Virus record (IMG/VR): IMGVR_UViG_3300032116_014939
Coordinates: 1 to 64,000 of that record
Reading direction: 5' to 3' (one strand)
DNA: 64,000 nt
The notes under the pieces were generated by a model. It saw only the letters and a list, made by a program, of their open reading frames with translations. It was not told the DNA's origin and ran no database searches. The translations under genes were made by a program, and so were the position numbers. This document shows positions 1 to 64,000 of the stretch, one piece after another (positions within the stretch are counted from its first letter, which is position 1; the number at the start of each line of letters is the position of its first letter).

Positions 1-64
1 GTAATTGAATTTCATTTAATTTTTCAATCAACTCTTCGTTTTGTTTTTTATTCTTCTTAGCCAT
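1..64 (-). CDS. Partial hypothetical protein (N-terminus MAKKNKKQNEELIEKLNEIQL, runs off the window)
   Basis: ATG at 64, frame open to the window edge; a TAnnTTTG-like box lies near 95-102. Confidence 0.5.
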   Translation of the reverse strand, partial: MAKKNKKQNEELIEKLNEIQL

Positions 65-128
65 AATTTTTATTTTTCGTTTTTATTTCTTTTACAAATA
101 TATAAAGTATTTCTGATACTATCAAATT

Positions 129-728
129 TTATCTTACCAAACTTACAAAACCTTTTTGGTAATGTGGTGTTCCTTTGTCATCACGGTAATACATCTTCCA
201 AGTGTATATGCCCGACTCACAATAGTACCCACTGTTATTAACATTACCAGTCCAATATTGTGATTGTGATTCAATAACACAAACCAGTTGGCCCCATTGG
301 GTATAAATCTCCAATCGTGGATTGAATACATTGGTTCCCTTGAAGGAAAATATATCATTCAACCCATCGTTGTTAGGTGAAAACGAATTGGGAACATAAA
401 GTTTATGACAGGCAGTGGTGGTGATAGTTAAAGAAGCAGTATCAGTACTACACCCATTTAAATCCACACCATACACTTCAATCAAATGATTATCGGTGGT
501 ATCATCCCAAGTCAATGAAATATCATTATCGGATTCAACCTGTCCAACACTATCAACCGTCCAGTAATAAACAACATTGTCTATGTTCTCAACAGAATAG
601 TTATGTGTCTTAAACTCCGAACACATATCAAGTACATTACCATCGTGTGTTATCGTTAGTGGTAAGGTGTCACACTGTCCAAAGAAGTGTGAAGGAATAA
701 ATAATAATACAAATAAAAGTTTTTTCAT
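129..728 (-). CDS. Secreted protein with T9SS type B (gliding-motility/CHU_C) C-terminal sorting domain
   Basis: N-terminal signal peptide; C-terminal YVPNSFSPNNDGLNDIF...IYTQWG...W.G...GIYTW...KGFVSLVR pattern. Confidence 0.85.
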   Translation of the reverse strand: MKKLLFVLLFIPSHFFGQCDTLPLTITHDGNVLDMCSEFKTHNYSVENIDNVVYYWTVDSVGQVESDNDISLTWDDTTDNHLIEVYGVDLNGCSTDTASLTITTTACHKLYVPNSFSPNNDGLNDIFSFKGTNVFNPRLEIYTQWGQLVCVIESQSQYWTGNVNNSGYYCESGIYTWKMYYRDDKGTPHYQKGFVSLVR

Positions 729-775
729 ACGAAATCAATAATATACACTAGACTTTGTAAAGTCAAAAAAAGTTG

Positions 776-847
776 AGGTCGGAGTTGGAATCGAACCAAC
801 ATAAGGGCTTTTGCAGAACCCCACTTAAACCATTCAGACATCCGACC
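776..847 (-). tRNA. tRNA-Cys(GCA)
   Basis: Cloverleaf; acceptor GGTCGGA/TCCGACC, loop CT-GCA-AA, U73. Confidence 0.93.
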
Positions 848-854
848 TTGTAAG

Positions 855-942
855 CGGAGAGCAGTGGACTCGAACCACGCCCAACTTAATGGGTTACTGT
901 TTAGCAAACATTCGGGGTCACCATTACCCTCCTTTACTCTCC
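855..942 (-). tRNA. tRNA-Ser(GCT)
   Basis: GGAGAGT acceptor, loop TT-GCT-AA, long variable arm, G73. Confidence 0.9.
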
Positions 943-949
943 ATGTTAG

Positions 950-1022
950 TGTGTCTAACCAGATTCGAACTGGTGCTAACAGAACCACAATCTGTCGTGC
1001 TCGCCTCTACACCATAGACACC
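950..1022 (-). tRNA. tRNA-His(GTG)
   Basis: Acceptor GTGTCTA/TAGACAC, loop TT-GTG-GT, encoded G-1, A73. Confidence 0.9.
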
Positions 1023-1124
1023 GTGTAAAAAACACACTCTCAAGCATTCTACTCCCTGCATGACGGAATTGTATCTTACTTAGCCCACCGTCCTCAGTAT
1101 GGGTACTTGAGTTTATGTGTTTTG

Positions 1125-1207
1125 TACCCCTTGTAGGAGTCGAACCTACACGTCTTTAAGACAATGGTTTCTAAGACCACCCTGGTTACCAGTTACAGCA
1201 AAGAGGT
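1125..1207 (-). tRNA. tRNA-Leu(TAG)
   Basis: Loop CT-TAG-AA, long variable arm, TTCGACT T-loop, A73. Confidence 0.9.
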
Positions 1208-1214
1208 AAATAAG

Positions 1215-1301
1215 CGGAAGAGATAGGACTCGAACCTACACATCAGTTTCCCGATACCGGTTTTCAAGACCGGGGCGATACCAATTACGCTTTACTCTTC
1301 C
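1215..1301 (-). tRNA. tRNA-Ser(TGA)
   Basis: GGAAGAG/CTCTTCC acceptor, loop CT-TGA-AA, long variable arm. Confidence 0.92.
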
Positions 1302-1525
1302 AAAGTTCCCCACCCTGAGATTATGGTGAGTAGTCATATCGGTTTTTTTGCTGTTTGAAAAACCTGCTGGGCATCCCCGATAAAAAAGTCAGTTCTTTAC
1401 GTCGGCAGTGATGAACCTATCTACTGTTTTATCCCGAATCGATTGCCTTTGGGAGGCGTTTTTTAACCCTATCCATTGTTAAATGAGTCTTGGATAAAAG
1501 ACTGGTGAGTATCTCTTACTCATTG

Positions 1526-1615
1526 TAGTCAGGACAGGATTCGAACCTGTGCTCCCCATTACAGGGAACGTTGTACAGCCCCCGAAGCGGCTGTGACACC
1601 AATTGCCACCTGACT
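1526..1615 (-). ncRNA. tRNA-like RNA A (anticodon loop replaced by a cUUCGg-capped stem)
   Basis: AGTCAGG/CCTGACT-A acceptor, ACAGG-TTCGAAT-CCTGT T-arm, no 7-nt anticodon loop. Confidence 0.75.
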
Positions 1616-1832
1616 ATATAAAAACACCCTTATCTATCCAACTTACAGGTGTTATGGCTGTCCTCATTGCTGAGTTAGGAATAAACTGTCTTGCTCCCCT
1701 TCGTGATGGGTTTTACCGACCTTAGTAGTCAACTAGAAGGTAATATATATACAAACCTTCAACTCTCCCCTATGGTTATCACACCATTTCTCATCGTATG
1801 GGACATACTATCTGATGATTAGTCAGAACGTG

Positions 1833-1899
1833 TAGTCAGAACAGGATTCGAACCTGCAATCTTCCTTGTTAGGAGCTTTGCCAATTAAGTTACCTGACT
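1833..1899 (-). ncRNA. tRNA-like RNA B (67 nt, 4-nt loop at the anticodon position)
   Basis: AGTCAGG/TCTGACT-A acceptor, intact D-loop and T-arm, TCCT-AACA-AGGA mini arm. Confidence 0.75.
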
Positions 1900-2057
1900 A
1901 TGGTGGTAGGATTGCTTTTTTATAGAAGAGCTCGCCTGCCTCAGAACTTCTTTGAGGATGAGAAGTCCTCTGTGTTGTGAAAGTCGGTAAAAATGCACTT
2001 TTACACCCTTTGTCCTGAACATAAACTATTCCTTTCTCAAGGGAACAACACGTTTAG

Positions 2058-2148
2058 TAGTCAGGGCCGGACTCGAACCGGATACCGTTCTCGACGGATT
2101 AGACAACCTTACGGATTTGGGTCCCTCCCTCATTACGCCCACCTGACT
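2058..2148 (-). ncRNA. tRNA-like RNA C (GUAA tetraloop at the anticodon position)
   Basis: AGTCAGG/CCTGACT-A acceptor, CCGG-TTCGAGT-CCGG T-arm, variable-arm hairpin. Confidence 0.7.
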
Positions 2149-2152
2149 CCGA

Positions 2153-2160
2153 CAAAGATA
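2153..2160 (-). promoter_or_regulatory. Bacteroidota-type -7 promoter box (TATCTTTG) for the second RNA block
   Basis: Matches TAnnTTTG; lies 4 nt upstream of tRNA-like RNA C. Confidence 0.65.
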
Positions 2161-2261
2161 TGGTAAGTTTTTCAATCTACCAAATCTTTTTTTATTCTTC
2201 TCTTCCCCATATTAACCATCCTATGAAGATTCCAATTACAATACCTGATGCCATATTTTTC

Positions 2262-2564
2262 TTATTCTGATAAATCTTTTTCTATTTCTTCATACCATTC
2301 TTCAACCGCAAATAATAATTGGATAAATTCACCATCTTCATCCGATTCATATTTTACGTGGAACCCACCTGTTGATACATCTGTTTTTTCTTTAAACGCC
2401 ATCTTTAATAATCGTCTTGCTTCTTGTCTCAATTCAGGAACCGTTGGAATACCTTCGTCAGAAGCCGCCCACTCCCAATTCAATACTTCCATTACTTTTC
2501 GGACTTGTTCAAACTTGAAGTAGTCCATTATACTATCAATTGCGTCTTGTTGTTTCTGTGTCAT
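2262..2564 (-). CDS. Hypothetical protein
   Basis: 100-aa ORF in tandem with 2566..2994. Confidence 0.75.
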   Translation of the reverse strand: MTQKQQDAIDSIMDYFKFEQVRKVMEVLNWEWAASDEGIPTVPELRQEARRLLKMAFKEKTDVSTGGFHVKYESDEDGEFIQLLFAVEEWYEEIEKDLSE

Positions 2565-2565
2565 A

Positions 2566-2994
2566 TTATTTATCTAAATCTTTATCGTTATCCATCAACT
2601 TAATAAGAGCCTCCTTTTGTTTTTCTTTCTTCACCATCTCAATCATCTTCTTGATAACCGCAATGTTCCCTTCTCTCTTATCTTTGAAGAAATCAAAATA
2701 CATCGGTGGAAACTTCCAACTCTTAATCGTATAGTCAAATCCCAAAATCTCATTTGGTGTGGTATCAGTTCTAATATCCACAAAGTATGAATAATTATCT
2801 TCAAACCATCCGAACACTTGTTGGTGTGGTGGTGCGGAACATCCGATTTCAGGTTGTGATTCTCTATCTGAATAGCAAAACGCATACCCAATACTATATC
2901 CCTCATCAATATCGTAATACCCCCAACAAGGTTCATTAAATCCAAGTTCTTTGAGTTCCAAAGCAATTTCGTATGTAACAAATTCTTTTTCCAT
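2566..2994 (-). CDS. Hypothetical phage protein (FVTYEIALELKELGF N-terminus)
   Basis: 142-aa ORF; TATATTTG box just upstream (2999-3006). Confidence 0.8.
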   Translation of the reverse strand: MEKEFVTYEIALELKELGFNEPCWGYYDIDEGYSIGYAFCYSDRESQPEIGCSAPPHQQVFGWFEDNYSYFVDIRTDTTPNEILGFDYTIKSWKFPPMYFDFFKDKREGNIAVIKKMIEMVKKEKQKEALIKLMDNDKDLDK

Positions 2995-3036
2995 AAGACA
3001 AATATAAGGTAAGTTTATTAATTAAACAAAAAAAAG

Positions 3037-3107
3037 TTGTCCCTGATGGATTCGAACCACCATTATCTGAACCAAAATCAGATGTCCTGCCTTTAGACGA
3101 AGGGACA
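3037..3107 (-). tRNA. tRNA-Gln(TTG)
   Basis: TGTCCCT/AGGGACA acceptor, loop TT-TTG-GT. Confidence 0.92.
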
Positions 3108-3167
3108 ATATGGAGCGTAGTGGGGCTGCAGTCCCCTGAGGCACCTACGCAAGTTACTCCTCTTTAG

Positions 3168-3240
3168 CGGCTCCAACGGGATTCGAACCCGTACCACACG
3201 GCGTGACAAGCCGGCATTGTAGCCATTCAACCATGGAGCC
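3168..3240 (-). tRNA. tRNA-Asp(GTC)
   Basis: GGCTCCA/TGGAGCC acceptor, loop TT-GTC-AC, G73. Confidence 0.92.
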
Positions 3241-3397
3241 AAAAGTGGGTGGAATCAGAGGCCTTCTGTCCACCGAGACCTCGTCGTTGACTTTCGTCAG
3301 AGCGTACCGAGACACTTTTTAAAACCCCATCTTCATCGGATTAACGGACCGACTGCCATATCGGAGGTGGGGGTTGTCCTGTTAATTCAGAACCTCG

Positions 3398-3470
3398 TGG
3401 TACCAGGTGGATTCGAACCACCGACACAAGGATTTTCAGTCCTTTGCTCTACCAACTGAGCTATGGTACC
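3398..3470 (-). tRNA. tRNA-Phe(GAA)
   Basis: Canonical cloverleaf, loop CT-GAA-AA. Confidence 0.95.
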
Positions 3471-3477
3471 ATTATAG

Positions 3478-3552
<75 letters not shown>

Positions 3553-3559
3553 AATTAAG

Positions 3560-3634
3560 TTCTCACGGTTGGAATCGAACCAACGACCTTTTGTGTATCA
3601 GACAAATGCTCTAAGCCAACTGAGCTACGTGAGA
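3560..3634 (-). tRNA. tRNA-Ile(GAT)
   Basis: TCTCACG/CGTGAGA acceptor, loop CT-GAT-AC. Confidence 0.88.
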
Positions 3635-3641
3635 ATATTAG

Positions 3642-3715
3642 AGCCTCCAGTCGGAATCGAACCAACGACCTACTGATTACAAATCAGTCGCTCTGACCTG
3701 CTGAGCTATGGAGGC
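3642..3715 (-). tRNA. tRNA-Thr(TGT)
   Basis: GCCTCCA/TGGAGGC acceptor, loop TT-TGT-AA. Confidence 0.95.
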
Positions 3716-3721
3716 TTGTTG

Positions 3722-3792
3722 CACGACAGTAGGGACTCGAACCCCAAACAACGGTTTTGGAGACCGTGATGATACCATTTCACCACTGACGT
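3722..3792 (-). tRNA. tRNA-Trp(CCA)
   Basis: Loop CT-CCA-AA, G73; one U-U mismatch in the acceptor stem. Confidence 0.9.
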
Positions 3793-3799
3793 GTTTAAG

Positions 3800-3874
3800 T
3801 GACCCCGGTGGGACTCGAACCCACGACTCCCTCATTAAAAGTGAGGTGCTCTAAACCTGCTGAGCTACGAAGTC
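3800..3874 (-). tRNA. tRNA-Lys(TTT)
   Basis: Canonical cloverleaf, loop CT-TTT-AA. Confidence 0.95.
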
Positions 3875-3884
3875 ATTATTTTTG

Positions 3885-3956
3885 CGGTGATGGGGAATTT
3901 CGAAATCCCGACCCTCTGATTAACAGTCAGATGCTCCACCTCTGAGCTACATCACC
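3885..3956 (-). tRNA. tRNA-Asn(GTT), first tRNA of the array
   Basis: GGTGATG/CATCACC acceptor, loop CT-GTT-AA. Confidence 0.93.
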
Positions 3957-3968
3957 ATTTTCCCAATA

Positions 3969-3980
3969 TGTCAAAGAACC
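3969..3980 (-). promoter_or_regulatory. boxA-like antitermination element GGTTCTTTGACA
   Basis: Resembles rRNA-operon boxA (TGCTCTTTAACA); a similar element precedes the large ncRNA at 14035-14047. Confidence 0.55.
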
Positions 3981-4017
3981 AAAAAAAAACCCTGAACTTT
4001 TTTGTAGTCCAGGGTTT
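3981..4017 (-). terminator. Intrinsic terminator (attenuator) between the leader ORF and the tRNA array
   Basis: AAACCCTGGACT-ACAAAAA-AGTTCAGGGTTT hairpin running into a U-tract (9 U in total). Confidence 0.85.
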
Positions 4018-4039
4018 CCTTATATATTTGATGATACGA

Positions 4040-4153
4040 TTACATCTTATTAAGAACCCTGAACTTACGGCAATCCTGCCCCTTAATCGTAAACCACGAT
4101 TGGCCCACGTTTGTCGGGAGATTACTTACGTTATGTGTTGAGTTCTGTTTCAT
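4040..4153 (-). CDS. Putative 37-aa leader peptide MKQNSTHNVSNLPTNVGQSWFTIKGQDCRKFRVLNKM
   Basis: ATG 4153 to TAA 4040, A-rich upstream context, lies between a promoter and the terminator; contains the antiterminator segment 4055-4066. Confidence 0.7.
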   Translation of the reverse strand: MKQNSTHNVSNLPTNVGQSWFTIKGQDCRKFRVLNKM

Positions 4154-4182
4154 TGTTTTCTTATTAAATATCAATTGTTTTA

Positions 4183-4214
4183 CAAAAGTACTACTATTTT
4201 TGAGTTATGTCAAG
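4183..4214 (-). promoter_or_regulatory. Bacteroidota sigma-A-type promoter of the leader/tRNA operon
   Basis: -7 box TACTTTTG at 4183-4190; CTTG(AC) 20 nt upstream at 4211-4214. Confidence 0.7.
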
Positions 4215-4268
4215 TTTTTTTTCATTTTAGTTTCAAATTTTAAATAAAATTATTACTATTTACATAAT

Positions 4269-4934
4269 ATGAACACTAGTGAATTACAACTAAAAAGATT
4301 AATGGACACTGTTGTTAAAATGTTATCTGTAATTAATGCAGATGGTATAACATTGCGTTTAACAGGTGAATATAAAAAATCATTTCATTACAAAAAAGCA
4401 CCTGTCTATACAATAGAAAACCCTAAAAACTTACCATACACCCATGAAGCTCTCTCAGGTTACATTGATGAAGAAATACATTCGTTAAGAAAATTTTTTC
4501 CTGAGGTTAACATCGCTCCACAATTTTTATATTATTTAGATTGCGATGATTTATATATCCCACAAAAAAGTTTAAATGAAATTAATAGTTGTCTTGTGGG
4601 AAAACCATTTAAATTAGATTCCCAATATGAACGTAAAAAAATAACGATTGAAGGTCGTTTTTCTAAAGACTTTTATATTGAAGTTGATGCCGAAATGATT
4701 GTCATAGACGTTAATTTATTAGTTAAATCTATGGAAATAACATTAGATGGTGAAGTTTACTATGGATTTGATGAAGATGAAATACTTGACATACTTCACG
4801 ATAAGTTTGACCACCATATTGATGAGCTAATATGGGGATGTCTAACTGAGGATATAACAAACAACAAATCTTTCGTTGATTTTAACTGGATGGGTTGGCA
4901 TGTGAATACTAACTATATGTTACCTTACTCCTGA
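4269..4934 (+). CDS. Hypothetical protein
   Basis: 221-aa ORF. Confidence 0.75.
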   Translation: MNTSELQLKRLMDTVVKMLSVINADGITLRLTGEYKKSFHYKKAPVYTIENPKNLPYTHEALSGYIDEEIHSLRKFFPEVNIAPQFLYYLDCDDLYIPQKSLNEINSCLVGKPFKLDSQYERKKITIEGRFSKDFYIEVDAEMIVIDVNLLVKSMEITLDGEVYYGFDEDEILDILHDKFDHHIDELIWGCLTEDITNNKSFVDFNWMGWHVNTNYMLPYS

Positions 4935-5482
4935 ATAATAAGTGTTTCTAAATCCACAACAACACCAGTCTTATAGGTAATTTCTTCTGTGAAAATTTCA
5001 TCAATAATTTCCTTCACTTCACTTTCAATTTCAAATCCAATAGATTGGTCGTTAAGAGCTTGTTTTAAATCACGTACTCCTTCATCTGTCATTACTAAAT
5101 CCACCTCACCACCCGGTAAAATATAAACATCTACTTTAAAATATTCTCCATCTTCTTGGTCTATTATTTTAGCTTTGAAATCAAAACTGTATCCACCTGA
5201 AAAGTTATATCGGTCTGTTTTGAAGGTTTTCTGTAATAGTTCTTCAGTCAATTTAACCGATTGTTCCCTACCCAAAAAGTCCCTTAATAATTCAATCAGG
5301 ATATTAAAGTCTCTTTCCCACACATCAACTTCAAAGAAATCCATAATCATATTATCAATATGTGGTTGTTCACCTTTCCTAACTTGTTTCTCAAACAATT
5401 TCTTAATCAAATTTTTAAAATTTGGTTTATCCAACTCTTCCTTCAAAAATTTATTTTGTTCCTCTGTTATTAGGTATTTCAT
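4925..5482 (-). CDS. Hypothetical protein with MKYLITEEQ N-terminal motif
   Basis: 185-aa ORF; TATTTAT motif 5 nt upstream. Confidence 0.8.
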   Translation of the reverse strand: MKYLITEEQNKFLKEELDKPNFKNLIKKLFEKQVRKGEQPHIDNMIMDFFEVDVWERDFNILIELLRDFLGREQSVKLTEELLQKTFKTDRYNFSGGYSFDFKAKIIDQEDGEYFKVDVYILPGGEVDLVMTDEGVRDLKQALNDQSIGFEIESEVKEIIDEIFTEEITYKTGVVVDLETLIIQE

Positions 5483-5494
5483 ATTAAATAAATA

Positions 5495-6067
5495 TTACCC
5501 TTCCAAAAAGGATAACACCTTTTCTTTAACTCCAAGTTGTTTGATACCCTCATTGTTCAAAGGTGTTAAGACAAAGTTATCAAGTCCCCACTCGTGTTCA
5601 TATTCCATTGAGTAACGCAATCCAGTCTTCCCCATCTCCAAGTCATCAATCGCTACCCAATGTGTAACTTCGGGATGTTCTTTTAACCACTCTTGAATCT
5701 GAACACTTCTTGTTCCTTCCAAATCCCAATTTCGGTGCCAGGTAACTTTTTCACCATCAATCGTATTGGTTGTGAAATCAATTGGTCGTTTGATGATACC
5801 TTGTTTCTCGTAGTAATCACCCATCTCTTCAACTGAACACCAAACTTTCCAATCAGAAGATACAACGATTTCAGCACCAGTCTGTTCCAAGATTTCATTC
5901 AATACCTTTATTGCCTTCTTGTCAAAGTTATCAAAGCGAGCATCAATAGGCATTGTCAATACTGATTGACTTAACTTTCGTCTAGCCTTTTTTTGTTTCT
6001 TAAATCGTGACCCCCAATTATCTGATAGACAGATAACTCCATCGTGGTCTAAAAAGATTACTTTCAT
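5495..6067 (-). CDS. HAD-family phosphatase, Swiss-Army-Knife RNA-repair-like
   Basis: FLDHDGV, IVVSSDW and WVAIDD motifs. Confidence 0.85.
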   Translation of the reverse strand: MKVIFLDHDGVICLSDNWGSRFKKQKKARRKLSQSVLTMPIDARFDNFDKKAIKVLNEILEQTGAEIVVSSDWKVWCSVEEMGDYYEKQGIIKRPIDFTTNTIDGEKVTWHRNWDLEGTRSVQIQEWLKEHPEVTHWVAIDDLEMGKTGLRYSMEYEHEWGLDNFVLTPLNNEGIKQLGVKEKVLSFLEG

Positions 6068-6234
6068 TTTTTCTTTGAGTATTTTTCCCTGTTGGAAAGT
6101 TTCCTGTCAGGGTCGTATTTGTATTTGATGTCAACAGAAATCGGGCCGTTCTTGAACTTATCCAAATCATAAGTCCAAACAGCAATGGTCTCGTCCGTTT
6201 CGTAGGTTCTTGTAAATTTAGTTTTGTCGCTCAT
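6064..6234 (-). CDS. Small hypothetical protein (56 aa, MSDKTKFTRTYE...), absent from the ORF track
   Basis: Fills the gap; its TGA overlaps the ATG of the HAD gene. Confidence 0.6.
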   Translation of the reverse strand: MSDKTKFTRTYETDETIAVWTYDLDKFKNGPISVDIKYKYDPDRKLSNREKYSKKK

Positions 6235-6254
6235 AAGGGAGCTAAGATACGAAA

Positions 6255-6668
6255 TTATTTTTCGTTTTCCAAATTAATTAATGGAACAAAATCTTTTGAA
6301 GGGGTAAATTCTAAGTTATCAACAACGACAGGCATATCAATACTAAAAAATTTAAGGAATTCCTCAATGTCATGACCTATTTGAACTGAAAATTCATACC
6401 ATCCTTTATTAACACGGTCTCTTCCAATTATCTTTTCTTTATTACCAAATGCACATAAGTAATAATTAACCATACCTTCACCATTAACCAATTTAACTGA
6501 TACAAAAAGGTGGTCTTTCATCTCACCAATACTTATTAGCGGAGCAACTTTATCTATATGGAATTGATAATAACCCTTTTGAGGTTTTTCACTGAAACTA
6601 ACACGGTGGTCATAACCAAAAGTTTTACCCTCAAGAAATTTATTTATCCCGTTAAGTTCTTTATTCAT
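6255..6668 (-). CDS. Hypothetical protein
   Basis: 137-aa ORF with coupled start/stop. Confidence 0.7.
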   Translation of the reverse strand: MNKELNGINKFLEGKTFGYDHRVSFSEKPQKGYYQFHIDKVAPLISIGEMKDHLFVSVKLVNGEGMVNYYLCAFGNKEKIIGRDRVNKGWYEFSVQIGHDIEEFLKFFSIDMPVVVDNLEFTPSKDFVPLINLENEK

Positions 6669-7099
6669 CGTCTAACACCAGGTTTAGAATTACCTCTCTG
6701 TGGTTCATTATTTCTTTTATAATGAGTTACATTTGGTTTAGGAGTATTGATAGTCGGTGAAGGATTGTTGTGTTGTGGTGGAGGTGGTGGTAACGGTAGT
6801 GTCGTCTGTTGATAGTTATAGTTTGGATAATAATTGTTGTTTCTATTATAGTAGTTATAGTCAGGATAGTTGTTGTAATACGTTACAGGTAATACAACTC
6901 TATTACCATAGTAATCCTCACTTGATACTGGTCTTGCTTTAGGTTCGTGATGAGTTACCCAAAACTCTTCAGTTCTGTTCCAATACATCTCATCATCTTC
7001 AGGTCTTGTTCTGTCGTCAGTTAGATTTTCAAAACTAGCACAAGATGTGAATAGTAAGATAAAAAATAATATGTTAAGATTTTTCAATTCCATAGACAC
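6665..7099 (-). CDS. Putative lipoprotein with Tyr/Asn/Pro-rich tail
   Basis: ILFFILLFTSC lipobox-like signal. Confidence 0.65.
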   Translation of the reverse strand: MSMELKNLNILFFILLFTSCASFENLTDDRTRPEDDEMYWNRTEEFWVTHHEPKARPVSSEDYYGNRVVLPVTYYNNYPDYNYYNRNNNYYPNYNYQQTTLPLPPPPPQHNNPSPTINTPKPNVTHYKRNNEPQRGNSKPGVRR

Positions 7100-8117
7100 G
7101 TCCTAAATTTCTTTTTAATTTTTTACCAGCTTTGTTAATTCTTGGTTCATACATTTTAAACAAATCGTAGATACTATTTGTTTTCTCTATGTCCCTTGGT
7201 ACTGTTTTATTAGTTTGTTTAGCAATTTGTCTATACTGTTTCATATAGAACTTATGTAAATTACTTAAATGAAACACAAGAGTGTCCTCACCACTTCTTT
7301 GTTTGATAACATCTACCAACCCATCAAAGAAGTTGTCAGCATTAAACTTTTCCATTTTATCAGCAATAAGCCAATATGGTGATTTTGTAAACTCTTCAGG
7401 TGTCATTTTAAATGATTTTGAATACGCTTCTTGTGACATAGCATTCAATTCATATGGTTCTGAATAATAAACTAAATCTAAAAAATCACTGTAATATTTG
7501 AAAATCTTTTTAGGAACATTCGGATTAATTCCACCAGCAAATGTTTTAGTTAAATCAACTTCACCCTTACCTGTTGACTCCCATCTTTTGTAAAACTCAT
7601 ATAGATGTAACATTTCGTGAGTAATACTATCTCTTAAGTCATCAATCAAATCATCAATATCTTCAGGTTCAAATGTAGGTGTTATTAAAACTTCAACTTC
7701 CATTTTACCTATGATAGTTTTATTAATTTCTTTCAGTATTTTTTCAGGTATTTCAAGTGACGGAAGTTTCATATAAGATTCACCTTCAGATTCTTTTTTA
7801 ATCTGATACATCGCCCCACCTGTTCTAAACTTAGCATCACTATTCGGTTTTTTTACATAACCAAATTTAATCTCAATATCCATTCCTTCAACAGGAAACT
7901 CAATAAATGAATCAGGGTCTGACTTAACAACCTGTTTCATAGTACTATAATCTAAATTAATTGACTCAGAATCATTTTTTTTATTGAATGTCATGTCTTC
8001 AACAATTGGTGTAACTTCATTAAGGACAATATTAATAAAAGGAATTGTTGCACGACTAACACCCAAATCTTCATTCAGTAATCTCTTATATTGTTCTTCG
8101 GTAATAACAACTTTCAT
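7074..8117 (-). CDS. Zincin-like (HExxH) putative metallopeptidase with MKVVITEEQ N-terminus
   Basis: ITHEMLHLYE, followed by an E-x-x-A third-ligand-like motif (ELNA). Confidence 0.6.
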   Translation of the reverse strand: MKVVITEEQYKRLLNEDLGVSRATIPFINIVLNEVTPIVEDMTFNKKNDSESINLDYSTMKQVVKSDPDSFIEFPVEGMDIEIKFGYVKKPNSDAKFRTGGAMYQIKKESEGESYMKLPSLEIPEKILKEINKTIIGKMEVEVLITPTFEPEDIDDLIDDLRDSITHEMLHLYEFYKRWESTGKGEVDLTKTFAGGINPNVPKKIFKYYSDFLDLVYYSEPYELNAMSQEAYSKSFKMTPEEFTKSPYWLIADKMEKFNADNFFDGLVDVIKQRSGEDTLVFHLSNLHKFYMKQYRQIAKQTNKTVPRDIEKTNSIYDLFKMYEPRINKAGKKLKRNLGRVYGIEKS

Positions 8118-8998
8118 TATAACAATGTATTAACTAAATTTTTAAATTCTTCTTTATTTTGTTCTATCCAATTTAAAATATCAGGTCTAATCTTTCCACC
8201 ATAAGGGCCAAAAATCTTGGCAACTTCCTCATCTCTTTGACTTACCTCCAAATATTCTTTACGTTCTTCATCACTTACAATTGGTTTAATAATATCAAAA
8301 GAACTTCCTTTTTTTATAAAAACATCTGATGAAACTCTTAACTCGTTAGAACCCAATTTTCTAGGTTTTCTTATATTACTAGCATCTGAAAACAATTCAA
8401 CCGCATTTTCTTTTGTTAAATAATACGTCTTTAACCTATCGTCAGATTCAAATGTAATAGATGTTATATCAACAAGTATTTTTCTTAAAATTTCTTTTTT
8501 ATATTCAGTCAAACTATCGTCATTAACCAAAAATAAATTGGTTCCTGTTATGTCATATTTTGATAAGGTATTTTTGATATTCGCAACCGCCTCACTACCT
8601 AAACTAGTTAAAGCAGTTGTAAAACCCCCTATTGATGGACTTTCAGTGTTGTCGTTTAAAAATTTTTGTTCAACCTCACCCTGATTTATTTTATAATCCC
8701 ATATACCACTTTTACTTTCATTAAGTGTTCCATTAAATAAACCCGCCATCAATCCTTCAATAGCGTGTCCTCTAATCTCTTTATACTTAACAATACGATT
8801 AATATAATCTTCAAATCTTAATCGGTTAACAACATTTAAACTATTCAAATCAACATCTTGACCCCAATTATAATTTAACCCGTAAGCGTCTAAAATTTCT
8901 TGGATAACATAAACCGCTTCCTGTTTAACAATAGGGATAGGATTGTATAGGTAAAATTTATTTTTACCTTCTTCATTTATAAGTTTTTTCTTTTTCAT
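8117..8998 (-). CDS. Hypothetical protein, possible PD-(D/E)XK-like nuclease
   Basis: RGHAIE...WDY...EQK spacing; function is only tentative. Confidence 0.55.
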   Translation of the reverse strand: MKKKKLINEEGKNKFYLYNPIPIVKQEAVYVIQEILDAYGLNYNWGQDVDLNSLNVVNRLRFEDYINRIVKYKEIRGHAIEGLMAGLFNGTLNESKSGIWDYKINQGEVEQKFLNDNTESPSIGGFTTALTSLGSEAVANIKNTLSKYDITGTNLFLVNDDSLTEYKKEILRKILVDITSITFESDDRLKTYYLTKENAVELFSDASNIRKPRKLGSNELRVSSDVFIKKGSSFDIIKPIVSDEERKEYLEVSQRDEEVAKIFGPYGGKIRPDILNWIEQNKEEFKNLVNTLL

Positions 8999-9315
8999 TA
9001 CTTACCAATCACAATATCATTGTAGTTTAAAGTTTCCATACCTTTCATATCATCAACCACTTCATCATACATGTAAGCCTTAACTACCGATACTATTGAT
9101 TGTTCAGCTTGAGCAATTTTAGATTCCATCCAATCATCTAACTGTTCATCCTCTTCTAAAATCTCCCACATTTGTAATGCTAAAGTACCAATGGTGAAAA
9201 GTTGTTGCTTAGCCATATAATTACCATCTTTATCTTCATTAATAGTTTCAGTATTTTCAGATAAAGCTTTTTTTAATTTTTCAAGTTGTTCTTCTGTGAT
9301 TATAATTTTTGACAT
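8998..9315 (-). CDS. Hypothetical protein (likely start MSKIIITEEQ at 9315)
   Basis: TATTTAT at 9332-9338 and a terminator at 9350-9377 argue against the 9363 start. Confidence 0.75.
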   Translation of the reverse strand: MSKIIITEEQLEKLKKALSENTETINEDKDGNYMAKQQLFTIGTLALQMWEILEEDEQLDDWMESKIAQAEQSIVSVVKAYMYDEVVDDMKGMETLNYNDIVIGK

Positions 9316-9420
9316 AACTATAGTTTTATATATAAATACAAATAAAACTAAAAAAGGGAACACTAATGTTCCCTTTTGAGCCCAACCCGGAAGTTAGTCC
9401 ACCACTTTGTTTAACAAAGA

Positions 9421-9681
9421 TTATTTAGCTTCTGAAAGTTTTGCTAAAACTTGTTCACTATATTGTACCAACTCCATTTCAGTCGTGATTAAAGATTCAA
9501 CCAAAATCTTGTGTGGGATATGTACTAATGTGTCTGTAACGTTAAAGTATCTAAATGCAACTCCGTTATCAATAGCATCATTTACAAGTTTTAAAAACAA
9601 CTTTGTCTGAATTGCATCAACAAAAGACATTGTTAATACTTTACCGAATTTTTCGTGTTGGATGTTTAATGTTACTTTCAT
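9421..9681 (-). CDS. Hypothetical protein
   Basis: 86-aa ORF; TATATTTG box upstream. Confidence 0.7.
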   Translation of the reverse strand: MKVTLNIQHEKFGKVLTMSFVDAIQTKLFLKLVNDAIDNGVAFRYFNVTDTLVHIPHKILVESLITTEMELVQYSEQVLAKLSEAK

Positions 9682-9699
9682 AACACAAATATAGACAAA

Positions 9700-10668
9700 C
9701 TATTCTTCACTTCCAAACTTTTTGAAATAAAAATCAATAGTTCTATCTAACCCTTCGTCAAAATTAACTTTAGGTTCCCATCCAATTTGTTCTTTTGCTT
9801 TAGTATAATCAATGGAGTATCTAAAGTCATGTCCTTTTCTATCTTCAACAAATGTTATTAAGTCCTGTGAGTTTTGTTCCCATTGTTTAAGATTATCAAT
9901 TTTATCACAAACCATCTTAACCAATCTGAGGTTATTTAATTCATTACCACCACCAATACAATAAGTTTCACCTACCTTACCTTTATGGAATACCAAATCA
10001 ATTGCATCCACATGGTCTTGGACATATAACCAATCCCTAACATTCTGTCCGTTACCATACACAGGTATTGGTTCACCATTAAGGATACTTTTAATGATTG
10101 TCGGAATTAATTTTTCTTCATGCTGGTTTGGCCCAAAATTATTTGAGCAGTTTGATATAACAATTGGTAATCCGTAAGTGTGATAATACGCTCTAACAAA
10201 ATGGTCAGAAGAAGCTTTAGACGCTGAGTAAGGACTTCTTGGGTCGTAAGCAGTTTTTTCATCAAAAGAACCCACAGCCCCTAAATGTCCAAAAACCTCA
10301 TCCGTTGATATATGGTAAAATAATTTAATACCATACTTAACAGAAGCATCCAACAAATTCAATGTTCCAATAATATTTGTTTGAACAAACTCCATCGGAT
10401 TTAGTATTGAGTTATCAACATGTGATTCAGCTGCAAAATGTATAACTGAGTCAAAATTATAATTTTCAAATAACTTAAATAATCTTTCTCTCTCAGTAAT
10501 ACTGAACTTAATTATTTTTGCGTTTTGACTATTTTCAATATTACCCTCATCAGCCGCATATGTTTCACTATCAAGGATAACTAAATTATAGTCAGGATAT
10601 TTCTTTTTAAAGGTATTATAAAAATTAGAACCAATAAAACCTAATCCACCAGTTATTAATATATTCAT
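9700..10668 (-). CDS. rfbB: dTDP-glucose 4,6-dehydratase
   Basis: TGGLGFIG, HFAAESHVD, STDEV, YSASK, NCSNNFGP, RDWLYV and DRKGHD motifs. Confidence 0.95.
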   Translation of the reverse strand: MNILITGGLGFIGSNFYNTFKKKYPDYNLVILDSETYAADEGNIENSQNAKIIKFSITERERLFKLFENYNFDSVIHFAAESHVDNSILNPMEFVQTNIIGTLNLLDASVKYGIKLFYHISTDEVFGHLGAVGSFDEKTAYDPRSPYSASKASSDHFVRAYYHTYGLPIVISNCSNNFGPNQHEEKLIPTIIKSILNGEPIPVYGNGQNVRDWLYVQDHVDAIDLVFHKGKVGETYCIGGGNELNNLRLVKMVCDKIDNLKQWEQNSQDLITFVEDRKGHDFRYSIDYTKAKEQIGWEPKVNFDEGLDRTIDFYFKKFGSEE

Positions 10669-10934
10669 TTCTCTATTTCAATTTTAAATTCAGTCTTGTT
10701 CTTACTGAAGTTTTCTTTAATAATAGAATTCCAACTCAATTCTGTTATGAATTTTTTGAACTCTTCATCTTTAATTTTCTTAATATAAGAAAGTAATTCC
10801 TGTTCGGTACAATTTGGATTAACATCCATAAACTGTTTAATAATTGGAAACTTGTCCAAGTCAATTTCCTCAAATTCCCTAACACCTTCGTATTGGTGTT
10901 TTTCAATAACACCCATTTTAATTTTCATATTCAA
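10665..10934 (-). CDS. Hypothetical protein
   Basis: 89-aa ORF. Confidence 0.6.
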   Translation of the reverse strand: MNMKIKMGVIEKHQYEGVREFEEIDLDKFPIIKQFMDVNPNCTEQELLSYIKKIKDEEFKKFITELSWNSIIKENFSKNKTEFKIEIEK

Positions 10935-10947
10935 TATAAAAATTATA

Positions 10948-10971
10948 ATCCCCCATGTTTCAGGGGGATTT
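10948..10971. terminator. Intrinsic terminator hairpin
   Basis: AATCCCCC-ATGTTTCA-GGGGGATT. Confidence 0.6.
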
Positions 10972-10973
10972 TA

Positions 10974-11444
10974 TTATTTAATAATTCTTGTTGTGTAAAA
11001 CTTACCACTATCGTCAGTAAGAGTAATAACATAAGTTCCATTACTTAATGTTTCAGAATCAAACTGAATGTTTTTAGTGAAATATTTTTCTTGATAAACA
11101 CATCTTCCATCAATAGACATAATTCTTAGTGTTCCACTATTTGATGGTGTGTTAATATTAACAATACCTGACACAGGGTTTGGCCAAACTTTAACATTGT
11201 TAGTTAATTCAGTTACATCAACGGTGCAAGGTCCTTCTGTGAAATTTACTATGCCGTGGTAATAGATAGCTTCGCATGAATTTCCATAAGTGATTCCATC
11301 ACATCCGCAAACAGGAGCCCAAATTGCCGGACACATGACATTTAAGTCAATGAGTGTGGAGTCAACACATGTCAATACTTGTGAAGAAGCACTCAATCCA
11401 ATGAATGCGAAAAGGGTTAAAAGAAATAATTTAATTTTTTTCAT
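10974..11444 (-). CDS. Secreted Kazal-type domain protein with T9SS type A C-terminal sorting domain
   Basis: Signal peptide; CPAIWAPVCGCDGITYGNSCEA...GPC Kazal motif; VWPNPV...GTYVI...RIIK sorting domain. Confidence 0.88.
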   Translation of the reverse strand: MKKIKLFLLTLFAFIGLSASSQVLTCVDSTLIDLNVMCPAIWAPVCGCDGITYGNSCEAIYYHGIVNFTEGPCTVDVTELTNNVKVWPNPVSGIVNINTPSNSGTLRIMSIDGRCVYQEKYFTKNIQFDSETLSNGTYVITLTDDSGKFYTTRIIK

Positions 11445-11455
11445 AGTTTGTTTTT

Positions 11456-11728
11456 TTATTTTTTATTATTTGAACACAATTTTGTTGGTTTGTATGGAAT
11501 GACTGGAGCATCTATATATCCTTGCCCGATAGTGTCATCTTGGAACTCACCTTCCAACATAAAAGGTATCAATTCTTTCATCGCTGAGTCATAGTATGGA
11601 TACGTAGTATCACACTTTTCTTTAACACAACAATCTTGTTTAGGAGTTTCATTTGTCTTATTGTCCTTACAGCTATTAATGAATAGTGTAATAAATAAGA
11701 ATACCAATAATAGTTTAATTTTATTCAT
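11456..11728 (-). CDS. Putative lipoprotein
   Basis: Hydrophobic N-terminus ending in FINSC. Confidence 0.6.
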   Translation of the reverse strand: MNKIKLLLVFLFITLFINSCKDNKTNETPKQDCCVKEKCDTTYPYYDSAMKELIPFMLEGEFQDDTIGQGYIDAPVIPYKPTKLCSNNKK

Positions 11729-11787
11729 ATCATGTAATTTTAACTAATAATAGAATAATAGAATGATATAATCAACATATTAATCAG

Positions 11788-11811
11788 AAACCCCCTGTTT
11801 AGAGGGGGTTT
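11788..11811. terminator. Intrinsic terminator hairpin after the endolysin
   Basis: AAACCCCCT...AGGGGGTTT. Confidence 0.65.
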
Positions 11812-11814
11812 AGA

Positions 11815-12657
11815 TTATTTAAGTAGGTTATAATACTCGTTGAAGTGCTTTATTCTATCTGGTAGACCTATCGTACCACCATTAACTCTTTTGGTAACTG
11901 CCGTGACAGTCGCAACATCAGCACCCTTATCACAAATAGACCAAAGTTTGTTTGAATCAAAGAAAAACGCCGCAGAAGCCAAAGGATATTTAGTAGCAAC
12001 TAAATCAGGATTAGACACAGTATCTTCACCAATGAACTTAGCAAAGTTTGTATAGTTATTCTTACCAGTCAATTGGATATATCCTCTTCCACGAAACTTG
12101 AAACCTTCACCTGTTGACTCATCACCATTACCCATTCTTCCACCATAAACACGTGAAGCAATCTTTTCAGGTTGACGAGCGTATGACTCGTTTAAGTTAC
12201 CAGGGAAATACTTACCAAAGATTTTCTTAAGTCCGTCAGCAGAATAGTTAAGGTTTTCAGAAACAGCTTTAAACCCTCCTGACTCGTGACCACACTGAGC
12301 CAAGAAATGAGCCAATCTTAATGGGTTAGTGATATTGAATTTTTTAGCAGTTTCAGGGATTTGAGCAATCACTGCGTCAGGAATATGTCCTTTAAGATTT
12401 TGTAATTTAAATTCAGAACTTGTTGGGATAACAACATCTTCTTTAATCACTTGAGCTGTTTGAGTTGTTGTTCCAAACATTTTAGACCAAGTTCCTTCAC
12501 CAACAATACCATCAGCAGTTAATCCGTTAGCCGCCTGCCATTCTTTAACTTTAGCCGCAGTTCCGTTACCGAAAATACCATCGGCAGTTAATCCTAGTTT
12601 TGCTTGGAGTTGTTTAACGTCTTCTCCCTTAGACCCAACTTTTAGTAACATAATCAA
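11815..12657 (-). CDS. Endolysin: peptidoglycan-binding domain plus GH19 chitinase/lysozyme-like domain
   Basis: LLKVGSKG...DGIFG...DGIVG PG-binding domain; AHFLAQCGHESG, RGRGYIQLTG and VNGG GH19 motifs. Confidence 0.92.
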   Translation of the reverse strand: MIMLLKVGSKGEDVKQLQAKLGLTADGIFGNGTAAKVKEWQAANGLTADGIVGEGTWSKMFGTTTQTAQVIKEDVVIPTSSEFKLQNLKGHIPDAVIAQIPETAKKFNITNPLRLAHFLAQCGHESGGFKAVSENLNYSADGLKKIFGKYFPGNLNESYARQPEKIASRVYGGRMGNGDESTGEGFKFRGRGYIQLTGKNNYTNFAKFIGEDTVSNPDLVATKYPLASAAFFFDSNKLWSICDKGADVATVTAVTKRVNGGTIGLPDRIKHFNEYYNLLK

Positions 12658-12692
12658 TAATTTTTATTATAAATATGTTTAAAGTAAGGAAA

Positions 12693-12878
12693 TTAAGCCG
12701 CCATAATCCAAGTTAAGAGCGAAGCAAATATGAAAAAGAATAAAATTCCCACCCAGATAATACCAGAATTAGAATTTTTTTTATTATTTTTTTTATTATA
12801 AAATTTTCTAACTTCCTCTCCTAACTCATAATTGTTAGGATATTTTTTAACCAATTCTTCAATATCTTGTGGTATCAT
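12693..12878 (-). CDS. Small membrane protein
   Basis: C-terminal TM helix. Confidence 0.6.
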   Translation of the reverse strand: MIPQDIEELVKKYPNNYELGEEVRKFYNKKNNKKNSNSGIIWVGILFFFIFASLLTWIMAA

Positions 12879-12880
12879 AA

Positions 12881-13105
12881 TTATTTTTTTGTATAAATAT
12901 AAAAGTGTTCACCAATATCTACCGTATATCTTTCCATGAACTTACCCTGACAAGCCTCCTTAAGTTTTGGAGTTAAAGCAAAATGTTCATCCTCATCCAA
13001 TGTAGGTTGAAGTCTAATCTCATACTCCATCTTATATGGAAGTTCCTTTTGTGTCACCACCGCCCATGATGGTAATACCTCTTTAAGATTTTCTAATATT
13101 GTCAT
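12881..13105 (-). CDS. Hypothetical protein
   Basis: 74-aa ORF; TATTTAT upstream. Confidence 0.65.
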   Translation of the reverse strand: MTILENLKEVLPSWAVVTQKELPYKMEYEIRLQPTLDEDEHFALTPKLKEACQGKFMERYTVDIGEHFYIYTKK

Positions 13106-13126
13106 AGTTTATAAGTGTCTATAAAT

Positions 13127-13150
13127 AAAAAAACCCGTCAATTGACAGGT
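13127..13150 (-). terminator. Terminator of the large ncRNA
   Basis: ACCTGTCA/TGACGGGT inverted repeat followed by a U-tract. Confidence 0.65.
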
Positions 13151-13161
13151 CAGATTAAAAA

Positions 13162-14030
13162 AGCCTGAGATTACAGCTTATGTTGAGAATCTTTTGAAGT
13201 ATTATTGTTTCACTTCGTATCCACTTCCTTTTGAGAAGTACTTCTCAGTCACGGTCTTTTAGGTGTACCACTCCTTGAGGTCTAAGTTACTCTCTTCTTA
13301 CTCAACTCTTTCCGAGGTTGCCACCCCAGTTCGTCCTTGCGGGATTAAAGGTTTTTCGTAAAACTACAGTCAGACTTGGGGTCTTTCTGTGCAATGAACG
13401 GCTCATTACTATGTAGTGACCTTTCACCTAAACCTGATGGACACTTTTCCTTAGTTATTTTGTAATAATGTTAGGTTTGTGTAGTAGATGTGTCAGAGTA
13501 GTGGTCCAACATAAGCTCTGTCTCCTTTTGAGCGACAGAATACTAAACTACTCCGTGAAGTGTCCCCACCTCCATATTTCAAGATTACTTCATAAAGAGA
13601 CCTTGGTAGGTCTTCCTTAGGGATAGTAGCGACACCACTCGTTCTCCATCTTACCTTTCGGTTTTAAGTCCTCTATCATATTGGGACCCGCAATAGTGTA
13701 ACTGGATGGTCACATTTCTTACAGAGTTCCTATGGGTTATTCTTATTGTTCTTCCGAACTCAACTTGAGAATCTACTTTCCCAAGTCACCCTCCCATTTT
13801 CCCTACGAAGTTATCCTCGGTACTAAAGGTTTGGTGATATCCCACTTGTGTACTTGAGTTCTCTACCCCTCACGGGGTTTCGAACCGCAGTCTCCTCAAC
13901 ACAGGGGAGACCACTTTATCCTACTTTCGTAGTTTATTTAAGGACCATACACGGCCCATTATCGTTTATCAGATTAAATGTCTCATAATCAACCCGAAGG
14001 TCTCATAATCAACTACTGAATGGATAATCT
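13162..14030 (-). ncRNA. Large (~870 nt) structured ncRNA, probably GOLLD-like
   Basis: No ORF of 60 aa or more; GC higher than the flanks; many GNRA/UUCG hairpins; 11-bp long-range helix; bounded by promoters, boxA and a terminator. Family call rests on size and context only. Confidence 0.7.
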
Positions 14031-14034
14031 TTTT

Positions 14035-14206
14035 GTTTCAAAGAACGTATCGGACATTTCCGATTTGTTTTACAAACTTACGACTTTTTTTTCAATCTGT
14101 CAAGTAATTTGTGAACTTTTTTTTTGATTTAACTACCGAGTATCTTTCATTCCCTATAAGTGTTAAATCTTTTACAAACTTACAGCAAATATTCCGTAGT
14201 GTCAAA
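14035..14206 (-). promoter_or_regulatory. Tandem Bacteroidota-type promoters plus boxA-like element for the large ncRNA
   Basis: TAAGTTTG at 14073-14080 and 14175-14182, each with TTG(AC) 20 nt upstream; CGTTCTTTGAAAC at 14035-14047. Confidence 0.7.
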
Positions 14207-14223
14207 TAAATATATCGAAAAAA

Positions 14224-14634
14224 TCAAAAATTTAACACGTCAGTTAAAACTTCCTTAATACCTGATGACATATTAAGTTCTTTAATCTCTTCTAAAGTCA
14301 TATAATCACATTCTGTGTGCTCAAAACCGTCCATAGCATTCTCTAAATCAGGAATGATTTTGGTGTCAGTCTTTAAAAGGAATACATGTAGAATAGTTTT
14401 TATCCCACCTAATTTATTATAACGATTAATTTTACCCAAAGGTTTAATATCTTCCTCAACTGGAACACCCATCTCCTCATAGAACTCTCTATACGCTGCA
14501 TCCTTTGGGTCTTCACCTTCTTCTATTCCACCCATAGGTATTGCCCACTTTGATGGTTCATTAATCTCAGCAGTTCTCTTACAAACTAAACATTTATCAT
14601 TTACTTTCACAATTATTCCAGCACTTTGTTTCAT
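14224..14634 (-). CDS. NUDIX hydrolase
   Basis: GGIEEGEDPKDAAYREFYEEMG Nudix box. Confidence 0.92.
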   Translation of the reverse strand: MKQSAGIIVKVNDKCLVCKRTAEINEPSKWAIPMGGIEEGEDPKDAAYREFYEEMGVPVEEDIKPLGKINRYNKLGGIKTILHVFLLKTDTKIIPDLENAMDGFEHTECDYMTLEEIKELNMSSGIKEVLTDVLNF

Positions 14635-14654
14635 AGAAATATTTATTAATAAGT

Positions 14655-15002
14655 ATGTTGTTAAAAATAAATAAAAATAGTTTTAATGTCAAAGTATTAA
14701 TTGAAAGTTCTGAAACCAGTGAAGGTATGATGAACAAAACTTTTGACAATTTTGACGGTATGTTGTTCATCATGGGTGATGGTTCACATAGTTTTTGGAT
14801 GATGAATTGTATTATCCCTTTAGATATAATCTTTATTGATAAGAACTTTAAAATAACTAAAATACATCATTACTGTGAGCCATGTGAGGTTCAACCTTGT
14901 GAAAGGTTTGTAGGTAAAGGAATGTATGTCTTAGAACTTGAGGGTGGTTCTTGTGAAGAGTTAGGTATCAGAGAAGGACAAGTTTGTGAATTCTTTAAAT
15001 AA
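14655..15002 (+). CDS. DUF192-family protein
   Basis: GMLF...FWMMN...PLDIIFID...YVLEL.GG pattern. Confidence 0.85.
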   Translation: MLLKINKNSFNVKVLIESSETSEGMMNKTFDNFDGMLFIMGDGSHSFWMMNCIIPLDIIFIDKNFKITKIHHYCEPCEVQPCERFVGKGMYVLELEGGSCEELGIREGQVCEFFK

Positions 15003-15003
15003 A

Positions 15004-16407
15004 TTACTTACTTTCTTCAATCTTCTGTTGTAAAACATTAACAAATCTATTCTGTAACATCTTCAAAAACTTGATATAAGGTGAGTCTTCTTTTTCAGAC
15101 TCGTACTTGTACTTACCTTGTGGTGGTCTCTTACTTCTTCCAATATAATTTAATCCTGATATATTTGTAATACACTTGTGTCCACCTGAATTGGCTTGGA
15201 TAACTTCCCATACAGGAACTGAAACACTATCTAACACACTCCATTCTTCTTCAGTCAGTTCAGTTGATTTCTTTTCCATCAAAGATTTAATATCCATAAG
15301 TTCCTCAACACCATCTTTTTTATCCAAGTATTTGTCTCCGTATATTGCAGCAAAATCTTTAAAGGTAAATCCAACTGACTCTTCTTTTGCAGCAGTTTCA
15401 GAAACCCATTTAATTGTTGATAGTGGAACTTGTTTTTCTTTTAATTGTGATTCCCAATGTCCCAATACTTCTTGAGCAATTTCTCCCAAGTTAACACCTT
15501 TAAGTTCTCTTTCTTTTTTGAAAGGGTTACATGACGCTTGTAATAAACCAAGTGGCCAAGCAATAACAAGGAAGTCTGCTTCAGGGTTGTTTCTAAATGG
15601 GGTGTATCTATCATATGAGCCAGGTTTCATCATACTTCCACCACCATATTGAACAATAATATTATCTTTAACCTGAACATTCTTATGTCCTTTCATTGTC
15701 TGAACATAATCTTCTTTATTCTTTTCTAATGAAGATATGTCAGCATACCTATTTGTCTTCATTAATTCCTTAATCTTATTGAAGATTGAGAGGAGTGAAG
15801 GTTTACAATCTAACACTAATGTCTCTAAAAACCCTGGTTTACTTTTGAATGCTAATAATAATTTGTTTGTAACCAAACCTAATAACATTCTATTTTCTTT
15901 AGCACTCTTTTCTTTTGATGTCCCATAAACATAATTCATCACCATTTCAGGTGTGATGTTTTTGGAAGCGTAATCAGCACTATCAACCATAGATATTGTC
16001 GCAACATCTTCAGGTGTAAAAATTTCAGAAGCCGGAACAATCTGTGATAGAGTTTCAACATTTGAACGAGCTCCTCTGAACTGAGTTGACTTAGTTTCGT
16101 CAGCTCCGGCTTGTCTATCGTGGTGGTCGGTATGAACCACAAACATTGGTTTTCCGTGAGCAAAGTCTACAAGGACTGGCATAATTTCACCTTCAGCATC
16201 TGCTTTCTTAACCGCAAATTCCTTATCTCCGTATTGGATTACTTCAACATCAACAACTTTGATTCCGTTGTCTTCTAAATACTTTTTCATCGCTAATGCA
16301 GTTGCAACACCGTCTAAATCTTGGTGGAAGTATATCTTCGCTTTTTTGTATCTATCAGAAAGTTCTCTTATGTTTCTGATACCACCTTCGGAAATTATCT
16401 TTTTCAT
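15004..16407 (-). CDS. DHH-family phosphoesterase-like protein (likely start MKKIISE at 16407)
   Basis: HQDLDG, VDFAH, TDHHD and GGH motifs; TATTTAT at 16413-16419. Confidence 0.7.
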   Translation of the reverse strand: MKKIISEGGIRNIRELSDRYKKAKIYFHQDLDGVATALAMKKYLEDNGIKVVDVEVIQYGDKEFAVKKADAEGEIMPVLVDFAHGKPMFVVHTDHHDRQAGADETKSTQFRGARSNVETLSQIVPASEIFTPEDVATISMVDSADYASKNITPEMVMNYVYGTSKEKSAKENRMLLGLVTNKLLLAFKSKPGFLETLVLDCKPSLLSIFNKIKELMKTNRYADISSLEKNKEDYVQTMKGHKNVQVKDNIIVQYGGGSMMKPGSYDRYTPFRNNPEADFLVIAWPLGLLQASCNPFKKERELKGVNLGEIAQEVLGHWESQLKEKQVPLSTIKWVSETAAKEESVGFTFKDFAAIYGDKYLDKKDGVEELMDIKSLMEKKSTELTEEEWSVLDSVSVPVWEVIQANSGGHKCITNISGLNYIGRSKRPPQGKYKYESEKEDSPYIKFLKMLQNRFVNVLQQKIEESK

Positions 16408-16482
16408 TAATAATAAATATTGTAACAAAAAAAAAGTTCATCATTACGATGAACCTTTTAAAGTAAAAAAGTAATATACCTC

Positions 16483-16854
16483 TTATTTTAAAGTTAACAA
16501 GTATTTCAACTTGTTAATTTCCGCTAACATTTCGTCTCTAATGTTTAATAAATCCGAGTCCATCTTTGGGTCATAGTCTTCAGACAATCCAACCAAATAT
16601 TCACAAACTGAATTGATATATTCAGTTAACTCAAGTTCTTCAATATCACTACCACCTAAAGTATATCCACCTGAAAAACTAGGTCTTCCGTGTTTACCCA
16701 TACAAACTTCAACAAACTTATCAATCAAATCATCAAGTGATTCGTATATTCCACCATAAGCAGAATGTCTAGCAAATGATTTTGTTTGCCAGTGTAATAC
16801 TCTGAATTGAGTTTGTGTTTCTAATAAAAATTTAACAACTTCCGAATTTTTCAT
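16483..16854 (-). CDS. Ferritin/Dps-like four-helix protein (DUF5856-like)
   Basis: LHWQT.SFARH...Y..L.DLIDKFVE...G pattern. Confidence 0.8.
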   Translation of the reverse strand: MKNSEVVKFLLETQTQFRVLHWQTKSFARHSAYGGIYESLDDLIDKFVEVCMGKHGRPSFSGGYTLGGSDIEELELTEYINSVCEYLVGLSEDYDPKMDSDLLNIRDEMLAEINKLKYLLTLK

Positions 16855-16898
16855 TACAATATTTTATTATAAATATATCAATAAATGAAAAATGGTGG

Positions 16899-17756
16899 TT
16901 ATTGACCCCCATTTTCAAATTCTAATTTCTGTTGACTCTTTTGGTCAACAAAACTTTGTATTCGTTGTTTAGCAATTTCACAATAGTTTTCACTCAATTC
17001 AATACCAACCCATCTTCTGTCATGAACAACTGCCGCCACACAACTGGTTCCTGAGCCATTGAAAGGGTCTAAAACAATATCATTTCTATATGATAATATC
17101 TTAATTGCCTTTTCGGGAATATCCATCGAGAACGTTGCCTTTGTTAATGAACGAGTGTCAGCAAAGTATTTCCATTGTCCAAACACCAATTCCATAAACT
17201 CTTTCTTATCTTGTTCAGAATAAGCAACTTTGTTCTTCCCTTCTTCGGTTAGATAAGGTTCACCCTTCCATTGTGGTTCACCTTTAACTTTCTTGATGTG
17301 ATTTTTCTTATAAGCAAGTATCACACATTCTTTTGGGTTGTAGATGTAAGGAGCTGATGGACTCATCCAAGAACCCCAAGCGGTTGTCTTACTTCTATGT
17401 GGTGAGTTCTCTTCAAGGTCAACAATACCATAAAACTTAAACCCAACTTTTTTCATCACCTGATAAAGTTCTGAAGCGAAGAATACTCTACCACCTCTGT
17501 CCTGTACGTTAACTTCATAGGGTATGTTAATCGCAATCCTACCGTCATCTTTTAATAAACGATAAGCCTCAGTTAACCATTTCTTCGACCACTTCCAATA
17601 TTCATCCATAACAATTTCATCGTTATGTGTATCGTATTGGATACCTACATTATATGGTGGTGATGTTACAATCAAGTCAACCCAACCTTCAGGCATTTCA
17701 CTCATCACCTCAATGGTATCACCATTCAGGACTCTGTTAATATAATTCTCAATCAT
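16899..17756 (-). CDS. DNA methyltransferase (N4-C/N6-A, beta class)
   Basis: VTSPPYN precedes VLDPFNGSGTS. Confidence 0.92.
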   Translation of the reverse strand: MIENYINRVLNGDTIEVMSEMPEGWVDLIVTSPPYNVGIQYDTHNDEIVMDEYWKWSKKWLTEAYRLLKDDGRIAINIPYEVNVQDRGGRVFFASELYQVMKKVGFKFYGIVDLEENSPHRSKTTAWGSWMSPSAPYIYNPKECVILAYKKNHIKKVKGEPQWKGEPYLTEEGKNKVAYSEQDKKEFMELVFGQWKYFADTRSLTKATFSMDIPEKAIKILSYRNDIVLDPFNGSGTSCVAAVVHDRRWVGIELSENYCEIAKQRIQSFVDQKSQQKLEFENGGQ

Positions 17757-17977
17757 TCTGTAATTTTTCTATCTTTTTTTCAATATACCATATGGCTTTC
17801 TTCAAGTCCTGAACCACGTTATCTTTTTTACCTGCACGTGATAGGTATTTAACCGCGTTACCCAAATAAAAATCTTTATCTAAATCCCAAGCGTCGATTA
17901 CTTTGATTGCTTCATATGGATTATCTTTACCACCATAGTGTGATGGGTGATTAACCATTTCTTTTTGTTCTGACATA
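17749..17977 (-). CDS. DUF3310-family protein
   Basis: VNHPSHY...GNAVKYLSRAGKK...DLKKA.WY; likely start MSEQKE. Confidence 0.85.
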
Positions 17978-18151
17978 ATATTCTTTTCCATATTTACTTT
18001 CTTCAAGTGTACCCTCACTTACAAGTTTTTCAATTCGTTTTCTTGTTTCATCGATTCCAACTCGTAGGATATAATCAGAAATATAATTAATATGAACTGG
18101 TTTTTCAAGTTTTCTTAACAGAACTTCACTAGGGTCTACATTGTTTCTCAT
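17951..18151 (-). CDS. Small hypothetical protein, possibly winged-HTH
   Basis: ORF, likely ATG at 18151. Confidence 0.55.
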   Translation of the reverse strand: MRNNVDPSEVLLRKLEKPVHINYISDYILRVGIDETRKRIEKLVSEGTLEESKYGKEYYVRTKRNG

Positions 18152-18299
18152 ACTCTTTAAATTTTTTGGCAACATCGTTATTTGTGAAAATGATGGAATC
18201 GGCTTTGAGGTAGTGATTAATAATAGTTAAATCTTTTTCTAAACTTTTGATTTGTTCTTCCCCTATTATTTTTTTGTTGAATCCCATATTACAAAAATA

Positions 18300-19061
18300 C
18301 TAATCTTTTTTTAGATTTACAATTGTTTTTTTCTGAATTATGTAACTTAATACCTTTCTTTTAAAGATTGGTAGAAGTGTGTTTTCAAATGGTAGGTCGT
18401 TGGATGACATTAATTCAAAGATGGGTAAACTTATATCTTGAGTTAATTCATTTAATATTGTTCTGATTACCTTTTTACTTTCACCATCAAATATCAACTG
18501 AACCGAAAACTTACTGTCGTGTTTAACCGTATCAATACCGCCAGTTGTATATTTCCAAATCTTTTTGTTGTTTCCGTTAAGTGTAAAGAAGTAACCTCTT
18601 TCTAAATCCTGTTTCTTATTTTCGTTGGTGTGTTTGATTGAAACCGAGTCGTAGGTTAGTGTCCAAAGAGCTTTGATAACATTAAAGTATTCAAAAAACT
18701 TCGGTCCAGCATATTTTAATATCTTATTTAATTCTTCCAACTCATCGTCATTTAATGCTGGGATGGGTGTGAATTTAAGTTCATTAATTAATATTTCATC
18801 ATCAATAACTTCAAACTTCTTGTTAACAACGATGTATTTAAACTCCGAAGACATCACTTGTAGATTAGCCAAGTGTAATGACATTTCACTAAATAAGGGA
18901 TATAACTCAAACTTCTCAATCTTATCGTCACAGAACTTTAAAAAGTCCATCAACATATAATATTTGTGTTCGTAGTCAATTGGTTCTGTTAATAACCAGT
19001 CTGTCGTTAATCTGAAATGATTATTTTTTTTCGTTCTTCTTTTTTTTGGTTTGGTTTCCAT
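18300..19061 (-). CDS. Hypothetical protein
   Basis: 253-aa ORF. Confidence 0.8.
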   Translation of the reverse strand: METKPKKRRTKKNNHFRLTTDWLLTEPIDYEHKYYMLMDFLKFCDDKIEKFELYPLFSEMSLHLANLQVMSSEFKYIVVNKKFEVIDDEILINELKFTPIPALNDDELEELNKILKYAGPKFFEYFNVIKALWTLTYDSVSIKHTNENKKQDLERGYFFTLNGNNKKIWKYTTGGIDTVKHDSKFSVQLIFDGESKKVIRTILNELTQDISLPIFELMSSNDLPFENTLLPIFKRKVLSYIIQKKTIVNLKKD

Positions 19062-19062
19062 T

Positions 19063-20364
19063 TTACCCTTCTATTTGTAAAATGTAATATGTTTCATCAT
19101 TAAATTCAATAGTATCGTAATCACCATCGTAAGTGTTCAATGTGTGACCGATACCATCAGAACGAAGTAATCCTTCTTTGAACCCTTGTGTGTCTATATA
19201 ATTTTCAATCTCCAAACCATAATTTTCTATTACGCTCATAGGGTCATCAACCAAATCATTAACTAAATCTTCAACCTTTTCCTCAATTAAATTTTCAGGA
19301 ATAGTTTTATCACTATCTTTTAATTCATCCAACTCTTCGTTTAATTCATCATATTGTTCTTGTGATAAATTTTCCGAATCTTTCAAAAACAATTCAATTT
19401 CTTCAATTCTTTCTTGAACTGCTGGGTCTTCATATTCAAACTCATCTTCATCAAAATAGTCTTCTAAATTTTCTCTTACATTATCTTCTTCACTCTCTCT
19501 AAAATAGTCTTTAAGTTCTTCAACATCAATATAATCTTCAACAAAACTTTGATTAAAACCTTTCATTCCAATATCATCAATTAATTCATCAATTCTTTCA
19601 TATGCGGACATGTGGGTGTCGTAATTATCACCAACCGCCCATCTTTCTTTTGATTCTTCTAAGTCGTTGGTTAACACATAGAAAACTCTCATACTATAAT
19701 ATTTGTAGGCGTAAACCAAGTTATATACGTCAATTCTTTTTTCAAGGTATTCAATTTCTTCTTCAACCGCTTCTAAATCCATCAGATTTTCATTATCTTC
19801 CGTTTCTCTTTCAATTTCTTCCATTCTTTCTTTTTCAGCGTAAAGTTGTTGTAACCTAGCATCATCACCAGGTTCTTTAGCCTCATAATCACCAGAAGAT
19901 GAAGTCAAAAATTCAAATAAAACATTTGCCAAAATCGCAATCTCACTAGTTGCAGTTTCTAAATTCCACTCGTCCTCTTGTCGTAAATCGTTTTGTTTGG
20001 CTAATTCAATCTGTCTTTGTTTTTTGATTTGAATTTTTTCATACGGTGTTCCATATGTTGAAATATACTTATATTTAACACCCTCAAGAGAATTAATATT
20101 GGTATATGATAAATCTAAACTACCATTAACTGTGATATTTGTGATGTTATTAGCATCCGTATTTCTCAGACTTAAATCACCATCAATAACAATTCGTTTA
20201 CCTCTGAATTGTTTCATATTTTGAACCAATTTACCGTTATAATTAGTGAACTTTAAAAAATTAATATATTGCTCAGGTGTTATAACAACACTCTCTTGTC
20301 CTTCTTCCTCAACCAACATCTGAACAACCTTTTGTATTTGTGATATATCTATACTAACTCTCAT
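19063..20364 (-). CDS. Acidic hypothetical protein with a short LRR-like segment
   Basis: IDGDLSLRNT...VNGSLDLSYTNINSL; TATTTAT upstream. Confidence 0.75.
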   Translation of the reverse strand: MRVSIDISQIQKVVQMLVEEEGQESVVITPEQYINFLKFTNYNGKLVQNMKQFRGKRIVIDGDLSLRNTDANNITNITVNGSLDLSYTNINSLEGVKYKYISTYGTPYEKIQIKKQRQIELAKQNDLRQEDEWNLETATSEIAILANVLFEFLTSSSGDYEAKEPGDDARLQQLYAEKERMEEIERETEDNENLMDLEAVEEEIEYLEKRIDVYNLVYAYKYYSMRVFYVLTNDLEESKERWAVGDNYDTHMSAYERIDELIDDIGMKGFNQSFVEDYIDVEELKDYFRESEEDNVRENLEDYFDEDEFEYEDPAVQERIEEIELFLKDSENLSQEQYDELNEELDELKDSDKTIPENLIEEKVEDLVNDLVDDPMSVIENYGLEIENYIDTQGFKEGLLRSDGIGHTLNTYDGDYDTIEFNDETYYILQIEG

Positions 20365-20454
20365 GATAAAAATTATATTAATAAATATTAAAATAACTAT
20401 ATTATTTACTATTAAATCACATGTGGTAAATATTTATAATAAAATACCAACAAC

Positions 20455-20580
20455 ATGGGATGTGGATGTAAAAAACAAAACGCTTCACCTGAACAGGTGA
20501 AAAAGTTAAGAACTGAGAGTATTAAAAACGCAGTTCAGAGTACTATTGATAAGTACTACAACAAAAACAAGAAAAAGTAA
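20455..20580 (+). CDS. 41-aa basic peptide MGCGCKKQNASPEQVKK...
   Basis: ATG 20455 to TAA 20580; TATTTAT at 20431-20437. Confidence 0.65.
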   Translation: MGCGCKKQNASPEQVKKLRTESIKNAVQSTIDKYYNKNKKK

Positions 20581-20604
20581 TAAACCTCTAATAAATTAAA
20601 AACA

Positions 20605-20646
20605 ATGAAAAACAACGGCGGTGGTGGTTGCGGATGTGGAAAATAA
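20605..20646 (+). CDS. 13-aa micropeptide MKNNGGGGCGCGK
   Basis: A-rich initiation context, GCGC motif shared with the upstream ORF, terminator at 20671-20696. Confidence 0.45.
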   Translation: MKNNGGGGCGCGK

Positions 20647-20708
20647 TCTTTCCCGCAACATAAGAAAACTAAAAGGGGAATTTTTCCCCTTTTTTTATAT
20701 TTATAATT

Positions 20709-21821
20709 ATGGAATTTAAAATTTTCAAAAAATTAAACGAAGAAGAGGAAAAACCAGCACTAACATCTTTCCAAAATAAGTTAGTAAAACTTATTACTCT
20801 ATTCCAAAACGGAGATGTTACTGAAGAGGATATTGAAAATGCCATGGGTAGTTTTGATAAATTTTTTGAGTTAATAGTTAAATATGATTTATCACATTAT
20901 ATTGACCCTTTTAATTCTGATTGGGCTGATTATCAAAATAAAATAATTTATCAAATTATACAGAAAGACCCAAATTACATCTATAAGATGATGGAAATGG
21001 AATTTTCAGATATAACTGAAATTGATGGGAAATATTATGTTGATTTAGAAGATTCAGGTGAACTAGCACAATTCTTCAGTAGTGGTAGAAACGATATTAG
21101 TGAAGATAGAATTGCCGAAATATTAAATGGAGATTATGATGGTTATTTTTATGGTGATTTAACAAATGATGTATTCAAAGATGTTTATGAAGACCTAGAA
21201 CCAGAATACCAACAACAAATAAAAAATTATCTTAAAGAAGAATTACTTAAACTTGGTGAGTTATCTGTTGAATATAAAACACCTGAATTCATAGAAGATT
21301 TAGCTAAAGAACAAGGTGATGAGTCAACACTTAAATTAGATGATAATATTGTAACACAAATTATTAATGACAACAATTGTTTGGAATATTGTTTGAATAA
21401 TCTTAGTTTAGACCTGAACCATGATTTATACTCATTATACTCAAGTTGTTATTCGTCGGTTTATGCTAACGAATTGTATGAATCACTTATAGGACAATTA
21501 GTCGGTGAGGTTATTGATAATAAAAAATCAGAAGAGTATAAATACAAAAAATACAACAACTCTAAAATTGGATACACAGATAGATATGGTGTAAGATATG
21601 AAGTTACAAACACCGCATATCATAATATTCAACTTTGGTTGGAAAGTAACGTAAATAACCAATATGAAAATTTAAATTATTTCAGAGGTTATCTCGACTT
21701 ACTTAAAAACTTATTTGATAATGGTGACTTAACTTGGTTGAGTTCTGGTAGAGTTCCTGACTACCCCGATTTAGGTGACGTTAAAAAATGTCTTAATATT
21801 GAGTTTAATAGTTATTTATAA
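20709..21821 (+). CDS. Acidic hypothetical protein
   Basis: 370-aa ORF; TATTTAT at 20698-20704. Confidence 0.8.
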   Translation: MEFKIFKKLNEEEEKPALTSFQNKLVKLITLFQNGDVTEEDIENAMGSFDKFFELIVKYDLSHYIDPFNSDWADYQNKIIYQIIQKDPNYIYKMMEMEFSDITEIDGKYYVDLEDSGELAQFFSSGRNDISEDRIAEILNGDYDGYFYGDLTNDVFKDVYEDLEPEYQQQIKNYLKEELLKLGELSVEYKTPEFIEDLAKEQGDESTLKLDDNIVTQIINDNNCLEYCLNNLSLDLNHDLYSLYSSCYSSVYANELYESLIGQLVGEVIDNKKSEEYKYKKYNNSKIGYTDRYGVRYEVTNTAYHNIQLWLESNVNNQYENLNYFRGYLDLLKNLFDNGDLTWLSSGRVPDYPDLGDVKKCLNIEFNSYL

Positions 21822-22022
21822 TAACAAATTTATTCAAGATTTGTTAATAATTCCTTAACACACTTTCAACATTCCATACCTATATATTGGTATGATTAGT
21901 TTAATTTTTATTTCGATATTTTTATTTTTTAACGTTTCTTTAGTCATCCGAGACAGAAAAGAATATTTTAAATACAATAGAAAATAATTTACACTTTAAC
22001 CTTTAAAATTTTAGTTTTAAAA

Positions 22023-22655
22023 TTGAGTATGGAAAAAGAGAGTTGTATTTTAAATCAGGAATTTGTTAATAAGTTTGCAGATTTCTTATGTCAAGAAATA
22101 AGTGAAAATAATACTTACAAAACTAAACTATCCGTCGTTGATTGTAATAGTTTATTCATAATCAAAGGTTATACCAAGAACCCAAACGTACTTGTCCTTA
22201 ACAACTTAACTGATAAGTTCATAGAACAAGAACAAGATAATTATTCAGACCTAACAGGACTTAACCTTAAGACATTAGACATCATAGATTACGACACTAA
22301 AGACGTGAACTTTGAGGACACTAATTTTGTATATAAGTTCCCTGAAAAGTTTGAAGTAAATAAACTATCCTCAATCACAATCCAATCAACTTTCCCTCAC
22401 GGATATTCTAAAAATTACTTGGGTAATCTATACTCATACTTAACATTAATATCTCAGAAGACACAACCATACTTTAAATTCAAAAACCTATCTTTAGAAT
22501 TTAAAACAGACAATGGTAATCTAACATTCACCAAACTGAATTCAGATAGTTACTATAGTCCTCAGTTACTACTTGAGATACTCAACGATAACTTTGAAGG
22601 GACTATCCCTGAAGATTTACATCTACCATCCAACCTGTTCTTAAACGTTCTTTAA
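22023..22655 (+). CDS. Hypothetical protein, possibly a degenerate MetK-like fold
   Basis: N-terminus weakly resembles the SAM-synthetase N-domain; no catalytic motifs seen. Confidence 0.55.
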   Translation: MSMEKESCILNQEFVNKFADFLCQEISENNTYKTKLSVVDCNSLFIIKGYTKNPNVLVLNNLTDKFIEQEQDNYSDLTGLNLKTLDIIDYDTKDVNFEDTNFVYKFPEKFEVNKLSSITIQSTFPHGYSKNYLGNLYSYLTLISQKTQPYFKFKNLSLEFKTDNGNLTFTKLNSDSYYSPQLLLEILNDNFEGTIPEDLHLPSNLFLNVL

Positions 22656-23179
22656 ACACGTTTAGAATAACCTACGATTTGGTAGAAGTCCCTCTCACCA
22701 TCAATATATTGTTTAACCATAACCAACAGATTTCTAAACATGAACGCTCCTGGTGTTTGTTTTTCACACTTGGAGAACAACTCAACAAACGAAATTAAAA
22801 CTTCAATAGAATAATAACCACATCCTTGTAACTCAAGATACTTTGGTGTTAGTTTATTAACATACTGTAACTGGTAGGTATCTCTTGATGTCTCACAATT
22901 AAATGGTTCGGTTTCATCATAGATTTTTATCAGGTCATCAATAAACCCTTTAATAACATTCGGAGCACATTGTTTCTTAGCAATCAAATCAACAATCCAA
23001 TGTGTATGTGATGGTGTCCGTAATCTCTTACCTTCTTCCTTATGTTTTACGATAAAATCCAAATCAGGACGAGCTCCTCTTCCACCTTGATAGATAGCAA
23101 TCTTTGATGTGGGGTCAACTTGCCAAAATGTCAAAGGGGTATGAACTACCCCTTTCTTTTTAAATGTTAGTTCCTTCAT
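22652..23179 (-). CDS. Hypothetical protein
   Basis: 175-aa ORF. Confidence 0.75.
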   Translation of the reverse strand: MKELTFKKKGVVHTPLTFWQVDPTSKIAIYQGGRGARPDLDFIVKHKEEGKRLRTPSHTHWIVDLIAKKQCAPNVIKGFIDDLIKIYDETEPFNCETSRDTYQLQYVNKLTPKYLELQGCGYYSIEVLISFVELFSKCEKQTPGAFMFRNLLVMVKQYIDGERDFYQIVGYSKRV

Positions 23180-23188
23180 GGAACAAAA

Positions 23189-23461
23189 CTACAAAATATT
23201 TTTGATAATTCCAACAGCTTCGTTTATGTCTTGGAAATCTCTGTCGGGAGCAAATAACTTCGCTTCTTCTGTTTCAGTATCAACAATCATAAATGCCGGA
23301 ACAAAATCATTACCAGTCACTTCAACAAAAAGGTTATACTCCTCTTCGTGTTTTTCGATGTCTCTTTCCTTAAATTTAATCTTGTTTTCTTTGAGTTGTT
23401 TTTTAAACTCCGTACACCAATGACATCCTTTCATAGTATACGCAACCAATAAATTAGCCAT
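23189..23461 (-). CDS. Glutaredoxin-like protein
   Basis: YTMKGCHWC...VP motif. Confidence 0.85.
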   Translation of the reverse strand: MANLLVAYTMKGCHWCTEFKKQLKENKIKFKERDIEKHEEEYNLFVEVTGNDFVPAFMIVDTETEEAKLFAPDRDFQDINEAVGIIKNIL

Positions 23462-23766
23462 TAGTTCTCAATGTGTTCAAGGATTAGTGATGATACGGTA
23501 TCTGCCGGTTTTAAACCAACCATTGTATGTGTGTCAACACCTTCTTTATAGAATTTTAAAACTGGTACATTTCTAACGCCCAAACTTTTTGAGAAATTAA
23601 TATCACTCTCAACGTCAAACTCATAAATTGGTACCTCAGTTGTAATTTTCTTTAATTCTTCTGTTAATTGTTTACAAGGGCCACACCATGTGGCATACAT
23701 CTTTAATATAAAATCTTCCCCGTTATTAATTTTTTCTTGTATCTGAATACTTGTTAATTGTTCCAT
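23461..23766 (-). CDS. Thioredoxin
   Basis: ATWCGPCK and VRNVP motifs. Confidence 0.92.
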   Translation of the reverse strand: MEQLTSIQIQEKINNGEDFILKMYATWCGPCKQLTEELKKITTEVPIYEFDVESDINFSKSLGVRNVPVLKFYKEGVDTHTMVGLKPADTVSSLILEHIEN

Positions 23767-23770
23767 AACT

Positions 23771-24112
23771 TTAAATATTTTTACTTTCTTTTTTTTGTTT
23801 CAAAAGTTGTGCAATGAAGAACTTAACCTCATTCAACTTTTCAGCATTATAATATATTTTTATTTTATATTCAACCCCATCAGTTTTAGATAAATAAATA
23901 AAACTACCATTAGGTAGTTTACATATCAAATCAGATATAATTTCACCATCTGAATATTGGGTGGAATTGATAAATACTTTTTGAATATTATCCCTTTCAA
24001 TAAAATCTTTTGGTATAAACTTATGTCCGTCAGATAGTTCTAAGATTGAAAGTAATCCTTCCTTTTCTAAAAACTTTTCTTCAAATAGAAATATCTTTTT
24101 TTCGTTTACCAT
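23771..24112 (-). CDS. Hypothetical protein
   Basis: 113-aa ORF. Confidence 0.65.
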   Translation of the reverse strand: MVNEKKIFLFEEKFLEKEGLLSILELSDGHKFIPKDFIERDNIQKVFINSTQYSDGEIISDLICKLPNGSFIYLSKTDGVEYKIKIYYNAEKLNEVKFFIAQLLKQKKESKNI

Positions 24113-25806
24113 TCAAAGTCAATGTAAGGTAAGTCGTCCCCAATGTCAATTGAATTTGTTAAATGTTCCCAGTTAAGTTGTCCGTCTTTATCAAAAACAA
24201 AGTTATATTCTTTTCTTCCACCACCAGTAACAAACTCAGCAATAGGATTACCCCACACTCCGGTAGTGATTGTTTTTAATGTAACATCTAAATAAAAAAT
24301 TGCATCATCCCAAGTATCATCTAACACATTATTAAACCTTCCAAGTGTCTGAACTCGTTTAAAATTAATTGGTTGGTTAACATTCATACCAAACTTACCG
24401 ATTGACGGTCTATATTCAATTGACGCTCTCTCCCCGTCTTCCTTACGAAGTGATATAATTAATGATGAAGGTCTATCTTGATAAGTTCTAACACAATTAG
24501 ACTGATGTACTGACTCATTAACATATTCTTCACTACTTTGTAAAACAACAGGGGTAAATACCATACCATCTTTTGTTATAATTGGTCTTGAAACTCGTTC
24601 AACAAATTCATTGGAGTATTGTCTTGAATATTTTCCTCTGGTGTAAAAGTCAACTTTATCTGACCAAGTACTATGTTCAGCGTTAAATTCTTTCAAAGTT
24701 TTAGACATCCATTTAATCGGCTCGTTTCTTGATAGAACATCAAAAAATCTTACGTGGTCGTAAAAACTATGAGTAGATGCTAAATGGTCTGTTTTAGATA
24801 TTAAGTAAATCTGATAACAATTACTCATATCCCTTTTACTGAAATTTTCAAAGTAATGTCTTACAGGTTGAAATGGTGATTCGTCAATTTTAGTATTAAA
24901 AATAATACACAATTCTTCTTCAGGTCTTTGTAAAATAAAATCTCTCCCAAAGATATCCATCAACATTTTAATACTTTTGAAACAAGGGTTTTGGACTTTG
25001 TGTAACACTTTTTTGATTTTCTCTGAACTTACATTGTGTAATTTCATGTAAGTATCAACCATCTTAAACCCGTTTTTCTGATAATCTTTTTTAGTTGGTT
25101 TTGGATATACCTTGTAATACCCTCTCCAATTGTCAGGTTTCTTAACACCTTGTTTGTCCAACAAACATCCAAATAAAGACATCGGTAACTCAGTGTAGTT
25201 TAAAACTTTTTCAGCTCCGATTTTAGATAAAAATAGATTAATACCTTCAATAATTTCCAAATTATATTTTTGGGTATCATCTAACCCATTCATAAATGAA
25301 TGATAAGCATCCGTAGTTAACGATATCGGGAATGAGTTTCGTCTAAGAACACTACCCTTACCCTTACCTCTTTTTTTATGGTATTCAGTGTTTTTACCAA
25401 CCGTAAAAATATTGGTTTTCTTATTAAATGTAATGTAGTTTAATTTGGTACTTTTACGAAAAAATACTTCTCCAGCCTTTCTATGTTTCCCACAATAGAA
25501 TACTTTTAAGCAAATCTTATCCTCATTCTCCTCAACAACAAAAGTACTTCTTTGTACAGTTACCTCACAAAGAGGATTACCATAGTTTTTTTCAAACTCT
25601 TCTTTACTACCATTTACAGATTTATCAAACGTATAAAACAAATGTTTACCATCAAAATGGTCTCTAGGATTTGACTTACGTAATGTAAATAATGGCTCGT
25701 CATCCTCATTAAAATCGGAATTATTCTCCCCCACCGAATTGTAGGGGAGATAGTGACCGACATAATATTTTTCGTTGATGAGTGTGAATAGGTTGTCCAT
25801 TAGCAA
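24106..25806 (-). CDS. PcfJ-like domain protein
   Basis: E...ESVHQSNCVRTY...IISLR...RASIE pattern. Confidence 0.7.
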   Translation of the reverse strand: MLMDNLFTLINEKYYVGHYLPYNSVGENNSDFNEDDEPLFTLRKSNPRDHFDGKHLFYTFDKSVNGSKEEFEKNYGNPLCEVTVQRSTFVVEENEDKICLKVFYCGKHRKAGEVFFRKSTKLNYITFNKKTNIFTVGKNTEYHKKRGKGKGSVLRRNSFPISLTTDAYHSFMNGLDDTQKYNLEIIEGINLFLSKIGAEKVLNYTELPMSLFGCLLDKQGVKKPDNWRGYYKVYPKPTKKDYQKNGFKMVDTYMKLHNVSSEKIKKVLHKVQNPCFKSIKMLMDIFGRDFILQRPEEELCIIFNTKIDESPFQPVRHYFENFSKRDMSNCYQIYLISKTDHLASTHSFYDHVRFFDVLSRNEPIKWMSKTLKEFNAEHSTWSDKVDFYTRGKYSRQYSNEFVERVSRPIITKDGMVFTPVVLQSSEEYVNESVHQSNCVRTYQDRPSSLIISLRKEDGERASIEYRPSIGKFGMNVNQPINFKRVQTLGRFNNVLDDTWDDAIFYLDVTLKTITTGVWGNPIAEFVTGGGRKEYNFVFDKDGQLNWEHLTNSIDIGDDLPYIDFEW

Positions 25807-26546
25807 AATGTTTCAGCTAGTTCCCAAAGTTTTGTGTTAATCATGTTATCCATATTCAAGGATTGGATACCCTTTACTGAACGAGTGTTACGTCCTTGTT
25901 GTTTGATGAACCCTCCACGGATTAACTTCTCTTGTACCACGTTGAAGGTAGTCCAAAGGTTGTCATCACTATCACCATCACGAAGTGGGTCAATGATTGT
26001 TTCTAAAGTTAGAGTTGAAATATCCTCGGTGTTCTTCCAACGGATACCAACTGCCTTAGATACGAAGTCAATCTTTCTTTCAGTATCCATAGTCACTTCC
26101 ATCATACGGGTTACTGACTTTTGGATTTTTGGAGTATTCAATACAAACTGCTCAGTAATCAATTCAACATCACTCATACTCAAGTTCAAGTGAGTTTGTT
26201 TCATGTCCCCAAAGGTTGATACAGGAACAGTCAAACCGTTACTACATACAAGTCGGAATAAACCTGCCCCTACTTGGAGAGTTGAAGTTCCGTTGTGTGA
26301 GTTGGTGATTACCGCCTCTAATAACGAGTCACCTACTTGTGGAAGTTCTGCGTTACGAAGACGAACTTGGTGTTTACCAAATGAGCTCTTACCCACTTGT
26401 TTTGCTCCGCTCACTTGCCATCCGTTTTGGATGAACTTGTCAACTACATCAATGGTAGGAACCATAGTGTAACGGTCAGACAATTTTGAAAGTTTTTCAG
26501 TTTGGAATAACGCTGGTACTGTTGTTTTTAAATCTTGTAGGTTCAT
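25800..26546 (-). CDS. DUF932/DUF945-family protein
   Basis: LSDRY..VPT, NSHNG.S, GLFRLVCSNG and LWTTFNVVQE motifs. Confidence 0.88.
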   Translation of the reverse strand: MNLQDLKTTVPALFQTEKLSKLSDRYTMVPTIDVVDKFIQNGWQVSGAKQVGKSSFGKHQVRLRNAELPQVGDSLLEAVITNSHNGTSTLQVGAGLFRLVCSNGLTVPVSTFGDMKQTHLNLSMSDVELITEQFVLNTPKIQKSVTRMMEVTMDTERKIDFVSKAVGIRWKNTEDISTLTLETIIDPLRDGDSDDNLWTTFNVVQEKLIRGGFIKQQGRNTRSVKGIQSLNMDNMINTKLWELAETFC

Positions 26547-26624
26547 AGTGTTTATTGTTTTATTTCTACAAATATAGTAAACTTTTTTAGATGTGCAGCA
26601 TATTTATTTAGAAAATAACAAACT

Positions 26625-27239
26625 ATGAAAAAACTATTAGATATTTCTTCTGAAGAAAGAAACAGAATACTTGAAATGCACCAAGAAGCTACAAGAAAAA
26701 ATTATTTGACTGAAGCACCATTAGAAACACCACTTGGTAGTGCTAGAATTGCTAATCCACAATTACCTATAAATTCAGCACCAATGTTTTATATTACAAG
26801 TTTATTTGCGCCTAACGAACTTATTAAGTCAACATTGTATTTGTATAACCCTAATACTCCAACACTAAGACAAAGTTCAGGAGAAGCTAAAATTTTAAGT
26901 AGAGCAGTAACTGTGACCGAGTATGGTAAAAAATTAGGGATTGACCAAAGTAAAGTTAAAGTAACAATACCAACTGGTAGTATATATTATGGAGTCCAAC
27001 CAGGTACTAAACTTGGCGAAGTTGTTACACAAAAAATAGGTGATTATATAGTAGCACCTGTCACAGTATCATTCCCAGCACCTCAAACACCATTTAAAAG
27101 TACACCAGAAACCGCTAAACAACCGGTTATGACAGTTACTTTTGAAACTAATGATAAAAATAAACCTACTCAATCTATAAATGTTTATTTTGCAGATAAA
27201 GCAGGTGTTGCGGTAGGAGCAGAAACAACACCTCGATAA
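26625..27239 (+). CDS. Hypothetical protein with ISSEERNRILEMH N-terminal motif
   Basis: 204-aa ORF; TATTTAT at 26601-26607. Confidence 0.75.
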   Translation: MKKLLDISSEERNRILEMHQEATRKNYLTEAPLETPLGSARIANPQLPINSAPMFYITSLFAPNELIKSTLYLYNPNTPTLRQSSGEAKILSRAVTVTEYGKKLGIDQSKVKVTIPTGSIYYGVQPGTKLGEVVTQKIGDYIVAPVTVSFPAPQTPFKSTPETAKQPVMTVTFETNDKNKPTQSINVYFADKAGVAVGAETTPR

Positions 27240-27257
27240 ATTTTAAAAAAATATAAC

Positions 27258-27290
27258 AAAAAAAAGGTCTTTTTAAAAGACCTTTTTTTT
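27258..27290. terminator. Bidirectional terminator between convergent genes
   Basis: A-tract, AGGTCTTTT/AAAAGACCT hairpin, T-tract. Confidence 0.75.
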
Positions 27291-27302
27291 GTTTATTAAT
27301 TT

Positions 27303-27737
27303 TTAATTAACAATTTTAAATTTTGTAAAGTTCCAAGCCATTGTTTTACCTGTAACCTCATTAAAGTATGTGTAAACAACGGTGTTTTTATTATTATCAA
27401 TTATCAACTTTACATTTGTGTTATCTTTAGTTCCTCCGTAAGTATCAATAATAACTACTTCAAAGACCCCATCATTCTCACTAAAAGATTTAATCTTCTT
27501 AGTACCTTTAGTTTCACGAATAACAAAATCAACAGTTTTATTAGTAGTGTCAATAACATAAGAAGTTTTAACTTCAAATGGGTCATTATCCCACAATGGA
27601 TTATCAATTACTTCAGTATAATCTACATTACCGTAGTGTGTAAACTCTTTAACTTCGGTTACATTAACCGTGATGGTTTGAGAAAATACAAGAAGACTTA
27701 CGACTGAAAACAAAAAACTCAAAATTAACTTTTTCAT
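27303..27737 (-). CDS. Secreted hypothetical protein
   Basis: MKKLILSFLF...FSQ signal peptide. Confidence 0.75.
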   Translation of the reverse strand: MKKLILSFLFSVVSLLVFSQTITVNVTEVKEFTHYGNVDYTEVIDNPLWDNDPFEVKTSYVIDTTNKTVDFVIRETKGTKKIKSFSENDGVFEVVIIDTYGGTKDNTNVKLIIDNNKNTVVYTYFNEVTGKTMAWNFTKFKIVN

Positions 27738-27826
27738 TGTGTTTAAGTATTAAAGGGTTAGTGACTAATTCTTTTACAAATATATATGTTTTTTTTAATT
27801 CCACAAACTTTTTTTTGATTTTTTTT

Positions 27827-28117
27827 TCAATTAAGAAAAATAATCCCATAGTTTGTTTTGATGACAGGTGTTTTAATCTCTATTGGATTAACCTTTTTGT
27901 TTGTTTCATCATACATACCAACAACAATATCAATAAGCTGTTGCTGAGTAAGGATAAGTTCCAAACCATTCTCAAGATTTTCGTAAACTTTTTCTTTAAC
28001 CCTTTCGTAAAAAGTATTTTTCTTAAGTTTCCCAATTAAGTCAATCAAGTCGTTGGGGTTCTTTTCGAAGAACCCTATCAACTGATTTAAGTAAATTTCC
28101 GCATCTACATTTTTCAT
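27827..28117 (-). CDS. Hypothetical protein
   Basis: 96-aa ORF; TATCTTTG box upstream. Confidence 0.7.
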   Translation of the reverse strand: MKNVDAEIYLNQLIGFFEKNPNDLIDLIGKLKKNTFYERVKEKVYENLENGLELILTQQQLIDIVVGMYDETNKKVNPIEIKTPVIKTNYGIIFLN

Positions 28118-28155
28118 AGGCAGTAAGATTAGGAAACAAAGATATAACTAATTTA

Positions 28156-29508
28156 TTAAACTACATAATAATAACCATCACCTTCCTCATGTAAAACATC
28201 TTTAAGTTCTTCAGGAAGTTTAACGTTACTTCCACTTACATTCAAGAAACCTAACATAGGTAAATCTTTAATACACGCTGGGATAGTCGTTAACTGAGGG
28301 TTGTTTGGTAAAGCAAGTAATAGTAAACTTGTCAAATTACAAATACTATCAGGAACAGATTTAACCATACCACCTAATAAAAGTGTTTGTAACTTATCAA
28401 ATCTTCCAATACTTTCAGGAACTTCAAGAGCAATTGTTTCTTTAATGTTCTTTGAAGTTTGGATGATTAATTGCTCCAAGTCATCTGGTAGGTTGTCAAA
28501 CAATTCTTTAAATCCATATAATCCAACAAACTTACCAGCCGAAGATTCAGGATAAACAATATCAACTCTCTTACCATTCTCTTTAGCCAATCCTTTAGCA
28601 AATTCAGGTTTGAAGAAATCTTTAAGTTCAGCCAACTTACCTTGTAACATTTCAACAATATTCACACTTCTATCGTGTCTATCCATGAATTGATTAGACT
28701 GGAAGTGCCACTGGTATCTTTCAACAGGAAGACCTGATTTCTTACCCACGTCAGAACTGTCATTAGGTAAAATAACATATAATGGCCCTTGTTTAATATA
28801 AGTGTTAAAATAATTCAAACCAGGTGATGAAGTACACCATCTTGTTTCACCCATATCAGGTTCGTGATAACCACCAAAGAAACAAGCCGCATTTTTACCA
28901 AGTTCAGTTTGGTCTTCAATTTTAACCACAGTCCAGTTCGGCCCTTTAAATGCAACAGTCGAACCAGGGTATTGGTAAGTTGATTTAGCCTGTTCTTTTT
29001 CTTGTTTAGTTCCTTTTGTTTTTTCTAACTTAAAGTCCTTAACTGCATCAAATAATGTATCAACTGTCAATTTATTAATATCTCTTTTGTCAGCGTCTAA
29101 TTGACCTTTGAATCTTTCAAACTTCTTTAAGTCGTCAGTAACCTTGTATAAATCCTCAAGATATAAATCACGATATCTTTTAACTAATTGTTTATATTCA
29201 GGTGAACCAACTTCAACATCCGCTCTTTCATCACTAAATGATGGTTTTAAGAAATTCTTTAATATCCAGTTAGTATACTTACCAACCTTAACAATTTCCA
29301 TTTGTTCAGGTGTTAAACTATTAATATTTTGAAGTAAACTTTGCGGAGCTCTTGTTGTAGGGTCAGCAAAGATAATAGTTCTCAATGTTTCAAAAGGGAT
29401 TTTACCTGGTTCAGGTTTTTTTCCACCTTTATCAACTAATTTATCATATAGAAGGTTAAATCTTGAATCTTCTAAAATAATGTTTGTTAAGATATTAGTA
29501 AATTTCAT
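28156..29508 (-). CDS. Protein with a WCTS-motif domain and C-terminal leucine-rich repeats
   Basis: TRWCTS...PLYVI; VPESIG...LQTLLL, VPDSICNLTSLLLL and IPACIKDL LRRs. Confidence 0.75.
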   Translation of the reverse strand: MKFTNILTNIILEDSRFNLLYDKLVDKGGKKPEPGKIPFETLRTIIFADPTTRAPQSLLQNINSLTPEQMEIVKVGKYTNWILKNFLKPSFSDERADVEVGSPEYKQLVKRYRDLYLEDLYKVTDDLKKFERFKGQLDADKRDINKLTVDTLFDAVKDFKLEKTKGTKQEKEQAKSTYQYPGSTVAFKGPNWTVVKIEDQTELGKNAACFFGGYHEPDMGETRWCTSSPGLNYFNTYIKQGPLYVILPNDSSDVGKKSGLPVERYQWHFQSNQFMDRHDRSVNIVEMLQGKLAELKDFFKPEFAKGLAKENGKRVDIVYPESSAGKFVGLYGFKELFDNLPDDLEQLIIQTSKNIKETIALEVPESIGRFDKLQTLLLGGMVKSVPDSICNLTSLLLLALPNNPQLTTIPACIKDLPMLGFLNVSGSNVKLPEELKDVLHEEGDGYYYVV

Positions 29509-29532
29509 TTCTAAAGTTTTTATATAAATATA

Positions 29533-30372
29533 TCAATAATTCATAATTAATAGTTCTTCACCCATATTTTGGGACTTTCCTTTCTTCGCAGCCGCCGCTT
29601 TAGCGAATTCTTTCTTTTCCCATTTATATTCCTCCTTTGGGAACCACTCATTCAATAACTGAAAATCGTAGTAAGATAAACTAAACTTACCCTGAATTCC
29701 TTTCAAACAATCTGCTAATCTTTCATGGTCTTCCCTATCAAAATCGTGGTTTGAGTAATAGTTCTCAGTCTTCCAATATGGTGGGTCAACATAAAAATAT
29801 GTTGTCGGACTATCAAACTCTTTAATCACGTCTTCAAAATCACCCAATCTAAACTCTGATATTTTATTGAAATGTTCTACCCACTCAGGTTTAGATAATT
29901 TATCTCTAAAGGTAAGATATTTTGACTTATACTTACCCTTCAAATCAATAAAACTTGAGGTCTCAGGTTTTGAACCACTGAAAACCTGTGTCAGAACATA
30001 GGCATATTTTGCTGCAACACCATAATCAGGATAGTTAATTGTTAAACCATGAGAGAAAATTTCCTTTTGAAACTCATTAAATTGTTCTTTGTAAACTGGT
30101 GGTGTCACTTCCACTCCTTGTTGTTGACACGGAATGTTATTAATCGCAGATAACAAAGTCTCAGGGTTCTGAAGACACATAAACAAATTATAGTTCAACG
30201 GATTGAAGTCGTTATAAACAACTCTTTTCAAATTAGGATATAATTTCAAATCCATATTGAAGAAACACCAAAACATACCACCAAACGTTTCAACATACGT
30301 TTCCATATCTGTTGGGTAGAATGGGACAATCCACTTACCTATCTTACTCTTACCACCAATATAACTTAACAT
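29533..30372 (-). CDS. dam: Dam-family DNA adenine methyltransferase
   Basis: YIGGKS, YVETFGG and YVDPPY motifs. Confidence 0.9.
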   Translation of the reverse strand: MLSYIGGKSKIGKWIVPFYPTDMETYVETFGGMFWCFFNMDLKLYPNLKRVVYNDFNPLNYNLFMCLQNPETLLSAINNIPCQQQGVEVTPPVYKEQFNEFQKEIFSHGLTINYPDYGVAAKYAYVLTQVFSGSKPETSSFIDLKGKYKSKYLTFRDKLSKPEWVEHFNKISEFRLGDFEDVIKEFDSPTTYFYVDPPYWKTENYYSNHDFDREDHERLADCLKGIQGKFSLSYYDFQLLNEWFPKEEYKWEKKEFAKAAAAKKGKSQNMGEELLIMNY

Positions 30373-30395
30373 ACTTTTTTTTCTAAAATATAGTT

Positions 30396-30533
30396 TTAAT
30401 CTTGGTATATATCAACCTTATTAACTCTCTTACGGGAATAAACCTTACCTGATGGTACAACTTTTGTAATCATATTTCGTCTCACAATTTGAGCGACGTG
30501 ACGAAGATTAAGTGGTAGTGTTTCCTGTTTCAT
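30396..30533 (-). CDS. 45-aa basic protein with an ArfA-like C-terminal motif
   Basis: MKQETLPLNLRHVAQIVRRNMITKVVPSGKVYSRKRVNKVDIYQD; TATCTTTG box at 30538-30545. Confidence 0.55.
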   Translation of the reverse strand: MKQETLPLNLRHVAQIVRRNMITKVVPSGKVYSRKRVNKVDIYQD

Positions 30534-30604
30534 AAGACAAAGATATATCAAAAAAAGTTTAAATTTTATTTTTTTATTCGGGATATTCTATTTATATTTG
30601 TATT

Positions 30605-30752
30605 CAAGTTAAACGAATGGGGTCAACTTAATAACCCAACCAAATCATTAAGTCGGAATTGAACCACGGTGTGTTCAAAGGCAAAAGCCTCAACCGTTAG
30701 GTGAAAAAGATAGAAACCCTCATTACATCGGATGTTTTGGGGGTTTTTATTT
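30605..30752 (+). ncRNA. Candidate small RNA with two pseudoknots
   Basis: TATATTTG box at 30593-30600, no ORF, terminator at 30714-30752. Confidence 0.45.
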
Positions 30753-31137
30753 ATACGTAAATTTGGAAATCGTTTTTACCAGTGGTGTAAAATCTTTTCT
30801 TACGGATGGTAGTGACAATATTGATTTGGAAATTATAACAATCTTGTTCTTCTAAATTAGTAACAACATTGAGGAATGGATAATCTTTTTGTGAAACTAC
30901 TATTGATGAATCTTGTCCTAACTCTCCCTCTTTAATACCATTTAATATTTCAGGTAATCCAAGATTTAATATGTTTAAGATTTCATCATTAGTAATTACT
31001 TCATCTTTACCATGTCTAAACCTTTGTGTATTACCATGTGCCGAGTTTTCAATAGACACTTTTACTTTAATGTCCCCAAAAAGCTTTCCAATCCTTTCTT
31101 CCTTTATTATGTTTTTAATACAATTTAAAAGTCTCAT
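30751..31137 (-). CDS. Hypothetical protein
   Basis: 128-aa ORF; TATTTAT at 31142-31148. Confidence 0.7.
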   Translation of the reverse strand: MRLLNCIKNIIKEERIGKLFGDIKVKVSIENSAHGNTQRFRHGKDEVITNDEILNILNLGLPEILNGIKEGELGQDSSIVVSQKDYPFLNVVTNLEEQDCYNFQINIVTTIRKKRFYTTGKNDFQIYV

Positions 31138-31148
31138 AATTATAAATA

Positions 31149-31319
31149 ATGGAAAACATGGAAAATTTAAAAAATTCAGAAGAAAAAACTTGTACTAAAT
31201 GTCAAAAAACAAGACAAAAAATGACACCATATATTATTATGTCTGTAGTTGTTTTAGGTTTAATAATTTATGCTGTAGTCGACATCACAAAAAACATTAT
31301 TGAATTACTTGCTAAGTAA
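31149..31319 (+). CDS. 56-aa CxxC plus TM protein, absent from the ORF track
   Basis: MENMENLKNSEEKTCTKCQK...YIIMSVVVLGLIIYAVV. Confidence 0.55.
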   Translation: MENMENLKNSEEKTCTKCQKTRQKMTPYIIMSVVVLGLIIYAVVDITKNIIELLAK

Positions 31320-33437
31320 TTCAATAATTTTTTCTTTTACCATATCCGATGTTATCTTTTTAGAACATTCAAACATCTTGTCATTTCCTTTATTTATAGG
31401 ACACCAATTCCAATCACCTGGGTCTAATCTAAATTTATTAGCACATCCTCTACAAGTATTTTCAGGTGCGCTTACTTTATAAACGTTTTCATAAGGTTCG
31501 TTAAACTCTTCCGTAAATCCTGATATCAATACCGTTGGGATATCCAAAGCCCATGTAACCCATGAAATACCACTTGATATTCCAATAAAGAATTCACAGG
31601 TGGATAGTTCTTCTATCAGTTTATAGATTGAGCCAGGAGGGTTTTGTTTAGCACCTTTAGGATAATAATTACCCATATACCCATCTTCCTCTTTTGAATA
31701 GATAATCACCTCATAACCAAGAGATATTAGATAATCAGTAATCTCTTGCCACCCATTTGGGTTGTTCCAGTATTTTGATTGGGCAGTTGAGTGAATACCA
31801 AGTCCAACTCGTTTTTTCTTTATCTTATTAGGATTTTTAATTAAAGGTTTTACCTCTTTATATTCTAATCCTAAAATATCTGTTGCAGTTTTTTGTAGTG
31901 GGCCTAATTTGAAATCACTTGGGTGTCTATCCGTTCTAACATTATCACCATCATAGAACCAACCTATCTCATACATTGCATATAGATTATGAACGGTACT
32001 TCCAGGTGAAACAAATTGTATCTCAGGATATTGTTTTACAAATAAATCATTAAAGAATGTTGAACAAATAACCTTACAATTGTGTTTCTTTCTGAATTCC
32101 TCAGCGTAAGGTACCCAAGCAAATGTATCACCCAAAGATTTTGAATCTAATGCAATATATACTCGTTTGTTTTCAGCGTTGTATTTCTTTTCACTGATTA
32201 AATTACCTTCAGAATAAATTTTTAAAGTATATTCATCAAAATACTTCTTACTTAATCTGACCCACATATTACAACCAATCTCCTCACGATATTCACAGTT
32301 ACCATCCTGATTCCAAAACTCAACCAAATATCGTTTATCACTATTACCTTTAATCTCTACCAACGCTCCGTTGATGTAATGATTAATTACTTCAATTTTT
32401 TCAACCATCTCTTTTGGTTTTATTTCAGTATTTTCAAATACTTTATCAAATCTTTGTTTTGTCTCAAGACTATTCAAATTTTTTCTACTGTTAATAAGGT
32501 CTTCGTAAATTCTAACCATCCTTCTGGTAATAACACTCCAATCGTATTTTTGTCTATCTAATTCAGTGTTATTTAAATATAAATCATAGTTGTCAATTAC
32601 TTGTTTAATACCACTAACTATTTGATTTACATCTCTTTCAACTACAACCATTCCTTCTATTGTTTGTGAACCCAAATAAGTACCAACAACTGGCATATTA
32701 CAAGACACAGCTTCTAATAATGTTAGGTTTGGGTGACCAGCTTCTAACATAGAAGGATGTAAGAATATTGAATGACTTTTATATAATTCTAATATCTGTT
32801 CTTCATTCGGATTTGAGAACATTAAAGTTAATTTATCGTAATTTAATAAGTCGTTATGATGTTCAAAAAATATTCTATTGTTTTCAGGGCCGGCAACAGT
32901 AATAGGTAAATCTAATTTGATTGCCGCTTCAATAGCATATCTAAATCCTTTTCTATCGTAGGTTGAATCACCTCCAATACCATTGTTCGCTAAACATAAT
33001 AATTTATGTTCAGTTCTTTTTGGGTTATCATTCTTAAAGAACTCTGTATTAACCCCGTGTGATAAATAAAACAATTTATCTGTTTCATCAAAGTAATCAA
33101 CTAAAAACTCAGCATGAGTAAAAGATACCACAGACCTTTTAATTGCCTCTAAATTTTGTTGGTAGTTAGATGAGTCCTTACCATAATAAACAACGTGGTG
33201 GTCATGTAACGAGAAGATATAAGGGATACCTCTGTTTGCAGCCTCAATAGCTAAGTTAGCCATATGAATATGAATAATATCACTACTATTAATATCCACT
33301 TCATTAAGATATTTTATATCACATTGGTGTCCTAATTCTTTAATGTTATTGTAATATTCCCATATTACTTTTTCAACTGCACCCCATCCATTCGGTGGTA
33401 TTGTAATTATTCCTGGTGTTACTTGTGTTATTCTCAT
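31305..33437 (-). CDS. GT4 glycosyltransferase fused to an Aah/TibC-like O-heptosyltransferase
   Basis: IPPNGWGAVE...LLEA GT-B half; SLGDTFAW, FIGISSGISW and CRGC...WCP...FECSKKI in the C-terminal half. Confidence 0.8.
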   Translation of the reverse strand: MRITQVTPGIITIPPNGWGAVEKVIWEYYNNIKELGHQCDIKYLNEVDINSSDIIHIHMANLAIEAANRGIPYIFSLHDHHVVYYGKDSSNYQQNLEAIKRSVVSFTHAEFLVDYFDETDKLFYLSHGVNTEFFKNDNPKRTEHKLLCLANNGIGGDSTYDRKGFRYAIEAAIKLDLPITVAGPENNRIFFEHHNDLLNYDKLTLMFSNPNEEQILELYKSHSIFLHPSMLEAGHPNLTLLEAVSCNMPVVGTYLGSQTIEGMVVVERDVNQIVSGIKQVIDNYDLYLNNTELDRQKYDWSVITRRMVRIYEDLINSRKNLNSLETKQRFDKVFENTEIKPKEMVEKIEVINHYINGALVEIKGNSDKRYLVEFWNQDGNCEYREEIGCNMWVRLSKKYFDEYTLKIYSEGNLISEKKYNAENKRVYIALDSKSLGDTFAWVPYAEEFRKKHNCKVICSTFFNDLFVKQYPEIQFVSPGSTVHNLYAMYEIGWFYDGDNVRTDRHPSDFKLGPLQKTATDILGLEYKEVKPLIKNPNKIKKKRVGLGIHSTAQSKYWNNPNGWQEITDYLISLGYEVIIYSKEEDGYMGNYYPKGAKQNPPGSIYKLIEELSTCEFFIGISSGISWVTWALDIPTVLISGFTEEFNEPYENVYKVSAPENTCRGCANKFRLDPGDWNWCPINKGNDKMFECSKKITSDMVKEKIIELLSK

Positions 33438-33455
33438 ATTACTATAATAATATTT

Positions 33456-34481
33456 TTAGTTATTAACATAAACAGGTATATTAAAATTTAAAGACAAATC
33501 TTCATATTCTTTTAATGTATTGTTATATATTTGATTATCATCAATAAAAATTCTAATTTCAACGTCGTCAGTATATAATTGATTATCATACGGGTCAATA
33601 ATATCAAATTTATACCAACCATTACTAAAAGTTTCAAAATATTTAAGAATAGTCCTACCTTTATTAAAATTTTGTAAAATTGCAATTTTAATTACAAATT
33701 TATTTTCAGACAATAATTCAACAAAAAAATCAGATATATTTTTTTTAATTTTTATTTCAAAATTTGTTAATTTTTCAGTTAAATTAAAATCAACTATTTC
33801 AGTTTCAAAATTTTTTAAGTATTCACCATAATGTATATCACCAAATGACTGACTCGAATCTCCCCATGAATTAAAAATTTCATCAGAATGATTAGTATGT
33901 CGTTTACTAATTTTTTTGTGGGTAAATAAATCTTTATTTATATAAATTTTTTTATCTACTATTTTGTATTTTCTATTAAAAATAGAATATGATATGTGTT
34001 TTAAATTTTCCGATTTTGACAAATAATAAATGTATTTGTCATAATTATAACCCCACCAAACAGCCTTTTTAAAATGAGATAACCTTATTGCAAAATCATC
34101 ATCTTCAAATTCAGCCCCAATAAATTTCTCATCTAGCATTCCAACCCTTCTAATTAATTCTTTCGAAAATCCAAAAAATCCAAAACTAACAACTGACACA
34201 AAACAATACCCATTTGAAAGTTTATCTATCATAAATTCAATATCTTTAGATGTGAAATTTGTTTTAGGATTACAAAAAATCATAAATTCACTGTCAGTAT
34301 CATCTATCGCATCATTAATCATTTGAGAAAATGAAACATACTTAGATAGATTCCTGTCTTTTCTATACCATCTTTCAATTTGAAATTTATCCGAAAGTTT
34401 TGTTAATTCACATTCTTGTCTTTCAATATCTGTATCATACTGTGACAAAAAACAAAAAGCAAAATTATTAATTACTATCAT
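33456..34481 (-). CDS. GT2-like glycosyltransferase
   Basis: VGMLDEKFIGAEFEDDDFAIR motif. Confidence 0.7.
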   Translation of the reverse strand: MIVINNFAFCFLSQYDTDIERQECELTKLSDKFQIERWYRKDRNLSKYVSFSQMINDAIDDTDSEFMIFCNPKTNFTSKDIEFMIDKLSNGYCFVSVVSFGFFGFSKELIRRVGMLDEKFIGAEFEDDDFAIRLSHFKKAVWWGYNYDKYIYYLSKSENLKHISYSIFNRKYKIVDKKIYINKDLFTHKKISKRHTNHSDEIFNSWGDSSQSFGDIHYGEYLKNFETEIVDFNLTEKLTNFEIKIKKNISDFFVELLSENKFVIKIAILQNFNKGRTILKYFETFSNGWYKFDIIDPYDNQLYTDDVEIRIFIDDNQIYNNTLKEYEDLSLNFNIPVYVNN

Positions 34482-34493
34482 AATATTTTTAAT

Positions 34494-35213
34494 TTATTTT
34501 AAAAATATTTTATTTTCTTTATCAATAAATGACTCACCATCAGCCTGAGTCGTTATTCTCTTCTTTAGAACACCCATAGTTAATCTCTGTTCCGCACATA
34601 TAATATTAAAAAATGTGTCAGCACAGTCCCATCTATGCGTTCTCAACTGATTCATAATTGTTTTACGTGATTTTTTTGAGAACATAATACATTGTAAACC
34701 AATTATTTTATTTGTTATAAACAATAAATCCTGATTAGGTATTTCTCTAACAACATCTGATTGATGCCATCCGTAATCTAAAGTCTTAGTATCACCAAAT
34801 GAAAAATAAGAAATATCTTCCTGATTAACAATACTACAAACCTGATTAACTTTATCTATAAATTCTTCAATTGGAACTTCAATAATACAGTCCCCTTCAC
34901 ATACAATTAAAAAATCCAAATCGTTATCAAATTCTGATAATATCCCAATTTTAAACGCCTCAAAACATCCATAGTGAGCCGGAGTTAAAGCGTTTCCATA
35001 TTCAGGGTCATTAACGTCTTCATATTTACCCATCCTAACATTATGTGGTCTAACACTGGTATGAACAGGTGGTAATGAAATATATAATTCATTTTGATGT
35101 AACACATATTCAATTCCATAAGGAATTACCTGTTGTACAGATTTTCTCGATTCTTTTTCTCTGTGTTCATTTTGTGTTGTCTGTAAATGAACTAATTTAA
35201 TTTTATAATTCAT
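34494..35213 (-). CDS. GT25-like glycosyltransferase
   Basis: HYGCFEAF...IVCEGD pattern. Confidence 0.6.
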   Translation of the reverse strand: MNYKIKLVHLQTTQNEHREKESRKSVQQVIPYGIEYVLHQNELYISLPPVHTSVRPHNVRMGKYEDVNDPEYGNALTPAHYGCFEAFKIGILSEFDNDLDFLIVCEGDCIIEVPIEEFIDKVNQVCSIVNQEDISYFSFGDTKTLDYGWHQSDVVREIPNQDLLFITNKIIGLQCIMFSKKSRKTIMNQLRTHRWDCADTFFNIICAEQRLTMGVLKKRITTQADGESFIDKENKIFLK

Positions 35214-35214
35214 A

Positions 35215-35787
35215 TCAATTTTTTATAAACGAACCCCATAAAACTTGTTTAAAATCATCATACATGTATGTACTTAAATTAAGTTCAGGTAAATATCTTT
35301 CAATATTTTTATAATGCGACTCTGAGTTTGTTGGCCAATTTATTCTTTGTTTAATAACATTATATTCTTCATCACTATGTGAATAATCGTGAAGCATTAT
35401 AACATCATTCTTTTTCAAGTACTTTGAATATAATCGAAACTCAAGTTCCTTGTCCCCACCATCACATAAAAAAAGAGTTCTCCCTGAATTATTAATTAAA
35501 TCACGAATATCTCTCATAATATCAATATCAAAACAATCTCCAATTCTTAATTCAGTGTCTTTAAGATTATTAACTTCACAATAATCAGGATTAATATCGT
35601 AAGAAATTATTTTACAATTGTCTGATTTATTTTCAGACAACCATAAAGTGAACGCACCTGTAAATGTTCCAATTTCAATTATTAATTCGAAATTTTTTAA
35701 TATTTTAGGAAAAACATCAACAACAAATTGACTTTGTGCCGACCTATGATAAGTGGTCTTTGGCACCCATAAAAAATTGTAATCCAT
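35215..35787 (-). CDS. Class I SAM-dependent methyltransferase (CmcI/Methyltransf_24-like)
   Basis: IIEIGTFTG...SYD...CDGG...LHD. Confidence 0.75.
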   Translation of the reverse strand: MDYNFLWVPKTTYHRSAQSQFVVDVFPKILKNFELIIEIGTFTGAFTLWLSENKSDNCKIISYDINPDYCEVNNLKDTELRIGDCFDIDIMRDIRDLINNSGRTLFLCDGGDKELEFRLYSKYLKKNDVIMLHDYSHSDEEYNVIKQRINWPTNSESHYKNIERYLPELNLSTYMYDDFKQVLWGSFIKN

Positions 35788-36554
35788 TATCTTAAAGAAT
35801 TGTTTAAATTATATGATGAATTTTCATCTCCAATATGATAACAAATTCTTTCTGAATGTAAAAAAGATTTGAATCTTTTTGAGAATCTTATTGCAAATTC
35901 TAATTCAAAAGAATCCATATTATTATTAAAAGTGTCAATTTGATTTAATTTATTTACATCATGAATTGCCGGTCTAAAACCAAAGTATGGCCAATTAATA
36001 TATTTAATCCACAATCCCTTAACCGCATGTAAATCTTCTTCAACAGTATCATCAAACAAAGGTTCGTTTAAATAATGTTTATCAGAATAATACCATTCCC
36101 AAAAATTACCAATCACTCTCGGTTGAAATAACTCTTTTGGGAATATCTTTTTTTTCCAAGAGAATCCTACCATACCAACATCTTCATTATTTTTTAATAA
36201 TTCAACTCCTTCATAAAGGTTAAATGGATTTTCAAAAAACCAATCATCTTCCAAATGAAAAACATAATCAATATTAAAAAATTTAATATCTTCTTTCCAT
36301 TTTTTCATTATTTCCAAATGTCTTCGATTAGTATTAAATGAATTAGTATTAAATCTTTTAGACACTATTAAAGTTTCAGGAAATAATCTATTCAGTAAAG
36401 AAAACATTATATCTCTATCTTCTAAAGAAGAAGAATCATCGTAGTGGATTATAATATCAATTAAATTTAAATCTTCACATTCTTTGGTAAAAGAAATTAT
36501 TGTTTTTTCAAATAAATCAATTCGTTTACAAGTTGTTATAGTTAATCCAATCAT
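35787..36554 (-). CDS. GT2-like glycosyltransferase
   Basis: ITTCKR...YDDSS...YVFHLEDDW...HIG. Confidence 0.8.
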   Translation of the reverse strand: MIGLTITTCKRIDLFEKTIISFTKECEDLNLIDIIIHYDDSSSLEDRDIMFSLLNRLFPETLIVSKRFNTNSFNTNRRHLEIMKKWKEDIKFFNIDYVFHLEDDWFFENPFNLYEGVELLKNNEDVGMVGFSWKKKIFPKELFQPRVIGNFWEWYYSDKHYLNEPLFDDTVEEDLHAVKGLWIKYINWPYFGFRPAIHDVNKLNQIDTFNNNMDSFELEFAIRFSKRFKSFLHSERICYHIGDENSSYNLNNSLR

Positions 36555-38287
36555 GAAAAAATAATGTAATCAAGAATATTTTTATTTATAAAATCATATA
36601 AAAATTCATCATCTTGAGTATCGTACACTGATATTTTTTCAACTTTATTTTCAAAAATATTAAATGACCAATGTCCATAATTTTCTAACCCGTGGTATAT
36701 AGTTTCTAAACTACCATCAATATAGTTAACAACTATTTTTCTTTCCGACCTAAAATGATTGTAATTGTAGGATAATAACATTATAGAATTTTGTCCTGAC
36801 ATATTATAAAGTTTTGTAGAACATCCTTTGAATTTTGAAGATACATTACTAACAGTTGTTTCCGTATTCCATAAGGTATTTTGGAAATCAGTGTTCATAT
36901 CAACTTCTCCGTCTTTTCGAATTATTAAACCATAATCTTTTCTATTTATGTTATCATAAAGATATTTTTCAACATTTATAAAGTCAGTACCATACCCATT
37001 ATTTTGTAAATAATTTTTATAATCTTCCTCACAATTAATCCTATTAATTATCTGTTGGAAGTATTCTATTTCACAATAAAAATAATGGAACGAAACATCT
37101 CTACCTTCATTAAAATAAAACATTCCCTTTTTGTTTTGAGTAGAACAAATCACTGGTACAGTTGTCATATATTCATAACCTTCTTCACTATATAAATCAT
37201 CAACTTCAATTCTTTGGAAATGTGTAAACCCAAATGACTTACACAAATCTAATGAGTTAAACAAATTAACCATAACAGGTAATCCATGTTTTTGTATTGT
37301 GTTTGTAACTTCATGAGTTGTTAATGAACCAAGGTTTTTCCAAAAAATAACTGGTTCGGAATTAGTGTATTCACCTTCAAAAAGAATATTATTTGAGTTA
37401 TATAAATGATAATCAACAATTTTTAATATATGTTCAGGAACAATAGTATTAGACACAAGAAGTATTGTATGGTTATACTTTTTTAAGTTATTAACACATA
37501 ACTCCAACTTATTTAAAACATTTTCATTATGAATAAAACAATCAACTATTGTTATTGTTTTAAACTCATCTTTAATATTTTGTTTTTTGAGTTCATTAGA
37601 AACTATTATGTTTTTTTTGTTTTTTTCCTCTTCTGAAACATTTGAAAACATACCATCATTTGATATTCGATAAATTCCCCCACATTTATGAATACACTTA
37701 ATTAAACCGTGTTTACTAATTTCATAATTGAGTGGCCAATCAACATAAGGTAAATTTGTAAAATAATCCTTTATTAAATTTGGAATGTTTCTAAACACCC
37801 TTGCAAAAGATGCGTGATTGATAGTTAATAAATCATTTGTTGTTACATCGTCAAGAAATGAACTAATAAACAATTCAGGCACTGTAGGTATCTTGGTACC
37901 ATCAGGATACAAGTATCTTGTTCCTGTACAGACCATACTATAATTTGGGCTGTTTTCTAAAAACTCAACTTCTTCATTTAAGATTGTATAATTATCAAAA
38001 TAATCATCACCATCAATATATGCAATGTATTTTGTTTTACAGTAATTTAATAAAGTTCTAATATTTTCAAGAGCACCTAAATTAACATCACCATTTAAAA
38101 TAACTAAATCAGGATACTTTTCTTTTAATTCAACTAAAACATCTTTAGTATTGTCTGTTGAACAATCATCTCTAACTACTACCTGAAAACCATAGGTGAT
38201 TTTTTGTTTATAAATTGAATCAACACACTCCTTGAGGTATTTCTCAAAATTATATGACGATACAATGACCGAAAGTAATTTTTCCAT
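36551..38287 (-). CDS. GT2 glycosyltransferase with additional C-terminal domain(s)
   Basis: SVIVSSYN, DDCSTD and YIDGDD motifs. Confidence 0.88.
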   Translation of the reverse strand: MEKLLSVIVSSYNFEKYLKECVDSIYKQKITYGFQVVVRDDCSTDNTKDVLVELKEKYPDLVILNGDVNLGALENIRTLLNYCKTKYIAYIDGDDYFDNYTILNEEVEFLENSPNYSMVCTGTRYLYPDGTKIPTVPELFISSFLDDVTTNDLLTINHASFARVFRNIPNLIKDYFTNLPYVDWPLNYEISKHGLIKCIHKCGGIYRISNDGMFSNVSEEEKNKKNIIVSNELKKQNIKDEFKTITIVDCFIHNENVLNKLELCVNNLKKYNHTILLVSNTIVPEHILKIVDYHLYNSNNILFEGEYTNSEPVIFWKNLGSLTTHEVTNTIQKHGLPVMVNLFNSLDLCKSFGFTHFQRIEVDDLYSEEGYEYMTTVPVICSTQNKKGMFYFNEGRDVSFHYFYCEIEYFQQIINRINCEEDYKNYLQNNGYGTDFINVEKYLYDNINRKDYGLIIRKDGEVDMNTDFQNTLWNTETTVSNVSSKFKGCSTKLYNMSGQNSIMLLSYNYNHFRSERKIVVNYIDGSLETIYHGLENYGHWSFNIFENKVEKISVYDTQDDEFLYDFINKNILDYIIFS

Positions 38288-38874
38288 TATTTAATTTTAT
38301 TTACAGGAACCCCAACATAAGTTCCAGGTTTATCTATATCTTTAACAACACTTCCATTCATCCCAATTATAACATCATCACAAATTGTTATCTTTTCTCT
38401 TATTGATGAGTTATTACCCATATAACAATTATCACCAATTAAAACACTACCTGAAACAACAGAACCAGCCATAGCACTAAAACAATCACCTATTACAACA
38501 TCGTGTCCGATATTAACATTTCTATTTAAAATAGCATGATTACCAATCTTAACATTAGTAGTTATAACACAATTAGCTCCAATAAATGAACCTTCACCAA
38601 TTACAATATTTCTATTCAGTAAAATTGATGATGGGTGGATAAATGAAAAATATTTAGTATCTTCAGGTAATGATTTTTGAATTCTTGACCTAACCTGACT
38701 ATCAGCAATTGCAATCATAATTGAATATTCTTTTGAATTAAATTGTGATAATGGTAATGTTTTATCCTCCCCTTTGAAATACTCATCTTCAACAAATCTA
38801 GTTACATCATAATTTGTATGTGCAATTACTTCCCTTAAATGACCTCCATTACCAATAAACGCTTTCTTAATCAT
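38287..38874 (-). CDS. Sugar O/N-acetyltransferase, NeuD/PglD family
   Basis: IGNGGH, IHPS, hexapeptide repeats, IGHD, YVGVP. Confidence 0.9.
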   Translation of the reverse strand: MIKKAFIGNGGHLREVIAHTNYDVTRFVEDEYFKGEDKTLPLSQFNSKEYSIMIAIADSQVRSRIQKSLPEDTKYFSFIHPSSILLNRNIVIGEGSFIGANCVITTNVKIGNHAILNRNVNIGHDVVIGDCFSAMAGSVVSGSVLIGDNCYMGNNSSIREKITICDDVIIGMNGSVVKDIDKPGTYVGVPVNKIK

Positions 38875-39494
38875 ATTTTTTTTAAATAAAATGCATCACC
38901 CCAAACACCGTCAACATTCCATGTCTCTTGTCTTTGAAATCCAAATGGCAATAAAAACTCATCAAGTTGTTCAATAGACGGACAACCATCATACATTTCA
39001 ATCAAATTAAACTCTGTAAATATATAATCAATATTCTTTAAAGTATTAATTGAACCTTTAAGAGCATTTAACTCATATCCTTGTGTATCTAAAACTAAAA
39101 CATTACAAGAAGTTATATTATAAAAATCTAATGTACTTAAAGTAATGTTAATAGTGTTTTCATCACTAAATTTAATATGTGGGTAAAAACTTTGATGTTC
39201 CTTAGGTTTCAATAATGAAGAACTTTGTTGTCCATTACCTTCATCAAGATACATTTTGTGTATACCATTTCTTTCACCTATCGCAACATTATAATAAAAT
39301 GTGTTAGGTTTACCATTTAAATTTTTAGATAGTTCTTTATACACATGTGGTATAGGTTCAAACCAATATGTAGATATCATACCAAATGTTCTTAAATATT
39401 CATCATACTCTTGACCAACATGGGCACCAACATGAATTACACCAGTAACATTAAAGTTGTACTTATGTTTATATTCGTTGAAACCTACAATCAT
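38871..39494 (-). CDS. FkbM-family methyltransferase
   Basis: HVGAH.G, FEP and LDTQGYEL motifs. Confidence 0.9.
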   Translation of the reverse strand: MIVGFNEYKHKYNFNVTGVIHVGAHVGQEYDEYLRTFGMISTYWFEPIPHVYKELSKNLNGKPNTFYYNVAIGERNGIHKMYLDEGNGQQSSSLLKPKEHQSFYPHIKFSDENTINITLSTLDFYNITSCNVLVLDTQGYELNALKGSINTLKNIDYIFTEFNLIEMYDGCPSIEQLDEFLLPFGFQRQETWNVDGVWGDAFYLKKI

Positions 39495-42091
39495 TTATAG
39501 ATATCAAATTTTGATAGGTCAGGGTATGGTAATTCCAAATCCTCGTTGTGTTTAGGTGTACCATCCATATTATAGAACTGATTCATAAGTAATAAACCTC
39601 TTGAAGCAATTTCAGGCATCATGTAAAAATTCCATCCTAACATGTCAAAATTATCATCATGATATGAAACTTCATTTCTACCTGAGTATCTCGCCCGTTT
39701 AAACCATTTATAAGCCTCAAAGTCATCAGTTAGGATTGCTCCACCCTTACCTAGTTTCAAGTGTTTATACGGTCCAGTAAAAGATAAACACATATGAGTT
39801 CCTGGTATATACATGTCATTGGTGAATCTTAGTGCTGAATCCCAAACATTTGTTGGTGATAGTTGGTAAGCTCCTTTAATCGTAGAACCATAGACTGGTT
39901 CAAATTCAACTTTACCACCAGCATGGATAATCTCACAAGGAACTGATGGATATGTTCTACTTGGTATTTTAATTGTTTTACCAGTAATTTTTTCATAATA
40001 CAATGCTAAGAACAAAGCGTTACTTTGATTATCAATCGTAACTGCGTAAGGTGCTCCTGTATATTCTGCTAATCGTTCTTCAAAACTCTTTGTAACATCA
40101 TAAACGGATTTAGATAGTGTACCAGGTGTTCTTAATTTAACATTTTTAGGTTTAGCAAAAATAACTCCGTGTTTAGCATTTTTATTTGACTTAGTTTTTT
40201 TACCTAATTCATAAACAATAATATCATATTCAAAATTATTTCTATCTAATTTTTCAAGTATAATATTAATTTCACCGTTAGTATTTTCATGAAACTCAAT
40301 CATAAATCTATCCACCAATCCAATTTGTTCATCAGTAATTGATTCAAAAATTGGGTACTCACCACCCTCAATATCACATTTAAATAATGATATCCTACCA
40401 TAGTTATTATCTTTGTAGATATCATCAATAGTAATAGTATCACAACTAATTAAATTATTAAGTTGTCCATATTCTCCCACATTACCGTCAAAAACATTTG
40501 ACCCAATAGTTGAATTTTCTTTTGAAAATCTGAAATCAATCTTGGTATGTTCCTTATAAACAGGATTCATATAGATAGTTGATTTATTCAAATCACCATC
40601 TAAATGATATTCAATACTTTCTCTTAAGTATGGATTTGCTTCAACTAAAATAACTTTTTTAGCGTTTACCGAATACATATACTTAGCAAATAACCCAACA
40701 TTAGCACCAATATCTATTACCGTATCAAGATTTTCTAACTTTAAATCATCAAAACATCTATCAACAAAAAACTCATAATAGTTAATGTAGTTACAGTCCA
40801 AAGGTTTAAATTTAAACTCAGGTATTCTTGGGTAAAAATTAGGATTAACAATCAACTCTTGACCAAAAACTAACTCATTTGTTTGAGAATCATAAAACTC
40901 AACTAAGAATCCTCTAAAATTACGATTATCTTTGAATTTCTTAATGTGTATTGGAATAGGTATTGTCCAATAAAATATTGGGTACTCCAATGGTAAATTA
41001 AACCAATACATTGGAGCCTTTGAAGTCATATCTCTAATACTAACATTAAAATCAAACTTTTGGTTACCGGTATAGTTAATAGTAATTTGATTATTATCAC
41101 CATTGAAACCAAAACTGAAAAGAGAGTCAATACCCCCCACATTTAACACATCCATCATATTATTTACATCTTTATCTATATCTCCAGTTAAAAATGTAAC
41201 TTGAGGTAGTTTATCATATTTTCCACAATACACATCCAAATTATACATCATCATAGGAATACCATATTCAATGGCTTCCTTAATTGCAATTGGATTTAAT
41301 TCTTTATTATTTCTATCACCTTTTGATGGGAACATGAACAAATCGGACGCTTCTAAAAATTCATTTACATTATCCTTTTCACCCCAAACAATACAGTTTT
41401 CAGGTTTATTGTTCATCAATGGTTCCCAATAACTTCTAAAGTTATCTGCTTGATTTCCAATAAAATGAAATTTAATTTTGTTGTTTTCTAACTTACGAGC
41501 AATTTCAAAAATGTATTTTTGATTTTTTCTTTCAGTGAATAACCCGACATTAACAACGTGTTTCCACCCTTTATCGAACCCAAGTTTTTCTTGGAATAAT
41601 TCCTTTCTCTTTTCTCGGTTTTCAATAGGATACTCAATTACCTCATAAGGTATGTCAAACATTGAATACTGAATAGCATTAAACACACTAACAAAAATAA
41701 ACTTGTCAGGAAACCAAACCTTAGATGTTGGTTTGAAACTTGAGTCGTGTGTTGTTTCAAATATTTTGTATGAACGGTTTTGTCTATAAATTTGTCTTGT
41801 AATGTTGTTATCCATGAAAAATTCAGGGAACTCCTCCATCGATATAATATCAGGTTGGAAATCGTTAATAACATTAATCAAAACATTCTTATCATCCCAT
41901 AAAGTGATAAGATTATCTTCACCAATCATATTTTTAATTCTGTTCTTCTGAACAACAAAATCCCATGAATAACATCCGTATTCAATACATTTTATAATAT
42001 AATCATCTTTAAGAAGTTGAATCTTATTTGTAGTAACCTGTGGAAGTCCCCCTGTAGATAGATGTGGGACTATAAATAATATTTTCTTCAT
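39491..42091 (-). CDS. Fusion of GT4 glycosyltransferase, FkbM methyltransferase and DegT/DnrJ-type aminotransferase
   Basis: PHLSTGG...RKNQ...KEA; IDIGANVG...KCDIEGGE; FEERLAEY...DSA...SF...KHL..G.GG. Likely start MKKILF. Confidence 0.85.
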   Translation of the reverse strand: MKKILFIVPHLSTGGLPQVTTNKIQLLKDDYIIKCIEYGCYSWDFVVQKNRIKNMIGEDNLITLWDDKNVLINVINDFQPDIISMEEFPEFFMDNNITRQIYRQNRSYKIFETTHDSSFKPTSKVWFPDKFIFVSVFNAIQYSMFDIPYEVIEYPIENREKRKELFQEKLGFDKGWKHVVNVGLFTERKNQKYIFEIARKLENNKIKFHFIGNQADNFRSYWEPLMNNKPENCIVWGEKDNVNEFLEASDLFMFPSKGDRNNKELNPIAIKEAIEYGIPMMMYNLDVYCGKYDKLPQVTFLTGDIDKDVNNMMDVLNVGGIDSLFSFGFNGDNNQITINYTGNQKFDFNVSIRDMTSKAPMYWFNLPLEYPIFYWTIPIPIHIKKFKDNRNFRGFLVEFYDSQTNELVFGQELIVNPNFYPRIPEFKFKPLDCNYINYYEFFVDRCFDDLKLENLDTVIDIGANVGLFAKYMYSVNAKKVILVEANPYLRESIEYHLDGDLNKSTIYMNPVYKEHTKIDFRFSKENSTIGSNVFDGNVGEYGQLNNLISCDTITIDDIYKDNNYGRISLFKCDIEGGEYPIFESITDEQIGLVDRFMIEFHENTNGEINIILEKLDRNNFEYDIIVYELGKKTKSNKNAKHGVIFAKPKNVKLRTPGTLSKSVYDVTKSFEERLAEYTGAPYAVTIDNQSNALFLALYYEKITGKTIKIPSRTYPSVPCEIIHAGGKVEFEPVYGSTIKGAYQLSPTNVWDSALRFTNDMYIPGTHMCLSFTGPYKHLKLGKGGAILTDDFEAYKWFKRARYSGRNEVSYHDDNFDMLGWNFYMMPEIASRGLLLMNQFYNMDGTPKHNEDLELPYPDLSKFDIYK

Positions 42092-42165
42092 ACCTAAAAA
42101 AAATAACAATATTTATTTCATAAATCCATAGAATACACTATCTTTACAAAAAAATATATAACACA

Positions 42166-42552
42166 ATGAAAAAATTTATCTTATCAATCTTTTTGGTTCT
42201 TTCAACACTATTATCATTCTCTCAAGAAGTAGGTTTTGCTAAAGCCGTAGAACTCTATACAGGCTACAGAGACACAAATAACGAAATCGTATGGAATGGT
42301 TCACCAACATCCGTAGACATCCTGATTAAACTTGAGGATGATAAAGTAACCATCTTTAGTCAACAAACACAAATATATCGTGTTGTTACTAAAATACGTG
42401 ATGAAGAATCAATTATTACTTATAGAATGCTCGATTCAAATGGTATCAATTGTAACTTCCATATGGGACCATCTGAGACTCAAGGTTATATATTTATTGC
42501 AATTGAATACAGTGATTACGCTTGGATGTATCTAACAGAGATAGACGAATAA
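42166..42552 (+). CDS. Secreted hypothetical protein
   Basis: MKKFILSIFL...FSQ signal peptide. Confidence 0.75.
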   Translation: MKKFILSIFLVLSTLLSFSQEVGFAKAVELYTGYRDTNNEIVWNGSPTSVDILIKLEDDKVTIFSQQTQIYRVVTKIRDEESIITYRMLDSNGINCNFHMGPSETQGYIFIAIEYSDYAWMYLTEIDE

Positions 42553-42554
42553 GT

Positions 42555-43475
42555 CTACCCCCTCTTATGTTTAACATACATCTTAACATAAAAATCCCCA
42601 AGACCTTCATTTCTAAAACCCTTACCTTTAATACGTAAGGGTTTTTGTGTATCTATAGTTTCAGGTAATTTAATATTCAAATTTCCCGATGGGTGTGGTA
42701 TATCTAAATTATCTTTATTAAAGTCATCTAAAGACATTTGATAGTTGTAAACTAAATCATTATTAAGTTTTTCAAAACCATTTTGTTCAACCACTTGAAC
42801 TTTCAAAATTGCATCCCCAAACATACCATCGTGCCAGTCACCATAACCTGAAGCTTTAATCATTTGACCATCGCTAATTCCATGTGGGATATTTAAATTA
42901 ATGGTTTGCATTTCATTATTCTTACCTTCACCCGCACATGAATAACAAACATTTTTAAGATTAAATCCCTTACCATTACAACTATTACAAGTAACTTGAA
43001 AAATGTTTGAGAAGAATGAATTACCAACTCTTTGAGTTATTCTACCAGACCCATTACAAGTGTTACAAGTAGTTCTTTCACCACCTTGTCCCCCACAACT
43101 ATTACACATATTTTTACGTTGGAATCTTATGTCTATGTTTTTACTCAAGAATGAATCAAGAGTTCCTATCTGAACATCAATAACTTTATCAGGTGCCTTT
43201 CTAACTCTTTGCCCTGTCATGTTTGAAAAGAAGTCCCCAAACGATGAAAATGGGTCACCTCCCATATCACCAAAAGGATTACTTCTTCTCATATCATAAT
43301 CTTTTCTTTTTTGTTCATCACCTAAGGTATCATAGGCTTCAGATATTTTTTTAAATATTTCTTCATCTCCACCTTTATCAGGGTGTGATTCAACGGCTTT
43401 TTTTCTATAAGCCTTTTTAATTTCATCCTGTGATGCCGTTTCTGTAACACCTAAAATATCGTAAAAATTTTCCAA
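42555..43475 (-). CDS. dnaJ: DnaJ co-chaperone
   Basis: J-domain with HPD, G/F region, four CxxCxGxG repeats, C-terminal domain. Confidence 0.92.
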   Translation of the reverse strand: MENFYDILGVTETASQDEIKKAYRKKAVESHPDKGGDEEIFKKISEAYDTLGDEQKRKDYDMRRSNPFGDMGGDPFSSFGDFFSNMTGQRVRKAPDKVIDVQIGTLDSFLSKNIDIRFQRKNMCNSCGGQGGERTTCNTCNGSGRITQRVGNSFFSNIFQVTCNSCNGKGFNLKNVCYSCAGEGKNNEMQTINLNIPHGISDGQMIKASGYGDWHDGMFGDAILKVQVVEQNGFEKLNNDLVYNYQMSLDDFNKDNLDIPHPSGNLNIKLPETIDTQKPLRIKGKGFRNEGLGDFYVKMYVKHKRG

Positions 43476-43513
43476 CTGTTTTTATTTTTGAAAAGTTTAT
43501 TAATTTATATTCT

Positions 43514-44146
43514 ATGAACGATAAATTTCATATATACATCTTTAAGAATAATAAAAAAAAGAAAAAACTCAAATCCTTTGTGAGAGAAAAACTTGCAAAA
43601 GATTATTACGAAAATTTAATTAAAAAGTCAAATGAAATAATTTTTGATAAGAAATTTGAATCAGGTAAAGAATGTCGTTTTCACATTGCACTTATCACCA
43701 ATAAATTTATTGATGGTAACATTCATTATTTAGATGAATTTGGTAGGAATATCACAATATCCCCTAAAATTGATGATACAAATTATATCCAAATTATTAA
43801 AACGTATAAAGTTGAAGAATCAATATATGATGTAAAAAATGATACCCGTATTTCAATTGACGACTTTTTTAAACAATACATTAAAAAAGATAAAATATAT
43901 ATGGTCTCTCAACTTAAGAATAAATTTATACTTCAAAATGATGATGATTATAAATTATTCTCTTTAAAAAATTCTGAAGATTGTGATAGATTATTGGAAA
44001 TATTCACAACACTTAGAGATAAAGGTAATATGATAATAGTTAAAGATATCTCAACTGTTCAAAGAAAATATCTCTATAATTTACTTATTGAAAGGGGGTT
44101 TAATAAGAAATTTTTATATACAAGTTACACTACTTATCCAAGATAA
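43514..44146 (+). CDS. Hypothetical basic protein
   Basis: 210-aa ORF. Confidence 0.7.
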   Translation: MNDKFHIYIFKNNKKKKKLKSFVREKLAKDYYENLIKKSNEIIFDKKFESGKECRFHIALITNKFIDGNIHYLDEFGRNITISPKIDDTNYIQIIKTYKVEESIYDVKNDTRISIDDFFKQYIKKDKIYMVSQLKNKFILQNDDDYKLFSLKNSEDCDRLLEIFTTLRDKGNMIIVKDISTVQRKYLYNLLIERGFNKKFLYTSYTTYPR

Positions 44147-44345
44147 AAATAAAATCAGTTCCTGAGATGTCAATTTTAAACGTCTCACTATCATAGTTAC
44201 CATCAACATTTGCAACTACATGATAATACTCTTGTTCTTTTAATTCAAATATAACACTCGCCTTACCATTAAAAAGGTTTTGTGATGCATCCGCAATTAT
44301 TGCTAATTTACTTAAAAGTTCAGTACCTTCTTTATCCTTTGCCAT
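44130..44345 (-). CDS. Hypothetical protein
   Basis: 71-aa ORF in an operon. Confidence 0.6.
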   Translation of the reverse strand: MAKDKEGTELLSKLAIIADASQNLFNGKASVIFELKEQEYYHVVANVDGNYDSETFKIDISGTDFIFILDK

Positions 44346-44509
44346 AATGTTATTTTTTTTGGTTTTTCAAACAAATCGTCTTTTTTTAACTCTTTGAAGA
44401 AGTTTGCCGTGTTTTCTTTTTCTCTTTTTAAATCTTCATTGAGTTTATTCCTCAATGAGTTCAGAGATTCCAGCTGTTTCTGTATTTCCTTGTTTTGGTC
44501 CATTGTCAA
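44312..44509 (-). CDS. Hypothetical protein
   Basis: 65-aa ORF. Confidence 0.55.
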   Translation of the reverse strand: MTMDQNKEIQKQLESLNSLRNKLNEDLKREKENTANFFKELKKDDLFEKPKKITLWQRIKKVLNF

Positions 44510-44882
44510 CTAAAACATTTTGTGTTAATTCAAATTTTAATTTCTTAAGATTTTCTAAATTTTCTTTATCAAATATATTTTTAAGTTCAGAAACTCTATC
44601 TTCAAATAGTTTTTCCTTAGCCTCTCTTTCTAAATTGTATCTAACAATACCTAATATATTATTCTGAATTAAGTTAAGATTATTCTCATCAAAATCAGAA
44701 ACAAATGATAAATATAATTTATCTTCTAAAGTTCCATTATTCAAAAATTTATCTTCAACTATATATTTTTTAGGTATTTTCCATGTTTTAGAAAATAACA
44801 CATCGAAAACAATATAGTTTTCAAGTTTTCTAACTTGGTGTAGGTAGTCAAATATTGGACTAATTTCTTTGTAAAAACTCAT
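44445..44882 (-). CDS. Hypothetical protein
   Basis: 145-aa ORF. Confidence 0.7.
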   Translation of the reverse strand: MSFYKEISPIFDYLHQVRKLENYIVFDVLFSKTWKIPKKYIVEDKFLNNGTLEDKLYLSFVSDFDENNLNLIQNNILGIVRYNLEREAKEKLFEDRVSELKNIFDKENLENLKKLKFELTQNVLVDNGPKQGNTETAGISELIEE

Positions 44883-45070
44883 ACTGAAAGTATTATATAT
44901 GTAATAAAATAAGTTAATGTAAAATGGAATAAAAAAGCTTCCCCATTACCTAACACCATTTTTTTAGGTGGTGTTTGTAATAGGGAAGTTATAAACACTG
45001 TTGAAATTTTCAAAACATTTAAAATGCTAAATACAAAAATAAATAAAAATAAATTTTCTAAATTAATCAT
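44879..45070 (-). CDS. Small two-TM membrane protein
   Basis: Two hydrophobic segments; likely start MINLE. Confidence 0.6.
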   Translation of the reverse strand: MINLENLFLFIFVFSILNVLKISTVFITSLLQTPPKKMVLGNGEAFLFHFTLTYFITYIILSV

Positions 45071-45239
45071 TTTGTTTTCTTCCTTGTAAAATTTCACCTC
45101 TGAACTGTTGAAGTAACGCTTTCAATTCTTGAGCAGTTTTTCTTGCTCTAGTACCAGCACTTTTGTTGCCATTATAGAACTTACCAGCATCAACAGAAAG
45201 AGATTCAGTCAATTCTTTGATTTTGTCTACTGTTTCCAT
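45063..45239 (-). CDS. Histone H1-like (Hc1-family) protein, 58 aa, absent from the ORF track
   Basis: METVDKIKELTESLSVDAGKFYNGNKSAGTRARKTAQELKALLQQFRGEI...; GNKxAGTRARK signature. Confidence 0.85.
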   Translation of the reverse strand: METVDKIKELTESLSVDAGKFYNGNKSAGTRARKTAQELKALLQQFRGEILQGRKQND

Positions 45240-45292
45240 TTTCTTAAATATAAAATTTGTTTATTACACTATCAAGAGTAAGGATTATTTAT

Positions 45293-45766
45293 CTATTGTA
45301 AACTTAATTTTAAAGATTTATCTAATGATTTGTAAATTGATGTTAGTAAATCTAAATCTGACTTTGTTGGTGATTTATCAAGATTAAAAACCTCATCAAA
45401 AAACTTATTCAAAGACATTTTAACTTCTTTAATCTTTTGTCTATAAAAAGTTTCTTCTAAAAAACTTTTCATAAAATCTTTATGGTCACCCTTTTCACCA
45501 AAAAAGATACCCTCTTTATTAAAATTTTCAATTGTTTTACCCCAACACCATTCAAAGTGTTTGATATTATCCTCATCTGTTATGTTTATATTAGTTTCTT
45601 GACCTTCTGGGTCACCTAAATAGGTTTTATATACCAAGGAAACCAAAGATTTAACAAAGTCTTCAAACAACTCTAATTTTTGATGACAGATATCATTACT
45701 ATCAATCCAAAATTGTAGCTCTTCGTCAGTAACTGGCTTAGATATATAAGAAAAAAAATTCTCCAT
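45293..45766 (-). CDS. Hypothetical protein
   Basis: 157-aa ORF. Confidence 0.75.
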   Translation of the reverse strand: MENFFSYISKPVTDEELQFWIDSNDICHQKLELFEDFVKSLVSLVYKTYLGDPEGQETNINITDEDNIKHFEWCWGKTIENFNKEGIFFGEKGDHKDFMKSFLEETFYRQKIKEVKMSLNKFFDEVFNLDKSPTKSDLDLLTSIYKSLDKSLKLSLQ

Positions 45767-45810
45767 AGTTATATGGAGAATTATAATTTAAAATATTTTA
45801 AAGTAACTAA

Positions 45811-47307
45811 TTATTTTTTATACTGATAACCAATTAACTTTTTCATGTTTTCCATTTCTTCATTCAACAATTTACTTGTTTCACTTTCTTTTGATTCTCC
45901 AAGATTATTCAATATTTTTTCAGCCTTATTAACTGAAGAAGTTTTTGAACCTTTTTTCTTAATAGAACCCTTTTGAGTCGTTTCACCAGCAACATCAACA
46001 GGTTGTGATTGTCTCTTATATGACGCTTCTAATTGTTCAGCACCATATAAATTTTCTTCATAGTTCTTATAAAATTTATCACCTGTCTCTGTTGGTACAA
46101 CATTACCAAGTGGGTTACCGTCGGCATCAACTTGAGCGTTTCCAGTTTTAGAACTACCTTTTAGATTCATTTCAATCCACTCATCATTTGGTTTGATTTC
46201 ATCGAATACAAGATTTGTCTGTCCAGGATAAGCAAAAGCATCTACATATTCATCAACATATTCTGATGGAATATACGCCTTTTTACTCATTTTAGAAATT
46301 TCACCATTACCTTTTGGAAACATTACAGGATTAGATTCAAACTTACCTTTAGAACCATCCTTAACGTACTCTGCCATTTTTTTGAATGAATCTTTATTTG
46401 CTTTAGAGTTTTCATTTTTTTCTTTTTTAGAAACTCTGTCATATTGAACCATTCCAGCAGATTTACCCGTCTTCTTAAGATTATCCTTAGTTTTTTCTTC
46501 AAGAACTAATTCTTCAATCATTTCAATTAATTCAGATTCCTTTAAATCAAGAAAATCACCATCACCCATTTTAATTCTATAATTAATTGAATCTTTATCG
46601 TCACCCGAAACAAAATCAACTTCTTGGTCAACTTCTTCAGGATAATTTCTCATGTACTTTTTCTTCAACGATTGTACTCTTGGGTTTTCATCATCAGATA
46701 GATTAATATCTTCAAAGTCATCGTGTCCCATACCTAAACCCATACCACCTAAATCTTCAGTCACTTCATATTCTTTACCATCAACTTCAAAAGATTTTTT
46801 ACCTTCTTTTTTCGCCTTTGCTAAAGCCCCAGTAAAAGCATTTCCTTCTTCCACTTCTTCTTCCATTTTTTGTAATTTTAAAAAATCCGCTTTAGTGAGT
46901 TTACCTTTAGGTTCTGCAACATCTAATTTTTTTTGACCACCATGTAGTCTTTCAGTTGTTTCACTTCTTGCATCTTTAGAATCTAACGCTAATGCTAAAT
47001 CAGTGTCTTGGTCTTCTTTAATTCTTTTTTTCATGTTTGATATTTGTTTTTCACCAAAGGCGACTTCGCCACCTTTTTTATTTCTTTTAAAATGAAACGG
47101 CCCATGTGACGAATGTTTACCTCTTCTCATAAACGTATAATCTTCTTCGTCATCATCAAAAACATAGTCATTACCAACTTCTAAATCGTACTTATCAACA
47201 TCTTCATTTGATTCAATTTTTTTGTTGATAGTGTCAGTAATTTCGTTAGCCCTTTCAGTTAAACTTTCATTAACTAAACTTTTTATTATTTCATCAAATT
47301 TTGACAT
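45811..47307 (-). CDS. Highly charged protein, possible head core/scaffold component
   Basis: 498 aa, D/E/K-rich, many (L/I/V)-x-E sites; TATTTAT upstream. Confidence 0.6.
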   Translation of the reverse strand: MSKFDEIIKSLVNESLTERANEITDTINKKIESNEDVDKYDLEVGNDYVFDDDEEDYTFMRRGKHSSHGPFHFKRNKKGGEVAFGEKQISNMKKRIKEDQDTDLALALDSKDARSETTERLHGGQKKLDVAEPKGKLTKADFLKLQKMEEEVEEGNAFTGALAKAKKEGKKSFEVDGKEYEVTEDLGGMGLGMGHDDFEDINLSDDENPRVQSLKKKYMRNYPEEVDQEVDFVSGDDKDSINYRIKMGDGDFLDLKESELIEMIEELVLEEKTKDNLKKTGKSAGMVQYDRVSKKEKNENSKANKDSFKKMAEYVKDGSKGKFESNPVMFPKGNGEISKMSKKAYIPSEYVDEYVDAFAYPGQTNLVFDEIKPNDEWIEMNLKGSSKTGNAQVDADGNPLGNVVPTETGDKFYKNYEENLYGAEQLEASYKRQSQPVDVAGETTQKGSIKKKGSKTSSVNKAEKILNNLGESKESETSKLLNEEMENMKKLIGYQYKK

Positions 47308-47328
47308 TTATGTTTTATATATAAATAC

Positions 47329-47859
47329 TTAATTAATTGAGTTTTTTAAAATATCTTCTTTAATTATTTTACTTAAAATATTTTTGTCAATTTGGTATTC
47401 CTTTGATAATTTTTCAAGTAAACTTTCAAAAATATCTAATTCAGTTAATTTTAAAGCGTTAATATCTCCTTGATTACAATATGGGTATTTTAAACATTTC
47501 TTTTTTACTTTAACAAACTTACCACCTTTATATAAAGGTTTTGAAGCTCCTCTCCAATCTTTCTTACTTTGGGATTTAGCTAAAAATGATGGCCCTGAAT
47601 ATTGTCCCGCAGAAGACGCCCCTGTCGCCTCAGTCGCTTCAACTTTTTTAATGTCATCAGAATTTTCTTCTTCCATTTTACTACCAAATAACGGTGCCGA
47701 AAAACTACCAGCACTACCAGCACCAGTCGCTTCAGTATTCTCTTCTTTTTTCTCACTCAGTTCTTCTGAGAATTTGTTAAAATCACGAATTGAATCTGAA
47801 TCTTTTGTTGTATAATTTGACTTAATCGCCTTCATTAAATTTTGTTTCAAGTTTTCCAT
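47329..47859 (-). CDS. Hypothetical protein with an internal EATGAxSAG repeat
   Basis: 176-aa ORF. Confidence 0.7.
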   Translation of the reverse strand: MENLKQNLMKAIKSNYTTKDSDSIRDFNKFSEELSEKKEENTEATGAGSAGSFSAPLFGSKMEEENSDDIKKVEATEATGASSAGQYSGPSFLAKSQSKKDWRGASKPLYKGGKFVKVKKKCLKYPYCNQGDINALKLTELDIFESLLEKLSKEYQIDKNILSKIIKEDILKNSIN

Positions 47860-47864
47860 CTCTA

Positions 47865-48119
47865 TTATTTTTTAATTTTTGATTCCCAAACACTTCTATT
47901 CATCCAAAGATATTCATAGAAATCTTTCATGGATTTTGCGATTAAATCTCTAACATTTTTTTCTAACTTACCTCTTTCAATTTCTTTGGAAATTAACTCT
48001 AACATTTTGTTTTCAAATTGTTTAACAGTTTGTGAATCTAAAAAACTTTTGATTTCAGATTTAACAATTTTTTCTATTTCGTTTTTTTCAGATTGATTGA
48101 AAGCCATTTTAAAATGCAA
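47865..48119 (-). CDS. Hypothetical protein
   Basis: 84-aa ORF (likely start MAFNQ). Confidence 0.6.
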   Translation of the reverse strand: MHFKMAFNQSEKNEIEKIVKSEIKSFLDSQTVKQFENKMLELISKEIERGKLEKNVRDLIAKSMKDFYEYLWMNRSVWESKIKK

Positions 48120-48531
48120 GTATTAATAATAATAGTGTTAATCCTCCACCTGTGAAGGTTCCGACTTTCCACCATTTAGTTTTATCGTTATTGGTTTTAA
48201 TCTCATCTTTTAAATCATCAGTCATATTAACATACAAACCAATTTGTTTATCTTTCTCCCCAATGATTATTTGATTGTTTTTATCTTTCTCTTCTAAAAT
48301 CTCAATCTTCTTATCTTTATCCCCTTCTCTCTTTTCTAATAAGGAAATTTTAGAATATAATTGTTGGTTTTCTTCAACACAACCATCTAACTTAATTAAA
48401 TCTTTGGCAATCTTTCTTGCAACTTCAGAACTGATAACAACCTTTGTAGTATCTTTACTTACCGTATTTGTCTGTGAAAAAATGTTGAAGCTCATCATTA
48501 CCGAGATTATCAACAGAAGCAACTTTTTCAT
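48109..48531 (-). CDS. Signal peptide, coiled-coil and C-terminal TM protein (spanin-like)
   Basis: Topology and position near the amidase. Confidence 0.55.
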   Translation of the reverse strand: MKKLLLLIISVMMSFNIFSQTNTVSKDTTKVVISSEVARKIAKDLIKLDGCVEENQQLYSKISLLEKREGDKDKKIEILEEKDKNNQIIIGEKDKQIGLYVNMTDDLKDEIKTNNDKTKWWKVGTFTGGGLTLLLLILAF

Positions 48532-48799
48532 TTGTTTTCTTTTTAATTACGTTTATGTTGTTATCAACTAATTGAATTTCTTGAGTTATTTCAGATATAT
48601 TAACATCAAGTTCTACCAATTTATTATCCAATTCTTTGTTTAGAATTGAAACTGAATCAATTTTTGTTTGAATACTATCAATTGAGTTTTGATACTTTTC
48701 AACATCAGTTTTAATTTGGTTTGTCGTAATAATATTATAGACAAACAAACCAATAATAATTAAAAATAAAATTCCAATTATATTATTCTTATTGCTCAT
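48455..48799 (-). CDS. N-terminal TM plus coiled-coil protein (i-spanin-like)
   Basis: Topology; overlaps the next gene by 77 nt. Confidence 0.55.
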   Translation of the reverse strand: MSNKNNIIGILFLIIIGLFVYNIITTNQIKTDVEKYQNSIDSIQTKIDSVSILNKELDNKLVELDVNISEITQEIQLVDNNINVIKKKTNEKVASVDNLGNDELQHFFTDKYGK

Positions 48800-49400
48800 T
48801 TGTCTCAGGTTTTGTTTTCTTTCTACTAGCGATTATTTTAGCCCATTTAGACTTAAACTTTTCATAATAGGTTTGTAACTTATTAATTGCTTCAGTAAAG
48901 TTTTCATCAACTTTCACCATATCACCACTAATATATAATCCGTTATTCTCACCAATAGTGAAATAGAATTCAATATCAAAATCAACAATTTTACCACTCC
49001 AATCAACATTATTTTGATAAACGTTTAATTGATTAAAATTAACCAAATCTGAAACTTCGGCAACAAACTCATCCATTGTTTCTTGGAAAGCTTTCTTATC
49101 ATCCGTTGTTAATTCAACATCTTTTCTATCTTTTCCGTGTATAGTTAAAATACCTCCTGAAATTCTGTAACCTTGTTCGATTTCATTTTTCTTTTCTTCA
49201 TCGTCTTGAATTTCATCTTCAACAGCCGCAGGTACATTATACTTTGTTGCAATTGTATCAACTTCAGGTTTTTCAGATTGTTCAAACAAATAAGTTTTCT
49301 TTATCTCTTGGATATGTTCCTTAACAACAGAATTATTGTTGTTAACCAAATCTCTCATTTTTTTAATTTGGTCTTTAATGTCTTGGTTATCTCTCATCAT
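48789..49400 (-). CDS. Hypothetical protein
   Basis: 203-aa ORF. Confidence 0.7.
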   Translation of the reverse strand: MMRDNQDIKDQIKKMRDLVNNNNSVVKEHIQEIKKTYLFEQSEKPEVDTIATKYNVPAAVEDEIQDDEEKKNEIEQGYRISGGILTIHGKDRKDVELTTDDKKAFQETMDEFVAEVSDLVNFNQLNVYQNNVDWSGKIVDFDIEFYFTIGENNGLYISGDMVKVDENFTEAINKLQTYYEKFKSKWAKIIASRKKTKPETNEQ

Positions 49401-49989
49401 TTTCTATTAAGTTTTTAAATTTTTCATAATCAAATGCCGGACTTATATCGGTATATCTACTATTATAATTACTTCTACATACAATACCGTTGAATAATTT
49501 AACACCATCAACTTTTGTATTATGTCCAATAAACTTATTGTCTATTGAAAATTTTACAAGTAATTTTTTTGAGAGCTCTACAAGTGAATTTAATTGTTCT
49601 TCACTATATGGTTCCCAATATAACTTATCCTTCCATTTTTTTTGAAAAATAGATTTACTATAAATATCCCCAATCCAATTAGAATACGATAAACCTAATG
49701 GTGTTTTTTGTAACCATCCAAGATTTTCTAAACAAATTACGATTGAATTTCGATTTACCTCTTGGTCATCAAAATAGTTAGTATAACTATCATCTGAAAT
49801 TAAGTTTAAAATATTCCCTTCTTTTGTTATAAAGTAGTTCGGTATCTTATCATAAGAACCATTCTTACGATATTTTAATGAATTAAGAAAATTTTCAGCG
49901 GGACGAAAACTATGACAAAGAACTATTTGTCTTTTTTTCTTATTTTTTTCAAACTTAGGAAACTTTCCATATTTTTTAATATTAAGCAT
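49387..49989 (-). CDS. N-acetylmuramoyl-L-alanine amidase-like (Amidase_2) protein
   Basis: IVLCHS, NYFITKEG, SIVICLEN, EQLNSL..L, IGHN, D.SP. Confidence 0.7.
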   Translation of the reverse strand: MLNIKKYGKFPKFEKNKKKRQIVLCHSFRPAENFLNSLKYRKNGSYDKIPNYFITKEGNILNLISDDSYTNYFDDQEVNRNSIVICLENLGWLQKTPLGLSYSNWIGDIYSKSIFQKKWKDKLYWEPYSEEQLNSLVELSKKLLVKFSIDNKFIGHNTKVDGVKLFNGIVCRSNYNSRYTDISPAFDYEKFKNLIENDER

Positions 49990-50920
49990 CCCTCTTTGTA
50001 TAGTTTAAAACCTTGTAAACTTCACCCTGTTCGGAAAGTTCATTATTTTTTTTTTCAACCTCTTCAGGTTGTATATCAATTTCTTTATCAAGTAATCCCA
50101 TGTAGACAGTATTATCATACTGACTTTCTTCAGTAATAGGTTTAATTTCTTCGATAGGTTCTTCTACAACATCTTTAGTTATTATTTGATTATTATTAAT
50201 ATTTTCATTAACAATTTCAGTATAAGCATTTAAAACTTCTTCAATTTTACGTAAATCTTCTTCTGATGGTTGGTATGGGTTACTTTTAGGTTTTTGTTCA
50301 ACAGGATAGTTATTTTTTATTATTTCCTCTAACTTATCCAATTCTTCACTAGTAGGTGTCCATTTTTCTTTCTCTTTCTCTTTAATTTGTTCTTCAAATA
50401 TCTTTTGAACATCTTCCTCGGTCAATTCAGTTTTAATATCCTCAACCACTTCTTTATTCTTTTCAGTAAATTTAACCAACATGTGAGCAAATGTAAGAGA
50501 GATGATTGGTAGTAATCCACCAGTTAAAAAAGCTAAAACTGTCTTATGACTATTCAAATCAGTTTTTTCAATTCCCATATTCTCAAACAAACCTCCAACC
50601 ATTGAAATCCAATCTTGGAATGTTTGTGATGTTTCATCAATATATGTAAATGAAAAGAATATGTTCCCCAACATTTGAATAAATGTTACGATGATAAACG
50701 GGAAATAAACAAACCTACCCATGTTAACTGACACCGCTGCCAAGGCCGATAATGCCGCAATTTCAATACCCACCGAAAGGTATATAGCCCAAGTAAAAGG
50801 ATTAGATAAACCATAAAAACTCGTAACGTGTGATATAGACACAAACGCTACGAGTAATATTGGAATAACAAAAGCTAAAGAAATTATGTTTGTTAAATTT
50901 CTACTAAACCAATTTTTCAT
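49982..50920 (-). CDS. Four-TM membrane protein with an acidic tail
   Basis: Four hydrophobic helices in the first ~150 aa. Confidence 0.75.
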   Translation of the reverse strand: MKNWFSRNLTNIISLAFVIPILLVAFVSISHVTSFYGLSNPFTWAIYLSVGIEIAALSALAAVSVNMGRFVYFPFIIVTFIQMLGNIFFSFTYIDETSQTFQDWISMVGGLFENMGIEKTDLNSHKTVLAFLTGGLLPIISLTFAHMLVKFTEKNKEVVEDIKTELTEEDVQKIFEEQIKEKEKEKWTPTSEELDKLEEIIKNNYPVEQKPKSNPYQPSEEDLRKIEEVLNAYTEIVNENINNNQIITKDVVEEPIEEIKPITEESQYDNTVYMGLLDKEIDIQPEEVEKKNNELSEQGEVYKVLNYTKRDA

Positions 50921-51195
50921 TGACCCAACTCATTCTTGTAATGGTTTATGGGCATATGATTCTTATCCGACAATTCTTCAATTTCCAAAGTTTTCCAACT
51001 TGGAGTTTCTTTGATAATGTTAACTAGTTTATCTTGAGATACTACGATAGTACTTAAAGAGTCAACTTTCTTTGTTAACAACTCAACTTGTTTTTCGGTT
51101 GTCTTAACTTGTGTTGATGTTCCACATCCTTTAAAAAAGGATAGTAATACGATTACTAAAATCGCGGGAATAAAGTATTTCTGTAATTTTTCCAT
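50917..51195 (-). CDS. Small membrane or lipoprotein
   Basis: FIPAILVIVLLSFFKGC. Confidence 0.6.
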   Translation of the reverse strand: MEKLQKYFIPAILVIVLLSFFKGCGTSTQVKTTEKQVELLTKKVDSLSTIVVSQDKLVNIIKETPSWKTLEIEELSDKNHMPINHYKNELGQ

Positions 51196-51243
51196 AATGT
51201 TTTTATATAATTTAAAATTAAATTTATAACAATAAATAGTTGA

Positions 51244-52044
51244 TTACATATAATCGAACAAGGTAACACTCTCATTACGTAACTTACGAAGAGCTTTTTC
51301 TTTGATTTGTCTAACTCTTTCTTTAGTTAAACTGAAATCTGAACCGATATCTTCAAGTGTTCTTGGGGTACCTGAAATACCATAGTAATCTTCAATAATC
51401 TGTCTTTCTCGTTCATCTAAAATATTCATGATGTTGAATAACCCGTCTTTAAGTTGTTGGTCATTATTGAATACTTCATCAGGCATATCACTATCCTTAT
51501 TCACAATCAAATCAATCAATGTATCACCATCCTCATTAATCTGAGTTTGTAGGTTAATCGTTGATGGTAGGTTAGCAAATCGGTCATCAATTCTTTCACC
51601 TGTCTTATCTGTACGTTTTTTCTCTTTGTATAAGTCTTGGATGACATTTACAGGAATACGAATTGTTCTTGAGTGTTCGTTCAAAGATTGTAGGATAGAT
51701 TGTCTAATCCACCATACCGCATATGATATAAAACGAAGGTTCTTTGTCCAATCAAAACTTTGAATTGCTTTCATAAGTCCGATATTACCTTCAGCAACTA
51801 AGTCACTGAAATCAACACCCTGCCCTTGATATTGTTTAGCGACTGTAATAACAAATCGTAGGTTACCTTCTAACAATTCTTTACATATACCCGCCTTTTC
51901 ACTATCCGATGTTTCAGGACTTTGCATCTTCGCAGATAATTCCCTTTCTCTCTCAGGAGTCATTACCTTAATACGTCTAAGTTCTTTAAGGTAGATTTGT
52001 ACTTCGTCTTGATTAATTGGTATAACTTGGTTTTTTTCCATCAT
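51244..52044 (-). CDS. RNA polymerase sigma70-family factor (RpoD/SigA-like)
   Basis: YLKEL, NLRFVITVAKQY, DLVAEGNIGL, RFISYAVWWIRQ, TLEDIG...LTKERVRQI. Confidence 0.95.
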   Translation of the reverse strand: MMEKNQVIPINQDEVQIYLKELRRIKVMTPERERELSAKMQSPETSDSEKAGICKELLEGNLRFVITVAKQYQGQGVDFSDLVAEGNIGLMKAIQSFDWTKNLRFISYAVWWIRQSILQSLNEHSRTIRIPVNVIQDLYKEKKRTDKTGERIDDRFANLPSTINLQTQINEDGDTLIDLIVNKDSDMPDEVFNNDQQLKDGLFNIMNILDERERQIIEDYYGISGTPRTLEDIGSDFSLTKERVRQIKEKALRKLRNESVTLFDYM

Positions 52045-52616
52045 ATTATTTGTTTTGAGTAAATTTCTAATTGTTTTAATTGGTTTGCCGACAAACTATC
52101 TATACCTTTCTCTTTAATCTTATCCAATAAATCATTAAGCGTCATGACTGGTTCTTCTTGAATAACTTCTTCATAAAAGAGCTTAAAGAAATCATCAAAA
52201 GAACGAGACTTGTGAATATGAATACCTCCGAAAAATTCTGGAATTCCCGTACTATCACTTGTGTATTTATTATATTTTAATTCTTCTTTTTCTGTCAAAA
52301 TGTCAGTGTTTCCAAACAAATGTTTTTCTATCTCTTCGTTCATAGAATATATCATGTCAGGGTCAATAGGAAAAACAAAATACATTGCCGTTAATTTAAC
52401 AATATTTTTTTTCATATAGTCGTCTATATGTTCCCAATCCAACTTCGTGCCAAATGTTATTATGACACCACTATCCCCATGTTGGAATTTTATCTCACCA
52501 TTTGATATCTGTGATACTGTTTCAGTTAAAAGGTTTAAAGCCTGTGGGTTTTCTTTATATTCCCCGAATGCGAATAATATGTAATCCATAATCATAGTTC
52601 TACAAAGATAATACAA
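52041..52616 (-). CDS. Hypothetical protein
   Basis: ORF; likely start near 52589-52595, downstream of a TATCTTTG box. Confidence 0.7.
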   Translation of the reverse strand: MYYLCRTMIMDYILFAFGEYKENPQALNLLTETVSQISNGEIKFQHGDSGVIITFGTKLDWEHIDDYMKKNIVKLTAMYFVFPIDPDMIYSMNEEIEKHLFGNTDILTEKEELKYNKYTSDSTGIPEFFGGIHIHKSRSFDDFFKLFYEEVIQEEPVMTLNDLLDKIKEKGIDSLSANQLKQLEIYSKQII

Positions 52617-52634
52617 TTTTTTAATTTACCAAAC

Positions 52635-55016
52635 TTATTGTGAAACTTTGGAAATGTTGTCAGTTTTTGTAATCTTGATAATGTTATCAGACCAATTCGA
52701 AATCATAGGGTTGTGAGTAATAACAAGTATGTTTTCAAAGTATTCTTTAATCTTAATAAAGAACTCATAAACCATTTCTAAGTTGTCGTTAGAAATCTTA
52801 CCAAATACCTCATCAAATACTGTAATGTTTGGTTTAGGTAAAGAACATACTTTAGCCATCACCGCTCTCAATGCCAGTGACGCAATTGTCTTTTCATATC
52901 CTGAACCTGAAGTCATTAACTTTTCAATTTGAGTATTATTGTCTATCATCCAAAATTCAACCTCATTCTTTTCACTAATACGAATTTCCAATCTGAAGTA
53001 ACAAGAGTCCTGCAATAATCGTTGAAGTTCAGAGTTAATCAAAGGCATCATACTCTTCATAATTCTTTTTGAAATACCGTTCTTACCAAACAACTCTAAA
53101 TAAACTTTATACTTAACTTCTTTTTGTTGTTCTTCGGAAATCTTAATGATTAAGTTGTTGTTAGAATTAATCTTTTCAAGGTTATTAGTTATCTTAAATC
53201 TTGTATTAGAAACCTCTTGTTGGACAAGTTGTTCCTCTCGTTTTAATTCTTCTAATCTTAGATTTGCCTTAATAATTTGACTTTCAATCTGTTCGTTAGA
53301 TTTAATAACATCTTGTAGCTCATCATACCTTTTTAACTTGTCTAACAAACTTTCTTTCTTTAATTCAAAGTTTTCAATAGTCGCTTGGTATTTTTCGTAT
53401 ACAAGTTTGTTTCTTTCATACTCATCAAAGTCCTTTTTAAGTTTAACAAATCCTTGTTCTTTGTCCGATAATTCTTGCATTAACCCCTCAATTTGGGTTT
53501 TTTTCCCGATAAGTCCGTCAAGTTCAGCAATTCTTGATTGGGTAATTGCGGCGTTCATAAGTTCAATACCACAGTGTTCACACTTGATACCACCACTTAC
53601 CGAACTCTTTAACTTTTGAATGGATGATATGTTGGTATCTAACTCAACCTTTTGCTTATAGGTTTTCTGATACTCTTCCTTAACCTTATCATGTTCATTC
53701 TCATAATAAAACTCCGAAGGTTCAACAATCTTAACACCATCTCTTAACTGAACGTTTTGTTTGATTTGATGTTCAAAGTTTTCAACTTCTTTCTTTGTAT
53801 TGTCAGGATTAAGTAATGAAATTTCTCTATCAACAACAACCTTTGATTTCAAAAGATTATCACGATATTCTTGTCCTTTAACAATCCTACCCTTAACATC
53901 TTCAATCTTAACTTCACTTTCTATAATGTTCTTTTCAAACTCTTGGTTTTTAACCAATAGTTCTTCGTTCTCATTCTTCAATGTTTCAGTATTGTAAATG
54001 TTTGAAATCATTGACTTGGAAAACTCTGAATAGATTTCTTTACCAGTCTCTTCTTTTCTTTTAAGAAAATCTAATCCTAAAAATCTTGATAGGACTTGTC
54101 CACGAGCCGTTGGTTTTGCCTCCAACAAGTCCTCAAGGTTAGTACCAGTAGTTAATATCGTCATCAAGAAGTCCTCATAACTTCCAATGGATGTCTTAAT
54201 GAACTTTTCAGTTTCACGTCGTTGTTCACCTGTAAATTTAACCAATGAACCATCGGGAAACTTCTTAAAAAAATCTAATTCTGTTTTAACATTCCATTCA
54301 CCTGACTTAGATTTCTTACGTTCAAGTTCACGAACAATAATATAATCTTCACCATCAATCACAATTTCACCTCGAACAGATACTTTATCTTTGTCAGAAT
54401 ATCTGTTGAATATTTCTTCAGCTTTGTTTGTTTTTGTTGTTGTATTGAAAAACAAGAACATTAACAAATCCACAGACAACACAGTTTTACCTCCAAAGTT
54501 AGGTGGGTCTGATTCAATCACAGTAATCCCACCCAACTTTTCGAAGTTTATATGTTGGTTTTCACCATAAGATAGAAAGTTAGAAAACTCAATCTTCTTG
54601 ATATACCACTTTTTAAATGAAGCAATCTCATCTTGTTCGGCAATCATCTTATTGTTTACCGCCGAGTCAATCTTCAGTATATCTTCGTAAAGGTTTTCTT
54701 GAGATTTAGATTGAAGGATGGACTTAATCAAATCGTGTTGATAGTTCTCGTCCATAATGTTGATAGTTACATCAACATTGTCTTGTACCTCTTCTGTTTT
54801 CTTTAACTTGGTAATAACATTTACGCTTGTAGTTGAATACTTTTTTTGAAAGTATGCTTTCACACTTTTTAACTTTTCTTGTGTAAAATTCTCTGGTGTG
54901 TCTTCCCATACTACTTGTACGTAAGGATTCTCAAGTTTTGAAAAATCTAAATCTTTTATCATTCTAACTTTTGTGAAATTAATTTGCGGGCTGAACAGGT
55001 CCATTTGTTTCTTCAC
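52635..55016 (-). CDS. SbcC/Rad50 (gp46-like) ATPase with an N-terminal extension
   Basis: FSNFLSYG, NFGGKT Walker A, CEHC zinc hook, SGYEK signature, VFDE Walker B, ITH. Confidence 0.9.
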   Translation of the reverse strand: MKKQMDLFSPQINFTKVRMIKDLDFSKLENPYVQVVWEDTPENFTQEKLKSVKAYFQKKYSTTSVNVITKLKKTEEVQDNVDVTINIMDENYQHDLIKSILQSKSQENLYEDILKIDSAVNNKMIAEQDEIASFKKWYIKKIEFSNFLSYGENQHINFEKLGGITVIESDPPNFGGKTVLSVDLLMFLFFNTTTKTNKAEEIFNRYSDKDKVSVRGEIVIDGEDYIIVRELERKKSKSGEWNVKTELDFFKKFPDGSLVKFTGEQRRETEKFIKTSIGSYEDFLMTILTTGTNLEDLLEAKPTARGQVLSRFLGLDFLKRKEETGKEIYSEFSKSMISNIYNTETLKNENEELLVKNQEFEKNIIESEVKIEDVKGRIVKGQEYRDNLLKSKVVVDREISLLNPDNTKKEVENFEHQIKQNVQLRDGVKIVEPSEFYYENEHDKVKEEYQKTYKQKVELDTNISSIQKLKSSVSGGIKCEHCGIELMNAAITQSRIAELDGLIGKKTQIEGLMQELSDKEQGFVKLKKDFDEYERNKLVYEKYQATIENFELKKESLLDKLKRYDELQDVIKSNEQIESQIIKANLRLEELKREEQLVQQEVSNTRFKITNNLEKINSNNNLIIKISEEQQKEVKYKVYLELFGKNGISKRIMKSMMPLINSELQRLLQDSCYFRLEIRISEKNEVEFWMIDNNTQIEKLMTSGSGYEKTIASLALRAVMAKVCSLPKPNITVFDEVFGKISNDNLEMVYEFFIKIKEYFENILVITHNPMISNWSDNIIKITKTDNISKVSQ

Positions 55017-55161
55017 CTTCTGTTTTTTCAGAAGCCGCTTGTCTCATTTTTTCAAACAATTCTGACATTGTTCTTTGATAGCGTCTTTCAGCATGGATGT
55101 TTCTTAATTTCCACGCAGCAACCTTCTGCTTGTGGTTTGGTCTTAATCTTGACTTTGGCAT
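54979..55161 (-). CDS. Small basic hypothetical protein
   Basis: MPKSRLRPNH... Confidence 0.6.
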   Translation of the reverse strand: MPKSRLRPNHKQKVAAWKLRNIHAERRYQRTMSELFEKMRQAASEKTEGEETNGPVQPAN

Positions 55162-55181
55162 ATATTTATTTGGTTTTTAAA

Positions 55182-55532
55182 TTAATCTATTTTAGCTGGT
55201 CGGTTTACTTCAAACCATTCGATGAAAGCGTTGATTGCCCATACCGCACCTGACGCGAATAATCCGTCAAAGAACCATGAAATGTATGGACTTGTTCCGA
55301 AAAATTGATATGTAGGTGAGAATAAAACTGCTCCCACGAAAAATCCTACCCAAGTGGAACAACACATCATACAGGATAAAATACCTGAAATAAAATTGAA
55401 TGTGTCTGAAAAAATTAAATCGGAGTTTCCATAAGCTTTGATAAAATCTCTCATTCCTTTAAAGATGGTTCCATAAACCATAATTGTTGAAAACCCGTAG
55501 GCTAAAATCATAAATAATACTAACTGTGTCAT
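55182..55532 (-). CDS. Membrane protein with CxxC (DUF1360-like)
   Basis: LSCMMCCSTWVG within TM segments. Confidence 0.65.
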   Translation of the reverse strand: MTQLVLFMILAYGFSTIMVYGTIFKGMRDFIKAYGNSDLIFSDTFNFISGILSCMMCCSTWVGFFVGAVLFSPTYQFFGTSPYISWFFDGLFASGAVWAINAFIEWFEVNRPAKID

Positions 55533-55987
55533 ATTCTATTTGTTAAGTTTGAATTCTTCAGGTAGAAAGCATAAGAAGTTTTTGTCATATCTTCAAGCTC
55601 ATTCACCTTTCTTGTTAATTCTTTTATTGTGTTATTTTTATCACTTAATTGTCTGTTTAGTTCAAAAAGGGTTTCCTGTAGTTTACCACATTCTACTTCC
55701 TTTTTATCTTCCAATTTACCTTTAAGAATGTAAATTTCATTTTGTAGTTCTTCAATCTTTGAGTTATCCTCAACAACAACTTCCTTTTCAAATTCTCTGT
55801 CAATTACATCAGGTAAGTTCCCTTGGTTAAGTAATCCATATTTTTCAATATAGTATCCTTTACGGAAACATAATTTAACAAAACCATTAGGGTCGGTTAT
55901 TTCATTAATCTTACAGAACGAGTTAAAATCCTCAACATCCTGTTTAGATAACTCAATAGTTAACGAATTTTTCTGTTCCATTTTCAA
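55529..55987 (-). CDS. Coiled-coil hypothetical protein
   Basis: 152-aa ORF. Confidence 0.65.
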   Translation of the reverse strand: MKMEQKNSLTIELSKQDVEDFNSFCKINEITDPNGFVKLCFRKGYYIEKYGLLNQGNLPDVIDREFEKEVVVEDNSKIEELQNEIYILKGKLEDKKEVECGKLQETLFELNRQLSDKNNTIKELTRKVNELEDMTKTSYAFYLKNSNLTNRI

Positions 55988-56732
55988 TATCTTCGTATGA
56001 GTTTATTCTAAATGATATGAAAGGTTTTGGGTTGAATAAATCAACTGTCGTGTATTCATCCTTTTCAACATCGTAAATTCCATATCCGTGTTTGGTTACC
56101 GTTTCACCATAGTTCTGTCCAATGGTTGAACCAATCATATAAGCCTTCTTACCACCAGGTATATCAAAGATTTGTCTCTTGTGAATATCACCACATAATA
56201 CCAAGTCACATCCATCAAACTTTGATGTTTCAAACCCATCCTCAAACTTAAATCCTAAGTTGGTTGTAAGTCCCTGAACTGGCCCGTGAAATAATCCAAT
56301 CTTAACTCTATCAGTTTTTTCAATTGTAGGTGGGATGTTATGGTCCATAAGTGAATACACACACCAATCAATGTTATCATCCTGATACACACCTCTGTTC
56401 TTGTAGTAAACCACCATATCATTTTTAAGTGAATCAACCACAGGTGTTAGAGCGTCCAATCGTTCCATATTGTTTTCAAGGAAGTCGTGGTTACCAGGTA
56501 TTAAGATTGTTTTAGCAATCTTTGAACACTCGGTCAATACCCACGCGATGAACTCAACAAGTTCAGGTGTCATTTGGTTCTTACTATGAACCAAGTCACC
56601 AGTGAATACAATTCTATCAGGAGCAATATCTTTCCATTGTTTAAACGCCTCTTCTAAAATTGACTTATACAATTGGTGGTCTTTGAACAACCTAATGTGT
56701 AAATCAGAAAAATGAACTAATTTTTTTATCAT
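55953..56732 (-). CDS. SbcD/Mre11 (gp47-like) metallophosphoesterase nuclease
   Basis: SDLH, TGDLVH, PGNHD, FHG and GDIH motifs. Confidence 0.9.
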   Translation of the reverse strand: MIKKLVHFSDLHIRLFKDHQLYKSILEEAFKQWKDIAPDRIVFTGDLVHSKNQMTPELVEFIAWVLTECSKIAKTILIPGNHDFLENNMERLDALTPVVDSLKNDMVVYYKNRGVYQDDNIDWCVYSLMDHNIPPTIEKTDRVKIGLFHGPVQGLTTNLGFKFEDGFETSKFDGCDLVLCGDIHKRQIFDIPGGKKAYMIGSTIGQNYGETVTKHGYGIYDVEKDEYTTVDLFNPKPFISFRINSYEDIENGTEKFVNY

Positions 56733-56962
56733 AGTTCTAATTTCGGAGATTCAATATGAAATGGGTTTAACTCTTCATTTACATTACCACAAGCTAAACA
56801 AGCGTATGTTGGAAATGGTACAACGGTATCATCAGGTGAGCCAGTTAGTAACTTTGGTACACGTTTTAGGTAAGTGACTTCTTTAAACTCGTTATGACCA
56901 CATTTGTCACAAACGATGAAATCCATTTCTCGTAAATTAATTCTTGGTTTTTCTAGTTCCAT
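56729..56962 (-). CDS. Zinc-ribbon protein
   Basis: CDKCG and CLACG. Confidence 0.75.
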   Translation of the reverse strand: MELEKPRINLREMDFIVCDKCGHNEFKEVTYLKRVPKLLTGSPDDTVVPFPTYACLACGNVNEELNPFHIESPKLEL

Positions 56963-56963
56963 A

Positions 56964-57161
56964 TTATTCTTCTATAAACATTATTGTATTATTAATCGGT
57001 ACTCTAAGTACTGGTTTAGATTTCTCATCAATTTTAATCATTACTTCGTAGTAACCTTCCCTTACTTGTACGGTTGACACATTAAGATAGTTATTACTCG
57101 TTTGATTTCCAAAATCAACAAACGCTGTTTTGTCTGTTGTGTTAAATGTTAGTTTTATCAT
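56964..57161 (-). CDS. Hypothetical protein
   Basis: 65-aa ORF. Confidence 0.6.
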   Translation of the reverse strand: MIKLTFNTTDKTAFVDFGNQTSNNYLNVSTVQVREGYYEVMIKIDEKSKPVLRVPINNTIMFIEE

Positions 57162-57194
57162 AGTTGTTAAATATATAACTTTTTAGTGGGATTG

Positions 57195-58049
57195 TCAATT
57201 CAGATAGTCCTTTACATTCATAGTCATCACAGTATCTATCACATCTTGTGGTACTCTAAACTCTTTGAACTCTGAATCCTCTTGCAATAATACGACAATA
57301 CATCCATATAATTTCATGTTTTCGTATTTTGTTCCTTCCAACATTTTTAAGATTAACTTACCGTATAAAGGTAGTTGAACATAATAGTGCCCAAGAGCCG
57401 TATTTGGTAGGTTTTGGAATGGTTTATACATAGGTTTTGTAAAGTTATTACTTTCAAAGTTTTTAGGTTTGTTTGTCTTCCAGTCAGTTATCAATAACCC
57501 AAACCCGTCTTTCTTCTTATTTATCACTAACCAAACCTTATCGGGTTGTCCTGTATATCCTAATTCAGGATGACCCAAAACAATCTCCGTATCCAACAAA
57601 ACAACTTCACGTTCTTTCATTAGTTTTAGAAATTTGGAACCTGCAGTAATCATACTATCACCCTTTAGAATCTGTGTAACATCACAATCAAAAATTGGTT
57701 GACGAACTTCTTTATAACTTCCACTACTTTCAATCAACTTCTTCTCCAAAAAGAAGTGAACCCTACTACCCATATTGGTAGAATAATCACCAGCGGCCGC
57801 CCATTCCTCAATCAGTTGTTGTTTAATTACAGGGTCACCTTTTGATTTCTTTTCCGCAGCTTCGTCAGTTGGGAACTCAGGGTAGAACTTCTTTAACACC
57901 TTTGATACTGATGGGAAATTGTTTTTAACAACACCATCAACATCTTTCATAAAATACGTGTGGGTATCCTCAATAAAGGTTAACTCCAACTCTTTTCTTT
58001 TGTTCTCTAAAATTTCTCGTAATTCTAAAGCAATTTCTTTTAATTCCAT
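57195..58049 (-). CDS. PD-(D/E)XK exonuclease-like protein
   Basis: H.YF, PSVS, GS.VH, GQPD, DWKT and QL.LY motifs. Confidence 0.85.
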   Translation of the reverse strand: MELKEIALELREILENKRKELELTFIEDTHTYFMKDVDGVVKNNFPSVSKVLKKFYPEFPTDEAAEKKSKGDPVIKQQLIEEWAAAGDYSTNMGSRVHFFLEKKLIESSGSYKEVRQPIFDCDVTQILKGDSMITAGSKFLKLMKEREVVLLDTEIVLGHPELGYTGQPDKVWLVINKKKDGFGLLITDWKTNKPKNFESNNFTKPMYKPFQNLPNTALGHYYVQLPLYGKLILKMLEGTKYENMKLYGCIVVLLQEDSEFKEFRVPQDVIDTVMTMNVKDYLN

Positions 58050-58050
58050 T

Positions 58051-58983
58051 TTAATAACTCATTTCATAAAAATAATCATCTATCTTACCTTTCAAATCTG
58101 CAATGTCAGAATCTTTTGGTAATTTTAGAATCTTCACTCTCCCTCTTAACTTCCCTCCATTTAGTTGGTTATAAAGTTTTTGAGCGTCTTTCCAAGCATC
58201 AGCGTCCAAACATATAATAACATCGGACTTAGCTTTGGTATATATTGTTTCAAATAATAAATCGGATAGCACCTTACCTAATAGAACAACAGGGTTAGGT
58301 GTAAAGTACCCATCTATGGCGCCTTCACAGATATAAATAGGTTTCTCCCAATCAATTAGTTTCTCATTGAATATAATTGTTTCCTTTGGGTATTCAGGGT
58401 TTTTATATTTGTTCTTTGTCTTAAACCAAGCTCTTGAAATAAAGTAATTAATCTCTCCGTCTAATCCATATGACGGCATAATAATTCGTCCACCATATTC
58501 ACCTTCAGTTGCAAAACCAATGTTAAACTTTTCAATCATCTCATCAGTAATACCACGTGTCTTAATATATTTTAAAACTTCTCTATGTGGAATATGAAGT
58601 GGGTTAGCATCCTTAATAGAAATAAACTCTTTTGGTAACTTTAACTTTTTTAATTCAACATGTTTTGATTTGTGTTCTTCAGGTTTAAATAAATCGTAAG
58701 TTTTCTTTTGATTTTTTGTCCCAAATAAATCAATTAGTTTACCTAAAACACCATGTGTCCCGTTGAACTCAGAACAAGCCCAACATTTATAAACGTGTTC
58801 ATTAATATTAATCTCAAGATTCCCCTTGTTTTTTCCATCATCACAATAAGGACAATTTACAGAAATCTGACCCTTTGAAGCATAATAATGTTTCTCTTTA
58901 CCAAATAAGTCCCTTATAATTTCAAGTAAAATTTCGTCTTCGTCCATTTTCTTAATAATAAGATAAAAACTTATTGTTGTCAA
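58051..58983 (-). CDS. DNA primase (zinc finger plus TOPRIM)
   Basis: CPYC...CWAC, RG, ICEGAID, CLDADA; likely start MDEDE. Confidence 0.88.
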   Translation of the reverse strand: MTTISFYLIIKKMDEDEILLEIIRDLFGKEKHYYASKGQISVNCPYCDDGKNKGNLEININEHVYKCWACSEFNGTHGVLGKLIDLFGTKNQKKTYDLFKPEEHKSKHVELKKLKLPKEFISIKDANPLHIPHREVLKYIKTRGITDEMIEKFNIGFATEGEYGGRIIMPSYGLDGEINYFISRAWFKTKNKYKNPEYPKETIIFNEKLIDWEKPIYICEGAIDGYFTPNPVVLLGKVLSDLLFETIYTKAKSDVIICLDADAWKDAQKLYNQLNGGKLRGRVKILKLPKDSDIADLKGKIDDYFYEMSY

Positions 58984-59021
58984 ACTTCACAAAGTTTTAA
59001 ACCCTTTTATATTTATATCAT

Positions 59022-59246
59022 ATGCCAACAACAATTACACTAAGTAACGTTATTTCAGGAGCATCCCCCTTTGATGTTTATATATGTCTTTCAGGTGGTT
59101 CTCCTTGTTATTATATTACAAGTATTGATAGCGGCGATTTACCTTATGATTTTACAGTTCCTTCTCCAATAGAAAAATTTACTTACTATTGTATGAAGGT
59201 CGTTGATTCAGATGGGTGTATAATAACAGGTTGCACAAGTATATAA
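59022..59246 (+). CDS. Small Cys-containing putative virion protein
   Basis: 74-aa ORF; TATTTAT at 59010-59016. Confidence 0.65.
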
Positions 59247-59250
59247 AAAA

Positions 59251-61707
59251 TTGGCATTAAGTTGGTATTCATTTTCGGGTTGTTGTAGTGGAACTACGTT
59301 CCAAATTCAATCAACGTATTCTGCTGGAACGTTCACTTCCGGTTATTCGTATTATTTGGTAACAGATTTTTACACAGGTTGTTCACAATATATAACAACA
59401 GGTTTTGTAACAGGAACACCAATATACAATATTATATCTTTAGATGTAAAATCATATTCATCTTGTACCGCATGTACCACAGTTAATCCTTGTGTCCCCG
59501 GTCCAACACCAACACCTACATCAACACCAGCGCCAAGCCCCACTCCAACAAAAACTCCAACACCTACTCCTACGGTAACAAAAACCCCAACTAATACTCC
59601 AACACAAACTAAAACCCCAACACCAACCAAAACATCAACTAGTACTCCAACACCATCAGTAACCGCAACTATAACACCAACTCCAAGTATAACACCAACT
59701 AATACACCTACAGTAACAAAAACACCAACTAACACCCCAACACCAAGTATTACTCCAACACATACACCAACAAGAACGGTTACCCCAACACCAAGTGTTA
59801 CACCAACAATAACACCAACAGCAACTGTAACAAGTTCACCAACACCAACTTTATCAATAACGCCAACAACAACTCCAACACCAACAGTTACTAAAACACC
59901 TTTACCAACTTTTTGTGAAACACCAACACCAACATTATCAACAACTCCAACATCAACCCCAACACCATCACCTGTATATACCGCATGTCCACAATCGAGT
60001 TATTGTGTATTCACAAATTTGAGTGGTTATACAAATTATGATGGCACTTATTACAACTATGATGTGTTTAATGGTAAAAATGTATTTTATAAACCAGATA
60101 ATACAAATCCTTATTACATATACTACAACACAGGTGAAACAAGATGGTGTCTATCAACTTGTGTAAACGGTGAATGTAAACTATTTGGGCCAACAGGTAG
60201 TAATACCGTTTGCCCTGATTTAGATGTAACCTATTTTGGGTCGTCATGTCCAACACCTACCCCATCAAATACCGACGCTTGTAACACTTTTGATTTTACA
60301 GCAGTATTTGATTGTAACGTAACTTCAGGAGCAACTCCGACACCAACACCAACGTTAACACCAACTAACACACCAACAACAACACCTACACCAACTCCTT
60401 TATGTAATGGTAAATCATTATCGTTTAGTGGTGTAAACTACAATTATCCAGGTCCTTCACCAACACCAAGTGTAACACCGACAAATGCAGTTAAAGGTGT
60501 TGTTGTAAGTGGTTCGGTAATATACGATACGTTTTCATCTAAATTTACAAGTTTATATTCAAAGTTACTTTTAGATTGTAACTCATCTAACAAATACGTT
60601 GTCGGTGAAACAATACCTTTTAATACAGGTTCTACATTTAGCGCAATAATTGATTTTAAATCTGTTTGTGTAACTTACGATTCTGATATTTTAGGTTCCC
60701 CTACTAATATTCTTCAATCTATTGAAAGTGGTAATTTATTTGATTGTGAGTTTTGTTCTCCAATTCCAACCGCAACACCAACACCAACTGTAACACCAAC
60801 ACCAACTGCCACTCAATCATGTCCAAACATAATACAAACAATATCAGTGGGAACAGGTCCATTCTTTATAGTATTTGACGAAGTTAATGAATACATGTAT
60901 GTAATTAACGAAACAAGTAATAATGTTTCAGTAATCGATATTAATGATTACTCTATTGTATCAACAATTTCTGTTGGTAATCAACCTAGAGGTGGGGTAT
61001 TAAGTAATGATAGTAAATTACTATACGTTACTAATTTCGCAGATAATACAATATCAGTTATAAATCCTCTTACACTTACCGTTCTATCAACAATACCTGT
61101 TGGTAATGGCCCTTATGGTTTAACATATGATACAGTTAATGAGGTATTATATGTTGCTGAATATAACGCAGGAACTGTGAGTTCAATACCTGTTAGTACA
61201 ATTGTTAACACTTACACTACCGGTACTAGACCAATTCAACCAGGATTTAATGAAAATAATTTACAAGTATACGTTCCAAATAGTTTAAGTAATACCGTCG
61301 TATCTATTGATACAATAAAAGGTATTACCGCATCAACTATAACAATGCCTTCAGGTTCTTTACCAAGATATTGTTTATATGTTCCAACAAATAATACGGT
61401 ATACACAGTATTAAATGGTACTAACCAAGTAATAACAATTAATCCAGTAACAAATACAACAGGAACAACTATTACAGTTGGTATTGGTACAAATCCTCAA
61501 AGTATGGCATTTGATGTTAATAGTAATAGATTATATGTCACTAATTTAGTAACTGATAATGTATCAGTAATCGATATTAACACTAATGAAGTCGTTAAAA
61601 CAATCACTGTTGGTGACGGTCCAAGAGGTATTGCTTATGACGCTAAATACGATAGAATTTACGTTGAAAATAGTATATCAAATACTGTATCAGTATTATG
61701 TACATAA
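59251..61707 (+). CDS. Cys-rich, Pro/Thr mucin-like protein with a C-terminal YVTN beta-propeller (putative virion surface protein)
   Basis: Long (PT)n tracts; repeated YVxN...VSVID...TI.VG..P.G motifs. Confidence 0.85.
59500..59970 (+). repeat. Low-complexity ACA/CCA coding repeat (Pro-Thr linker)
   Basis: Degenerate TPTPTxTK/TPTNTPT units. Confidence 0.85.
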
Positions 61708-61753
61708 CAAAAAAGGTGTCGAATGACACCTTAAATTTTAAATAAAAATCTTA

Positions 61754-62347
61754 TTATTTTTTAGCGTTTAGATAACTTAATACAACAGTATAAGCATCTG
61801 TCATATCAAAATTCTCTTTCTTTAAAGTATTGTTTCTTGTATATAACCAATTAATTTGTGGTTCTCTTTTCGCAACAAGTTCCCATATAATCATCTTCTT
61901 ATCACAATCTTTTGGGTAACCACCAAATAAAACAAACTTACCTTTTTCGTTTTTTCTAACTAATTCAGGCCAAGCCTCTTTTCTTGAATTATACGTTGAG
62001 ATATATTCAGGGACAATACCTAACACATCATATACCTCTTTACTAATCAATGTATTATATCGTAATAAAGTACCAATGGTATAAGCATTATTACTATTTA
62101 ATAAAGGTTCTTCAATTACACATCTAACAACACCAACACCTTTATATTCCTCAAGCTTCTTTCTGAATGTTGCAGACTTAAGAAGTAGTTCCTCCATCTT
62201 ATTATCGGGTTGAGGTTTCGGTTGTGGTGAAACATGTGTCAACTCTAATAAATCTCTTGAAGATAAATCAAATAACGCAACACCAATAGTTTTAGTTGAA
62301 ACGTCTAAACCCAAAATCTTAGGAGAATTTTTTATACTTTTTGCCAT
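61754..62347 (-). CDS. RuvC-like Holliday junction resolvase
   Basis: ILGLDVST..IG, VIEE, K..IWE, D.TDA motifs. Confidence 0.8.
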   Translation of the reverse strand: MAKSIKNSPKILGLDVSTKTIGVALFDLSSRDLLELTHVSPQPKPQPDNKMEELLLKSATFRKKLEEYKGVGVVRCVIEEPLLNSNNAYTIGTLLRYNTLISKEVYDVLGIVPEYISTYNSRKEAWPELVRKNEKGKFVLFGGYPKDCDKKMIIWELVAKREPQINWLYTRNNTLKKENFDMTDAYTVVLSYLNAKK

Positions 62348-62403
62348 ATCTAATATTAGTTATTAGATTTAATATTAAAGTAATTAACTTAATTGTAAAT
62401 AAT

Positions 62404-63999
62404 TTAGAAATCTAACTTAACAACTGCTTGTTGTATACCTTGTCTAACTTGAGGTGATTGGAATTTAGATAATACAAGTAAGTTTTTGTTAGCGTCATAT
62501 AATCCTATTTCAGACATATAAGGTGTAACACCTTGTGTCCAAGTAGGATTTGATGAATTTACAAATTGAGCGTTTGGTAAATTTATAAGATATCTCATTT
62601 CGTAAATTGTTGCCTGAATATCAGTATTAACATTTCCGTAGAAGAAATATTCATCACCAAAATATAATGTTGACGAACTACCACTAATAGTTGGTAATTC
62701 TAATTGATTACCTAAATTATATGTTGCCCCATTAGCATAAGTTGTAGGTGTAATTGTAAATGTTGTTGCCGTAAGACCTGATGGATTGATATAACCACCT
62801 GATAATGCGGTAGAATAGTTCATTCTAACCCAATTGTTTGGATTAGGTCTATTCTGAGATGTTGTTCCTGTTTGTGCTAAAATGTAAAAGTCAGTTGCAG
62901 AAAATCCTTGTGTTGTACCTGTTGTCATACATTTAAATTCGTTTCCAAATTTAACTGTTACGTTTTGTTCAGTTAGACCACATCCAGTAACAGGCCCAAT
63001 TATCTTTTGATAATAGTTACAATGCATCCCTGTCCAAGGACTATCAAAACCATATGTTACCCATACACATTGATTATCATTGTCAAGTAATCCATCAGTT
63101 GATGTATCGTTACAAAGTCCAGGTGCACTATATCCAAGTTTTGGTGCAGGTAGTGTATAGTTTCTATTTGCAACATAAGTCATTGCCGCAATAATTTCCT
63201 CATCATCAAAAACAATTACCTTATCATCAGGAAATACTTTACCAACTCTACTTGGTCTTCCATCAGGATTTGGGTGAGTATCATATAAATGAAAATACCT
63301 AATACCCGGATTATTCATATCAAGATTTTCATTTGATTGAATATAATAAGGTGTTAATAAATCATATCCATCAAACCCTGGAGGGTCAATCCAAAATGTT
63401 TCTCCACTACAACAACTTATTGGATTTTTATGCCACATTAACCAAGGTAGGTTAATTGTAAAATTCCTTGCTTGTCCTGTTGCACCAGGATTTGTTGTAT
63501 CATATGCCTCACAAGCAAATTTCTCACCATAAAAATTAATTATTGTATTGTTTGTATAGTGAACAATTGAAATTGCTTTTTGTTCTTCAGGGGTTACTAA
63601 TATTTGTTCACCGTATGAATTATAATATGTAACACCTGATGTATCTGTTTGTCCACTTGAAGACATATACCCGTAATATTCTTTGGTACTAATATAATCT
63701 TTGGAACCAAATTCACCATATTGACTATATAATGTGGAAATTAATCCCGCAGGACTTTCAGACCACGGAATATTCATATTCCAAATTTTAACTAACCCAT
63801 CTTCAGGTGTACAAACTGATTCATAATTAATAACACTATCACTCCAATAATTCATAGGTGTCGGTAAATCATAACCTGTCATACCTGATGGGTAGAAAAA
63901 TAATCTAGCTTGACCAGTATTACCTGATAAATTAGGTAATAATCTATCAACAACAAGTTGTGTTGTTCCTGAATTCCAACTCTGAACTTGGTAGGTTAA
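62404..63999 (-). CDS. Large tail/baseplate-associated structural protein, 5' truncated by the window
   Basis: Frame stays open from 63882 to the window edge; C-terminal SEIGLYD...LLVLSK tail-collar-like motif. Confidence 0.7.
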   Translation of the reverse strand, partial: LTYQVQSWNSGTTQLVVDRLLPNLSGNTGQARLFFYPSGMTGYDLPTPMNYWSDSVINYESVCTPEDGLVKIWNMNIPWSESPAGLISTLYSQYGEFGSKDYISTKEYYGYMSSSGQTDTSGVTYYNSYGEQILVTPEEQKAISIVHYTNNTIINFYGEKFACEAYDTTNPGATGQARNFTINLPWLMWHKNPISCCSGETFWIDPPGFDGYDLLTPYYIQSNENLDMNNPGIRYFHLYDTHPNPDGRPSRVGKVFPDDKVIVFDDEEIIAAMTYVANRNYTLPAPKLGYSAPGLCNDTSTDGLLDNDNQCVWVTYGFDSPWTGMHCNYYQKIIGPVTGCGLTEQNVTVKFGNEFKCMTTGTTQGFSATDFYILAQTGTTSQNRPNPNNWVRMNYSTALSGGYINPSGLTATTFTITPTTYANGATYNLGNQLELPTISGSSSTLYFGDEYFFYGNVNTDIQATIYEMRYLINLPNAQFVNSSNPTWTQGVTPYMSEIGLYDANKNLLVLSKFQSPQVRQGIQQAVVKLDF

Positions 64000-64000
64000 T

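What the first reader, a model, noticed from the sequence alone, without database searches (positions are those of the whole stretch)
1526..2148. Three anticodon-less tRNA mimics sharing one acceptor stem
Seen: 1526-1615, 1833-1899 and 2058-2148 all have AGUCAGG/(C/U)CUGACU-A acceptor stems and intact T-arms, but unrelated middles. In each, the anticodon position carries a 4-nt loop instead of a 7-nt loop (UUCG, AACA, GUAA). Two keep a long variable-arm hairpin. Copy C starts about where transcription from the 2153-2160 promoter would start. Three different tetraloops with a conserved top half suggest selection rather than decay. Established: A73 and a long variable arm are tRNA-Leu features, and bacterial LeuRS largely ignores the anticodon. 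Inference: these may be decoys for tRNA-targeting defence toxins, modulators of RelA/synthetases, non-ribosomal aminoacyl donors, or RNase P/Z processing tags that release the neighbouring ncRNAs.
Basis: partly seen in the sequence, partly recalled or inferred. Interest (0 to 1): 0.78.

Follow-up and report, generated by a model that had tools for sequence, protein, structure and literature searches.

The report
Phage tRNA-Leu look-alikes without anticodons
The three elements are real, conserved members of a large and apparently undescribed family of phage RNAs that keep the top half of a leucine tRNA but carry interchangeable structured inserts where the anticodon should be, so they look like natural tRNA scaffolds or processing handles, not decoders.

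Summary
On the minus strand, 1615..1526 (A), 1899..1833 (B) and 2148..2058 (C) each have a 7-bp AGUCAGG/(C/U)CUGACU acceptor stem, A73, an intact T arm and no 7-nt anticodon loop.

They are not decaying pseudogenes. I found 405 copies (345 distinct, 61-173 nt) in 211 uncultured viral contigs. There were only 5 hits, all on short MAG contigs, in about 185,000 prokaryote genomes, and none in 50,697 GenBank phage records. Rfam has no family for them other than generic tRNA.

Acceptor, D and T stems covary. The D arm is the type found only in tRNA-Leu. The anticodon and variable region is replaced by diverse inserts that are themselves conserved and covary. Only 3 of 345 copies have a canonical anticodon arm.

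The copies always face the same way as neighbouring tRNAs and share their flanks (A-4, A-2, U-1; C74). They are never tightly packed, and they alternate with conserved non-coding RNAs (ncRNAs) that appear in freshwater metatranscriptomes.

Best reading (about 0.5): these are tRNA-shaped scaffolds or processing handles, cut out by the tRNA maturation enzymes, which thereby also free the interleaved ncRNAs. Charging by LeuRS is plausible for B and about half the family, but untested. A role as anticodon-nuclease decoys is unsupported.

The parts
1526..1615 (-). Copy A. A 90-nt tRNA-like RNA with a 7-bp acceptor stem, a shortened D arm (GGCA/UGUC with loop AUUGG), an anticodon-position stem capped by UUCG, a long variable-arm hairpin capped by GUAAU, T arm ACAGG-UUCGAAU-CCUGU, and A73.
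   Evidence: The homologue L071 is 92.7% identical. It has six differences: four lie in stems and keep the pairing, including G-C to A-U, and the other two lie in the D loop and a linker.
1833..1899 (-). Copy B. A 67-nt minimal tRNA-like RNA with a tRNA-Leu-like D loop (A14, A15, G18, G19), a 4-bp stem with an AACA tetraloop in place of the anticodon arm, a 5-nt variable loop ending in U48, a T arm, a G7.U66 pair, and A73.
   Evidence: Homologues in L014, L072, L077 and L117 keep UCCUAACAAGGA unchanged while the D and T stems change compensatorily. RNA-library contigs cover it (1713-1901 and 1646-1886).
2058..2148 (-). Copy C. A 91-nt tRNA-like RNA of a distinct subfamily. After the acceptor stem comes helix P2, which encloses a conserved UAAUGA, a D-like hairpin with GG in its loop, and a short hairpin capped by GUAA. 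A CCGU-CGAGA-ACGG hairpin, a T arm (CCGG-UUCGAGU-CCGG) and A73 follow.
   Evidence: There are 28 distinct homologues, and P2 and the D-like hairpin both covary.
2153..2184 (-). Bacteroidota-type promoter. TTTG lies at 2184-2181 and TAtcTTTG at 2160-2153, placing the transcription start at or near the first base of copy C.
   Evidence: Read directly from the sequence. The block 2152-2196 is conserved in 6 other loci. Only 15 of 356 family copies have such a motif at this spacing, so C is a first-in-operon case. No promoter assay was done.
1900..2057 (-). Spacer between C and B. It holds a conserved ncRNA (about 2051..1951) closed by the helix GUGUUGU/ACAACAC.
   Evidence: The conserved blocks recur in about 30 loci. 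A 105-nt metatranscriptome contig matches 1951-2051 with no differences.
1616..1832 (-). Spacer between B and A, holding a conserved ncRNA.
   Evidence: It is homologous to spacers in L014, L117 and L232. RNA-library contigs cover 1636-1814 with 0 differences and 1609-1811 with 1 difference.
1302..1525 (-). Spacer between A and tRNA-Ser(UGA), holding a conserved ncRNA.
   Evidence: It is homologous in L011, L047, L102 and L006. An RNA-library contig covers 1352-1511 with 0 differences, and sequencing adapter joins directly at 1509.
775..1301 (-). Downstream part of the same array: tRNA-Ser(UGA), tRNA-Leu(UAG), a 102-nt conserved spacer, tRNA-His, an uncalled probable tRNA-Ser(GCU), and tRNA-Cys.

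Best explanation
A, B and C are functional members of a phage-restricted family of tRNA-like RNAs derived from tRNA-Leu. Every member keeps what the tRNA maturation enzymes read: the 7-bp acceptor stem, the T arm, an elbow-forming D arm or D-like hairpin, and the discriminator base. Most have A at the discriminator position (A73). The part that reads codons is replaced by an interchangeable structured insert of about 12 to 110 nt.

The elements are transcribed together with true tRNAs and other ncRNAs. Copy C starts its operon at a Bacteroidota-type promoter.

Inferred mechanism: RNase P cuts at their 5' ends and the tRNA 3'-end pathway trims after position 73/74, followed by CCA addition. Each element would then be released as a stable small RNA with defined ends that carries its insert, a natural counterpart of the engineered 'tRNA scaffold'. 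The same cuts would free the ncRNAs lying between them, as in tRNA punctuation. Without an anticodon the elements cannot decode. Members with the full leucine identity set, such as B, may also be charged by LeuRS.

Shown: family membership, conservation, covariation, tRNA-Leu origin, shared flanks, and RNA-library contigs that cover copy B and the three spacers.

Inferred: cleavage by RNase P and RNase Z, CCA addition, stability, and what the inserts do.
For: Size and restriction of the family:
- 405 copies (345 distinct) in 211 viral loci.
- 5 hits, all on short MAG contigs, in about 185,000 prokaryote genomes.
- None in 50,697 GenBank phage records.
- No Rfam family other than tRNA.

Structure under selection:
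- 11 of 15 acceptor, D and T pairs show compensatory changes; 0 of 500 shuffles reach the observed scores.
- In a search that did not fix the acceptor sequence, 110 of 121 hits have 7/7 acceptor pairs, with 31 acceptor types.
- The C-type insert helices covary across 28 sequences.
- Homologues of A and B differ by pair-preserving changes.

Non-decoding:
- 3 of 345 have a canonical anticodon arm.
- ARAGORN leaves 75 of 131 uncalled and gives the rest scattered anticodons.

tRNA-Leu origin: the family D arm is found only in tRNA-Leu among 374 true tRNAs.

Same processing context as real tRNAs:
- Always the same strand as neighbouring tRNAs.
- Leader A-4 72%, A-2 74%, U-1 80%, against 63%, 63% and 67% for true tRNAs.
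- C74 98% against 99%.

Alternation with ncRNAs:
- 0 of 167 gaps between family copies are 20 nt or less (median 172 nt), against 141 of 332 for tRNA-tRNA gaps.
- The spacers are conserved in other loci.
- In four independent freshwater RNA libraries the spacers appear as near-identical discrete contigs, while flanking ORFs are uncovered or barely covered. Contigs also run from B into its downstream spacer, as expected of a common precursor.

No protein family is shared by more than 12 of 120 neighbourhoods, which fits use of host enzymes.
Against: - No cleavage site, CCA tail or mature element was observed. The RNA evidence is assembled contigs from metagenomic RNA libraries, which can contain DNA, and contig ends are not mapped RNA ends.
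- Pure punctuation or scaffolding does not explain why the acceptor sequence AGUCAGG is kept in 78% of copies found without fixing it, nor why leucine identity elements are so well kept.
- The ncRNA of the C-B spacer is directly preceded by a tRNA or tRNA-like element in only 7 of about 30 loci, so the coupling is not obligatory.
- Real tRNAs flank some spacers equally well, so dummy tRNAs are not strictly needed.
- The function of every insert is unknown.
Confidence: 0.5

Rival explanations
1. Charged, non-decoding leucine carriers. The point of the family is aminoacylation by host LeuRS. The Leu-RNA would then act off the normal decoding path: as a sink for LeuRS, leucine or EF-Tu, as a donor for a transferase, or as a tmRNA-like entrant into stalled ribosomes.
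For: - The family derives from one of the few isotypes whose synthetase ignores the anticodon and variable arm. E. coli tRNA-Leu variants lacking both arms are still charged, provided A73 and the D/T-loop contacts remain (PMC9976931).
- The family keeps A73 in 91%, U8 in 96%, U48 in 79%, and a D loop of AAU(U)GGUAG type. The full set is present in 157 of 345 members and nearly so in B.
- The D arm is specific to tRNA-Leu.
- The topology (tRNA top half with an insert replacing the anticodon arm) matches the tRNA-like domain of tmRNA (my own knowledge).
Against: - About half the members, including A (C48, shortened D arm) and the whole C subfamily (no canonical D arm), lack part of the identity set.
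- 8% have G73, which is an antideterminant for LeuRS in E. coli tRNA-Ser (PMC9976931).
- No transferase, synthetase or other tRNA-using enzyme is linked to the elements.
- If only the charged top half mattered, there would be no reason for diverse inserts to be conserved and to covary.
- The identity elements may simply be inherited, because they also build the elbow that RNase P and RNase Z read.
Confidence: 0.25
2. Decoys or sponges for host proteins that bind the acceptor/T-arm/elbow of tRNAs. Examples are defence toxins that modify or cut the 3' end or acceptor stem, or tRNA-sensing triggers. The missing anticodon would keep the decoy out of translation.
For: - Restricted to phages, often in many copies (up to 12 or 13 in one locus).
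- A strongly conserved acceptor sequence suggests a reader that recognises sequence.
- The elements sit in tRNA islands, which in other phages counter tRNA-targeting defences (my own knowledge).
Against: - An anticodon-nuclease decoy is excluded in practice, because the target loop is absent.
- The acceptor does covary in 22% of copies, so its sequence is preferred but not required.
- No host tRNA carries this acceptor together with this T arm (5 stray hits in about 185,000 genomes), so no specific host tRNA is being mimicked.
- A top-half decoy does not need conserved and diverse inserts.
Confidence: 0.12
3. DNA-level cassette boundaries. The conserved 25-28-bp halves would serve mainly as recombination sites that shuffle ncRNA cassettes between phages, and the RNA fold would be incidental.
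For: - Inserts and spacers are shuffled between contigs. The same insert occurs with different acceptors, and the same spacer follows different elements.
- Contig joints link the conserved T-arm segment of one element to another.
Against: - Compensatory changes keep RNA helices intact.
- Strict co-orientation with tRNAs.
- tRNA-type leader and trailer signals.
- The elements are present in RNA libraries.
- No recombinase is linked to them.
Confidence: 0.05
4. Decaying tRNA pseudogenes or chance look-alikes.
For: ARAGORN gives inconsistent calls or none. B and C alone fold no better than shuffled sequence (z = -0.9 and -0.7).
Against: - No chance matches in shuffles.
- Hundreds of homologues with covariation, and inserts that are conserved.
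Confidence: 0.02

Closest known systems
Bacterial and phage tRNA-Leu (class II tRNA)
   Same: A 7-bp acceptor stem, A73, U8, a D arm of the type GGCGGAAU(U)GGUAGACGC with G18G19, U48, and a T arm with a UUCGAAU loop. Among true tRNAs of the same contigs this D arm is found only in tRNA-Leu.
   Different: There is no 5-bp/7-nt anticodon arm (3 of 345 members) and no Leu anticodon. The variable arm is replaced or absent. The acceptor sequence AGUCAGG, with an A1-U72 pair, was seen on none of the 13 true tRNA-Leu that share this D arm.
Minimalist tRNA-Leu substrates of E. coli LeuRS (Larkin et al. 2002, as summarised in PMC9976931)
   Same: These are tRNA-Leu bodies lacking the anticodon and variable arms but keeping A73 and the D/T-loop contacts. 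That is essentially the design of copy B.
   Different: Those are laboratory constructs. Charging of the phage RNAs has not been tested, and many family members lack part of the identity set.
Engineered 'tRNA scaffolds' for expressing recombinant RNAs (Ponchon and Dardel 2007; my own knowledge)
   Same: The insert replaces the anticodon arm. The tRNA body provides processing by RNase P and RNase Z and resistance to nucleases.
   Different: The family here is natural, phage-encoded, multi-copy and derived from tRNA-Leu. The inserts are of unknown function.
MALAT1 mascRNA / MEN-beta tRNA-like elements (Rfam RF01684)
   Same: A tRNA-like structure without a proper anticodon loop. Its cleavage by RNase P and RNase Z defines the end of a neighbouring long ncRNA and yields a small CCA-tailed RNA (my own knowledge).
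   Different: These are eukaryotic and unrelated in sequence. Rfam gives no mascRNA match to A, B or C.
tRNA-like domain of tmRNA
   Same: The same topology: acceptor stem and T arm kept, with the anticodon arm replaced by a helix that leads to inserted domains. The C subfamily resembles it most, since helix P2 leaves directly from the acceptor stem.
   Different: The family has U3-A70 where tmRNA has the G3.U70 alanine identity pair, and it has no mRNA-like reading frame or pseudoknot ring. Neither ARAGORN nor Rfam calls tmRNA here. The genome has a separate tmRNA at 208565-208959.
Phage T4 stable RNAs C and D
   Same: Both are small stable RNAs of unknown function (PMC9697503). That they are encoded in and processed with the T4 tRNA cluster is my own knowledge.
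   Different: There are only two of them and they have no known family of modular variants. Sequence relatedness was not tested.
Bacterial and phage Y RNA-like YrlA (Rfam RF02553)
   Same: An ncRNA with a tRNA-mimicking module (PMC4201824 is listed; its content is recalled from my own knowledge).
   Different: In YrlA the RNA ends lie in the Ro-binding stem, not in the acceptor stem. There is no YrlA match at A, B or C, only weak sub-threshold hits over true tRNAs.

Membership tests
Canonical tRNA (Rfam RF00005) | 7-bp acceptor stem with an unpaired discriminator | tested here: met
   All three copies meet it. Family-wide, 110 of 121 hits have 7/7 pairs in a search that did not fix the acceptor.
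Canonical tRNA (Rfam RF00005) | T arm: 5-bp stem with a UUCRANY loop | tested here: met
   A and B have ACAGG or GCAGG, then UUCGAAU, then CCUGU. C has a 4-bp CCGG stem with a UUCGAGU loop plus a U.C mismatch.
Canonical tRNA (Rfam RF00005) | D arm with G18 and G19 | tested here: inconclusive
   B is canonical. A has a shortened arm with a 5-nt loop containing GG. C has a D-like hairpin enclosed by an extra helix.
Canonical tRNA (Rfam RF00005) | Anticodon arm: 5-bp stem and 7-nt loop with U33 and a purine at 37 | tested here: not met
   The Rfam alignments delete this arm in A and B. The folds give tetraloops. Only 3 of 345 family members have such an arm.
tRNA-Leu | A73 discriminator | tested here: met
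   A, B and C all have A73, as do 91% of the family.
tRNA-Leu | Hinge elements A15:U48, G18G19 and A20a (PMC9976931) | tested here: inconclusive
   B has A14, A15, G18, G19, A21 and U48. A has C48 and a 5-nt D loop. C has no canonical D arm. The full set occurs in 157 of 345 members.
tRNA-Leu | Leu anticodon (NAG or NAA) in a 7-nt loop | tested here: not met
tRNA-Leu | Aminoacylation by LeuRS | not testable with these tools
   This needs an in vitro charging assay or an in vivo test of acylation state.
tmRNA | G3.U70 alanine identity pair, a tag reading frame with a resume codon, and pseudoknots | tested here: not met
   Position 3-70 is U-A. ARAGORN and Rfam make no tmRNA call here. B's insert is only 12 nt.
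mascRNA-type tRNA-like processing element | Match to Rfam RF01684 | tested here: not met
   There is no match at A, B or C, only a 19.6-bit sub-threshold hit over tRNA-Trp.
mascRNA-type tRNA-like processing element | Cleavage by RNase P and RNase Z that also matures the adjacent ncRNA | not testable with these tools
   The evidence is only indirect: shared tRNA flank signals and discrete spacer contigs in RNA libraries.
YrlA (Y RNA-like) | Match to RF02553; RNA ends in a Ro-binding stem | tested here: not met
   There is no match at the three elements. Their ends lie in the acceptor stem.
New family proposed here (tRNA-Leu-derived anticodon-less scaffold RNAs of phages) | Acceptor AGUCAGG/CCUGACU or a compensated variant; discriminator A73 (G73 in about 8%); C74; T arm; no canonical anticodon arm; variable insert; same strand as tRNAs | tested here: met
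   A, B and C meet all of these. A, B and C each have named homologues: L071; L014, L072, L077 and L117; L150, L052 and others.

The most novel reading that the evidence does not exclude
Phages of freshwater Bacteroidota carry a modular library of natural tRNA-scaffolded RNAs. A nearly invariant top half that LeuRS could charge gives each RNA processing, stability and perhaps a leucyl or CCA end. Swappable inserts act as aptamer-like modules or decoys against different host or rival targets. Together with GOLLD, a phage tmRNA and the interleaved ncRNAs, this would form an RNA-based toolkit for taking over the host.
Probability: 0.3. Interest if true: 0.88.

Novelty: new variant of a known kind. 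Interest (0 to 1): 0.78.

Why it matters
tRNA-like RNAs are known from tmRNA, plant-virus 3' ends, mascRNA and Y RNAs. I found no description of a large phage family that keeps a leucine-tRNA top half and swaps the decoding half for dozens of different conserved inserts. It is absent from Rfam 15, from 50,697 GenBank phage records and from six full-text literature searches.

If the scaffold and punctuation reading is right, phages arrived at the 'tRNA scaffold' trick used in RNA engineering. The inserts would then be a catalogue of small structured RNAs of unknown function, many sitting beside GOLLD and other unexplained ncRNAs.

If the elements are charged by LeuRS, they would be aminoacyl-RNAs that cannot decode, which raises the question of what a non-decoding Leu-RNA does during infection.

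Annotation is also affected. tRNA finders either miss these elements or give them arbitrary anticodons (for example 'tRNA-Pro CGG' for copy A). This inflates and distorts tRNA counts in viral metagenomes.

Tried and rejected
- **Alternative fold with a 7-nt anticodon loop.** ARAGORN forces one only on A, and it needs a mismatched stem. The homologue L071 does not improve it. Family-wide, 3 of 345 copies have a canonical arm.
- **Known RNA families.** Rfam at gathering and at E <= 10 gives only generic tRNA hits for A and B, and nothing for C or the spacers.
- **A linked protein partner.** All-against-all clustering of 2,406 ORFs from 120 neighbourhoods shows no family in more than 12 loci. The top clusters are ordinary phage genes: DUF932, terminase, metallophosphatase, GIY-YIG endonuclease, VapE-like primase. 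The window's own neighbouring ORFs have no informative PHROG hit.
- **A phage CCA-adding enzyme.** None was found in the 242-kb genome.
- **A host tRNA being mimicked.** The element is essentially absent from prokaryote genomes.
- **Cultured phages that carry it.** None was found. Close relatives of the region are also absent from the phage collection.
- **VIPR/vrRNA guide RNAs** (bioRxiv 10.64898/2026.10.15.759431). These are GGYNN tandem units and are unrelated.
- **A promoter in front of every element.** Only 15 of 356 copies have one.
- **Obligatory pairing of one insert type with one spacer ncRNA.** Not found: the modules are shuffled.
- **Literature searches** for anticodon-less phage tRNA mimics found nothing specific.
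- **Not run.** I did not run a LeuRS-RNA complex prediction. Its only control would be shuffled RNA, which cannot separate leucine identity from a generic tRNA shape.
Full report
**1. What is in the window**

The window is the first 64 kb of a 242,064-bp viral contig. The contig is 32% G+C, and CheckV estimates it to be about 82% complete. Between 3956 and 775 the minus strand carries a tRNA array.

- The first seven genes (Asn, Lys, Trp, Thr, Ile, Pro, Phe) are only 5-9 nt apart.
- Next come a 156-nt spacer, Asp, a 59-nt spacer and Gln.
- Two small ORFs follow, then a Bacteroidota-type promoter: TTTG at 2184-2181, 20 nt, then TAtcTTTG at 2160-2153.
- Then the three elements of the finding appear. 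C (2148..2058) is followed by a 158-nt spacer, B (1899..1833) by a 217-nt spacer, and A (1615..1526) by a 224-nt spacer.
- The array ends with Ser(UGA), Leu(UAG), a 102-nt spacer, His, an uncalled Ser(GCU)-like gene and Cys.
- A GOLLD RNA lies at 13162-13555.

**2. Check of the observation**

The shared pattern (AGTCAGG, a gap, GGTTCGARTCC, four bases, CTGACTA) matches exactly the three stated places. It matched in none of 100 shuffles of the window.

- **Copy A** folds into a cloverleaf at -40.1 kcal/mol (z = -3.6). Its anticodon-position stem is capped by UUCG, and it has a long variable-arm hairpin.
- **Copy B** is a 67-nt miniature. It has a normal D arm, a 4-bp stem with an AACA loop, a 5-nt variable loop and a normal T arm.
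- **Copy C** has the same acceptor stem, a T arm and A73, but a rearranged middle (see section 5).

The Rfam tRNA model accepts B (38 bits) and A (29.9 bits) only by deleting the anticodon arm. ARAGORN misses B and C and labels A 'tRNA-Pro (cgg)' through a mismatched stem. The strand is minus.

**3. The elements belong to a large viral family**

- It found only 5 hits, all on short MAG contigs, among about 185,000 prokaryote species genomes. Three of the five are Saprospiraceae, Chitinophagaceae and Bacteroidia.
- A second pattern did not fix the acceptor.

Over the 234 loci fetched I counted 405 copies, 345 of them distinct, in 211 loci. Lengths run from 61 to 173 nt with a median of 93, and one locus holds up to about 13 copies.

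None of 50,697 GenBank phage records holds the family. Rfam 15 has no family for it beyond generic tRNA. Six full-text literature searches found no description.

The hosts are probably freshwater Bacteroidota. This is an inference from the promoter type, the MAG hits, a BT4734-like/DUF3874 protein in one neighbourhood, and the freshwater and lake samples that hold the sequence.

**4. Selection, not decay**

In the set found without fixing the acceptor, 94 of 120 copies have AGUCAGG. The rest include fully compensated stems such as AGUCCUG/CAGGACU, UACCGGG/CCCGGUA, GGUUAGG/CCUAACC and GACCGAG/CUCGGUC. A recount over all fetched loci gave 121 matches to this pattern. Of these, 110 have 7/7 acceptor pairs, with 31 acceptor types.

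On a 46-sequence alignment, 11 of 15 acceptor, D and T pairs show changes on both sides, in 71 cells. None of 500 shuffles and none of the slid-partner controls comes close. One caveat applies: my detector required a paired acceptor, so the 100% pairing there is partly by construction.

The window's own copies show the same pattern against their homologues.

- A and L071 differ at six positions. Four are in stems and keep the pairing, including one G-C to A-U change.
- Homologues of B keep UCCUAACAAGGA unchanged while the D and T stems change compensatorily.
- C and L150 differ by a G.U to A-U change and one loop base.

**5. Which parts are kept and which replaced**

Kept features:
- U8 in 96% of distinct copies.
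- A73 in 91%, and G73 in about 8%.
- U48 in 79%.
- The T loop UUCGAAU in 77%.
- A D arm that occurs only in tRNA-Leu among 374 true tRNAs of 20 isotypes from the same contigs.

Replaced: the anticodon and variable arms. Only 3 of 345 copies have a 5-bp stem with a 7-nt loop, U33 and a purine at 37, which is about what chance hairpins would give. ARAGORN leaves 75 of 131 copies uncalled and scatters the rest over many anticodons.

The inserts range from a 12-nt tetraloop hairpin (B) to multi-hairpin domains of more than 100 nt. Some contain T-arm-like hairpins, and some copies carry an insertion in the D loop.

The inserts form subfamilies that recur in unrelated contigs. The same insert can occur with different acceptors.

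The C subfamily has 28 distinct members. Helix P2 leaves directly from the acceptor stem. P2 encloses a conserved UAAUG, a D-like hairpin with an invariant GG, and a short CC/GG hairpin that takes loops or large insertions. P2 and the D-like hairpin both covary.

**6. Processing context**

Every neighbouring tRNA lies on the same strand as the element. The flanks of family copies and of true tRNAs in the same contigs are practically the same.

| Position | Family copies | True tRNAs |
|---|---|---|
| A at -4 | 72% | 63% |
| A at -2 | 74% | 63% |
| U at -1 | 80% | 67% |
| C at 74 | 98% | 99% |

In both groups position 74 is followed by A/U at 75 and A at 76. On my own knowledge, U-1 and an A-rich leader suit bacterial RNase P.

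Only 15 of 356 copies have a TAnnTTTG box placed to start transcription at +1. Copy C is one of these first-in-operon cases. The genome has no CCA-adding enzyme of its own, and no protein family is linked to the elements. Host enzymes are therefore the likely processors. No cleavage was observed, so this is an inference.

**7. Alternation with other ncRNAs**

Gaps between family copies are never 20 nt or less (0 of 167, median 172 nt). By contrast, 141 of 332 tRNA-tRNA gaps are that short.

The window's spacers are conserved in other loci. The block at about 2051..1951 recurs in about 30 loci. In 7 of these it directly follows a tRNA or tRNA-like 3' end.

Near-identical contigs from four independent freshwater RNA libraries cover these stretches:
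- 1352-1511
- 1636-1814 and 1609-1811
- 1951-2051
- B together with its downstream spacer (1646-1886 and 1713-1901)

The ORF stretch 2638-2979 and the stretch 700-927 have no coverage. The ORF stretch 2182-2637 is covered only thinly, by divergent contigs in one run (X16). One contig carries sequencing adapter directly at 1509. These are assembled contigs from libraries that can hold DNA. They show presence and suggest discrete abundant RNAs, but they do not map RNA ends.

**8. Interpretation**

The best-supported mechanism is that the elements are tRNA-shaped scaffolds or processing handles. The tRNA maturation machinery would excise them, which gives each insert defined ends and a stable body. 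The same cuts would release the interleaved ncRNAs. I put this at about 0.5.

This reading leaves two things unexplained: why the acceptor sequence is so strongly preferred, and why the leucine identity elements are so well kept. The main rival (0.25) is therefore that charging by LeuRS matters. E. coli LeuRS needs A73, A15:U48, G18G19, A20a and the D/T-loop contacts, but neither the anticodon arm nor the variable arm (PMC9976931). B has almost the whole set. A and the C subfamily do not.

| Reading | Probability |
|---|---|
| Scaffold / processing handle | about 0.5 |
| Charging by LeuRS is the point | 0.25 |
| Decoy for proteins that read the acceptor or elbow | 0.12 |
| DNA-level cassette boundary | 0.05 |
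| Decaying pseudogene or chance look-alike | 0.02 |

- The acceptor- or elbow-binding decoy reading remains possible.
- Decoys for anticodon nucleases are not credible, because there is no anticodon loop.
- A DNA-level cassette boundary is contradicted by RNA-level covariation.
- Pseudogene decay is refuted.

**9. Comparison with known systems and verdict**

The elements fail the defining anticodon-arm test for tRNA and for tRNA-Leu. They lack the defining features of tmRNA, and they have no Rfam match to mascRNA or YrlA.

They work most like engineered tRNA scaffolds and like mascRNA-type tRNA-like processing elements. They descend from tRNA-Leu.

I rate the family a new variant of a known kind. 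It is of high interest because of its size, its modular inserts, its restriction to uncultured phages, and its company: GOLLD, a phage tmRNA, and several other conserved ncRNAs.

Noticed in passing
window 13162-13555 (-): A full-length match to the GOLLD RNA model (313 bits). The close relative L117 has GOLLD next to a tmRNA.
   Followed up: partly
window 857-941 (-): A probable tRNA-Ser(GCU) that ARAGORN misses. It has a GGAGAGU/GCUCUCC acceptor stem, a loop UUGCUAA, a long variable arm and a normal T arm, but an aberrant D region. It scores only 23 bits against the tRNA-Sec model.
   Followed up: partly
window 1951-2051, 1616-1832, 1302-1525, 1022-1123, 3241-3396 (all -): The spacers of the tRNA array are ncRNAs conserved in many other viral contigs. 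They have no Rfam match. The first three are covered by near-identical contigs in four freshwater RNA libraries.
   Followed up: partly
window 1820-1828 (-), 4 nt downstream of copy B: The 3' acceptor strand UUCUGACUA is repeated immediately after B, in the context ...UUCUGACUA-CACG-UUCUGACUA. The same 'cacgttctga' trailer follows B-type copies in L014 and L117. It could allow an alternative acceptor register. It remains unexplained.
   Followed up: no
all tRNA genes of the window array and of related loci: True tRNA genes in these phages encode C74 (99%) followed by A/U75 and A76, not CCA. This points to a particular 3'-end pathway in these phages or their hosts.
   Followed up: partly
genome 208565-208959 (+), outside the window: A phage-encoded tmRNA with an unusual predicted tag, AKLSTLGLIRTEEVTVA.
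   Followed up: no
L004, L037, L105, L208 (77 nt); L008, L011, L091, L162 (142-153 nt); L009, L119, L168, L198 (about 155 nt): Other recurrent tRNA-like RNAs occur in the same islands. They have paired acceptor stems and T arms but other acceptor sequences and non-canonical middles, so they may be sister scaffold families.
   Followed up: no
L089 (73 nt), L014 (76 nt), L032 (71 nt): Three family members with the AGUCAGG acceptor do have a canonical 5-bp/7-nt anticodon arm, with anticodons UGU, UGA and UUU. They are either chance hairpins or rare decoding relatives with a Leu-like body.
   Followed up: no
window 3983-4021 (-): A strong terminator-like hairpin (16 pairs, then a run of U) lies just upstream of tRNA-Asn. 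It marks the end of the preceding operon, before the tRNA array.
   Followed up: no

What the first reader, a model, noticed from the sequence alone, without database searches (positions are those of the whole stretch)
3969..4214. Candidate leader-peptide attenuator that would switch on the phage tRNA array when translation stalls
Seen on the minus strand, in order: promoter (4183-4214), a 37-codon ORF (4153-4040), an intrinsic terminator (4017-3981), boxA, then tRNA-Asn and the array. The 12-mer AAGUUCAGGGUU occurs in the ORF's last codons (4055-4066) and again, exactly, as the terminator's 3' arm (3988-3999). Both copies are complementary to the terminator's 5' arm AACCCUGGACU (4006-4016), so the two helices are mutually exclusive. 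Established: this is the logic of trp/his-type attenuators. Inference: a ribosome that reaches the end of the ORF masks the upstream copy and transcription terminates. A ribosome stalled earlier lets the antiterminator form and the tRNAs are transcribed. The phage would then make tRNAs on demand, for example after host anticodon-nuclease attack or starvation. I know of no described attenuator controlling a phage tRNA operon.
Basis: partly seen in the sequence, partly recalled or inferred. Interest (0 to 1): 0.93.

Follow-up and report, generated by a model that had tools for sequence, protein, structure and literature searches.

The report
Leader-peptide switch controlling phage tRNA genes
In front of a phage's tRNA gene array sits a short translated leader with two mutually exclusive RNA hairpins, and its codons match the tRNAs encoded behind it, so the phage probably makes these tRNAs when decoding slows down, a control I found no description of for tRNA genes.

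Summary
On the minus strand the order is: Bacteroidota-type promoter (4213-4183), 37-codon ORF (4153-4040), strong intrinsic terminator (4021-3981), rrn-type boxA (3979-3963), then tRNA-Asn and 13 more tRNAs. The 12-mer in the last codons of the ORF (4066-4055) pairs with the terminator's 5' arm. The two alternative folds have nearly the same energy (-20.8 and -19.7 kcal/mol).

The same layout heads tRNA arrays in more than 40 unrelated leader families from viral and metagenome contigs. In these:
- The upstream segment covaries with the terminator: median z is -2.6, against +0.2 for other terminators (p = 2e-13).
- A complete ORF of at least 20 codons is present in 94% of cases, against 22% of shuffles.
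- The leader holds a codon for 96% of the amino acids whose tRNAs lie in the array behind it (null 73%, z = 8). This holds only in the ORF's reading frame.

In the window, all 13 amino acids served by the array occur in leader residues 2-29 (chance 0.0015).

Best reading: a ribosome-mediated attenuator whose leader is a codon checklist of the array. Slow decoding lets the antiterminator form, and the tRNAs are transcribed. Six literature searches and Rfam gave no earlier description. There is no experimental evidence yet.

The parts
4208..4213 (-). Promoter upstream element TTGACA (holds the Bacteroidota -33 TTG), preceded by an A-run
   Evidence: Read directly. Invariant in 18 leader variants while the spacer to the -7 box varies.
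4183..4190 (-). Promoter -7 box TACTTTTG (consensus TAnnTTTG)
   Evidence: the relatives' variant TAACTTTG also fits. An exact TAnnTTTG lies upstream of the leader ATG in 50 of 87 other loci, against 13 of 87 on the opposite strand. The median distance to the ATG is 29 nt.
4040..4153 (-). Leader ORF, 37 codons, with Asn codons at positions 4, 8, 11, 15 and 35. Residues 2-29 contain every amino acid served by the array.
   Evidence: The ORF is intact in all 18 family variants, and the third codon position varies most (7/10/14).
4053..4146 (-). Rod-like structure of the ORF RNA. Its helices are 4146-4140:4059-4053 (the 1:2 helix), 4131-4129:4069-4067, 4125-4119:4076-4070, 4118-4116:4081-4079 and 4109-4101:4096-4088.
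   Evidence: The whole leader folds with z -4.0. Pairs are kept in 161/162, 53/54, 123/126 and 52/54 cells, with two compensatory double changes in L288. The 1:2 helix is invariant, so it gives no information.
4055..4066 (-). Region 2: the upstream copy of the terminator 3' arm and the core of the antiterminator
   Evidence: 173 of 180 cells paired with region 3.
4030..4054 (-). Last four codons and stop codon. They form the lower antiterminator helices (with 4026-4018) and a nested hairpin at 4046-4043:4033-4030.
   Evidence: The nested hairpin is kept in 72 of 72 cells. This stretch is covered by a terminating ribosome.
4006..4021 (-). Region 3: the terminator 5' arm, shared by antiterminator and terminator
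3981..3998 (-). Region 4: the terminator 3' arm and its U-run
   Evidence: In the family, 285 of 286 cells are paired. Position 3993 is G in six relatives while the matching region 2 position, 4060, stays A. Both pair with U4011.
3963..3979 (-). rrn-type boxA, GTTCTTTGACATATTGG
   Evidence: The only copy in the window. The same motif lies 21 and 52 nt upstream of 23S rRNA in the 16S-tRNA-23S spacers of bacterial genomes L216 and L184. It also lies directly before tRNAs in many viral contigs.
775..3956 (-). The controlled genes. They are tRNA-Asn, Lys, Trp, Thr, Ile, Pro, Phe, Asp and Gln, then two small ORFs and two aberrant tRNA-like elements, then tRNA-Ser, Leu, His and Cys.

Best explanation
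This is a ribosome-mediated transcription attenuator placed in front of a phage tRNA array.

Shown from sequence: host RNA polymerase would start at the Bacteroidota-type promoter and transcribe a 37-codon leader. The end of the leader (region 2) can pair with the 5' arm of a strong intrinsic terminator (region 3). That pairing excludes the terminator hairpin (regions 3:4).

Inferred:
- If a ribosome translates the leader at full speed, it covers region 2 and the last codons when region 3 emerges. The terminator then forms and transcription stops at about 3981.
- If the ribosome is delayed anywhere in codons 1-25, or is absent, region 2 pairs with region 3. The polymerase then reads through, meets boxA and transcribes the tRNAs. 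At boxA it presumably loads the Nus antitermination factors.
- The leader contains at least one codon for each amino acid served by the array, with Asn, the first tRNA, four times before region 2. A shortage of any of these charged tRNAs would therefore switch the array on, and their accumulation would switch it off. This is a demand-driven feedback loop.
For: Anatomy and energetics in the window:
- Searches give the layout. The antiterminator folds at -20.8 kcal/mol and the terminator at -19.7.
- In the footprint model, before region 4 is made, P(2:3) is 0.88 with no ribosome or with the A site on codons 1-25. It is 0 with the A site on codons 28-37.

Family of the window (18 variants):
- Promoter boxes, ORF, rod, antiterminator and terminator are all kept.
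- Regions 2 and 4 diverge from each other yet both still pair with region 3.
- In L288 and L344 the upper pairs are lost, and an A-to-G change creates new lower pairs.

Whole class:
- Complementarity of region 2 to region 3 has median z -2.58 for 74 boxA-linked terminators. For 118 other terminators in the same loci it is +0.22 (Mann-Whitney p 2.4e-13).
- A complete ORF of at least 20 codons is present in 94% of 173 segments, against 22.5% of shuffles.
- Region 2 ends a median of 12 nt before the end of the stop codon.

Codon match:
- Residues cognate to the first tRNA are enriched in the discovery set (p 0.0014). This was replicated in 14 new families (p 0.0012).
- The enrichment appears only in the ORF frame (z 4.5, against 0.05 and -1.5).
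- It appears only at codons -15 to -1 before region 2.
- Twelve of 13 amino-acid classes agree.
- The 2nd to 4th tRNAs show the same enrichment.
- 96% of array amino acids are present in the leader in frame 0 (z 8.1; all present in 24 of 30 families). The other frames give 62% and 57%.
- In the window, 13 of 13 are present (chance 0.0015).

Host context: leader-peptide attenuation of amino-acid operons is reported in flavobacteria (PMC9723704).
Against: - There is no transcript, ribosome-profiling or reporter data.
- The phage and its host are uncultured. No relative was found among 50,697 deposited phage genomes.
- In the window, the Asn codons lie 15-26 codons before region 2. That is further upstream than the -15 to -1 zone where cognate codons are enriched across the class.
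- A ribosome exactly on the stop codon masks only 3 nt of the 12-mer (P(2:3) 0.70). Termination therefore depends on the lower helices or on timing.
- A 1:2 anti-antiterminator helix is only weakly supported outside this family (mean z -0.57).
- Several families carry a second promoter between terminator and boxA (for example L024 and L094). There the attenuator cannot be the only control.
- Families may share ancestry, which inflates the permutation p-values. The sign test over amino-acid classes and the frame controls do not depend on family independence.
Confidence: 0.75

Rival explanations
1. An independent small gene. The promoter, 37-codon ORF and terminator form a self-contained unit encoding a small peptide or a roughly 195-nt RNA. 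It merely lies upstream of the tRNA array, and the tRNAs are made by leaky read-through or from an unrecognised promoter.
For: - The unit has its own promoter and a strong terminator.
- Some families have a further TAnnTTTG promoter between terminator and boxA.
- One peptide family looks like a small membrane peptide, with a hydrophobic stretch followed by an acidic tail.
- Attenuator-derived RNAs acting in trans are known (PMC6614838, seen).
Against: - It does not explain why region 2 covaries with the terminator arm.
- It does not explain why leader codons match the downstream tRNAs only in frame and only before region 2.
- Peptide sequences are otherwise very diverse.
Confidence: 0.08
2. 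Factor-dependent or RNA-only antitermination. The structured leader (rod plus region 2) would bind a phage or host protein. Alternatively it would act directly on RNA polymerase, like HK022 put or EAR elements. In either case the ORF would be incidental.
For: - The rod of the window's family is conserved, with compensatory changes, and folds well (z -4).
- boxA shows that elongation-complex modification is used at this locus.
Against: - The ORF is kept in 94% of loci against 22% of shuffles.
- The frame-specific codon match is strong (z 8.1 in frame, negative out of frame).
- Leader structure is not generally strong in other families (median z -1.3).
- There is no Rfam match.
Confidence: 0.06
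3. Direct sensing of uncharged tRNA by the leader RNA, in the manner of a T-box, with codon-like triplets pairing with anticodons.
For: Triplets cognate to the downstream tRNAs are present. A conserved UGG could in principle pair with the tRNA 3' end (an idea raised).
Against: - The cognate triplets are enriched only in the ORF frame.
- Many different tRNAs are matched by one roughly 100-nt leader.
- No T-box match was found in Rfam scans at a permissive threshold.
- The UGG is explained by the presence of tRNA-Trp in the arrays.
Confidence: 0.03
4. A general sensor of translation status without codon specificity. The attenuator would only report whether ribosomes follow the polymerase, for example after host shut-off. 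The codon match would then be a by-product of shared ancestry or composition.
For: Folding predicts read-through whenever no ribosome covers codons 28-37, whatever the cause. Each cognate amino acid usually appears only once or twice.
Against: - A composition effect would show in all frames, but it does not.
- The match was replicated in new families.
- It holds across 12 of 13 amino-acid classes.
- It is position-specific.
Confidence: 0.08

Closest known systems
Leader-peptide transcription attenuators of amino-acid operons (trpL, hisL, pheL, thrL, leuL, ilvL) and of pheST (from established knowledge)
   Same: - A short ORF follows the promoter.
- An intrinsic terminator lies before the regulated genes.
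- An antiterminator shares one arm with the terminator.
- Regulatory codons lie just upstream of the antiterminator.
- Ribosome position decides the outcome.
   Different: - The regulated genes are tRNA genes, not enzymes, and lie in a phage.
- The leader carries one or a few codons for each of many amino acids (a checklist), not a run for one.
- The 1:2 helix is not general, and the predicted default without ribosomes is read-through.
- A boxA follows the terminator.
rrn operon antitermination element boxA (NusB/NusE site) of ribosomal RNA operons
   Same: The motif at 3979-3963 is the same as that found just upstream of 23S rRNA in Bacteroidota 16S-23S spacers. It resembles the classical boxA consensus (from memory).
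   Different: Here it heads a phage tRNA array and lies downstream of an attenuator. Binding of Nus factors was not tested.
T-box riboswitches
   Same: Both are terminator/antiterminator decisions that report the state of specific tRNAs.
   Different: T-boxes bind uncharged tRNA directly and need no translation. They control synthetase and amino-acid genes. There is no sequence or structure match here, and the codon signal is frame-specific.
Bacteroid-trp leader (Rfam) and the leader-peptide attenuators reported in Flavobacterium psychrophilum (PMC9723704)
   Same: They use the same mechanism in the presumed host phylum, so the host machinery supports it.
   Different: They control amino-acid biosynthesis. 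No Rfam family matched the window or eight other leaders.
Phage antitermination systems (lambda N/nut and Q, HK022 put)
   Same: A phage controls read-through of terminators near a promoter, and boxA-type elements are involved.
   Different: Those systems use a phage protein or an RNA that modifies the polymerase. Here the evidence points to the translating ribosome.

Membership tests
Ribosome-mediated (leader-peptide) transcription attenuator | A short ORF lies between the promoter and the regulated genes and is conserved as an ORF | tested here: met
   The window ORF is at 4153-4040 and is intact in 18 variants. Across the class, an ORF of at least 20 codons is present in 94% of loci against 22.5% of shuffles.
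Ribosome-mediated (leader-peptide) transcription attenuator | An intrinsic terminator lies between the leader ORF and the regulated genes, with no promoter after it | tested here: met
   The stem has 16 bp and is followed by a U-run. Only 3 nt separate it from boxA and 6 nt separate boxA from the tRNA. Some other families do have an extra promoter.
Ribosome-mediated (leader-peptide) transcription attenuator | An antiterminator helix excludes the terminator and is maintained in evolution | tested here: met
   Energies are -20.8 against -19.7 kcal/mol. There is covariation across families. The control gives p 2.4e-13, and within-family pair counts are.
Ribosome-mediated (leader-peptide) transcription attenuator | Regulatory codons related to the regulated product, placed so that a stalled ribosome leaves the antiterminator free | tested here: met
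   In the window, 13 of 13 array amino acids are present and there are 5 Asn codons. The window's Asn codons lie further upstream than the class optimum.
Ribosome-mediated (leader-peptide) transcription attenuator | A 1:2 pause or anti-antiterminator hairpin | tested here: inconclusive
   It is predicted in the window (4146-4140 with 4059-4053) but is invariant there. Support in other families is weak (mean z -0.57, Fisher p 0.02).
Ribosome-mediated (leader-peptide) transcription attenuator | Read-through depends on translation of the leader | not testable with these tools
   This needs reporter, Term-seq or coupled in vitro assays.
rrn-type boxA | A conserved motif located in rRNA operon leaders and spacers of the host phylum | tested here: met
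   The same 10-mer core lies 21 and 52 nt upstream of 23S rRNA, on the rRNA strand, in L216 and L184.
rrn-type boxA | Binds NusB/NusE and makes the polymerase resistant to termination | not testable with these tools
   This is inferred from the motif and its position only.
T-box riboswitch | Stem I with a specifier loop, and a T-box antiterminator bulge | tested here: not met
   Permissive Rfam scans of the window region and of eight other loci gave no T-box match.
tRNA pseudogene or tRNA-like element as the origin of the ORF region | A cloverleaf detectable by tRNA models | tested here: not met
   ARAGORN and the Rfam tRNA model find nothing in 3957-4176.

The most novel reading that the evidence does not exclude
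The leaders are codon checklists. Each leader peptide holds a codon for essentially every tRNA species in the array it precedes. A shortage of any one of them delays the ribosome and turns on transcription of the whole array. This would be a demand-driven supply circuit for decoding capacity, used by many large phages of Bacteroidota. It would also be the first case of tRNA genes controlled by ribosome-mediated attenuation. Such a circuit would answer automatically to host tRNA depletion, whether caused by shut-off, codon-usage mismatch or tRNA-cleaving defence systems.
Probability: 0.6. Interest if true: 0.93.

Novelty: new variant of a known kind. Interest (0 to 1): 0.9.

Why it matters
Phage tRNA genes are usually discussed as a fixed supplement to the host pool. 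How their expression is controlled is largely unknown. This finding suggests a simple feedback loop in which the phage measures, with a real ribosome on a test peptide, whether the codons served by its own tRNAs are being read fast enough. It then transcribes the array only when they are not.

The logic of amino-acid attenuators would thereby extend to the tRNAs themselves. The finding also gives a sequence-level rule, leader composition equals array content, that can be tested by mutation and used to annotate tRNA operons in metagenomic phages. It makes the question "when does a phage need its tRNAs?" directly testable, including under attack by tRNA-cleaving defence systems. Finally, it shows that phage tRNA arrays borrow the host's rRNA-type boxA.

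Tried and rejected
- Searches of deposited phage genomes (near and distant DNA modes) found no relative of the window or of the leader. The hits were tRNA fragments or chance matches.
- My single scan of bacterial genomes used too loose a pattern and returned mostly chance matches in unrelated phyla. Whether host chromosomes carry the same module is therefore open. The scan did serve to place boxA in rRNA spacers.
- Rfam gave only a sub-threshold rnk_leader match in the window (27 bits against 50) and a sub-threshold STnc240 match in L019. I treat both as terminator-driven chance matches.
- I considered that the ORF region is a decayed tRNA. It is not supported.
- I considered a promoter between terminator and tRNA-Asn. 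There is no room and no fitting -7 box.
- I considered that the conserved single Trp marks an arrest peptide of the TnaC or SecM kind. Trp enrichment is modest (1.6-fold, p 0.07). It is better explained by the presence of tRNA-Trp in the arrays.
- I considered a membrane-toxin reading of the hydrophobic-then-acidic peptide family. Other families are hydrophilic.
- An exact look-up of ten leader peptides found three in the protein collection, named only "hypothetical protein". Their contexts are phage-like.
- PHROGs scans of ten large window proteins gave no structural genes. The viral nature of the 242-kb contig therefore rests on its IMG/VR classification and gene content.
- I did not use the count of structure pairs, because it needs a long typed structure string. 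I counted pairs in a script instead.

Full report
**What is in the window**

Read on the minus strand, the region holds these features in order:
- TTGACA at 4213-4208, preceded by an A-run.
- TACTTTTG at 4190-4183. This fits the Bacteroidota -7 box TAnnTTTG (consensus from memory).
- An A/U-rich leader.
- An ORF of 37 codons, from ATG 4153 to TAA 4042-4040.
- An intrinsic terminator with a 16-bp stem (4021-4006 with 3998-3983), a 7-nt loop and a U-run to 3981. It folds at -19.7 kcal/mol with z -4.35.
- After 3 nt, GTTCTTTGACATATTGG at 3979-3963.
- After 6 nt, tRNA-Asn at 3956-3884, followed by 13 more tRNAs on the same strand down to 775.

The 12-mer AAGTTCAGGGTT occurs exactly twice in 64 kb, at 4066-4055 and 3999-3988. 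Both copies are complementary to 4016-4006. The only corrections are that the terminator stem and the antiterminator are both longer than stated.

**Energetics of the two folds**
- The complete leader folds with z -4.0. In that fold the ORF RNA forms a rod and the terminator is closed.
- I cut the transcript before the terminator's 3' arm, which is the moment of decision. Region 2 then pairs with region 3 over 10 + 5 + 3 bp around a nested hairpin (4046-4030).
- The antiterminator segment 4068-4003 has -20.8 kcal/mol, against -19.7 for the terminator. The two folds are near-isoenergetic, as expected of a switch.
- I blocked a 30-nt ribosome footprint codon by codon:
  - The mean probability of the 2:3 core is 0.87-0.90 with no ribosome or with the A site on codons 1-25.
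  - It is 0 with the A site on codons 28-37.
  - It is 0.70 on the stop codon. There only 3 nt of the core are covered, but the lower helices and the nested hairpin are covered too.
- The predicted default without translation is therefore read-through, which differs from the trp operon.

**Relatives of the window**
- The window matches IMG/VR contig IMGVR_UViG_3300032116_014939 (242 kb; 100% over the neighbouring protein and the leader).
- No deposited phage genome is related.
- Eighteen distinct variants of this leader were collected from viral and metagenome contigs and aligned.
- The two promoter boxes are invariant while their spacer varies.
- The ORF is intact in all variants, and the third codon position varies most (7, 10 and 14 variable columns).
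- Pair counts:
  - Rod helices: 161/162, 53/54, 123/126 and 52/54 cells paired.
  - Compensatory double changes: two, both in L288 (4131-4067 A-U to G-C; 4125-4070 G-C to A-U).
  - Terminator: 285/286 cells paired.
  - Antiterminator core: 173/180 cells paired.
- Position 3993 in region 4 is G in six relatives, while the equivalent position in region 2 (4060) stays A. Both pair with U4011. What is conserved is therefore pairing with region 3, not identity of two copies.
- In the two most divergent members (L288, L344) the upper pairs of the antiterminator are lost. An A-to-G change in region 3 creates new lower pairs with GGGTTC.

**The motif after the terminator is a boxA**
- GTTCTTTGAC(R)TATTGG turned up in more than 115 viral contigs. 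It lies immediately before tRNAs, or after a TAnnTTTG box.
- In two bacterial genomes it lies on the rRNA strand, 21 nt (L216) and 52 nt (L184) upstream of 23S rRNA, in the 16S-tRNA-tRNA-23S spacer. That is the classical position of the spacer boxA.
Phage tRNA arrays carrying the host's rRNA-type boxA at their head is a finding in its own right.

**The same architecture recurs in unrelated sequences**
- I looked upstream of boxA in loci that share nothing else with the window (and again in a metagenome scan).
- Nearly all loci with a terminator before boxA show the same order: promoter box, a 20-42 codon ORF usually starting MK, a segment at the last codons complementary to the terminator 5' arm, the terminator, boxA, and a tRNA array of 5-20 genes.
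- Each phage carries one to three such units.
- The complementary segment changes together with the terminator. Examples are AGTTCGGGT with ACCCGAACT, AGTCGGGT with ACCCGACT, GAGATGG with CCATCTC, and GTTCGGGC with GCCCGAAC.
- Quantitatively:

| Measure | boxA-linked loci | Control or detail |
|---|---|---|
| Complementarity of region 2 to region 3, median z | -2.58 (74 distinct terminators); 65% have p <= 0.05 | +0.22 (118 other terminators in the same loci); 19% have p <= 0.05; Mann-Whitney p 2.4e-13 |
| Complete ATG-to-stop ORF of at least 20 codons within 150 nt upstream | 94% of 173 distinct segments | 22.5% of dinucleotide shuffles |
| Longest complete ORF, median | 31 codons | 11.5 codons |
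| Region 2 end to end of stop codon | median 12 nt | none |
| Region 2 to terminator | median 36 nt | none |
| Terminator to boxA | median 12 nt | none |
| Exact -7 box upstream of the ATG | 50 of 87 | 13 of 87 on the opposite strand |

**The leader codons match the tRNAs**
I noticed it in the first data set, so I treated that set as a discovery set.
- First tRNA after boxA (families clustered at 50% identity, labels permuted among families):
  - Cognate residues are enriched in the leader: 72 observed against 49 +- 7 expected in 30 families (p 0.0014).
  - In an independent metagenome scan I kept only 14 families below 50% identity to any earlier peptide. The result was the same: 37 against 23 +- 4 (p 0.0012).
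  - In the 44 combined families the enrichment exists only in the ORF frame: z 4.5, against 0.05 and -1.5 in the shifted frames.
  - It exists only at codons -15 to -1 before region 2, where a stalled ribosome would leave region 2 free.
  - Twelve of 13 amino-acid classes agree (sign test p 0.0017). This test does not depend on treating families as independent.
- The same enrichment holds for the second, third and fourth tRNA of the array (z 3.9, 3.9 and 3.5).
- At the level of whole arrays:
  - 96% of the amino acids with a tRNA in the array (Met left out) occur in the leader before region 2. Permuted arrays give 73 +- 3% (z 8.1).
  - All are present in 24 of 30 families.
  - The two shifted frames give 62% and 57%, with all present in 2 and 0 families.
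- Examples:
  - A leader made only of the amino acids of its array's tRNAs (L315).
  - A leader with a run of five Thr codons before tRNA-Thr (L419).
- In the window:
  - The array serves 13 amino acids: Asn, Lys, Trp, Thr, Ile, Pro, Phe, Asp, Gln, Ser, Leu, His and Cys.
  - All 13 occur in leader residues 2-29. The chance for a random 28-mer of the window's composition is 0.0015.
  - Ala, Glu and Tyr are absent from both the leader and the array.
  - The leader-only residues are Val, Gly and Arg. The sister contig L006 has Val and Gly tRNAs in its array.
- The match also explains why rare residues such as Trp and Cys appear once in most leaders.

**Mechanism**
- Shown: the parts, their order, the mutually exclusive helices, their conservation and covariation, the conserved short ORF, and the frame-specific correspondence between leader codons and array tRNAs.
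- Inferred:
  - The ribosome's position on the leader decides between antiterminator and terminator.
  - Fast translation puts the ribosome on the last ten codons and the stop when region 3 emerges, so the terminator forms.
  - Slow decoding of any checklist codon, or absence of ribosomes, lets 2:3 form, and the polymerase reads on.
  - boxA then loads Nus factors, so that the long untranslated array is transcribed to its end.
  - Accumulating phage tRNAs then speed up leader translation and shut the array down again.

**Weak points**
- There are no experiments.
- The window's Asn codons lie further upstream than the class optimum.
- A ribosome on the stop codon masks region 2 only partly.
- Evidence for a 1:2 helix outside this family is weak.
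- Some families have a second promoter after the terminator.
- Whether host chromosomes carry the module is unknown, because my single genome scan was too unspecific.

**Comparison with what is known**
- It works like the leader-peptide attenuators of amino-acid operons and meets their sequence-level criteria. The 1:2 hairpin is inconclusive and dependence on translation is untestable here.
- It differs in target (tRNA genes, in a phage) and in leader design (one or a few codons for many amino acids instead of a run for one). It also differs in predicted default state and in being coupled to a boxA.
- It is not a T-box, and no Rfam family matches it.
- Leader-peptide attenuation of amino-acid operons has been reported in flavobacteria (PMC9723704).
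- Six full-text searches found no description of attenuation of tRNA genes or of phage tRNA arrays. The library does not hold most subscription-journal papers, so an earlier description cannot be excluded.
- Where gene callers picked up the leader peptides at all, they are named "hypothetical protein".

**Verdict**
- The feature is real and widespread, with strong comparative support.
- The mechanism belongs to a known kind, used in a new way.
- I rate interest at 0.9. My confidence that it is a translation-dependent attenuator of the array is 0.75, and that the leader works as a codon checklist about 0.6.

Noticed in passing
window 1833-1899 (-) and 1526-1615 (-): Two tRNA-like elements inside the array share the same acceptor stem and T arm but have aberrant anticodon regions. 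One has a 4-bp stem with a tetraloop. The other has an insertion of about 38 nt, and ARAGORN calls it tRNA-Pro(cgg) with a weak Rfam score of 29.9. They are probably non-decoding tRNA-like RNAs.
   Followed up: partly
L001 about 3614-3715 (and L002-L005), between terminator and boxA: A 75-nt insertion carries a tRNA-type T arm (GGGTTCGAATCCC) but is not called as a tRNA by ARAGORN. It lies exactly between the attenuator and boxA in five relatives of the window.
   Followed up: no
L024, L094, L043, L131 (between terminator and boxA): Some families have an extra TAnnTTTG -7 box after the attenuator. In L024 and L094 the TTTG at the end of the terminator's U-run lies 19 nt upstream of it, like a -33 element. 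These arrays therefore probably have tandem promoters, one attenuated and one not.
   Followed up: partly
Leader codons about 5-8 in many families (window 4138-4130): A nucleotide motif AACATA(T) recurs early in the leaders, in two different reading frames (His-Ile/Asn or Asn-Ile). It resembles the 3' half of boxA (GACATATTGG). I have no explanation for it.
   Followed up: no
L323 9426-9781: A full-length tmRNA gene (118 bits) lies next to a tRNA array on a viral contig.
   Followed up: no
L315 5291-5363: A tRNA with anticodon CTA (an amber-reading tRNA, labelled Pyl by ARAGORN) lies just upstream of a leader unit. This hints at stop-codon reassignment or suppression in some of these phages.
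   Followed up: no
Control terminators in the fetched loci: Of the terminators not followed by boxA, 19% also have a significantly complementary upstream segment, where 5% is expected. Some may be further attenuators with a different downstream element.
   Followed up: no
L018 7344-7360; L025, L067, L096 and others: boxA copies also occur inside arrays, between two tRNAs and without a leader or terminator. The motif is therefore reused along phage tRNA arrays, as in rRNA operon spacers.
   Followed up: partly
window 129-728 (-): The ORF directly after the last tRNA of the array (199 aa) starts with a signal-peptide-like hydrophobic N-terminus. I did not examine it further.
   Followed up: no

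What the first reader, a model, noticed from the sequence alone, without database searches (positions are those of the whole stretch)
4040..4153. The leader ORF looks like a broad tRNA sensor: 29 distinct codons in 37 positions
Seen: codons ATG AAA CAG AAC TCA ACA CAT AAC GTA AGT AAT CTC CCG ACA AAC GTG GGC CAA TCG TGG TTT ACG ATT AAG GGG CAG GAT TGC CGT AAG TTC AGG GTT CTT AAT AAG ATG. Many end in G/C (CTC, CCG, GTG, GGC, TCG, ACG, GGG, TGC), unusual for this AT-rich genome. All 13 amino acids served by the 14 downstream tRNAs occur in it, including rare W, C and H. The commonest residues, Asn (5) and Lys (4), match the first two tRNAs. Ala, Glu and Tyr are absent from both the peptide and the array. 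Met, Val, Gly and Arg are in the peptide but have no tRNA in this window. Inference: classic leaders repeat one amino acid, whereas this one seems to sample many tRNA species, so loss of almost any would cause a stall.
Basis: partly seen in the sequence, partly recalled or inferred. Interest (0 to 1): 0.85.

Follow-up and report, generated by a model that had tools for sequence, protein, structure and literature searches.

The report
Attenuator leader heading phage tRNA array
The 37-codon reading frame is real and unusually codon-diverse, but that diversity comes from the G+C-rich RNA helices it lies in; the region is a highly conserved terminator/antiterminator switch through which all transcription of a jumbo phage's first tRNA genes must pass, a kind of control I found no description of for tRNA genes.

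Summary
The minus-strand ORF 4153..4040 has 37 codons, 29 of them distinct, and a GC3 of 0.57 against 0.23 in this genome's genes. The diversity is not a designed feature. Random sequence of the same base composition gives 27-28 distinct triplets, the other two frames give 29 and 27, and tRNA genes give 29. The extra G+C sits in predicted helices (GC 0.58 paired, 0.24 unpaired).

The region is a conserved unit: a Bacteroidota-type promoter, an A-rich 5' UTR, an ORF folded into a long hairpin, then an intrinsic terminator 24 nt before the first tRNA. Codons 30-36 duplicate the terminator's 3' arm and can pair with its 5' arm as an antiterminator. That pairing scores -18.5 kcal/mol, and no shuffle matched it.

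About 60 related loci keep the unit at 78-100% identity, always as 37 codons with no indel. Meanwhile the tRNA set behind it changes from 4 to at least 20 genes, and the first tRNA is Asn, Trp or Lys. Relatives with the identical leader carry tRNA-Ala, -Glu and -Tyr.

Substitutions respect the RNA structure (p = 2e-5). Evidence for translation is only suggestive. The best reading is a transcription attenuator, probably read by a ribosome. The "broad tRNA sensor" design is not supported.

The parts
4183..4214 (-). Promoter of Bacteroidota type: TTG (inside CTTGACATAA, 4214..4205), a 20-nt spacer, then TACTTTTG (4190..4183), preceded by an A-tract.
   Evidence: The motif TTG-N18-20-TAnnTTTG occurs 21 times in the window against 5.0 +/- 2.4 in shuffles, 16 of them on the main coding strand. 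In relatives both boxes are nearly invariant (one change in two distant contigs), while the spacer between them differs at up to about 8 of 19 positions. The consensus itself is from established knowledge of Bacteroidetes sigma-A promoters. The transcription start (about 4176) is inferred.
4154..4182 (-). A-rich 5' untranslated region with no Shine-Dalgarno sequence and little predicted structure.
   Evidence: It carries 1-nt indels in relatives at two or more sites, one of them 7 nt before the ATG. That breaks the in-frame TTG (4174) extension and leaves ATG 4153 as the only conserved start.
4040..4153 (-). The 37-codon ORF plus TAA (the finding).
   Evidence: It is intact, always 114 nt and free of indels in 56 loci (15 sequence variants) and in the diverged L068, L069, L072-L075. 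All 37 IMG/VR contigs keep exactly the same spacing although the search pattern allowed 65-94 nt.
4053..4146 (-). Long irregular hairpin (anti-antiterminator). Basal helix P1 pairs AGAACUC (4146..4140, codons 3-5) with GGGUUCU (4059..4053, codons 32-34). The apical helix pairs 4109..4101 with 4096..4088, with a variable 4-nt loop at 4100..4097.
   Evidence: MFE -54.1 kcal/mol against -38.2 +/- 3.9 in shuffles, z = -4.1. P1 is invariant. The apical helix shows CG>UG, UA>UG, GU>AU and GU>GC changes. The mid helix has one compensatory U-A>C-G change. Substitutions that keep pairing are strongly favoured (p = 2.4e-5).
4046..4066 (-). Region 2, the 5' strand of the antiterminator, covering codons 30-36. 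It includes a 12-nt copy (4066..4055) of the terminator's 3' arm sequence AAGTTCAGGGTT.
   Evidence: The best duplex with the terminator's 5' arm is -18.5 kcal/mol. This was reached by 0 of 2000 shuffles (mean -9.1 +/- 2.2) and by 0 of 421 other 151-nt windows of this genome. The same partner (codons 30-36) gives -14 to -23 kcal/mol in all 26 variants tested.
4030..4046 (-). Small 4-bp hairpin GAUG/CAUC that holds the last codon and the stop codon in its stem and loop.
   Evidence: Predicted. All four pairs are invariant, so it is neither supported nor refuted.
3981..4021 (-). Intrinsic terminator: 5' arm (region 3) 4021..4006, loop 4005..3999, 3' arm (region 4) 3998..3983, nine T's ending at 3981.
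   Evidence: One search gives 16 pairs, 5 of them G-C, a 7-nt loop and a T-run. The hairpin scores -19 to -22 kcal/mol in nearly all variants (-17 in L052). One-sided changes keep it paired (UA>UG and GU>AU always together).
3957..3980 (-). Conserved 24-nt spacer (GGTTCTTTGACATATTGGGAAAAT) between the T-run and whichever tRNA comes first.
   Evidence: It is conserved whether the first tRNA is Asn, Trp or Lys. It has no TAnnTTTG box, so no second promoter is visible here. Its function is unknown.
3036..3956 (-). The tRNA genes governed by the leader: Asn, Lys, Trp, Thr, Ile, Pro, Phe (5-9 nt apart), then Asp and Gln.
   Evidence: The next promoter-like motifs on this strand are at 3029..2999 and 2183..2153, so later parts of the array may have their own starts.

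Best explanation
The region is the leader of a transcription unit whose products are phage tRNAs. It works as a transcription attenuator.

**Proposed sequence of events**
1. Transcription starts at a host-type (Bacteroidota) promoter about 23 nt before the ATG.
2. The nascent RNA folds into a long hairpin whose basal helix (P1) joins codons 3-5 to codons 32-34.
3. About 20 nt after the stop codon comes a strong intrinsic terminator, 24 nt before the first tRNA gene. Every polymerase that makes these tRNAs must read through it.
4. Codons 30-36 have the same sequence as the terminator's 3' arm. They can therefore pair with its 5' arm instead. This antiterminator excludes both P1 and the terminator.

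**Most likely reader of the switch: a ribosome on the 37-codon ORF**
- A ribosome that reaches the last codons or the stop quickly covers the antiterminator strand. The terminator then forms and little tRNA is made.
- A ribosome that lags in the first two thirds of the ORF holds P1 open and leaves codons 30-36 free. The antiterminator forms and the polymerase runs into the tRNA genes.
- This would tie tRNA output to how well the infected cell is decoding. It would be a general translation-speed sensor, not a designed sampler of tRNA species.

**Shown by computation:** the sequence elements, the mutually exclusive pairings and their improbability, their conservation, and the substitution and indel patterns.

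**Inferred:** the transcription start, translation of the ORF, the kinetic coupling, and the direction of regulation.
For: **Anatomy**
- Promoter, ORF, hairpin with z = -4.1 and terminator.
- No promoter motif lies between the terminator and the tightly packed tRNAs.

**Switch**
- The region 2 x region 3 duplex is -18.5 kcal/mol. This was reached by 0 of 2000 shuffles and by 0 of 421 other genomic windows.
- A transcript ending before region 4 folds with the antiterminator (-41.9 kcal/mol; the 163-nt transcript, before region 3 exists, folds at -32.1). The full transcript folds with P1 plus the terminator (-52.6). The same holds in L068, L069 and L070.
- All 26 variants keep the pairing on codons 30-36.
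- In L068/L069 the outer half of the helix is lost, and a 1-nt deletion in region 3 creates new pairs on the inner side.

**Constraint**
- The leader stays 97-100% identical where the neighbouring gene is 86-89% identical in DNA, or only 37% identical in protein.
- The promoter spacer next to it is heavily substituted.
- Structure-compatible substitutions are favoured (p = 2.4e-5). There is one compensatory pair and about 12 wobble-mediated pair changes.

**Translation**
- The ATG sits in an open, A-rich context.
- The ORF is intact in all 19 distinct variants, across 54 distinct substitutions.
- I counted at least 11 indel events by eye in the 94 nt of UTR and 3' part of the alignment, and none in the 114-nt ORF. 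That gives P = 1.6e-4, or 0.007 if only the ORF's roughly 53 consensus-unpaired nucleotides could accept indels.
- Spacing is identical in 37 contigs.
- L068/L072 show what looks like a +2/-2 indel pair that restores the frame within 8 nt.
- Synonymous changes are enriched in this frame only (OR 2.95, p = 0.0014; the other frames give OR 0.57 and 0.95).
Against: - After allowing for RNA pairing and for the strong G/C-to-A/T substitution bias, the synonymous excess is no longer significant (p = 0.10; p = 0.02-0.07 in the subsets).
- Variable sites are spread 11/13/18 over codon positions. That is not the profile of a typical coding sequence.
- Codon usage and GC3 are unlike this phage's genes.
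- An open frame through 54 substitutions is only mildly surprising (about 0.09, my own hypergeometric estimate: 13 of the 324 possible single substitutions create a stop).
- The opposite strand also carries a chance 57-codon ORF here.
- Equilibrium folding with a ribosome footprint keeps the terminator for nearly every ribosome position, so the model depends on kinetics I cannot compute.
- There is no run of regulatory codons. Only a mild Asn excess appears (4 of the first 15 codons).
- No expression data exist for these uncultured phages.
Confidence: 0.5

Rival explanations
1. An RNA-only switch. The same terminator/antiterminator pair is set by a trans factor that binds or stabilises the long hairpin. 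Candidates are a phage or host protein, a tRNA or a small molecule. The open reading frame would be incidental.
For: - RNA pairing is by far the strongest predictor of which substitutions are tolerated (p = 2.4e-5), while synonymy is not significant once pairing and mutation bias are included.
- Unpaired stretches such as the 5' strand 4134..4119 are almost invariant even where their former partners have changed. That suggests sequence-specific recognition.
- The conserved residues of the peptide (MKQNS, RVLN) are exactly those encoded by the P1 and antiterminator strands.
- GC3 and codon usage are unlike coding sequence.
- Variable sites are spread evenly over codon positions.
Against: - There are no indels in 114 nt, against at least 11 in the flanking 94 nt, even counting only unpaired ORF positions (P = 0.007).
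- Start and stop codons are kept in every variant.
- There is a frame-restoring block in L068/L072.
- The raw synonymous excess appears only in the ORF's frame.
- The ORF spans the sensor exactly, from 5 nt before P1 to 10 nt after the antiterminator core.
- No Rfam family matches, including T-box.
Confidence: 0.3
2. The ORF has been selected to contain many different codons, with a bias to G/C-ending ones, so that shortage of almost any tRNA species made by the array causes a stall and de-represses the array.
For: - 29 distinct codons is in the top 0.7% of gene windows.
- All 13 amino acids of the window's array occur in the peptide (P = 0.016), and 25 of 37 codons are readable by the window's tRNAs against 18.4 +/- 3.1 (P = 0.02).
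- The attenuator geometry fits stall-dependent read-through.
- Four of the six contigs whose leader gained an Ala codon carry tRNA-Ala in the part recovered.
Against: - The diversity equals the composition-matched expectation, the other two frames, and tRNA genes.
- The G+C is in helices.
- GC3 drops to 0.35-0.46 and distinct codons range from 26 to 30 in diverged variants, with the highlighted codons replaced.
- The identical leader precedes arrays with 4 to 20 or more tRNAs, whose first tRNA is Asn, Trp or Lys. Some have Ala, Glu and Tyr genes the peptide never uses, and some lack Asn, Lys or Thr genes in the part recovered although the leader keeps 5 Asn, 4 Lys and 3 Thr codons.
- The Ala-codon hint rests on only two mutational events. 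Five contigs have tRNA-Ala without an Ala codon.
- Single scattered codons give weak stalls in known attenuators (established knowledge of trp, his, phe and thr leaders).
Confidence: 0.1
3. No regulation. The unit is an ordinary small gene (a 37-residue basic peptide) or a stable small RNA with its own promoter and a leaky terminator, and it merely sits ahead of the tRNA genes. Phage T4 likewise keeps small stable RNAs in its tRNA cluster.
For: - The promoter and terminator bracket a product of about 195 nt.
- The unit is strongly conserved.
- Gene callers occasionally annotate the peptide (P0081, P0094).
- Attenuator-derived RNAs and leader peptides can act in trans (PMC6614838, PMC7298713).
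Against: - It does not explain the 12-nt duplication of the terminator arm inside the ORF, or the conserved and re-engineered antiterminator pairing.
- No other promoter is visible for the seven tightly packed tRNAs 24 nt downstream.
- The peptide tolerates 10 changes in 37 residues.
- The unit always sits at the head of a tRNA array, whatever lies upstream.
Confidence: 0.1

Closest known systems
Ribosome-mediated (leader-peptide) transcription attenuators of amino-acid operons and of pheST: trpL, hisL, pheL, thrL, ilvL, leuL, pheM. A predicted Bacteroidetes example is Bacteroid-trp (RF01692, listed in PMC2864571; that it is a leader-peptide attenuator is from memory).
   Same: - A short ORF directly after the promoter.
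- Three mutually exclusive pairings (1:2, 2:3, 3:4), ending in a hairpin followed by a U-run.
- The end of the ORF overlaps the antiterminator strand, and the stop codon lies shortly after it.
   Different: - No run or cluster of codons for one amino acid.
- At 37 codons the ORF is longer than most such leaders.
- The regulated products are tRNAs, not enzymes or a synthetase.
- The element belongs to a phage.
- No Rfam leader family reaches threshold. The best are rnk_leader at 27 bits (threshold 50) and Thr_leader at 20 bits (threshold 55).
Coupling-type attenuators without regulatory codons (E. coli pyrBI and pyrE), and drug-sensing leader ORFs (ermC, cat, mef/msr; PMC4335068).
   Same: The signal is how closely, or whether, a ribosome follows on a leader ORF, rather than supply of one amino acid. 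This is the behaviour expected here.
   Different: - In pyrBI the leader ORF runs through the terminator, so the ribosome blocks it directly. Here the ORF stops about 20 nt before the terminator stem and acts through an antiterminator.
- No U-rich pause tract or drug-dependent arrest motif was identified.
T-box riboswitches
   Same: A terminator/antiterminator leader that reports tRNA status.
   Different: - No T-box sequence, specifier loop or stem I architecture, and no Rfam hit.
- T-boxes control synthetase and amino-acid genes in Firmicutes and Actinobacteria and are not translated.
Protein-set attenuators in which a factor stabilises an anti-antiterminator hairpin (PyrR; L10(L12)4 on the B. 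subtilis rplJL leader, PMC4538822).
   Same: The three-hairpin logic. The long conserved hairpin here could be such a binding site (the RNA-only rival).
   Different: No candidate binding protein or motif was identified. Here an ORF spans the hairpin exactly.
Small stable RNAs in the phage T4 tRNA cluster, and the short terminated lambda 6S transcript before tR' (from memory).
   Same: A short RNA of about 200 nt made next to, or ahead of, phage genes from a strong promoter.
   Different: - The T4 species are processed from the tRNA precursor and are not upstream leaders.
- Lambda read-through needs the Q protein at the promoter and has no alternative hairpin.

Membership tests
Leader-peptide transcription attenuator | A short ORF with its own start codon directly downstream of the promoter and upstream of the regulated genes. 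| tested here: met
   ATG 4153 lies about 23 nt after the inferred start. The 37 codons are conserved in all variants.
Leader-peptide transcription attenuator | An intrinsic terminator (G+C-containing hairpin plus U-run) between the leader ORF and the regulated genes. | tested here: met
   4021..3981: 16 pairs and nine U's, 24 nt before tRNA-Asn.
Leader-peptide transcription attenuator | An antiterminator pairing that excludes the terminator and overlaps the 3' end of the ORF, plus an upstream pairing (1:2) that excludes the antiterminator. | tested here: met
   - The 2:3 duplex is -18.5 kcal/mol and was never reached by shuffles.
- It is conserved on codons 30-36 in 26 variants.
- P1 (1:2) is invariant.
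- Co-transcriptional folds switch as expected.
Leader-peptide transcription attenuator | A run or enrichment of codons for the amino acid(s) whose supply is sensed. | tested here: not met
   There are no tandem repeats. The most frequent residue is Asn, at codons 4, 8, 11, 15 and 35. Codon content does not follow the tRNA set.
Leader-peptide transcription attenuator | The ORF is translated, and translation sets the choice of structure. | tested here: inconclusive
   - For: no indels in the ORF (P = 0.007 to 1.6e-4), an intact frame, and a raw synonymous excess in this frame only (p = 0.0014).
- Against: the excess drops to p = 0.10 after controlling for pairing and G/C-to-A/T bias.
- A functional test needs experiments.
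T-box riboswitch | The conserved T-box sequence in the antiterminator bulge, and stem I with a specifier loop. | tested here: not met
   No T-box hit even at E <= 10 on the 281-nt region or at E <= 1 on 6 kb.
Any Rfam 15 family | A covariance-model score at or above the family's gathering threshold. | tested here: not met
   The best is rnk_leader at 27.4 bits against a threshold of 50. All other matches in the leader region (3950..4230) are 21 bits or less.
Functional small protein or arrest peptide | Conservation at the amino-acid level beyond what the nucleotide constraints explain. | tested here: not met
   - Up to 10 of 37 residues differ, including a block of four consecutive residues.
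- The invariant residues coincide with the P1 and antiterminator strands.
- There are no homologues outside this phage group. Only P0081, P0093 and P0094 are relatives; the other hits are compositional matches to long repeat proteins.

The most novel reading that the evidence does not exclude
A clade of freshwater jumbo phages of Bacteroidota regulates its own tRNA supply by feedback from translation. A ribosome reading a 37-codon leader decides whether RNA polymerase terminates 24 nt before the tRNA array or runs into it. tRNA genes would then be switched on when decoding in the infected cell slows, for example as host tRNAs run down or are cut by anticodon nucleases. This would be the first leader-ORF attenuator known to control tRNA genes, and one that reads global decoding speed rather than one amino acid.
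Probability: 0.3. Interest if true: 0.85.

Novelty: new variant of a known kind. Interest (0 to 1): 0.6.

Why it matters
Phage tRNA genes are explained in two ways. One is codon compensation. The more recent one is replacement of host tRNAs destroyed by defence nucleases (PMC10264068, PMC11464382, PMC11555353). How phages control their expression is hardly addressed. My searches of the held library found nothing on attenuators or leader ORFs ahead of tRNA operons.

Here a strong terminator stands between the only visible promoter and the tRNAs. A conserved, statistically improbable antiterminator overlaps a conserved ORF. This suggests that tRNA output is conditional.

If the switch is read by the ribosome, it links tRNA production to decoding performance. 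That makes the "why do phages carry tRNAs" question testable with a small reporter. If it is read by another factor, it is a new riboregulator class. In either case it gives a compact, well-delimited element of about 235 nt for experiments.

Tried and rejected
- **blastn against GenBank phages:** only the tRNA-Asn part matched, so there is no cultured relative carrying the leader.
- **Rfam, three scans:** no family matched, including tmRNA, 6S, Y-RNA-like, T-box, GOLLD and ROOL.
- **GTDB genomes, two pattern scans:** no copy in bacterial or archaeal genomes.
- **Peptide searches:** these returned only members of the same leader family. They were useful because they led to the diverged copies L068 and L069. 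The other hits were compositional matches to long repeat proteins.
rejected. Its central G-C pair is broken in 12 of 19 variants. The register CGUGGGCCA/UGGUUUACG places the hypervariable bases in a 4-nt loop and keeps 97% of cells paired.
- **The 57-codon ORF on the plus strand (3968..4141):** rejected. 1-, 2- and 3-nt indels in the terminator region break it in relatives.
- **The 44-codon TTG-started extension:** rejected. A 1-nt indel lies between the TTG and the ATG in many relatives.
- **My own early result that synonymous changes are enriched (p = 0.002):** it weakened to p = 0.02-0.10 once the G/C-to-A/T substitution bias and more diverged sequences were included. I therefore do not treat translation as shown.
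- **Search for a second promoter between the terminator and the first tRNA:** none of Bacteroidota type was found.
- **Strict covariation:** only one two-sided compensatory pair was found. The family is too uniform for an R-scape-type test.
- **Equilibrium folding with a ribosome footprint:** it does not by itself predict antitermination, so the model rests on kinetics.
Full report
**1. What is there**

On the minus strand, ATG 4153 opens 37 sense codons that end at TAA 4042..4040. GC3 is 0.57 and GC is 0.43, in a window of GC 0.31.

ARAGORN finds 14 tRNA genes on the same strand from 3956 down to 775, beginning with Asn and Lys. The window starts at position 1 of a 242-kb contig (IMGVR_UViG_3300032116_014939, also Ga0315903_10000024), so the array is cut by the contig end.

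Neighbouring proteins in the window's relatives carry CHU_C and Por_Secre_tail sorting domains. The motif TTG-N18-20-TAnnTTTG is four-fold enriched (21 occurrences against 5.0 +/- 2.4). Both point to a Bacteroidota host.

**2. Is the codon diversity more than chance?**

- *Against this genome's genes, yes.* In 13,823 windows of 37 codons from 48 long ORFs the mean is 22.3 +/- 2.7 distinct codons, and only 0.67% reach 29. GC3 is 0.23 +/- 0.09, and only 0.007% reach 0.57.
- *Against the right null, no.* Random stop-free sequence of the leader's base composition gives 27.1 +/- 2.1. Shuffles of the leader give 28.0 +/- 2.0. The other two frames of the same stretch give 29 and 27. 111-nt windows of the tRNA genes give 28.9.
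- *The composition is structural.* GC is 0.58 at predicted paired positions and 0.24 at unpaired ones. 14 of the 21 G/C-ending codons have their third base in a pair.

The diversity is therefore a by-product of the helices and is not a property of this reading frame.

**3. Anatomy**

Reading 5' to 3' on the minus strand:

| Element | Coordinates | Notes |
|---|---|---|
| Promoter | 4214..4183 | A-tract, TTG, 20-nt spacer, TACTTTTG |
| 5' UTR | 4182..4154 | A-rich, unstructured, no Shine-Dalgarno |
| ORF | 4153..4040 | 37 codons plus TAA |
| Long hairpin | 4146..4053 | Basal helix P1 joins codons 3-5 to codons 32-34 |
| Small hairpin | 4046..4030 | 4 bp, around the stop codon |
| Terminator | 4021..3981 | 16 pairs, nine U's |
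| Spacer | 3980..3957 | 24 nt, conserved |
| First tRNA (Asn) | 3956..3884 | |

- The 216-nt stretch folds at -54.1 kcal/mol against -38.2 +/- 3.9 for shuffles, z = -4.1.
- The next six tRNAs follow at 5-9 nt intervals. No promoter motif lies between the terminator and the tRNAs. Transcripts of these tRNAs must therefore pass the terminator.
- The 12 nt AAGTTCAGGGTT occur twice: at 4066..4055 inside codons 30-34, and at 3999..3988 as the terminator's 3' arm. Both copies are complementary to the terminator's 5' arm.
- The resulting alternative duplex is -18.5 kcal/mol. None of 2000 shuffles of the upstream 151 nt reached it (mean -9.1 +/- 2.2), and none of 421 other 151-nt windows of the genome did.
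- A transcript that ends after the 5' arm folds with this antiterminator at -41.9 kcal/mol. The 163-nt transcript, which ends before that arm is made, folds at -32.1. The complete transcript folds with P1 plus the terminator at -52.6.

**4. Relatives**

I fetched 75 loci, some of them repeated fetches of the same contigs. About 60 of them carry the leader: 37 IMG/VR contigs, plus ENA, JGI, Logan and NCBI contigs including the 294-kb LR796235. They came from:
- searches with the neighbouring 221-residue protein;
- DNA patterns;
- the peptide.

Conservation pattern:
- Most copies are 97-100% identical in the leader. The neighbouring gene is 86-89% identical in DNA, or in L050 only 37% identical in protein.
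- The promoter spacer beside the leader differs at up to about 8 of 19 positions while both promoter boxes stay nearly fixed.
- Six contigs (L068, L069, L072, L073/L074, L075) are more diverged. I estimate about 78-83% identity in the ORF from the alignment.
- In L011 two restriction-modification-like genes are inserted just upstream of the promoter. In L068/L069 the upstream genes are different and co-directional.
- In every case the unit of promoter, leader, terminator and spacer stays with the head of a tRNA array. There is one copy per locus and one in the window.
- Nothing similar exists in 185,579 bacterial and archaeal species genomes, in GenBank phages or in Rfam.

**5. Does the leader track the tRNA set? 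No**

With an unchanged or nearly unchanged leader:
- The first tRNA is Asn, Trp or Lys.
- The recovered arrays hold from 4 tRNAs (L052) to 20 (L021).
- Several arrays show no Asn, Lys or Thr gene in the part recovered (L020, L025, L050, L056, L059).
- Fifteen loci carry tRNA-Ala. L021, L036 and L039 carry tRNA-Glu and tRNA-Tyr after Cys-Phe-Met, which is exactly where the window is cut.

Their nominal probabilities (0.016 for full coverage, 0.02 for decodable codons) should not be taken at face value.

In diverged variants GC3 is 0.35-0.46 and distinct codons number 26-30. CTC, GTG, TCG, GGG, TGC and ACG are replaced.

**6. RNA structure**

- Across 19 distinct variants P1 is invariant.
- The apical helix 4109..4101/4096..4088 changes only through wobble intermediates (CG>UG, UA>UG, GU>AU, GU>GC). 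Its 4-nt loop is hypervariable.
- The mid helix has one compensatory U-A>C-G change.
- The terminator shows linked one-sided changes.
- I modelled the 54 distinct substitutions among all possible ones. Keeping or not touching a pair is strongly favoured (p = 2.4e-5). G/C-to-A/T changes are also favoured (p = 6e-4).
- The antiterminator is kept in all 26 variants tested, always on codons 30-36, at -14 to -23 kcal/mol.
- In L068/L069 the outer half of that helix is lost, and a 1-nt deletion in region 3 brings GG into register to pair with CU of GGGUUCUU.
- Strict covariation is too sparse for a formal test.

**7. Is the ORF translated?**

*For:*
- The ATG is in an open, A-rich context of the kind Bacteroidota use (established knowledge).
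- Start, stop and length are kept in every variant.
- I counted at least 11 indel events by eye in the 94 nt of UTR and 3' part, and none in the 114-nt ORF. That gives P = 1.6e-4, or 0.007 if only the ORF's roughly 53 consensus-unpaired bases could accept them.
- All 37 IMG/VR contigs have identical spacing, although the search pattern allowed 65-94 nt.
- L068/L072 differ from L069 by what looks like a +2/-2 indel pair that restores the frame.
- Synonymous changes are enriched in this frame only (OR 2.95, p = 0.0014; other frames give OR 0.57 and 0.95).

*Against:*
- With pairing and mutation bias in the model the synonymous effect is p = 0.10. Earlier subsets gave 0.02-0.07.
- Variable sites fall 11/13/18 over codon positions.
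- Codon usage is unlike the phage's genes.
- Up to 10 of 37 residues change. The invariant residues (MKQNS, RVLN) are those encoded by the P1 and antiterminator strands.

I conclude that translation is plausible, at roughly even odds or slightly better. The peptide itself is not the functional product.

**8. Mechanism**

The best-supported reading is a transcription attenuator.

- *Shown by computation:* the elements, their mutually exclusive pairings, their improbability, and their conservation.
- *Inferred:* a ribosome on the ORF sets the switch. Arriving quickly at codons 30-37, it masks the antiterminator strand and the terminator forms. Lagging earlier, it keeps P1 open, the antiterminator forms, and polymerase enters the tRNA genes.

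With no codon run, this would report decoding speed in general.

Equilibrium folds with a ribosome footprint do not reproduce the switch, so kinetics must carry it. The main rival is the same RNA switch set by a bound factor.

**9. Comparison with known systems, and novelty**

- The architecture is that of leader-peptide attenuators. Four defining features are met, the codon-run feature is not met, and translation is unproven.
- In behaviour it is closer to coupling-type leaders (pyrBI) or drug-sensing leader ORFs.
- It is not a T-box and matches no Rfam family. The best sub-threshold hits happen to be attenuator leaders (rnk_leader 27 bits, Thr_leader 20 bits), which is not evidence.
- I found no report of an attenuator or leader ORF ahead of tRNA genes, phage or cellular.
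- I therefore class it as a new variant of a known kind.

**10. Limits**

- The phages are uncultured and there are no expression data.
- The family is very uniform.
- Several of my tests were chosen after seeing the data.

Noticed in passing
window 3957-3980 (minus strand); the same element occurs in all related loci: A 24-nt spacer (GGTTCTTTGACATATTGGGAAAAT) between the terminator's T-run and the first tRNA is conserved whichever tRNA comes first (Asn, Trp or Lys). It shares TTGACATA with the leader's own promoter box but has no -7 box. Its role is unknown. It could be a processing site, a binding site or a pairing partner.
   Followed up: partly
window 1525-2262 (minus strand): There is a stretch of about 650 nt inside the tRNA array with no convincing ORF. 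Rfam finds a tRNA at 1833..1899 (38 bits) that ARAGORN misses. The 91-nt 'tRNA-Pro (cgg)' at 1525..1615 barely passes (29.9 bits). A promoter-like motif lies at 2183..2153. These may be degenerate or intron-containing tRNAs.
   Followed up: partly
related loci L001-L075: The tRNA array is highly plastic among near-identical phages. The recovered parts hold from 4 to 20 genes. Blocks such as Val-Ala, Gly, Met and Thr are present or absent, and protein genes are interspersed. Across loci the set covers all 20 amino acids.
   Followed up: partly
L011 1676-3301 (the same contig as L022): Two genes are inserted between the neighbouring gene and the leader's promoter: a 234-residue protein with a DPPY motif (DNA methyltransferase-like) and a 305-residue partner. 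This looks like a restriction-modification cassette. The insertion point is exactly at the upstream edge of the promoter's A-tract.
   Followed up: no
L016/L001 group, between the terminator and the spacer (about 130 nt): An insertion carrying a tRNA-like T-arm (GGGTTCGAATCCC) sits between the T-run and the conserved spacer. It is probably a tRNA remnant, and ARAGORN does not call it.
   Followed up: no
L014, L027, L032, L036 (tRNA-??? with 2-nt or 4-nt anticodons); L070/L071 (tRNA-Phe aaa); L009/L015 (tRNA-Tyr ata): ARAGORN reports odd tRNAs in some relatives, with anticodon loops of unusual length or unusual anticodons. They could be artefacts, pseudogenes or decoding oddities.
   Followed up: no
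L066 3001-3507 and L067 24-530: A distant paralogue (29% identity) of the 221-residue protein encoded next to the leader (window 4269..4934) sits inside another part of a tRNA array, between tRNA-Cys and the Arg-Ser-His-Leu-Ser block. This protein family seems tied to the tRNA region. No Pfam domain is on record for any of its 78 members found.
   Followed up: no
window 129-728 (minus strand); homologues in L044, L046, L048: The phage encodes proteins with Bacteroidota type-IX secretion sorting domains (CHU_C; Por_Secre_tail in L046). This is a useful host indicator. The product of 5495..6067 belongs to HAD_SAK_2.
   Followed up: partly
window, both strands: Bacteroidota-type promoter motifs (TTG-N18-20-TAnnTTTG) are four-fold enriched and lie mostly on the main coding strand. 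A tandem pair occurs at 14205..14175 and 14103..14073, both starting with TTGACA.
   Followed up: no
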